Source: Chloroflexota bacterium (GTDB taxonomy: Bacteria; Chloroflexota; Dehalococcoidia; UBA2979). From it: DNA of 29,098 nucleotides. The DNA is taken from positions 1 through 29,098 of the forward strand of contig JAQCIU010000039.1 of assembly GCA_027593235.1 (NCBI GenBank), written 5' to 3'. Of this stretch, positions 1-29,098 are shown piece by piece. The notes beneath the pieces are model-generated. The model saw only the letters and a program-made list of their open reading frames with translations. It had not been told where the DNA came from and did no database searches. The translations under genes were made by a program, and so were the position numbers. Position 1 is the stretch's first letter; each line of letters begins with the position of its first letter.

Positions 1-293
1 CGGTAGTTCGCTTCCCAGTGCTCCCGGTAGCCCTCGAGCCAGCCGACCGCCTGCGCCATGGGCGCGGCCTCCAGGCGGCACATCCGCCGCTGCGCGTCGC
101 GGTGTCGCGACACGAGGCCGGCGCGTTCGAGGTACTTGAGGTGCTTGGAGATGGCCGGCTGGCTCATTTCGAACGGCTCGGTCAGCTCGGCGACCGACGC
201 CTCGCCCTCCATCAGCCGCCCGAGGATCGCCCGCCGTGTTGGGTCCGCCAGCGCGGCGAAGGTGTCGTTGAGCTGCTGTGTCGCGGTGACCAT
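1..293 (-). CDS. ArsR/SmtB-family transcriptional regulator (3' end beyond window)
   Basis: Translated by hand from ATG at 293 (not in the ORF track): MVTATQQLNDTFAALADPTRRAILGRLMEGEASVAELTEPFEMSQPAISKHLKYLERAGLVSRHRDAQRRMCRL... It has the ArsR signatures F-x-ALADPTRRAIL and SQPAISKHL, and is open to base 1. Confidence 0.92.
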   Translation of the reverse strand, partial: MVTATQQLNDTFAALADPTRRAILGRLMEGEASVAELTEPFEMSQPAISKHLKYLERAGLVSRHRDAQRRMCRLEAAPMAQAVGWLEGYREHWEANY

Positions 294-302
294 GGTGTAT
301 CC

Positions 303-360
303 ATAACCAAATGGTGTTGATAGCCGAATAGTTATAAATCGACGGGTTCGCGTTGGTCAA
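303..360 (-). promoter_or_regulatory. Sigma70-type promoter of the ArsR gene, overlapped by two imperfect palindromes (probable autoregulatory operator)
   Basis: On the minus strand, TTGACC (360-355), 18 bp, then TATAAC (336-331). Related imperfect inverted repeats ATAACCAAATGGTGTT (303-318) and ATAGCCGAATAGTTAT (320-335) lie in an AT-rich patch. Confidence 0.65.
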
Positions 361-377
361 GCCCCGCATTGAGGCGT

Positions 378-839
378 CTATTTGCGGAGTCGCTCCAGGA
401 CGCGCTCGATGAACTCGACGCGGTAGGGCACTTCGGCGAGCGAGGCGAGATCGGTGGTGATGCCGAGTTCACTCAGCCGCGCGACGAGCCATTCGTTGGA
501 GGGTGGGTCGCCCTCGTCGGGCCCAACCGTGGTGAGCGCGTTCAGCCTCAGCCGCTCTCTGGTCTCATGCGGCCAGTAGTCGCCGTCGGAAGCACGGCCT
601 CCGAAGCCGCGGCCCTCGCGCACCGTCACCCGTCTGCCGTCGTCGAGTTCGGCGAACTCCGTGAGGTCGAACGACTGCTGGGCCGGGTCGTCGTAGCGCC
701 CGGAGGCGAGTTCTTCCTCGATCGCCTCGCGCGTGATCGGCGACCAGCCGACGTAGTTCGGGTCTCGAGGTGGGTAGTCCTCGGGACGTGGCGGGTCGCG
801 GAGATCGCAGACGACGCCGAGCAGCACAACGCGGGACAC
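378..839 (-). CDS. hypothetical protein (153 aa)
   Basis: GC3-rich ORF with natural acidic composition and a GGAG RBS-like sequence upstream, co-oriented downstream of msrB. No family recognised. Confidence 0.7.
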   Translation of the reverse strand: MSRVVLLGVVCDLRDPPRPEDYPPRDPNYVGWSPITREAIEEELASGRYDDPAQQSFDLTEFAELDDGRRVTVREGRGFGGRASDGDYWPHETRERLRLNALTTVGPDEGDPPSNEWLVARLSELGITTDLASLAEVPYRVEFIERVLERLRK

Positions 840-873
840 GGGGTGCTCCTCGGAAGATCGGGCGCCGGCGGAC

Positions 874-1260
874 CTACCCGTCGGAGGGCGTGGCCGTCGG
901 AACGAAGCGCATCGACAGCGAGTTGATGCAGTGGCGCGTGTTCTTCTCCGTCAGCCGCTCGCCGAGGAAGACGTGGCCCAGGTGGCCGCCACAGTTCATG
1001 CACTCGACCTCGATGCGCATGCCGTCGGGGTCGGGCAGGCGCTTCACCGCGCCCGCGATCTCGTCGTCGAAGGCCGGCCAGCCGCAGTGCGCGTCGTACT
1101 TGTCCTCGGAGCGGTACAGCTCGGCGTTGCAGCGGCGGCAGATATACGTGCCCGCCTCGTAGAAGTCGTCGTACTCGCCGGTGAAGGGCGGCTCGGTGCC
1201 CTTGTGCTCGATCACGTACCGCTCGCGGTCCGTCAGTTCGTTGTGCGTCGCCTCGACCAT
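874..1260 (-). CDS. msrB: peptide-methionine (R)-S-oxide reductase MsrB
   Basis: Motifs GTEPPFTGEY, CRRC, KYDAHCGWPAF, CMNCGGHLGHVF and RHCINS. Start placed at ATG 1260 rather than the ORF-track start at 1350. Confidence 0.95.
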   Translation of the reverse strand: MVEATHNELTDRERYVIEHKGTEPPFTGEYDDFYEAGTYICRRCNAELYRSEDKYDAHCGWPAFDDEIAGAVKRLPDPDGMRIEVECMNCGGHLGHVFLGERLTEKNTRHCINSLSMRFVPTATPSDG

Positions 1261-1476
1261 GCGCGTCACCGCCCTTCCTCGAAACTCTGCGGTCGAGTGT
1301 AGGGGAGTGCGCGGGGCCGGTTGGGCGATATCCCACTGTCGACTTGCCACCTGCGGTTTGAGAACCCGGAACGGTCGTCCATCGACGGCGACCTCAGATT
1401 CTCGGCCATTGCGATTTGGGATAGTGCCGCTGCGGAATTCCGGCGGCGGAATGGCTTCCGTGGCGCCTAGGAACGA

Positions 1477-1503
1477 GTAGGGCCGCCTATCGGGCGGCCC
1501 TAC
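1477..1503. terminator. GC-rich hairpin, probable terminator of the HATPase/STAS-like pair
   Basis: GTAGGGCCGCC-tatcg-GGCGGCCCTAC, a perfect 11-bp stem just downstream of the stop at 1530. Confidence 0.65.
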
Positions 1504-1529
1504 CTGATCGTGGCCCAGATTCCATGTCC

Positions 1530-1802
1530 TTAGGCGAGAGCAGCAATTCTCACTTGAGTGCTGAGTCCCCGCCGTTCGACTGTGCGCGCCATCAGTTCTT
1601 CGAGCTCCGGAGCAAGATGCTCCAAGGTCACGTCTTGACTGGCGGCTGCGATTCGGCCGATGAACTCGTCAGCGAACGAAGGGCTGAGTACCACGACGTC
1701 CCCGAAATCAATCACTAGAGAGCCACGCTCCGGCACCTCTTTGGCGATCCGTTTCGCCTTCTCACGAGTCGCGAACGACCGACCGAAATCAATCATCCTC
1801 AT
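1530..1802 (-). CDS. STAS-like domain protein (DUF4325-like)
   Basis: About 90 aa, MRMIDFGRSFATREKAKRI...LVIDFGDVVVLSPSFADEFIG, matching the DF-x-x-V...S-x-SFADE-x-(F/I)G pattern. AGAGAGGGG RBS-like sequence upstream. Confidence 0.8.
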   Translation of the reverse strand: MRMIDFGRSFATREKAKRIAKEVPERGSLVIDFGDVVVLSPSFADEFIGRIAAASQDVTLEHLAPELEELMARTVERRGLSTQVRIAALA

Positions 1803-1883
1803 GCTGTGCCCCCTCTCTGCTTTGGAATCATAGTCGGAAAGAATGTTGCATGTGTGAACAATGTTAGGCATCGGGCGGACGCC

Positions 1884-2477
1884 CTATGCCACCATTACGA
1901 CCGTCACGGCAGTGCCGCGGAATCGATTTGCGACGGTCATCGAGTCTGGTCCAATCGACTGTCCTGTCTGGTAGAAGCCGTGATCCGAGTGTATTTCTAG
2001 CAGTCGACCTGGAGATCCTTCGACTAGATCTGACAGTTCGTGCAGGCCTATCCCGCGGTGCCGATCCCCGGTGCTCGTAGTTCCTTCCTTCACGGCGTCG
2101 ATGATCGCAGCCTCGGCATCGGCTGGCTCGCGGCCAAGCGACTCTGCGATCCCCCGCCCTGGATCGGCCACGGCGATCTCGATGTAGTCAGTACGCAGCC
2201 CCTGCGACTGCATGTACCGCTGTTGGACCACAGCAAATCCGCCTACTGCGGACCCTGCGTGCTGGACGACATTGTTCGCTGCCTCCGCGAGCACTGTCGC
2301 CGTGTCCTGCACGAGCGACTTCGAGAGCCCGTGATCAAAGAACAGGTCCGGCAACTCGTCCGCCATTCGCTCGACGTCAGTCTCGCTTCTGAATGACCTC
2401 ACGGTGAGCAATGGGAGGATTCGCCTGACGCCCCTGGGGTCCTCGTCGAGGTCGTGCACCCCTGTGAACGTCTCTAG
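1884..2477 (-). pseudogene. GHKL/HATPase_c (anti-sigma-kinase-like) ATP-binding protein, 5' end cut off by the IS
   Basis: N box EAANNVVQHA, G1 box IAVADPGRGI, G2 box RGIGL, and terminal GTAVTV. The frame is open up to the CTAG insertion site and continues beyond the IS to an ATG at 3884. Confidence 0.75.
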
Positions 2478-3787
2478 CAGGGTGCTGAAGAAGCGCCGTT
2501 GAGGCCGGAATTGAGGAATGGGGGCGGATTCGAGGCGCCCCGATGTTTTGGGTCGCCTCGGTTCATGCTTGCGGTGCAGCGGTGAGCGTCCGATGTCGGC
2601 CGCAGGGCACAGTTCGCCTACAGCGGAGCGAGCTCGAGTTTGGCGAGGCGCACCAGGTTGTAGGCCGCAGCGGTGAATTCCAGCCAGTGGCGATTGCGTT
2701 CGAGCCCGACGAAGCGCAGCTTGCGCCCGCCGCCCACGGTCTTCACCCAGCCGTAGACCTGTTCCACCAGCTTGCGCCGCCGCAGGCTCTGCCCGTACCC
2801 GACGTGCCGCGTGGTGCGCCGATCCACCGCGCTGCGGCGATGGGTATCGTTCTGCGCCACGTGTGGGGTCACGCCACGTGACCGCAGCTGCGCCACGAAA
2901 TCGTGCGTGTCGTAGCCCTTGTCGGCACCCAGCGTCACACCACCAGCGGTGCTGCGATCGAGCATCAGCAGCGCCGCCTCACGCTCGGCGGTGCCGCTCG
3001 CCGTGGTCAGCTCGACCGCCAGCACCAGCCCGTGCCGATTCTCGGTCAGCAGATGCCCCATGTAGGAGAGCTTCGCGGCCTGGCCTGCCCCCTTCTTGAA
3101 GAGCCGCGCCTCGGGGTCAGTCGTGGAGACGTGCGTGTCTCGGCTGCGCTGCTGCCCGCGGAAGTCCACGTCCGGGTTGCGCCCGCCACCTGGCGGCGGG
3201 TCCTGCTCGTCGCGTGGCCGGTAGCTCTTGAGCGACGCCCACGCCTCCAGCAGTGTCCCGTCCACCGTGAAGTGGTCCGCGGAGAGCAGTCGTCGCCGCC
3301 GCGCCTCGGCCACCACCTCGGCGAAGAAGGCGCCGGAGACGTCGTGCGCGAGCAGTCGCTCACGGTTCTTCGAGAACGTGGAGGGATCGAACGGGTCATC
3401 GCTGACGTTGAGGTCGAGGAACCACTTGAAGAGCAGGTCGTAGCGCAGCCGCTCGCAGAACTGGCGCTCACTGCGAATCGAGTACAGCGCAATCAGCAGG
3501 CTCGCCTTGAGCAGATGTTCCGGCGGGATCGAGGGGCGGCCGCGCTTGGCGTACATCGCGTTGAACAGTGGCGAGAGTCGCACCAGTGCCGATTCGACGA
3601 TCGGCTTGATGCGACGGATCGGGTGGTCCTCGGGGATGAATGAGTCCGGCGTCACCGCCAGAAGCATGTTCGCCTGACGTTCAGCGTCACCTCGCACAGG
3701 GCACCTCCAGTCCGTGCCCCCGCCAGCGCGATTCTACCGCCCAACAGTCCCCCCGACGATCCCCGCCAGCCCTTTTTCAGCACCCTG
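2478..3787 (-). mobile_element. IS5-family insertion sequence, 1310 bp, complete
   Basis: Terminal inverted repeats CAGGGTGCTGAAGAAG (2478-2493) and CTTTTTCAGCACCCTG (3772-3787), 15/16 match. CTAG flanks both sides (2474-2477 and 3788-3791). One transposase ORF. Confidence 0.93.
2618..3697 (-). CDS. IS5-family DDE transposase (359 aa)
   Basis: N-terminal GRPSIPPEHLLKA...SIRSERQ, catalytic-region motifs VDGTLL, LGADKGYD and RRKLVEQVYGWVK, and YNLVRL. GGAGG RBS upstream of the GTG start. Confidence 0.95.
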   Translation of the reverse strand: MRGDAERQANMLLAVTPDSFIPEDHPIRRIKPIVESALVRLSPLFNAMYAKRGRPSIPPEHLLKASLLIALYSIRSERQFCERLRYDLLFKWFLDLNVSDDPFDPSTFSKNRERLLAHDVSGAFFAEVVAEARRRRLLSADHFTVDGTLLEAWASLKSYRPRDEQDPPPGGGRNPDVDFRGQQRSRDTHVSTTDPEARLFKKGAGQAAKLSYMGHLLTENRHGLVLAVELTTASGTAEREAALLMLDRSTAGGVTLGADKGYDTHDFVAQLRSRGVTPHVAQNDTHRRSAVDRRTTRHVGYGQSLRRRKLVEQVYGWVKTVGGGRKLRFVGLERNRHWLEFTAAAYNLVRLAKLELAPL

Positions 3788-4080
3788 CTAGTGCCGTTTC
3801 GGGAACCCCGAGCGCGATCGTACCGTTCGCGCTCGTGCCTCGCGTGCAGTTCCTCGCCTCTGAATCGTCGCCCAACGCCACCATGACCGCTCCGACGTTG
3901 TCGCGCGCGGTCGTCGATCAGGGGATCGCGGCAATCGAGGCAGCCGCCGCGGACGCCCTCGAAGTGCGCGACCGCTACTCCGAGGTGCCGTCCGCCGAGT
4001 AGCCCGCCGCCGTCCGCGCGCGCTACCCTCCGCCGCCTGACGCGCGCGACCACGCCCGACCACGCAACGGAGCCCTCGAG

Positions 4081-5004
4081 GTGACCGACCGACCGCCGCC
4101 GGATCAGCGCGGCCCGCTCAGCGGGCGCGCCACGGCCTTCGCGCTGCTGCTGGCCGCGCTCTGGGGTGGTAACCCGGTGGCGGCGAAGGCCGGGCTCGAC
4201 GACGCGCCACCGCTGCGACTGGGCTGGATGCGCTTCGTGATCGGGTCGGTGGTGGTGGTCGCGTGGGCGCTGATCACGCGCCAGTCGTTCCGCGTGCGGC
4301 GATCGGAGTGGCTACCGCTTGCCGGCCTCGGGCTACTGTTCTCGGCGCAGATCGGGTTCATGAACGTGGGGCAGGACCGGACGACCGCCGGGCACGCGGC
4401 GGTGATCACGGCCACCTTCCCACTCTGGACCGGGTTGATCGCTCACTTCCTGGTGCCGGGCGACCGCCTCAATCGCGCCCGCGTTGCTGGGACGGTACTC
4501 GCCTACCTCGGCGTGGTGGCGCTCTTCTCGACCGGGCTGGGGGGAGGGGCCACCGTTGGCGGCAACCTGTTGATGCTCGTGTCAGCCGTGCTGCTCGGCT
4601 CGCGCCAGATCTACCTGTCACAGGCGGCGCAGGGGATCGCGATTCACAAGCTGTTGCTGGCACAGAGCATCGTCGGGGTGACGATCTTCGTGATCGCGAG
4701 CAGCCTGTTCGAATCGGATCCGTACGTGGCGACGGAGCGGCTGGCGGTTTCGTTGCTCTACCAGGGCGTCGTGGTCGCCGGGTTCGGGTTCATCGGGAAC
4801 ACCTGGCTGCTCCAGCGTTACCTGCCGTCGGGCGTCGCCGCGCTGCAGCTCACCACACCGTTCTTCGCCGTCGCGGCCGGTGCGATCGTCCTCGGCGAGC
4901 ACGTCGGCCCGGAGCTGATCGTCGGCGCGACGCTGGTGGTCGTCGGGCAGCTCATCGCGCGCGGTGCTGAGCTGCGGCGCGCGCTGCGGCGCGCGGCCGC
5001 CTAG
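4081..5004 (+). CDS. DMT/EamA-family transporter
   Basis: About 10 hydrophobic segments in two EamA repeats (LWGGNPVAAK, PPLRLGWMRF, ...LGE..., LIVGATLVVVG). Confidence 0.9.
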   Translation: MTDRPPPDQRGPLSGRATAFALLLAALWGGNPVAAKAGLDDAPPLRLGWMRFVIGSVVVVAWALITRQSFRVRRSEWLPLAGLGLLFSAQIGFMNVGQDRTTAGHAAVITATFPLWTGLIAHFLVPGDRLNRARVAGTVLAYLGVVALFSTGLGGGATVGGNLLMLVSAVLLGSRQIYLSQAAQGIAIHKLLLAQSIVGVTIFVIASSLFESDPYVATERLAVSLLYQGVVVAGFGFIGNTWLLQRYLPSGVAALQLTTPFFAVAAGAIVLGEHVGPELIVGATLVVVGQLIARGAELRRALRRAAA

Positions 5005-5007
5005 CGG

Positions 5008-7311
5008 TTAGTCCCCGCCGGCCGCCTCGGCCTCGACAGGGGCGCTGCCCTCGACGTGGATGACCGGCAGGATGCGGTCCAGCCAGCCGGGCAGCCACCA
5101 GTTGCCTTTGCCCAGCAGCTCCATCGTCGCGGGGACGAGGAGCATGCGAACGATCGAGGCGTCCAGCAGGATCGCCGTGGCGAGGCCGACGCCGAAGAGC
5201 TTGATGGTGCGGTCATCCTCGAAGACGAAGCTGCCGAAGACGACGACCATGATCGCGGCCGCCGCGGTGATGACACGCGCGGTCGAGGCGAGCCCATCCG
5301 CGACCGAACCGACCGGATCGCCGGTGCGATCGAACTCCTCGCGCACGCGCGAGAGCAGGAAGACTTCGTAGTCCATCGAGAGGCCGAAGACGATGGCGAA
5401 CATCATCATCGGGATGAACGGCTCGATCGGGCCGCCGGAGACGCCGACGAGTGAGCCGAGGAAGCCCCACTGGAAGATGACGACGACGACGCCGTAGGCG
5501 GCGGCGATCGACAGCATATTCATCACGACGGCCTTCACCGGCACCAGCACGGATCGGAAGACGGCCATCAGCAGCAGGAAGGAGAGCGCGAGCACCGCTC
5601 CGAAGAAGAGGAAGATGCGCGTGGAGAGGTAGCTGGTGAAGTCGATGCCGACCGCGACGTTGCCGGTGATGTTGACCTCGAGGGTGGAGCCCGCCACCGC
5701 GGCTGGCACCACCTCACGGCGCAGGTGCTTCACGAGATCGAAAGTCTCCTGATCCTGCGGCGCGGTCGTCGGGATGACCTGGACCAGGTACGCGGCGGAT
5801 GCCGCCGGGTCCGCGGGGTTACTGGGGAACGGCGGGGCGACCGAGGCAACGCCGGGGGTCTCCGCGAACGCGTCGAGCAATGTCTGCAGGACCGCGCCGT
5901 CCGAGGGCTGCATCACCTCGACGGTGACGAGCAGCGGGCCGTTGAAGCCGGGGCCGAAGCCCTCGGCGAGGAGGTCATAGGCGCGGCGGGTGGAGGTGCT
6001 CTCGGCGTAGTTGCCCTCGTCGGAGAAACCGAGGCGGAGCGTCAGGATGGGCGCGGCCAGGGCGAGGAGCGCCACGGTCCCGATGATCAGCCAGGTCCAC
6101 GGGTGCGCCTGGATCAGGCGGCTCCAGCGGTAGGCGAGCGTCTGGTTGACCGGGGTCGGTGCTCCGCGCGGGACGTGGCGATTGAGACCGGGGATCCAGC
6201 GGCCCACGATGAAGAGCACGAGCGCGACGAGCATCGCGAGGCCGAGCAGCGGCTGACCGATGCCGAGGCCGAGCAGCGCCAGCGAGATCAAGCCGGCGGC
6301 GACGAGCGCATACCAGGGGGTGATCTCAACGCGCTCACGGGCGAAGCCGAGCAGTGCGGGCAGCAGCGTCACCGAGGCCATCATGGTGACGGCGACGGTG
6401 ATCGCCGCGCCGATGCCCATGCCGGAGATGAACGCGAGCCCCATCAGCAGCATGCCGAGGAGTGAGATCACGACCGTGATGCCGGCGAAGATCACCGCCC
6501 GCCCGGCGGTATCGAGCGCCAGGACGGTCGCTTCCTCCGGATCGAGCCCGGCGTGCAGGCCCTCGCGGTAACGGGTGACGATGAAGAGGGCGTAGTCGAT
6601 GCCGACGCCGAGCCCGATCATCGCGCCGATGGTGGTGGCGAAGTCCGGCATCGCGAGGACGTGCGAGGTGAGTGTGGTGAGCGCGATTCCGACGCTGACG
6701 CCGGCGACAGCGACGCTGATCGGGAGGCCCATCGCGAGCACGGAGCCGAAGGCGACGATCAGCACCACGACCGCGAACGAGAGGCCGACGAACTCCGACT
6801 GCGGCGGCTTGAACTCCGCGAGCGCCTGCCCGCCGATCTCGATGCGCAGGCCATCGAGGACCGGCGCCGCCTCGGCGATGTCGGTGCCGATCAGGCCGGT
6901 CTGGGTGAAGTCGAGATCTGGGTCCAGCACGACGGAGGCGTAGGCGACGGTGCGATCGTCGCTCACCTGCGTGGCGGCGCCGATGCCCTCGTAGGGGCTG
7001 GAGACGGTGACGCCCTCGATAGCGGCGGCGGTAGCGAAGAGCGCTTCCATCTCGGTGCGGACGGTGGGGTCGTCGATCCCGGCGTCGGTGGTGAACACGA
7101 TCGAGCCGCTCTGGCCGCTCCCGAACCCGCCGAAGTTCTCGTCCAGCGCGTCGAAGCCGTTGCGACTCTCCGAATCCGGGATTTCGAAGGCGCCGTTCCA
7201 TGCCGATCCGACCGCGAACACCGTGCCGAACACGGCGACGATGCCGAGGATCCAGATCCCAACGGTGAGCCAGCGATTGCGGAAACACCAACGACCGAGG
7301 CTCTGGAGCAC
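5008..7311 (-). CDS. MMPL-family (RND superfamily) transporter
   Basis: Motifs GLGVGIDYALFIVTRYRE, AGRAVIFAGITV, FGPGFNGPL, FGLSMDYEVFLLSRVREE and LLG-x-x-NWWLP. Confidence 0.95.
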   Translation of the reverse strand: MLQSLGRWCFRNRWLTVGIWILGIVAVFGTVFAVGSAWNGAFEIPDSESRNGFDALDENFGGFGSGQSGSIVFTTDAGIDDPTVRTEMEALFATAAAIEGVTVSSPYEGIGAATQVSDDRTVAYASVVLDPDLDFTQTGLIGTDIAEAAPVLDGLRIEIGGQALAEFKPPQSEFVGLSFAVVVLIVAFGSVLAMGLPISVAVAGVSVGIALTTLTSHVLAMPDFATTIGAMIGLGVGIDYALFIVTRYREGLHAGLDPEEATVLALDTAGRAVIFAGITVVISLLGMLLMGLAFISGMGIGAAITVAVTMMASVTLLPALLGFARERVEITPWYALVAAGLISLALLGLGIGQPLLGLAMLVALVLFIVGRWIPGLNRHVPRGAPTPVNQTLAYRWSRLIQAHPWTWLIIGTVALLALAAPILTLRLGFSDEGNYAESTSTRRAYDLLAEGFGPGFNGPLLVTVEVMQPSDGAVLQTLLDAFAETPGVASVAPPFPSNPADPAASAAYLVQVIPTTAPQDQETFDLVKHLRREVVPAAVAGSTLEVNITGNVAVGIDFTSYLSTRIFLFFGAVLALSFLLLMAVFRSVLVPVKAVVMNMLSIAAAYGVVVVIFQWGFLGSLVGVSGGPIEPFIPMMMFAIVFGLSMDYEVFLLSRVREEFDRTGDPVGSVADGLASTARVITAAAAIMVVVFGSFVFEDDRTIKLFGVGLATAILLDASIVRMLLVPATMELLGKGNWWLPGWLDRILPVIHVEGSAPVEAEAAGGD

Positions 7312-7478
7312 GTGGCAATCCTCTCGGCCGGGCGCGGCGGCGCCGGCGGACGACTAACTCGAACGGTGTCTCAACACTCGTCTAACCAGTGGACTCCCGG
7401 GCGTGCGCACGGGCAACCCCGCCGGCGCGGGCTTCGATGACAAGCGTCAAGAGGGCGAGGGCCTGCGTTGGTGGGCGG

Positions 7479-8225
7479 TTAGCCCCCGGCGATCGCATCG
7501 AGCGCGGCGCGCTCGCTTGGCGTCCAGCGCGTTCGCCGCGAGTCCTCCCAGACGAGGTATCCGTAGCCCGCGAGGGCGACGAGACCGCCCTGCATCGCGG
7601 TAATCACGCCCACGGCCAGCGTCACATCGAACCAGAAGCCCTGCGGGAACATCTGGATCAGGCGATCGGTGGCGGGGTTGAGCTGCCAGAAGTCGTTGCT
7701 GAAGGACAGCAGGTGGAACTGTTCGAAGAGTGTGTCGAAGCCGAGCAACACGGCGATCGCCCCGGCGCCAAGGGTGGCGACGGTTGCGCCGCCGGCGAGC
7801 AACGACTGGGTGGCGAGTTCGCGAAGCGCGCGCTCTCGGCTCCAGAGGAACACGACCACGATGTACGACACGAGATAGACGAAGGCGATCTCTTGGAGGC
7901 GGAAGGAGAACTGCATGAGGCTGCGCACGTCGCGCATGTGCAGGACCTCGCGCTGCGTGTAGAGCGCCTGCTGCTCGCCGTCCACGACGACGCGGACATC
8001 GAGGAGTTCGTCTCCTGAGCCGGTGCGGAAGTAATCGACGATCTCGCCGGTAGCGGCGTCCAGTTGTGCACGGTCGATGCCGGTGCGGAGCGGCGCGTCG
8101 TACTGGCGGTAGGAGTAGCTGTAGACCCGCGGCTCAGTCGCGGCGATCCGGACGTTGGTGAGCAGCAGGAAGACCGGCACGGCGATGATGAAGAGGACGG
8201 TGGCGATCCAGCGGGTGGTGAGCAC
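7479..8225 (-). CDS. DUF1461/TIGR01906 membrane protein (Lit-like lipoprotein intramolecular transacylase)
   Basis: Four TM segments, an E-x-x-HM-x-DV motif (REVLHMRDVR) and FEQFHLLSFSNDFWQLNPATDRLIQMFPQGFW. Start placed at GTG 8225, 6 nt from a -10 box. Confidence 0.8.
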   Translation of the reverse strand: MLTTRWIATVLFIIAVPVFLLLTNVRIAATEPRVYSYSYRQYDAPLRTGIDRAQLDAATGEIVDYFRTGSGDELLDVRVVVDGEQQALYTQREVLHMRDVRSLMQFSFRLQEIAFVYLVSYIVVVFLWSRERALRELATQSLLAGGATVATLGAGAIAVLLGFDTLFEQFHLLSFSNDFWQLNPATDRLIQMFPQGFWFDVTLAVGVITAMQGGLVALAGYGYLVWEDSRRTRWTPSERAALDAIAGG

Positions 8226-8245
8226 GTCGCCAGTATACTTCGCGC
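8226..8245. promoter_or_regulatory. bidirectional leaderless promoter (palindromic -10, AGTATACT)
   Basis: AGTATACT at 8232-8239 reads TATACT on both strands. Each hexamer is exactly 6 nt from a start codon (GTG 8225 on minus, ATG 8246 on plus). No RBS on either side. Confidence 0.75.
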
Positions 8246-9451
8246 ATGCCTTCATCCCATCCCGGACCGGCCGCCTCCGCTACGCCGGCCCCGGCGGCGC
8301 AGCCGGTCGTGGAGGCCGAGGCGCTCGCGGCGATCGTCGCGGCCTTCGACCTGGCGCCGCACCAGCTCCACGTCTTCGATCCGGCCTACCCGCGCTTCGA
8401 CGCGCAGCGCCCGTTGCTGGTGCTGCCGGCCCAGTTCGAGGCGGCACGCCCACACGTCGCCGCGCGGTACCCGGCCGACCTCGCGGTGGGCGTCGCCCTC
8501 GAGGATGGCGTTACCTCCGCGCCGATCGACGCGTTGCCCTCGGAGGCCACGGGCTGGCTGCTGCCGGCGCTATCGCCGGAGCAGGACGTGCGCGGCATCG
8601 CCGGCATTCGCGGGGTGGTGGAGCGGCTGTTCAGCCCGGACGGCTGCCCGTGGGATCTCGCGCAGACGCCGGGCTCGCTCGCGACCTACTTCATCGAGGA
8701 ATCCTACGAACTGGTCGACGCGATCGAGGGCGGCGACCCGGCCGAGATCCGGGAGGAGCTGGGCGACATCCTGGCGCACGTCTTCATGCAGACCGCGGTC
8801 GCTCAGCGCGCCGGCGATTTCACGGTGGAGGACGTCGTCGAGTACATCTCTCGCAAGCTCGTCCGTCGCCATCCCCACGTGTACGGCGACGTAGATACGG
8901 ACTCGCCGGAAGAGATCGAGCGGATCTGGGAGCAGATCAAGGCGCAGGAACGCGCCGAACGGGACGCGCGCGACCCGGGCGCGAGGCGTGCGGAGAGCGC
9001 GCTGGACTCCGTCCCCAACTCCGCGCCGGGCCTCGTGCGGGTCGATCAGCTGATCGGTCGGGCCGAGCGGGCGGGGCTGACGCCGGCGGCGCCGCCAGCG
9101 ATCGAGGCGGCGACGAGCGCCCTCGGTGTGATCGCCGGCACTACCGAGGCGAACGCGCTCGGCGCCTCGGACGCGACGAGCGCGCTCGGTGGATTGGGCG
9201 CGGCGGACGCCGCAGGCGACGACGGCGCGGCGGCGATCGGGGCGCTGCTCTGGGCGGCGGTGCGGCTGGCGCGGGAGCGCGAGGTGGACGCGGAACAGGC
9301 GCTACGATTGGCGGCGAACGGGTTCCTCGAGCGCTTCCGCGCGATCGAGGATGAGGCACGAACGGCCGGGATCGCGGTCGCGGAGCTGCCACCGGAGCGC
9401 CACCAGCGGACGTGGCCGCCGGAGCCGGGATACCCACCCGGGGCACAGTAA
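8246..9451 (+). CDS. mazG: MazG-family nucleoside triphosphate pyrophosphohydrolase (YabN-like)
   Basis: Motifs GCPWDLAQT, IEESYELVDAI, EELGDIL, KLVRRHPHVYG and WEQIKAQE. The second MazG domain is degenerate. Confidence 0.9.
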   Translation: MPSSHPGPAASATPAPAAQPVVEAEALAAIVAAFDLAPHQLHVFDPAYPRFDAQRPLLVLPAQFEAARPHVAARYPADLAVGVALEDGVTSAPIDALPSEATGWLLPALSPEQDVRGIAGIRGVVERLFSPDGCPWDLAQTPGSLATYFIEESYELVDAIEGGDPAEIREELGDILAHVFMQTAVAQRAGDFTVEDVVEYISRKLVRRHPHVYGDVDTDSPEEIERIWEQIKAQERAERDARDPGARRAESALDSVPNSAPGLVRVDQLIGRAERAGLTPAAPPAIEAATSALGVIAGTTEANALGASDATSALGGLGAADAAGDDGAAAIGALLWAAVRLAREREVDAEQALRLAANGFLERFRAIEDEARTAGIAVAELPPERHQRTWPPEPGYPPGAQ

Positions 9452-9525
9452 GAAGTACTGCACTGCGTGCTACACTTTCGCGTATCGACCAACGGAACAC
9501 TCACCCATGGCGGAGGAGCACACGC

Positions 9526-10146
9526 ATGACGGCGACGTCCACCCTGACCCGCAAGGAAGCACCGAAGACCGGCGACTCGGTCGTCACACCCGAACGCTAT
9601 GCGACTGGCATGACGACATTCGCGCAGTGGATGGCCTCGATCGAGAAGAACGCGGAGCTGTTCCAGCGACACTACGACGAGTTCACGCCCACGCCCCACG
9701 ACATCGCGGCGCTGAAAAAGTACGCCGACGAGCGTGGCGTGAAGGCGCTGATCCTTGGTACCGACTGGTGCCCGGACGTGTGGCGCGGCCTGCCGGTCGC
9801 CTGCAAGATCGCGGAGCAGTCCGGCATGGAGCTGCGGATCTTTGAGCGCGACGCCAACTCGGACATTATGTCCGAGTTCCTCAAGCAGGGTGAGTTCGAG
9901 TCGGTCCCGACGATCGTCCTGTACGACGGCGACGACAACTACCTGGGCCACTGGATCGAGCGCGCCGACCAGGCCAACGCCGAGATGGCACCGCTGCGCG
10001 AGATCATGGCCGGCAAGGAGCGCGACACCCCGGAGTGGGACACCGCGCGCGCGCAGTACATGGAAGAGACGTGGTTCCTCGCGGAGGGCTGGCGCCAGGC
10101 GCAGGTCCACGAGTTGCTCGCGCTGGTCGCTGAGGCGCTCGACTAG
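9526..10146 (+). CDS. thioredoxin-fold protein (Thioredoxin_9-like, single-Cys WCPD motif)
   Basis: GGAGG RBS before ATG 9526, DWCPDV, ELRIFERD, cis-Pro loop SVPT, and LGHWIER. Confidence 0.82.
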   Translation: MTATSTLTRKEAPKTGDSVVTPERYATGMTTFAQWMASIEKNAELFQRHYDEFTPTPHDIAALKKYADERGVKALILGTDWCPDVWRGLPVACKIAEQSGMELRIFERDANSDIMSEFLKQGEFESVPTIVLYDGDDNYLGHWIERADQANAEMAPLREIMAGKERDTPEWDTARAQYMEETWFLAEGWRQAQVHELLALVAEALD

Positions 10147-10175
10147 CCCTCGACCTGCTTCGCGCGATCACAACA

Positions 10176-10202
10176 AACGGGCCGCCCAATGGGCGGCTCG
10201 TT
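10176..10202. terminator. intrinsic terminator between convergent genes
   Basis: AACGGGCCGCCC-aat-GGGCGGCTCGTT stem-loop with A-rich and T-rich flanks. Confidence 0.75.
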
Positions 10203-10237
10203 CTGTGTGTGCCGAAGGCGGGTGCCGAGGCCGGGCG

Positions 10238-10831
10238 CTAGCCGCGGTGGCGGACCGGCTCGTCCTCGTACTCGAACGTCTCGTCGTCGTCGCCGTTGAG
10301 CGATGGGCTCTCCGACGCGGCGGCGAACTCGCTGGCGACCCGCTCGAGGTCGAGCGGTGGCTCACGATCGACGCTACGCGCCTCGGCCCGGGAGGGTCGC
10401 TGCGGTTCGTCGAACGACAAGCGCTGCTCGCGAGCGACGGCCTCGGATGGCGGTGGCACCGGCGCGGCCGGCGTCATCAGTCCTCGCGAGGTGTTGTCGC
10501 CGCCGCCGCTGGGCCGGCGCGGATCGGTCTCCTGGATCGAGCCCAGCTCAGAGAGCAGGACTTCGCGCTCCAGCAACCGCAGGTAAGCGTCTTGCAGGGT
10601 CTCCGGCGGCCGCAGGGCCGCGTAGATGGGCAGGCTCACGAGCGGGAAGACGATCGCGATCGCCACAGCGATGAGCTGCGAAACGGGGTCTCGGGTCCGA
10701 GCGCGGATGTCGCGGTATACCCACAACACCGAGGTCGCCCAGAGCACGATCAGGTAACCGCCAACAAGCGTGCCGGAAAGGCGCGCTGTCGCTTGCCAAT
10801 CGCCTCCGGGCCATCCAATGAGCGCGTCCAC
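10238..10831 (-). CDS. hypothetical membrane protein (two to three N-terminal TM segments, disordered acidic tail)
   Basis: GGGAGG RBS before GTG 10831. Contains LWATSVLWVYRDIRART...IVFPLVSLPIYAALRPPETL (PLDc_N-like hairpin pattern). The ORF-track extension to 11482 overlaps another gene and looks non-coding. Confidence 0.75.
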   Translation of the reverse strand: MDALIGWPGGDWQATARLSGTLVGGYLIVLWATSVLWVYRDIRARTRDPVSQLIAVAIAIVFPLVSLPIYAALRPPETLQDAYLRLLEREVLLSELGSIQETDPRRPSGGGDNTSRGLMTPAAPVPPPSEAVAREQRLSFDEPQRPSRAEARSVDREPPLDLERVASEFAAASESPSLNGDDDETFEYEDEPVRHRG

Positions 10832-10992
10832 GCGCGACCTCCCCGGTACTCCGCCCGTCGAACAGGCTAGCACGCACGTGTCCGGCGATCTGCGGGTTGC
10901 GCGAGCTGAGCGCTGACGCCCCGCCGACGGTTCCAGCGGCCAGTCCCAGCGGACGGGGGCCGCGCAACGCGCACGTCTGGGGCGGTCCCTGA

Positions 10993-11430
10993 TCAGCCGT
11001 TGGCGTGACCGCCGTGCACACGATCGCGGAAGATCAGCACGCGATGCCGCACCGAGGATGGCGCATGGCTGGAGACCACGGAAGCGAAGAGAATCGGCGC
11101 AAGCAACCACTCCCCGGCCCCGCTGACCACGATCAATGCGAGGACGGCGAGTTTCACGAGCACGACGACGCCCTTCGTCTGGATCAGGAACGCCGGGCTG
11201 TCGATAACGTCGAACACCAGCACAGCCGCACCCGCGCCGACCAACAGGATGAGCCAGCCCTCGAGGTCCGCGCTCGGCTCGCCGAGGACGACGCCACCGG
11301 CGAACACGCCGGCTCCGAGGACGTGCGCGGCACGCAGCGAGATCTTCACGACACGTTGCCAGCCGCCCGCCGATCCGCGGCCCTCGGGCGCCAGTAGTGC
11401 CTGGAGCGACTGCAGCACGACCACCTCCAC
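10993..11430 (-). CDS. hypothetical integral membrane protein (145 aa)
   Basis: Four hydrophobic segments, with His-containing LRAAHV and SSHAPSSVRH motifs. Confidence 0.72.
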   Translation of the reverse strand: MEVVVLQSLQALLAPEGRGSAGGWQRVVKISLRAAHVLGAGVFAGGVVLGEPSADLEGWLILLVGAGAAVLVFDVIDSPAFLIQTKGVVVLVKLAVLALIVVSGAGEWLLAPILFASVVSSHAPSSVRHRVLIFRDRVHGGHANG

Positions 11431-11562
11431 GTTCGGCGCACGATAGCTGCCCGGTGGCGGGGGCGGCAGGGTCGAGAGTCACTGCTAGGATTCCGGCGGC
11501 AAGTGCCGCTGGCGCAGCGGCACGACGGCGCCATGGGAGCGGCAGCAGGAACAGAGGACGTC

Positions 11563-12411
11563 ATGGGCAAGTTGGACGGCAAGGTCGTGATCGTGACGGG
11601 CGCGAGCCGTGGGATCGGGCAGGGCATCGCGGAACTCTTCGCCGCCGAAGGCGGCAAGGTGGTCTGCGCCGCGCGCACGCTCCACGAGGGCGATCACATG
11701 CTCGATGGCTCGCTCGACCGCACCGTCACGGCGATCCGCGCGGCCGCCGGCGAGGCGACGGCGCTGACCGTCGATGTCTCCGACGAGGACTCCTGCAACG
11801 AACTCGTCGAGCAGACGAAGGCGACGTATGGCGCGGTCGATGTGCTGATCAACAACGCCGCGCTCAACTACTACATCCCGATCGTCGACTATCCGGCGAG
11901 CCGCTGGATGCGCGCCTTCGCGGTGAACCTGCACGGCCCGTTCATGCTCTCGAAGGCGGTGCTGCCGGAGATGATCGAGCGCCGCTCCGGCTCAATCGTC
12001 AACATCTCCTCGGTCGGTGCGATCGGCCCCGGACGCGGGCCCTACCCGGAAACACCGAGGCGACTCGGCGGCACGATGTACGGCGCCTCGAAAGCCGCGC
12101 TGGAGCGGTTCACGCAGGGCCTCGCGCAGGAGGTGTACCAGCACGGGGTGTCGGTGAACTGCTACTCACCGGGCGTTGGCGTGGCGACCGAGGGCACGGT
12201 CCACTTCGGGCTGAGCAAGTCCCTCGATGACCCCGATCGGGAGCCGATGTCGATGATGACCCGCGCCGCGCTGTTGCTGGCGACGGAGCCGCTGGACAAG
12301 GTCACCGGGCGCGTCACCTACAGCCAGGAGATCCTCAAGGAGTTCGGCTGGATCGAGGACGGCGTCGGCCTCGGGATCGACGTTCCGGGGTCGGGATACT
12401 CGCGGCAGTAG
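11563..12411 (+). CDS. short-chain dehydrogenase/reductase (SDR)
   Basis: TGASRGIG, LINNA, IVNISS and catalytic YGASK. GAGG RBS before ATG 11563. Confidence 0.95.
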   Translation: MGKLDGKVVIVTGASRGIGQGIAELFAAEGGKVVCAARTLHEGDHMLDGSLDRTVTAIRAAAGEATALTVDVSDEDSCNELVEQTKATYGAVDVLINNAALNYYIPIVDYPASRWMRAFAVNLHGPFMLSKAVLPEMIERRSGSIVNISSVGAIGPGRGPYPETPRRLGGTMYGASKAALERFTQGLAQEVYQHGVSVNCYSPGVGVATEGTVHFGLSKSLDDPDREPMSMMTRAALLLATEPLDKVTGRVTYSQEILKEFGWIEDGVGLGIDVPGSGYSRQ

Positions 12412-12532
12412 CGGCCGGAAGTGGCCCCGGGCGCCAGCGTTCGGCTCCGAACGAGGGTCAGCGCGAACGCGGCGACCGCACCTGCCTCTGAACGCTGATA
12501 ACCCGTCACGTCGACCCCGACACCCTCCCCGC

Positions 12533-12546
12533 TACAATCGGGTCAG
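12533..12546 (+). promoter_or_regulatory. -10 box for probably leaderless pcrA transcript
   Basis: TACAAT at 12533-12538, 8 nt before the ATG, with no RBS. Confidence 0.55.
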
Positions 12547-14742
12547 ATGACCACTACCCAAGACGTCCTGAACGAGGCCCAACAACGCGCGGTCGAGCTA
12601 CCGGGCGGGGGGCTGATGATCCTCGCGGGGCCGGGGTCCGGGAAGACGCGCGTGATCGCGCACCGGATCGCCTACCTGGTCGAGGAGTTGGACGTCGCGC
12701 CGTGGCGCATCCTTGCCGTCACGTTCACCAATAAGGCCGCGAAGGAGATGCGCGAGCGCGTCGAGGGCCTGTTGGGCGACCGTGCGCGCGACCTGACGAT
12801 GGGGACGTTCCACTCGGTCTGCGCGCGCATCCTGCGCCGTGACGGGCAGGAGATCGGGCTCCCCAACGACTTCGCGATCTACGACACCGACGACCAGATG
12901 TCGCTGGTACGCAGCATCGAGAGCGAGCTGCAGATCGATCCGAAGCGGTTCCCACCTCGACAGGTGCTGTCCGCGATCTCCTCCGCGAAGAACGAGCGCC
13001 GGGACGTCGCCGCGTACGAGCGCGAGGTGGGCTCGTACTTCGAGGAGATCGTTGCGCGGGTCTACGCGAAGTACCAGGCGGCACTGGTGCGCAACGGCGC
13101 TGTCGATTTCGACGACCTGCTGGGCAAGACGCTGGAGCTGTTCGAGACGAGTGACGCGACGCGGCTGAAGTACGCGGACCGCTACCTGCACACACTGGTG
13201 GACGAGTTCCAGGACACGAACCTGGTGCAGTACCAGCTCGCGCGGCAACTAGCCTCGGTGCACGGCAACATCACGGCGGTCGGGGACCCGGATCAGTCGA
13301 TCTATTCCTGGCGCGCGGCCGACATCCGCAACCTGCAGCACTTCGAGCGCGACTTCGCGGGCGCGGAGGTGGTGCTACTGGAGCAGAACTACCGCAGCAC
13401 CGGCCACATCCTGAGCGCCGCCCACGCGGTGATCGACCGCGCCGAGGGCCGCCCCGAGAAGCACCTCTGGACCGAGAACCCGGACGGCGAGCGGATCGTT
13501 GCCTACGAGGCGCCGTACGGGGATGACGAGGGCCAGTTCATCGCCGGCGAGATCAAGCGCCTGAAACGCACGGCGGACTACCCGTATAGCGCGTTCGCGG
13601 TGATGTACCGCACGAACGCCCAGTCGCGCGCGATCGAGGAAGCGTTCATCCAGCAGAGCGTCCGCTACCGCATCGTTGGCGGTACCCGCTTCTACGACCG
13701 TCGCGAGATCCGCGATCTGGTGGCGTACCTACGGCTGATCCACAACGAGTACGACTCGGTCGCCTTCGACAGGATCGTGAACGTGCCGACGCGCGGCATC
13801 GGGGCGAAGTCGACCTCGGACCTGCTCGCTGCGGCCGTGGAGCTTGGCCTGTCCCCGCTGGCCGCCGGGACGCGCGCCGCCCGAGGCGACAACGATCTGC
13901 CGGCGCTGCGCGCGAACATCCAGACCGCGCTCTCGCTCTTCGTCGCGCAGATCGACGAACTGGCGGTGGCCCGTCAGACACTGACCGTGGCCGAGCTGCT
14001 CGACCGCATCCTCGCGATGACCAACTACCGCGCCTACCTGGAAAAGAGCGACGAGGAGCACCACGAGGTGCGCTGGGAGAACGTGCAGGAGCTGCGTAAC
14101 GTCGCGGCCCAGTACGAAGAGGTGGAGACGGACGCCACGCTCGCCCAGTTCCTGGAGGAGGTCGCGCTGGTCTCCGACATCGACGATCCGAGCGCGGATC
14201 AGCCCGATGCCGTCACGCTGATCACGCTGCACGCCGCAAAGGGCCTGGAGTTTCCGGTGGTCTTCATGCCGGGCATGGAGGAGGGCATCCTCCCGCACAT
14301 GCGCGCGATCGATGACCCGCCGCAACTCCAGGAGGAGCGGCGTGTCTGTTATGTCGGGATGACTCGTGCACGGGAGCGGCTGTACCTGACCAATGCGCGC
14401 CGCCGCATGAGTTATGGCAATTTACGAGCGAATCCGCCCTCGCGATTCCTCGGCGATCTGCCGGAGGCGGACGTGCAGACGCCGCTTGGCACGAACCGCG
14501 CCGCGCCACGCACCGGTGGCGGGCTACGCGCCGCCGCCGCGGCGCGCCAGGCGAAGCATGTGGACGCCACCTCGCCGTCGTTCTCGCCGGGGGATCGGGT
14601 CCATCACGCCACCTTCGGCAACGGTGTTGTGATCGCGTGCGTGCTCGTGCCGGGGGACCAACAAGTGACGGTGGCGTTCGAGGGCAAAGGGGTGAAGAAG
14701 CTGATGCTCTCGTTTGCCCCGATTCGGGCGATCGGCGCCTGA
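12547..14742 (+). CDS. pcrA: ATP-dependent DNA helicase PcrA/UvrD
   Basis: AGPGSGKT, TFTNKAA, VDEFQDTN, VGDPDQSIYSWR, LEQNYRST, TLHAAKGLEF and EERRVCYVGMTRA, plus a C-terminal Tudor-like domain (GDRVHHATFGNGVV). Confidence 0.97.
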   Translation: MTTTQDVLNEAQQRAVELPGGGLMILAGPGSGKTRVIAHRIAYLVEELDVAPWRILAVTFTNKAAKEMRERVEGLLGDRARDLTMGTFHSVCARILRRDGQEIGLPNDFAIYDTDDQMSLVRSIESELQIDPKRFPPRQVLSAISSAKNERRDVAAYEREVGSYFEEIVARVYAKYQAALVRNGAVDFDDLLGKTLELFETSDATRLKYADRYLHTLVDEFQDTNLVQYQLARQLASVHGNITAVGDPDQSIYSWRAADIRNLQHFERDFAGAEVVLLEQNYRSTGHILSAAHAVIDRAEGRPEKHLWTENPDGERIVAYEAPYGDDEGQFIAGEIKRLKRTADYPYSAFAVMYRTNAQSRAIEEAFIQQSVRYRIVGGTRFYDRREIRDLVAYLRLIHNEYDSVAFDRIVNVPTRGIGAKSTSDLLAAAVELGLSPLAAGTRAARGDNDLPALRANIQTALSLFVAQIDELAVARQTLTVAELLDRILAMTNYRAYLEKSDEEHHEVRWENVQELRNVAAQYEEVETDATLAQFLEEVALVSDIDDPSADQPDAVTLITLHAAKGLEFPVVFMPGMEEGILPHMRAIDDPPQLQEERRVCYVGMTRARERLYLTNARRRMSYGNLRANPPSRFLGDLPEADVQTPLGTNRAAPRTGGGLRAAAAARQAKHVDATSPSFSPGDRVHHATFGNGVVIACVLVPGDQQVTVAFEGKGVKKLMLSFAPIRAIGA

Positions 14743-14752
14743 CCACCGACGA

Positions 14753-14907
14753 CGAGACTGTCGTCGCAGCCGCGCGGGACGATAGTCATGGCGGTTCGGG
14801 ACGATCGTCGTGGCATACCGGGACCTCCGTCACCGGCGGACGGGACTTCCGTCGCAGCGCCGCGGGACCATCGTCGTGGCCGCGCAGGACGATCGTCGGG
14901 TCCGCTG
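14753..14907. repeat. array of seven degenerate 22-bp units, each with a C-GGGAC-N4-GTC core (probable phased transcription-factor sites)
   Basis: Cores start at 14754, 14776, 14798, 14820, 14842, 14864 and 14886. GAC-N4-GTC is invariant in all seven; the linkers vary. Confidence 0.88.
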
Positions 14908-15114
14908 TCAGGCCGCTGACGGGTCTTACACCCACCTGACGACCGCGTCCCAACCCGCTCTCGTGCTGACCTTCCGCTGACTCCTGCCGTGGCGCGCGCA
15001 ATAGCAGGGGACCACCTGCTGCGAATCCGTCCTCGGCCCGGCGACGCTGTGTTGGTGCGGACCTCAACTCGCGTTGAGTCGACCGCATTAGCGCGCTGCG
15101 AAGGGACAACAGAC

Positions 15115-17548
15115 GTGGCAACCATCGATCAGCTTCTGGGGCGGTTCCGCCTGCGAACCAAATTCGCGGTCATGCTCGCCGTACCGCTCATCGCACTCAT
15201 CGGATTCTCGGTGATGCAGATCAGGAGCAGCGCGGGGACCGTCAGCGAACTCAATTCGCTGAGCGATCTGTCCGACCTCGCGGTCACGACCAGCGCGTTC
15301 GTTCACGAAACCCAGAAAGAGCGTGGCATCACCGGCCTCTTCCTCGGAAGTGGCGGGACGGAGTTCGGGGACAAGCTGGCTGATCAGCGCGTCCTCTCCG
15401 ACGAACACCGAGCAGAGCTCACGACCGCCCTCGATCACTTCGATGCGGCCGCCTTCGGGAGCGAGTTCAGCGAGACGGTCGCGGCGAGCCGAGAACTGAT
15501 CGAGGGGATCGACGCGCACCGCGCCAGCGTGGACGCGCTCTCCCTGACCGGCGCCGAGGGCCTCGGCTACTACACGCGCGTCAACGGATCGCTCCTCAAC
15601 GTGGTGTCGCACATCGGTGGGCTCAGCAACAACGCCGAGCTTTCGCGACTGGTCGCTAGCTACGTCAACTTCTTGCAGTCGAAGGAGCGCGCCGGCCAGG
15701 AGCGCGGTGTGATGAGCACCGTGTTCACCATCGGCCACTTCGAGGGCGCCTTCTTCAACAACTTCTCCCGGATCGTGACCGAGCAGGACACCTACGAACG
15801 CGTCTTCGAGTCCTTCGCGACCGCGGAGCAGATTGAGTTCTACAACGCCACCGTCTCCGGCGAAGGCGTCGACGCCGTAGCTGAGATCCGCACGCTCGCC
15901 TTCGAGGGCTCGACGGCGTCGGACCTGGGCGTTGACGCCGTCACCTGGTTCGACGCCATGACGGTGAAGATCAACCTGCTGAAGACCGTCGAGGACCACC
16001 TGGCGGAGGGCCTGATCTCGGAGGCGCACGCGCTGCGTGATGACGCCAAGTCCGCCCTGATTCAACTCTCGATCCTCGTTGTCGCGCTCACGGCGTTCTC
16101 GATCGCCGGGGCGTACGTGGTCTCGCGATCGCTGTCGGCGCAGATCGCCCAGCTCGTCGCGGGCTTGCGGTCGATGGCCGGCGGATCGACGAAGTACCAG
16201 GTGAGCGTGGAGACCTCCGACGAGGTAGGGGAGATGGCGGATTCGTACCGCGCACTGCAGGGCTACCTCAGCGAGATGGCGGGCAACGCCCGCCGTATCG
16301 CGGACGGCGACCTCAGCGGCGAGGTACACCCGCGTTCGAGCGAGGATGAGCTGGGTGTCGCCTTCCAGACGATGACCCGCAACCTGAACCGCGTACTGGG
16401 CGAGGTCAGCGATGCCGCTGTCCGTCTGGACAGCTCACGCACCGAACTGGGCCGCGTCGCCAACGACGCCGCGCATGCGACTGCCGAAGTTGCCAACTCG
16501 ATCGGCCAGGTGGCCGAGGGCAGCAGCGACCAGGCGAACCGCGTGCAGGAGACCACGACCAGCATCGGCAACCTTGCCGAGTCGATCTCACAGGTCACGC
16601 AAGGGGCGAGCCGCCAGAGCATCTCGATCGACGAGGTCAGCGCGCTGGCAACCGGCGTCGCAGACGCCGCCTCGCAGGTCTCGAGCTCCGGCAAGCAGGC
16701 ATCGAGGGCAGCGGAGCGCGCGGTTTCGACCGCCGCCGAGGGCGCCGAGAAGGTGCGCGGCACCGTTGCCGGGATCGAGCGCATCAAGGAGAAGGTGGAC
16801 GCCGCCTCCAAGGAGATCGCCACGCTTGGCGCTCGCTCCGCGGAGATCGGCAAGATCGTCGCGACGATTGATGACATTGCCGCGCAGACCAACCTCCTGG
16901 CGCTGAACGCCGCGATCGAGGCGGCACGCGCGGGCGAGCAGGGACGCGGCTTCGCGGTCGTCGCCGACGAGGTGCGCCAGCTCGCTGAGCGGGTGACCCG
17001 CTCCACGCAGGAGATCGCCAGCCTGATCGAGGGCGTCCAGGGCGGCGTCGACGCGTCGGTCGCCGCGATGAACGAGGGCGCCGCGGAGACGGAGGCCGGT
17101 ACGCGTGCCGCCGCTGCCGCCGGTGATTCGATCGAAGGCATCATCAATGCAGTCGACGGCGTCACCGCCGAGATCGACGAGATCGGCAAGCAAGCCGCCT
17201 CGCTCGGTGAATCCGGCGCGCAGATGGTGAAGCAGATCCAACAGATCCGGGTGATCGCCGACGAGAACGCCGCGGCCGCCGCCGGTATGGCCGACAGCGC
17301 CGACGAGGTCGCGGAGTCGATGACCTCGATCGCCGTGACGTCGGAGGAGAACAGCGCCGCCGCGGAGCAGGTCTCGGCGACGGCGGAGGAGATGACCGCG
17401 CAGGTGGATCAGATCACCATGGCGACCGAGCAGCTCGGCGCCATTGTCGGAGACGCTGACCAAGCAGATCTCGACGTTCAAGCTCGCCCGGTCGAGCGGC
17501 CACCTCGAGATCGTCGGCGGCACGGAGGCGAAGCGACCCGCCGCCTAG
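15115..17548 (+). CDS. methyl-accepting chemotaxis protein with NIT (nitrate/nitrite-sensing) domain and HAMP domains; apparent +1 frameshift near the 3' end
   Basis: TM-NIT ([19 protein letters not shown])-TM-HAMP ([14 protein letters not shown])-signalling domain ([38 protein letters not shown]). Removing one base at 17443-17446 gives the typical end ...[13 protein letters not shown]... with TAG at 17546-17548. As assembled, the ORF runs to 17652. Confidence 0.9.
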
Positions 17549-17596
17549 TCCCGCGTCGCAGTGCCACGGCGTCGTTGGCGCCGGGCGAGACACCAA

Positions 17597-17629
17597 CAGG
17601 CCCCGGACCGTTTGACGGTCCGGGGCCTG
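17597..17629. terminator. intrinsic terminator between convergent genes
   Basis: CAGGCCCCGGACCGT-ttg-ACGGTCCGGGGCCTG, a perfect 15-bp stem followed by GTTCGTTTT. Confidence 0.85.
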
Positions 17630-17648
17630 GTTCGTTTTACGCGGACGG

Positions 17649-18797
17649 TTAGATCCGGCGCGGCTGCTGGCCTCGATCGGTCGTGTCGCCGACCAGCGCG
17701 CTCAGCTCCAGCCGCTTCAGCACGTCCCCGCGTGTCAGCAGGCCGACGAGCCGGCCATCGTCGAGCACGGGGAGCTGATTGACGTCGTGCTCCTGCATCA
17801 GGCGCATCGCCTCAAGGATCGAGGTGTCCGGACGGACGGTGTGAACCTCGGTCGCCGCGACCATCGCCTCGCGGACGGTCGTCTCGGCCCAGCGGGCGCG
17901 CGGGACGTGCGTCAGGTCGCTGATCGTGATCAGCCCGGAGACTCGACCGATGCTCTCCACGAGGAAGGCACGCTCCGCATCACCGAGGATCCGATCCTCG
18001 GCGAGCTGCTGCAGCGACCACGCCTCGGGGACGGGCACGGGCGGCGGGCGCATCACGTCTGCCGCCACGACGTCCTTCAGCGCGCGTTCCAGCAGCACCT
18101 GTGCGTAGGCCTGCTCCGAGGCGTTCTTGAGGAAGAGCCCGATCAGGACGTACCAGAGCCCGCCGATGCCCAAGAAGAAGACCCAGACGATCCCGCCGAC
18201 GATCATCATCCAGGCGATCGCCTGACCGACGGTGGAGGCGATCCGCGTCGCCTTGGTCAGATCGTGCACCCGCCCCCAGACGATCGAGCGAAACACCCGT
18301 CCGCCGTCGAGCGGGAACCCGGGCAAGAGGTTGAAGAACCCCAACGCGAAGTTGATCAACGCGAGATACCCGAAGACAACTGCGACACCCTGATCGCGCG
18401 TAACCAGCCAGAGCAGGCCGAACAGGATCGAGAGCACCCACGAGCTGAGCGGCCCAACGATCGCGATGAAGAACTCCTGGCGCGGAGAGCGCATTTCGCC
18501 GGCCATCTGCGAGACGCCACCGAAGACGAACAGCGTGATCGACGGGACCTGCATGCCGTAGTGCAGGGCAACGAACGTGTGCGAGAGTTCGTGGATCAAC
18601 ACGGAAGCGAAGAACAGTACCGAGGAGACCACACCCGCGGCCCAGTATTGATTCTGCGTCCAGTCCTTTTCGTAGTCCGGGTAGACGGTGTCGGCAAGCG
18701 ACCACGCGATCAGCGTGAAGATCACGACCCATGACCAGTGCACCCGGATCGCGACGCCGCGAACGCGACCGATCACCAAACCTGAATTGAAATCCAT
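17649..18797 (-). CDS. site-2 protease (peptidase M50) with tandem CBS domains (Rip3/Rv2625c-like architecture)
   Basis: HELSH zinc motif, [21 protein letters not shown] and a C-terminal CBS pair. TATCCT -10 lies 7 nt before the ATG (leaderless). Confidence 0.93.
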
Positions 18798-18833
18798 GCG
18801 TCCGAGGATACGCGCCGCACGGGCAGGGCCATC

Positions 18834-18847
18834 GGGCCGATCGTCAC
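18834..18847. promoter_or_regulatory. DosR/NarL-like box upstream of the M50-CBS protease
   Basis: GGGCCGATCGTCAC, centred about 43 bp upstream of the leaderless start (activator position), resembles the array units. Confidence 0.5.
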
Positions 18848-18874
18848 CGTCGGCCCGGACCCTCCGGCCGCCGG

Positions 18875-19741
18875 CTAGGCGATCAGTGCCTGGAGCGCCG
18901 CGTCATCGAGGGTGGTGCGCATCAATTCACCCGCGCGTTCCACTTTCGACTCGCCGGCAAACGGCGAGGTGCCGAAGGTGCCCTCGATCGCGTGGACCGT
19001 CGAGGGGGTGTCGCCGCGGGTCAGCAAGAGCGTCGTGTCGCGGCTGGCCGCGGCCCGATCGAGGATGTAGGGACTGGGTGCGCCGCCGCCGCTGAGGATC
19101 AGGCACTCGGTGCGGGCCGCGATCGCGGCGAGCGCGAGATCGACCCGACCGCCGCGGGTGACGACCGCGCTGCGCGGGAACCGCTCGAAGTAGGTGTCAG
19201 CCGCGTCGTGGGAGATCGCGCCGACCAGGATGTAGTCGCAGACCGCGTCGTCGCCGCGCTCGGAGCGGGAGAGCACCTCTGCGCCGCTTGCCGCGATCAG
19301 CTCCGCGACGCGTGGCGCAGCCAGCGCGCGGTCTTCCGGCAGCAGGCCCGGGCGCGCATCGCGGGTGCGCGTCTCGATCACCAGTGCCGCGCCGTCCGTC
19401 GCCGCGCCGCCGACCGTACCGCCGGCCGGCGTCACGAGCACCAATTTGGCGCCGAGCTGTGTCGCCAGCGCCATCGCGTCGGCGCCGCTGGGAGCCTCGA
19501 GGATGACGACGCCGTCGGGGCTGCCGGGACCGGTCGCCTCGACGGGCGTGCCGCTGCTCGCGGCGAACTCCAGCGTGCCGAAGACCTCGGCATCCGCGAG
19601 CGCGCGAGCGTCGTCCGTACCGTCACGCAGGCGCTCGACGCGGACCGCGTGACCGGCGTGGGCCAGCCGGTGCGCGAGCCCGGTCGCCACGGTGGTGGCA
19701 CCGGCGCCCGGCTCGGTCGCTGCTACGAGGATCAACGCCAT
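18875..19741 (-). CDS. DRTGG-domain protein (BioD-like N-terminal domain of phosphotransacetylase family)
   Basis: Degenerate P-loop (ATEPGAGATT), VVILEA and the DRTGG-type segment AVVTRGGRVDLALAAI...CLILSGG. Confidence 0.78.
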   Translation of the reverse strand: MALILVAATEPGAGATTVATGLAHRLAHAGHAVRVERLRDGTDDARALADAEVFGTLEFAASSGTPVEATGPGSPDGVVILEAPSGADAMALATQLGAKLVLVTPAGGTVGGAATDGAALVIETRTRDARPGLLPEDRALAAPRVAELIAASGAEVLSRSERGDDAVCDYILVGAISHDAADTYFERFPRSAVVTRGGRVDLALAAIAARTECLILSGGGAPSPYILDRAAASRDTTLLLTRGDTPSTVHAIEGTFGTSPFAGESKVERAGELMRTTLDDAALQALIA

Positions 19742-19904
19742 CTCGGCCTGCCTGTCCTGCTCCGTCGCGGGTGGTCGGTAGACCGTCCAGCGACTCGCCA
19801 GCAGCGTACTCAGAGCCCTCCCTGACCGCCAGAGCGGGCAGGCGCTCCGGCATCCGTCCGAGGCCGATCGTCGACAGGCGTCTTCCTCGGCGGCCGGACA
19901 TGCA

Positions 19905-19934
19905 ATGGGCGCCCGGCTCTCACCGGGCGCCCAT
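19905..19934. terminator. hairpin downstream of the multicopper oxidase gene
   Basis: ATGGGCGCCCGG-ctctca-CCGGGCGCCCAT, a perfect 12-bp stem with no clear U-tract. Confidence 0.6.
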
Positions 19935-19957
19935 CGGTCATCGAGCGATCGAGGCGA

Positions 19958-21216
19958 CTACTCGCGTTGGACGAAGAACGCGCCTTCCATTCCGCCCTCC
20001 CGGTGTCCCGGGATACTGCAGACATAGGTGAACGGCCCGCCGCGGTCCGGCACGGTGAAGGTCACCTCCGCGGTCTCGCCGGCTTCCGCCTGGACGAACA
20101 CGCCCAGCTCTGTGATCTCCAGGTTGTGGAGGATCGCGCCGTCGTTTCGCAGCTTGAGCGTCACCTCGGTGCCTGGATCGAAGGTCGCCTGAAGCGGGTC
20201 GAAGGCGAACTCGGAGGCCACGACCTCCAGCTCGGCCTTGCCATCGCTCGCGGCCACCGCCGGCTCGGCCGTCGCCTCGGCGGTCGGCTCCGGGGTAGCC
20301 GCCGCGTCAGCGGCTGCCGCAGCCTGTTCCTCGCCATAGGAGGTGTGGTCGGTGTAATCGAGCAGCGTCAACATGCCGCCGGGGTATGCCCCTCGGTTGG
20401 TGACGTGGTTGAGGATGTGGCAGTGGAAGGTCCACGTACCGGGGTTGTTACCCACCACTTCCACGTCGATGGTCGTGCCCGGAGCCACGTCCACCGTGTT
20501 CTCGAAGTACGTGTCCTTGAGGTCGTTCCCGTCGACCGAGACCACCTCGAACTGGGGCCGTGCAGGTGCATCGGGTGGTGCTGCTGGCCCGCGTTGATGA
20601 AGCGCACGCGGATCTTCTCGCCCATCGCGATCTTCATGAACGTGTCGTCGTCCGCCAGCGTGGCGGGGAAGGCGTGGCCGTTGATGGTGAACAGCCCACC
20701 GATTTCGTGGAGCACCATCGTGTACTCGCGGTCGTAGCTGTCGCCGGCGCGGCCGCGCTCACGCACGACCAGCGGCCCGACGAGCCCGCGCGCGAGCTGC
20801 TGCACCGTGTTCGCGTGCGTGTGATACATCGCCGTGCCGGCCTTTTCGAGCTTGAACTCGTAGGTCCACGAGGCGCCGGGCTCGATGATCGGCTGCGTAA
20901 TGCCAGGGACGCCGTCCTGCTCGTTCGGCACCTCGATGCCGTGCCAGTGGATCGTCGTGCCCTCGGGCAGGTTGTTGGTCAGGTTGACGCGCAGGGTGTC
21001 GCCGACGCGGGCCTCGATCATTGGTCCCGGGTACTCACCGTTGTAGCCCCAGACCTCGACGGTTTCGCCGTCGACGACCTGCCAGTCGACCACTTCAGCG
21101 GTCAGGTCGATTTCGATCAGGTCGCCTTCGTCCGGATCCGCGCAACCGATTGCGGCCACACCGAGGATCAGGGAGATCATGACGCCGAGAATCGGTCCGA
21201 TTCGTCTCACAGACAC
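19958..21216 (-). CDS. lipoprotein two-domain multicopper oxidase with a C-terminal cupredoxin domain; split by a 1-bp frameshift at about 20554-20557
   Basis: GGAGG RBS before GTG 21216 and lipobox AAIG-C. First frame has TTIHWHG, MYHTH and HHPMHLHG. Second frame has QFEVVSVDG, WTFHCHILNH...GGM, an Ala/Pro/Glu linker, then HNL...YVCSIPGHREGGM. Confidence 0.88.
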
Positions 21217-21304
21217 AGATTCGCCTCCACTAGCGCCTCGCCGTCCCGGCGATCCAGACGCGTGGTCATCGTCGACGGGGCGATCACTACGGGGCAGTCC
21301 ATCC

Positions 21305-21333
21305 GGGACCTTCGGCATGTGACTAAAGTCACT
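21305..21333. promoter_or_regulatory. tandem regulator boxes upstream of the multicopper oxidase
   Basis: GGGACCTTCGGCAT (21305-21318) abuts the palindrome GTGACTAAAGTCAC (21319-21332). The latter also reads TGTGA-N6-TCACT, a Crp/Fnr-like site. Confidence 0.7.
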
Positions 21334-21497
21334 TGATCGTCGACCGGCTGTGCGCGGGAGGGTGAGATCGGCCTGGCCAGCGGAGTCACACGGGCTCGCG
21401 GCGGTCTGATCCCGCGGCGTGCGAAGCCCTCGAGGTGTGCGCCGACCGACGAGGTGTGCGGCCGTCAGCGCGCACTGACCCGCGCGGGTCAGTGCCG

Positions 21498-22952
21498 TTA
21501 GATGAAGACGCGCGAGCCCGCCTGGCGCACCTGGCCGGTGCGGAGCGCCTCCGCCTCGACGGCGGCGGCGACCCGCGCGACCACCTCTTCGTTGAACACC
21601 GAGGGCAGGATGTAGTCCTCGGAGAGCTGCTCATCCGGGATCGTGTCGGCGATGGCGCGCGCCGCGACGACCTTCATCTCCTCGGTGATCGTCGTCGCGC
21701 CGGCATCGAGCGCGCCACGGATCAGGCCGGGGAAGCAGAGGACGTTGTTCACCTGGTTCGGGTAGTCGGAGCGGCCGGTCGCGATCACGCGCGCGTAGCC
21801 CTGGATCAGATCGGGTAACACCTCCGGTTCCGGGTTCGCCAGCGCGAAGACGATCGCGTCCGTCGCCATCGTGCGCACCCAGGCCGGATCGATGAGCTGT
21901 GGTCCCGACACGCCGAGGAATACGTCGGCGCCGACGAGGGCTTCGGCGATCGAGCCGGTGAAGCGGGCCTCGTTCGAGTGTTCGGCCAGCCATTCCAGCG
22001 CGCCGCTCAGCCCGGGCCGGCCGGCGTAGACCGCGCCGTCCAGATCGAAGGCGGTCAGGTGCTGGACACCGGCGCTCATCATGATGCGCGCACAGGCGAT
22101 GCCGGCCGCCCCGGCGCCCAGCAGGACGACCTTCAGGTCCTCCGGCCGCTTCTTGACGATCTTCAGGCTGTTCATCAGCGCTGCCAGCACGACCACGGCG
22201 GTGCCGTGCTGATCGTCGTGGAACACCGGGATCGGCAATGCGCGGCGCAGCCGGTCTTCGATCTCGAAGCAGCGCGGCGCGGAGATGTCCTCCAACACGA
22301 TCGCGCCATAGCCGGGGGCGATCGCCTTCACGATCTCGACGATCAGGTCCGTGTCCTTGGTGTCCAGGTAGATCGGCCAGGCGTCGACGTTGGCGAAGGC
22401 GCGGAAGAGCATCGACTTGCCCTCCATCACCGGCATCGCCGCGAGCGGCCCGATGTCGCCAAGGCCGAGCACCGCGGTGCCGTCCGTTACGATCGCGACG
22501 GCGTTCGGTTTGATCGTCAGCGACCAGGCGGAGTCCGGGTTGCGGGCGATCTCCATCGCCACGCGCGCGACGCCGGGCGTGTAGACGTGTGCCAGCTCCG
22601 CGTTGGTGCGGATGTGGACGTTGTTTTCGATGTGGATCTTGCCGCGTCGGTGGAGCTGAAAGGTGCGATCCGAGGCGTGTTGAACCTCGACGCCCTCGAG
22701 CGCCGAGATCGCCTGCACGATCTCGCTCGCGACCGCTCCGGATTCACAGACGAGGCGAAAGTCGCGGACGATGATGTCCGGATTCGCGTCGACCATGTCG
22801 ATGTCGAGGATGTCGGCGCCCAGTTCGCCGAGCAGGGTCGTGACCCGCCCGTGCATGCCGCGCCGGTTCTCCAGGCGCAGCCGCAGCAGCAGCTGGTAGC
22901 CGACGGCGGGATTTCGTAGCTCCGAAGCGTGTTCTTGCTTCCGGTCCGGCAT
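21498..22952 (-). CDS. NAD(P)-dependent malic enzyme with N-terminal ACT domain
   Basis: [59 protein letters not shown] and [13 protein letters not shown], preceded by an ACT-like first ~95 aa. Confidence 0.95.
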
Positions 22953-23164
22953 CGTGCGTGCCGTCCTTTCGCCTGGTGCCTGATGCGACGTGGAACGGAC
23001 CAGGGGCGCGCCGTTGGGAGGCCGCGCCGCCCGCGCACCCGTTGCGGGGCCCTTCTATCTATATCGAGCATCCCCGGCAGCGAGAACCGGCGCGCGGGGA
23101 CGGGCGCTTTCGGGGAACGGACCGCGGGCGCGGTCGAGAAGGCGAAACGCACAACCCTCGTCGG

Positions 23165-25138
23165 TCAGCGCGTGCGCGCGGTCGCCCCCGGCGTGAAAAT
23201 CCCCAGATCCAGCGTGCGCGAGAGATCGCGCAGCACGGCAAGGCCGCGCACGCTGACGCCGCGGCTGTCCAGCAGCGGTGAGTAGACGGCAATGCCGAGG
23301 CGGCCCGGAACGACGGCGGCGATACAACCGGAGATGCCGCTCTTCGCGGGCAGCCCGACCTCCACGGCGAACTCGCCGGAGGCGTGGTGCATGCCGGCGC
23401 TGTACATCACCGCCAGCACGTCGCGCGCCGTCTGTTCCGAGGTGAGGCGCGGACCGCCCGGTCGCTGTCCGTGTGCGGCCAGCAGCGCCGCCATCCGCGC
23501 CACCGCGGGCACCGGGATCGCGATCGAGCACTGGCGCAGGTACAGCTCCAGTGCCGGTTCCGTCTCCGCGAGCACCCCGGCGGCACGCAGCAGGTTCGCG
23601 ATCGCGCGGTTCCGCGAGGCCGCGCGGTACTCGGCGGCAAGCATCGCCTCGTCGATGCGGAGCGGTTCGCCGGCGAACGCGGACATCCGATCGAGCAGCG
23701 CGGGGCCATCGAGGCCGGCCTCCGCCAGCAGGCCGGCGACGGTGATCGCGCCGGTGTTCTCCAGCGGGTTGAACGGCCGCGCGCGCAGCGGATCGAGCTC
23801 GATCGTGTCGGCGGTGTTGCCGCTCGGTTCGACGCCGACGGCGGCGTGCACGGCCGGCTGACCGCACAGCTCGAGCGCGATCGCGTAGCTGAACGGGTTC
23901 GCCACCGCCTGGAGCGAGACGCGCTGCGTGCCGCGCCCGACGACCAGCTCGCGGCCATCGACGGTACAGATGGCGATCGTCAGGTCATCGGGGTTCGCGT
24001 TCGCGAGGCCCGGTGCGTACGTCGCAACGTGGCCGCGGCCGTAGTGCTCCCGCCGCGCGTGCACCGCGCGGAGCGTGGCGCGCAACGTCGAGGTCGTCGG
24101 CGCCGCGAGCGGCGCTGTCGGGCGGGCGGACCGAGGAGCGGCAGCGACGGCCGAGGGCGCCTCGAAGGGGTGCAGCCGCAGGCGGCTGGCGAGCAGCGCG
24201 AGCGCCCGCTGACCGCGCACGCTCGTCCCGTGCGCGTCGATGCGAGGCGAGAAGACGGCGACGCCGAACCGATCCGGGACCACCGCGATGATCGCGCCGG
24301 AGACGCCGCTCTTCGCGGGCAGGCCGAGATCGAAGGCGAAGTGGCCGGCCGCGTCGTACATCCCGCAGGTCGACATCACCGCCAGCACGTCGGCGGCGAC
24401 GCGCCTCGGTAGTACGCGGCCGCGCGGGCGGGCCGCCGGCCCGATGGCACCCGGCAGGACCCCACCACCGGCGAGTGTGGCCGCCATCACGGCGAGCCGC
24501 GGGGTGGTGACCAGCGTCGAACACGCGTCGAAGTAGCGTTCGAGCGCCAGCTCCGCCGGCACCTCGATCAGATCGAAGGCCCGCAGCAGGTGGGCGATCG
24601 CGCGGTTGCGGAAGGCGGTCGCCAGCTCCGAGTCGTAGACGGCGCCATCGAAGGCGGGCACGGCAGCGAGGGCGTCAGCGGCGACGCTCCCGCCGAACGC
24701 GCTGAGCAGATCGAGCACGGCGGCGCGATCCGGCAGGTAGCCCGATCCTGCCAGCAGCCCGGCGATCGCGATCGCACCGGTGTTCACCATCGGGTTGTGG
24801 GCGCGGTGGCGGCCGGCCTCCAGTCGCACCAGCGAATCGAACTCCTCGCCGGTCGGCTCCACGCCAACGTGACTGCGCACGGTCCGCCGCCCGAGCCGGG
24901 CGAGTGCCTCGCCATAGAGGAAGGGCTTGCACGTGGACTGGAGCGTGAAGCGCTGATCGACGTCGCCAGCGGAGATGAGCTGCCCGTCCGTCGTGCAGAT
25001 CGCGATCGCGAAGCGATCGGCCTCGACGTTCGCGAGTTCGGGGATGTAGGAGGCGAGCGCGCCGCCGTCCTCGTCGCGTGTCAGGTCGGCGATTTCGCAC
25101 AACAGCGCGGCAAGGTCCTCGGACTCAGCGGCATCCAT
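23165..25138 (-). CDS. glsA: glutaminase with two tandem glutaminase domains (657 aa)
   Basis: GAGGAGG RBS before ATG 25138. Domain 1 has ASYIPEL, QSTCK, VGVEPTG, NPMVNTGAI, CGMYD and GLPAKSGVSG. Domain 2 has ATYAPGL, QAVAN, VGVEPSG, NPLENTGAI, AGMHH and GLPAKSGISG. Confidence 0.9.
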   Translation of the reverse strand: MDAAESEDLAALLCEIADLTRDEDGGALASYIPELANVEADRFAIAICTTDGQLISAGDVDQRFTLQSTCKPFLYGEALARLGRRTVRSHVGVEPTGEEFDSLVRLEAGRHRAHNPMVNTGAIAIAGLLAGSGYLPDRAAVLDLLSAFGGSVAADALAAVPAFDGAVYDSELATAFRNRAIAHLLRAFDLIEVPAELALERYFDACSTLVTTPRLAVMAATLAGGGVLPGAIGPAARPRGRVLPRRVAADVLAVMSTCGMYDAAGHFAFDLGLPAKSGVSGAIIAVVPDRFGVAVFSPRIDAHGTSVRGQRALALLASRLRLHPFEAPSAVAAAPRSARPTAPLAAPTTSTLRATLRAVHARREHYGRGHVATYAPGLANANPDDLTIAICTVDGRELVVGRGTQRVSLQAVANPFSYAIALELCGQPAVHAAVGVEPSGNTADTIELDPLRARPFNPLENTGAITVAGLLAEAGLDGPALLDRMSAFAGEPLRIDEAMLAAEYRAASRNRAIANLLRAAGVLAETEPALELYLRQCSIAIPVPAVARMAALLAAHGQRPGGPRLTSEQTARDVLAVMYSAGMHHASGEFAVEVGLPAKSGISGCIAAVVPGRLGIAVYSPLLDSRGVSVRGLAVLRDLSRTLDLGIFTPGATARTR

Positions 25139-25391
25139 GCGCGTCGCCTCCTCTGCACACGATGCCACGCAGCAGCGCGTGGCGGCACGGGCGGGCGGCG
25201 CGTGGCCGGCGACCTCGGGGGTGACGGGCAGGCGGGGAGGACCGCCGGCCCTCAGGCTGACGGGGGTCTTACCGGCTGACCTCGTCGGGTCGGCATCGGG
25301 CCGAGCGGCCCTCGGGACCGGCGATCGACACGCTCCCGTTCGCCCGCCGCCAGTCCGGCCGAGCACGCGATCGTCCAGTTAGAGTTAACGC

Positions 25392-26048
25392 ATGCGCATC
25401 CCCTATTACGCCGGCACGCTGCTGTTCGTCGGTGTTCTGTTGTTCGGTGGCGTGCTCTGGCTCGCTGGTCAAATCACCGGCCTCAACCCATTCGGGAGCG
25501 AAGAGGTCGAAGCGGTCGGCCCGACGGTTGTTCAGAGCGTTCGCGAATTGTCATCACTGACCACGGTTGAGTTCGTGGAGTACACGACGATTGAGAAGGG
25601 CCGCGACGCCGGCTTCTTCAACTTCCTGCGCGGCGACAAGATCTTCCTGCTCGCGGTCGCCCGCATCGGCGCCGGGATCGACCTATCGCAGCTTCGTGAC
25701 AGCGCCGTGACGGTCGACGACGAACGGCGCTCGGTGCGGATCGAACTCCCGCCGGCCGAGATCCTCTACGTCGCGCTGGACAACGAGGCGACGCAGGTCT
25801 TCGACCGTGACACCGGGCTCTTCAAGAAGGGCGACGACGACCTCGAAGGCGAGGCGCGGCTGGCCGCTGAGGGTGTGCTGCGCGAGCAGGCCTATGCCGC
25901 CGGCATCCTGGCGACCGCCACCGAGAACGCGAAGAAGACGCTGACCGCCTTCCTCGAGGGGCTCGGCTTCACCGACATCACCATCGTCGGCGCGCTCGAC
26001 GAACCGGCGCGGCCCGCGCCCAGTTCGGCAACGCCGGCGCTGCGGTAA
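25392..26048 (+). CDS. DUF4230-domain membrane-anchored protein
   Basis: N-terminal TM segment, ELSSLTTVE, IGAGIDLS, IELPPAEIL and GILATATENAKKTL...LGF. TAGAGT -10 lies 6 nt before the ATG. Confidence 0.85.
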   Translation: MRIPYYAGTLLFVGVLLFGGVLWLAGQITGLNPFGSEEVEAVGPTVVQSVRELSSLTTVEFVEYTTIEKGRDAGFFNFLRGDKIFLLAVARIGAGIDLSQLRDSAVTVDDERRSVRIELPPAEILYVALDNEATQVFDRDTGLFKKGDDDLEGEARLAAEGVLREQAYAAGILATATENAKKTLTAFLEGLGFTDITIVGALDEPARPAPSSATPALR

Positions 26049-26142
26049 CGAGCGCCCTCGAGATCCGAGGTGACCTCGTCGTCCTCGAGGAACGTGCGCA
26101 GCGCGGGGGGCGAGTCCCGCGGCACGGAGTTGGCCGCTGCGT

Positions 26143-26727
26143 CTAATCCCCGAGCCGGGAGAGCGTCACCTCGAAGGACTCAACGTCCTGGTGCATGATC
26201 AGCAGGTCGAACGTGGCGTCGTCCTGATCGATGACCTGGTCAGGGAGCACCGCGAGGGGCGAGAAGCCGAGTTCGCGGAAGATGCGGATCGCGCTGAGCT
26301 GATCGAACGTCATCTGGGCGGTGATCCGCTGTACCCCGACCGTCGTCGCCGCGCGAAACGCCCGCGCAATCAGCTCTCGTCCGAGGCCGCTCCCGCGCAC
26401 TGCCTGGCCCACGACCACCCGCAGTTCGGCGATGTGACGCGTCCAGGGCGAAGCGGAGTGGACCACGGAACTGAATCCGAGGATGCCGTTCGGCCCCACG
26501 GCGAGAATCACCCGGCTGAGGCCGATCAGCGTCTCGTCGATCCAGCCGTTCAACCCCTCGATGCCGGTGATGTCGGTCGGCAGGAACATCAGATCGTGCC
26601 GCGGGACGGAGCGCACGAACGCCAGCAGGGCGTCGGCGTCGCCGATCTGCATGTCTCGGAACTCGATCGCAAGCCCATCGATCTTGATCGTGCGCGCGGC
26701 CGCGCCGTCCCCGTCAGTCATGCTCAT
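26143..26727 (-). CDS. GNAT-family N-acetyltransferase
   Basis: Acetyl-CoA-binding motif VRGSGLGRELI, HIAELRVVV, and AIRIFRELGF. Confidence 0.88.
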   Translation of the reverse strand: MSMTDGDGAAARTIKIDGLAIEFRDMQIGDADALLAFVRSVPRHDLMFLPTDITGIEGLNGWIDETLIGLSRVILAVGPNGILGFSSVVHSASPWTRHIAELRVVVGQAVRGSGLGRELIARAFRAATTVGVQRITAQMTFDQLSAIRIFRELGFSPLAVLPDQVIDQDDATFDLLIMHQDVESFEVTLSRLGD

Positions 26728-27026
26728 CTCCGAACTGCTCGACTGGATGCCCGGACACTTTGAGTGAGCGTACTCGACGCGGCAACCATCGCTTCGCAGC
26801 GACAGCAGGGCGCCAGACTCGCCGTCTCGCCTCAGTCGCGATCGACCTCGTTGGCCGGTGCGCTCCGCCGATCCTCGGATGCTCCGGAGCGAGCTGCGGC
26901 TCGCCCGAGGGCCGCCGGGGCCACGTCGCGGCCAACGAGTACGGGTGACCTCGGAGGTGACGGACGGGCGATCGGGATCGCCGGACGCGCGGCTGTCGCG
27001 GTAACGAGCGCGGGGCCGGGATCAAC

Positions 27027-27049
27027 GAACCCGCCGAGGAGGCGGGTTC
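27027..27049 (-). terminator. hairpin downstream of tRNA-Phe
   Basis: GAACCCGCC-gagga-GGCGGGTTC, a 9-bp stem 13 nt after the CCA end. Confidence 0.7.
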
Positions 27050-27062
27050 CTTGCGGTGCAGG

Positions 27063-27138
27063 TGGTGCCGAGGGCCAGGATCGAACTGGCGACACCGCGA
27101 TTTTCAGTCGCGTGCTCTACCGACTGAGCTACCTCGGC
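27063..27138 (-). tRNA. tRNA-Phe (GAA)
   Basis: GCCGAGGTAGCTCAGTCGGTAGAGCACGCGACTGAAAATCGCGGTGTCGCCAGTTCGATCCTGGCCCTCGGCACCA: 76 nt, cloverleaf, anticodon GAA, TTCGA T-loop, encoded CCA. Confidence 0.98.
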
Positions 27139-27216
27139 TTAGGCCGCATAGCGTAGCGGACAGTGGGGTTCCGGCAAACGCTTGGCAGTTTCTGGACTCC
27201 TGGTTCCGGATTCTGG

Positions 27217-29098
27217 CTACGGGGCATTCACCGTCACATCAGCAGTAGTCGCCGACGCGGCGCCGCCGCTGTTCGACGCGACCAGCGTTACCGTTACCGG
27301 CCCGGGGGTCGATAGCGTTGGGCTGTACGACTCTGAACTACCCCCAGGGGCTCCACCGTTGTTCGTCCACGCATACGTCGTGATCGCCCCACCGGTATTG
27401 CCTGTCACCGAGCACAACGTCGCTCCGCCAGCTGTCACTGGGCTCGTACAACTAATCGTTACGTTCGCCGGCGCTCCAGCGGTGACACTGACCGAGGTGG
27501 TGGCGTTGTCGCTAGCGGTGCTGTTCGTCGCCACGAGCGAAACGGCCCTAGGACCAGCCGCGGCGAATGAAGTCGAGTACGTCGGACTGCTCCCCGATAC
27601 CGAACTCCCGCCGGCCCATGCCCAGGTCGTAATCGGTCCACCGACGTTCGTCGCGGAGCAAAGGGTGGTAGCGCCGACTGTGACGGGGTTTGGCGTGCAA
27701 CTCACGGTGATATTTGGTGCTAGAACGACCACTGGCGGCAACGGCGAGACGACGATCGAGGCCTGTGCGTTCGCGCAGCCGTCGGCGTTGCAGACCTCCA
27801 GCGTGATCGTGCGCGTCCCGGCGATCGCGTAGGTGATGAAGAACGTCGAGGTGGTGCGGGCGGTGGTGCCGCTGCGCCAGGCGTAGCTGGTGACCTGCCC
27901 GTCGATCGTCGGGCGGCAGTTGACGGCCGTTCCGATCTGGACGGCGAGCGGTGTGCAGCCGATCGAGTTGATCACGGGGGCGTTGCTGACCGCGGGCTAG
28001 GTGACCGTGAGGGTGGTGGTTTCGGTGTCACAGCAGCCGGCGTTGCAGACGTGCAACCCGATCGTGCGCGCGCCGGAAGAGGTGTAGGCGCCGCTGAGCG
28101 TGCGATTGGAGGCGATCAAGATGCCGTTGACGCTCCAGTCGTAGCTGGCGACGGGGCCGCCGGCGAAGGCGCCGCTGCAGCTCACGGTGTCGCCCACTTC
28201 AGCCGGTGACGGGGTGCAACTCACGGCGGTGATCCGCGGCGCGGCGGGCGGCGGCGGGCCGGCGGCGACGGTCGAGGTGGGGCGCGGCGTCGCGCCGCCT
28301 GGTGTCGTGCCGCCAGTACCGCCGGGCTCGCTGCTGACCACGGCGTCCGGATCGCCGGCGAAGACGAAGGCTTGCGAGTCGCCCGTGTTGCAGGCGCCGC
28401 TGACGCAGACCTCGAGTGAGACACGGAAAGGGCCGCCGACGGGGAACGTGGTGCGGAAGACGTCGCCTTCGCCGGTGGCGGGTTCGCCATCGCTGGCGGC
28501 CCAGACATAGCTGTCGGCAGCGCCGATCAGCGTGGGCCGGCACTCGAGGGTGACGCCGTCGTCGAGCTGGACGCAGCCAACCGCCTCGATCGTGGGCGCC
28601 TCCACGGAGTCACCAGCAACGACGACGGTGGGGGTGGCGCCGGGGCTGCCGCCATCGGCGGCGGGGGTGGCGCTGGCGGCGACCCGATCGGGGGAGCCGT
28701 CCTCGCCGCTGCCGCTGAGCTGGCCCAGCGCGATGAACGCGGTCAGGCCGGCGAGCACGAAGAGGGTGGCGGCGCCGGCGATCGGCAGCAGCGAGGATCC
28801 GCCGGCGGCGACCCGCGGGACAGACGGAAACGAGAGGCCGCCGAGCAGCCCACCGAACAGCCCGACGAAGGGCAGCTTGCGGGGGCGGCGATCTTGCGAG
28901 AGCTGGCGCTGGGTGACCTGAGCGGCAGCCTGGATCGCGGCGAGCGATTCGTTGGAGAGCGCGTCGTCCGCTTCGCGCAGGATGACGGCGGCGGTGACGA
29001 GATCCGGGGTAAGCGCGAGCGCGGCACGGGCGTAGCGGCGGGCCTCGCGCCAGTCGCGGCGCGCGGCGGCGGCAGCCGCGCGATCGAGCAGCGCGCCG
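27217..29098 (-). CDS. membrane-anchored protein with five Cys-containing PKD/Ig-like repeats; 5' end beyond window; in-frame TAG at 27997-27999
   Basis: The frame is open from the window end through a TPR-like helix pair (LLDRAAAAAARRDWREARRYARAALAL), a TM segment, a Pro/Thr linker and ~85-aa repeats (AP-x-I-x-x-(V/I)-x-C...C...S/T-Y/W-x-W...G-x-x-x-(V/I)-x-L-x-V). ORFs 27997-28758 and 27217-27975 are in the same frame. Confidence 0.78.

Follow-up and report, generated by a model that had tools for sequence, protein, structure and literature searches.

Between a helicase gene of the pcrA type and the gene of a nitrate-sensing chemoreceptor we found a row of seven 22-bp units. The question raised by this locus is whether the row is a platform on which a protein assembles or the decaying remnant of a tandem duplication. 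The window, i.e., the whole stretch of DNA that was analysed, comprises 29,098 nt of a high-GC contig (61–74% per kb) from an uncultured Chloroflexota bacterium. An earlier note on this DNA had described the units as palindromic GGGAC-N4-GTC boxes with merely different linkers, had proposed that selection acts on motif and spacing, and had suggested regulator dimers of the DosR/DevR kind lined up on one face of the helix. The features in and around the array are compiled in Table 1.

Table 1. Features of the pcrA–MCP region (positions in the window)
Feature	Position	Strand	Description
pcrA/uvrD-type helicase gene	12547–14742	+	731 aa; Pfam UvrD-helicase (8.7e-86), UvrD_C, PcrA_UvrD_tudor
Hairpin	14747–14766	+	8-bp stem, 4-nt loop; directly after the pcrA stop; 3' arm within unit 0; no T tract
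Array of seven head-to-tail 22-bp units	14753–14906	+	same orientation as the MCP gene; consensus CGGGACnATCGTCGnGGCCGCn
Non-repetitive spacer	14907–15114	+	208 nt, array to MCP start
NIT-HAMP-MCP chemoreceptor gene	15115–17652	+	845-aa ORF; NIT (3.6e-58), HAMP, MCPsignal; GTG start, GAAGGGA upstream
Terminator-like hairpin	17597–17640	+	perfect 15-bp stem (100% complementary), 3-nt loop, then GTTCGTTTTA
M50 peptidase gene with CBS domains	17649–18797	-	convergent with the MCP gene; 60% identity to L001:2842–3999

The seven units could be read directly from the sequence, exactly as they had been written down before. The stop codon TGA of pcrA (14740–14742) is followed by 11 nt (14743–14753) and then by the GAGAC of the first unit at 14754. 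With the conserved C taken as column 1, the units (numbered 0 to 6) start at 14753, 14775, 14797, 14819, 14841, 14863, and 14885, and the last one ends at 14906. The columns C1, G4, A5, C6, G11, T12, and C13 are invariant in all seven units, and G2, G3, C10, G17, and C18 are kept in six of the seven. The claim that GAC-N4-GTC and the preceding C never vary and that the period never slips was thus borne out: no indel was found over the 154 bp of the array, against 35 departures from the consensus. A perfect GGGAC-N4-GTC is present in five of the seven units, the outer two being degenerate (GAGAC and AGGAC). The term palindromic had to be given up, however, as the consensus C-GGGAC-NNN-CGTC-R-Y is asymmetric and a full palindrome is absent.

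The lag-22 self-identity reached 0.64 over 132 nt at 14752; the mean of the window is 0.27 (sd 0.047), and no other place exceeds 0.45. At lags of 21 and 23 the array gave background values (0.25 and 0.27). TRF reported four overlapping rows of period 22 between 14775 and 14905. The ends of the array are sharp: neither the 22-mer before 14753 nor the one after 14906 resembles the units. The string GGGACNNNNGTC matched six times in the window with both strands counted, at 17902 inside the M50 gene and, on the + strand, at 14776, 14798, 14820, 14842, and 14864, in steps of exactly 22 bp. The expectation is 2.24 matches per window, and at least six were obtained in 5 of 100 shuffles, in none of them in phase. 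A second contig (12,840 bp) contains a 100% identical antisense frame of 173 aa that spans the array region; the array is therefore not an accident of assembly and has equal length there. From these results the array is confirmed to be real, in exact phase, and locally unique.

How the array arose can be seen from the units themselves. The columns outside the core, i.e., the linkers, have an identity of 0.41 between units (random pairs, 0.28), so that the description of the linkers as simply different does not hold. In addition, units 0–2 resemble units 4–6 over a block of 60 nt with 80% identity at an offset of 88 bp. Because of the residual linker similarity and the repeated three-unit block, the units must descend from one ancestor. 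These data show that one 22-bp unit was duplicated in tandem, in part as a block of several units, and that the copies have since diverged to a mean identity of 64% without any indel. Since tandem duplication gives a constant spacing by default, the exact spacing of 22 bp is accounted for by this origin.

We considered whether the core columns have nevertheless been under constraint. They are 0.91 identical between units compared with 0.41 for the noncore columns, a descriptive contrast, as the core was picked from the same data. Permutation of the mismatches over the cells of the alignment indicated heterogeneity between columns (p 0.014–0.016) in a test that ignores shared ancestry. In simulations of neutral tandem duplication, of which the runs at the observed mean identity (0.64 ± 0.04) were kept, seven or more invariant columns arose in 18–27% of the Yule-type and in 4–7% of the star-type runs. 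The conserved columns are, however, clustered in contiguous blocks and not scattered (column permutation p 0.013–0.065): for runs of invariant columns p was 0.065, for runs of columns with no or one mismatch 0.025, and for the lag-1 autocorrelation 0.025 and 0.013. This clustering is the sole feature that hints at a constraint beyond the neutral simulation; the lack of indels points weakly in the same direction. Constraint on the core columns is suggested by these data. The proposal of selection on motif and spacing goes beyond these data: the clustering of the core hints at it, whereas neutral duplication can yield the number of invariant columns and gives the exact spacing by default.

Outside the array the motif shows no enrichment. 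When up to one mismatch was allowed, 21 matches were counted in the 29 kb, 7 of which are the array itself, against 24.2 expected. The best match to the position weight matrix (PWM) of the units outside the array is a near-copy of unit 6 at 9900–9921 on the - strand (score 17.4, first 17 nt identical). It is situated inside a Thioredoxin_9 gene, where it encodes VPTIVL, and was dismissed as coincidental. The heptamer CGCTGAC occurs twice in the spacer between the array and the MCP gene, but it has 22 matches window-wide (11.8 expected), mostly in genes, and is not specific.

The domain matches of the flanking genes agree with the gene context given in the earlier note, with pcrA upstream and a nitrate-sensing chemoreceptor downstream. 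For the helicase the best NCBIfam model is TIGR01073 (pcrA) with 864.5 bits, under its cut-off of 911.2. The N-terminus of the chemoreceptor aligns from residue 1 with a homologue (P0003, 69% identity over 777 aa), and the start of the gene is confirmed by the end-to-end alignment with homologues. Over the sensor region the MCP orthologues P0002–P0014 are 51–68% identical, and the 90% cluster of the protein comprises four sequences from four contigs. The spacer between pcrA and the MCP gene amounts to 372 nt and is among the longer gaps of the window; the array ends within its first 165 nt. No sigma-70-like site was found in 14300–15500, and no sigma-54-like or sigma-28-like site on the + strand of 14907–15114. 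The hairpin directly behind pcrA has a folding energy of -11 kcal/mol (z -1.37), a value equalled by 22 of 200 shuffles and hence not significant on its own.

At the other end of the MCP gene, the last 68 codons of the ORF (17426–17652) do not align with the homologues. The homologous tail (...RPAA) continues in the +1 frame up to a TAG at 17546–17548, corresponding to a protein of about 811 aa as in the relatives. A 1-nt indel near 17446 must therefore separate the two frames; it may be genuine or stem from an assembly error. The terminator-like hairpin with its T-rich tail begins 49 nt after the homologous stop and lies just beyond the stop of the M50 gene. Judged from its sequence, it resembles an intrinsic terminator that closes the MCP unit, and it might work bidirectionally.

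To place the locus among relatives, genome contigs were scanned with PcrA, and the 80 loci listed, 1.27 Mb in all, were compared; the window's own genome did not appear among them. The closest among the loci listed belongs to a Chloroflexota metagenome-assembled genome (L001), whose PcrA is 73% identical; the other 79 reach at most 54%. In L001 (2700–5057, compared with 14743–19741 of the window) a gap of 21 bp separates pcrA from a convergent M50-CBS gene, behind which a DRTGG-domain gene is located. These two genes are 60% and 58% identical to their counterparts in the window, of which the DRTGG-domain gene lies at 18875–19741. The pcrA–M50 interval of L001 contains neither an MCP gene nor an array. 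Consequently, the window differs from L001 by one block, present here and absent there, that consists of the array, the 208-nt spacer, the MCP gene, and the terminator-like hairpin. By this comparison of gene orders the array is tied to the MCP gene and does not form a conserved attachment to pcrA. As the other 79 listed loci have no shared synteny, both an insertion in the window and a loss in L001 are compatible with the difference. Neither two phased units nor a NIT-MCP gene was found in any of the 80 listed loci.

The DosR/DevR box, with which the units had been compared, belongs to a regulator of the NarL/FixJ family from Mycobacterium tuberculosis; the host of the array is a member of the Chloroflexota. 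The motifs given for this regulator read GGGACT and TGTCCC (PMC13486717, excerpt). In an excerpt of PMC3177182 the 18-bp DevR box is described with C7 in all 47 mapped sites and with conserved G3–G5, and the secondary (weak) Dev boxes keep G4, C7, and G12. According to the same excerpt DevR binds cooperatively to two to four tandem boxes in helical phase, and two to four adjacent boxes are present at all promoters of the regulon. The box centres are at -42.5 and -63.5, i.e., 21 bp apart, and the phasing is needed for cooperative filling; one of the four-box targets is narK2, a nitrate-related gene (PMC3177182).

In several respects the array conforms to this description. The left half reads GGGAC in five of the seven units (GAC in all seven), the C-N4-G centre is retained with C6 and G11 invariant, and adjacent sites follow each other at about two helical turns, 22 bp over six steps here and 21 bp in the Dev promoters. 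The right half departs from it. Dev boxes are palindromes of 18–20 bp with GGGAC on both strands, whereas the units show GTC in all seven cases and GTCCC in none. Seven units stand against two to four boxes, and the proximal Dev box borders the -35 region of its promoter at a distance of about 33 to 42 bp to the transcription start, whereas the array is at least about 222 nt away from the MCP start codon. The match to the DosR/DevR box thus holds for the left half, the centre, and the tandem layout at about two turns, and fails for the right half.

Other protein-binding repeats share part of these features. In Streptomyces, BldC coats variable numbers of same-oriented direct repeats cooperatively; its units are 9 bp long with an AT-rich core (AATTxxxxC), in contrast to the GC-rich 22-bp units of the array (PMC5859096, excerpt). 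The FNR/CRP-type nitrogen-oxide regulator HcpR recognizes the site TTGACnnnnGTCAA (PMC1274295, excerpt). Common to both are the GAC-N4-GTC centre and a link to nitrate or nitrite, but the flanks are GG...RY in the array and TT...AA in the HcpR site; as far as described in that excerpt, regulators of the HcpR type use single sites and not arrays of seven.

The idea that the regulators would sit on one face of the DNA was not upheld. At 10.5 bp per turn 22 bp correspond to about 2.1 turns, so that each unit is turned by about 34 degrees relative to the one before it and the last by about 205 degrees relative to the first; the outermost sites thus face nearly opposite sides. A bound row would, by this arithmetic, spiral around the DNA.

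Taken together, we favour, with a probability of roughly 0.4, the explanation of a protein-binding array that is filled cooperatively and whose DNA belongs to the MCP gene. It would act as double-stranded DNA presenting seven candidate sites of the same orientation, with the core C-GGGAC-NNN-CGTC, to a sequence-specific protein. Neighbouring copies of the protein would touch about two helical turns apart and thereby fill the sites cooperatively. The bound row would then control how the chemoreceptor gene is transcribed: it could serve as an upstream platform for activation or repression, or it could shield the gene from pcrA read-through. By analogy, the best motif match for the protein is a response regulator of the NarL/FixJ type (GerE helix-turn-helix) of the DosR/DevR kind, and each unit may combine a complete half-site (GGGAC) with a weak one (GTC), in the manner of the low-information secondary Dev boxes, whose filling is only cooperative. 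The array forms the upstream edge of a self-contained unit made up of array, 208-nt spacer, NIT-MCP gene, and terminator-like hairpin.

This protein-binding explanation is supported by the exact phase, the clustered columns, the absence of indels, the noncoding nature of the array, the missing support for an RNA (see below), and the DevR-like layout. It gains further support because array and MCP gene are present or absent together in the comparison with L001 and because the MCP gene has a terminator-like hairpin of its own. It is weakened by the outcome of the neutral simulation, the residual similarity of the linkers, the lack of GTCCC in any unit, and the number of boxes. It is also weakened since the start codon is about 222 nt away, no promoter could be placed, the helical position shifts by about 34 degrees with each unit, the window has no surplus of the motif, and a response regulator gene is missing from the 29 kb, where neither a Response_reg nor a GerE domain was found with Pfam among 34 ORF translations scanned. 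The functional reading rests on the motif resemblance and modest statistics, and the case that the array is more than an old decaying duplication is weak.

The more specific proposal of a seven-box operator filled by a DosR-like redox- or nitrogen-oxide-responsive regulator, which would form one insertable unit with the chemoreceptor and give a switch-like control of nitrate taxis, appears rather unlikely. If it were true, the array would exceed in length every phased array known for this class of regulators and would be the first one tied to a chemoreceptor. As a binding platform the array would be a natural example of cooperative loading of very high order (seven sites) on a chemotaxis gene, and it would open a first way into the gene regulation of an uncultured, motile lineage of the Chloroflexota. 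A limited search of the literature on the motif strings and on arrays at promoters of chemoreceptor genes brought up no published description of this array.

Nearly as likely is that the array is a neutral, decaying minisatellite. The copies would have arisen by slipped-strand duplication and drifted apart, the core would reflect ancestry and chance, and the whole would be mere spacer DNA. The share of neutral runs with at least seven invariant columns, the expected exactness of the spacing, and the visible common descent in the linkers and in the 80% identical three-unit block all agree with this explanation; linkers kept as well as the cores had been named in the earlier note itself as the mark of a plain minisatellite. 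That the motif is not above chance elsewhere in the 29 kb and that the closest listed genome does without the array is likewise in keeping with it. In a typical VNTR the units hardly differ from each other, and their number is variable. The array resembles bacterial minisatellites in being head-to-tail, intergenic, of constant period, and of visible common descent, but the identity among its units is down to 64%, and the second contig shows an array of equal length. Noncoding tandem arrays are known from prokaryotes (PMC6749651, excerpt).

Against a minisatellite stand the clustering of the conserved columns and the absence of indels despite heavy substitution. Such a divergence would also need long persistence in a compact genome, in which most of the listed intergenic gaps are below 220 bp. 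No array of period 22 was detected with TRF in the 1.27 Mb of related loci, a rough comparison as TRF splits even the window's own array, and only 2 of the 16 TRF rows with at least 3.5 copies in these loci have a period not divisible by 3. If the array is nevertheless a decaying minisatellite, it teaches caution: invariant cores, variable linkers, and exact spacing arise fairly often by descent. Such patterns alone are no proof of selection, since the neutral simulation yields them in 4–27% of the runs.

A role at the RNA level is quite unlikely. In this case the array would be transcribed as part of the pcrA 3' region or of a long MCP leader, and GGGAC or GGA would bind a CsrA-like protein or ribosomes. 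GGA is indeed present in six of the seven units, always on the strand of both flanking genes, and the ribosome-binding region of the MCP gene also contains GGGAC, 7 nt before the GTG. This region, considered as a possible eighth site, is not among the top 22 PWM matches and was rejected. The only hairpin shared by the units has no compensatory pair; its pair 2–15 switches between G-C and G-U (three and three of the seven units), which counts among the points for an RNA. CsrA-type RNAs present their GGA motifs in hairpin loops. Here GGA is located in the 5' arm of the sole shared dyad and not in the loop, which speaks against a sponge or leader of the CsrA type. Scans of Rfam with gathering and E-value thresholds gave one chance match (19.8 bits, E 0.13), and the region folds no better than shuffled sequence (z-scores -0.64 and -1.35); folds of the single units gave nothing either. 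A structured RNA was rejected on the grounds of no Rfam family, no folding beyond that of shuffles, and no covariation; moreover, neither a promoter nor a terminator frames the array. To explanations other than those named here we assign a similarly small chance.

Highly improbable is a mobile or replicative relic, i.e., an iteron origin, a plasmid-type centromere, or a Tn7- or Mu-like multi-site end that brought the MCP gene along. Multi-site ends with 22-bp transposase-binding sites exist in Tn7 and Mu, and the array marks one edge of a segment that is absent from the closest listed genome, just after the stop of a conserved gene. For an iteron origin, which has direct repeats of 17–22 bp in tandem, the repeat units themselves would fit. 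Seven 22-bp iterons are the exact layout of the R6K origin, where cooperative binding depends on helical phasing (PMC4980987, excerpt); unit number, length, and head-to-tail arrangement are the same, but the array is chromosomal, situated between housekeeping genes, and its units are far more diverged outside the core. An iteron origin was rejected as no AT-rich stretch (GC 0.62–0.75 in every 60-nt window of 14700–15149), no DnaA box, and no rep gene was found; the DnaA box TTATCCACA had no match with up to two mismatches between 13744 and 17403. Similarly, a Tn7- or Mu-like end or another mobile relic was rejected: no rep, par, transposase, or integrase gene adjoins the array, the motif has no inverted copy at the opposite edge, and comparison with 72,556 plasmid and 50,697 phage records revealed no similarity. 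An active mobile or replicative element is already largely refuted by these results.

A protein-coding array was discarded, as the period of 22 bp is not a multiple of 3 and neither codon bias nor homologues support translation. The ORFs over the array have a GC content at third codon positions (GC3) of 0.63–0.68, compared with 0.85–0.91 in real genes. One frame with a GC3 of 0.81 (14786–14980) scores 0.01 per codon, against 0.54 (sd 0.23) for genes, and falls within the range of off-frame scores (-0.64, sd 0.58, 95th percentile 0.22). A 56-aa ORF (14810–14977, +), which starts at the GTG of unit 2, obtained nine matches with E at most 0.001 among 1.84 billion representatives and none at 1e-10. 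The matched proteins are of the WD40/NHL-type repeat kind with 3–10 short stretches each and none of the ORF's own size; E-values down to 4.8e-9 reflect a weak match to the repeat unit summed over the repeats, as seen in the two of the nine that were inspected. The 111-aa antisense ORF had no match. Translation and a structured RNA, both named in the earlier note as findings that would speak against a binding platform, thus found no support.

Several further observations concern the rest of the window. The sole DNA-binding regulator found is of the ArsR/SmtB type with a helix-turn-helix (3–356, -), 14 kb away from the array. An RsbW-like protein with a HATPase_c_2 domain is encoded at 1884–2459 (-), and an insertion-sequence transposase (DUF772 and DDE_Tnp_1) at 2618–3697 (-), 11 kb from the array and without visible link to it. 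No gene was called with confidence in 951–1883 (933 nt) and in 10147–10992 (846 nt); a part of 10200–10700 shows a strong GC bias at third positions, its scanned translations being without a Pfam match. A multicopper oxidase appears to be split in two ORFs (19958–21318, -) that overlap by 178 nt in different frames. The ORF at 20368–21318 carries Cu-oxidase_3 and Cu-oxidase_2, and the ORF at 19958–20545 the end of Cu-oxidase_2 and a cupredoxin domain, an arrangement that possibly goes back to a frameshift.
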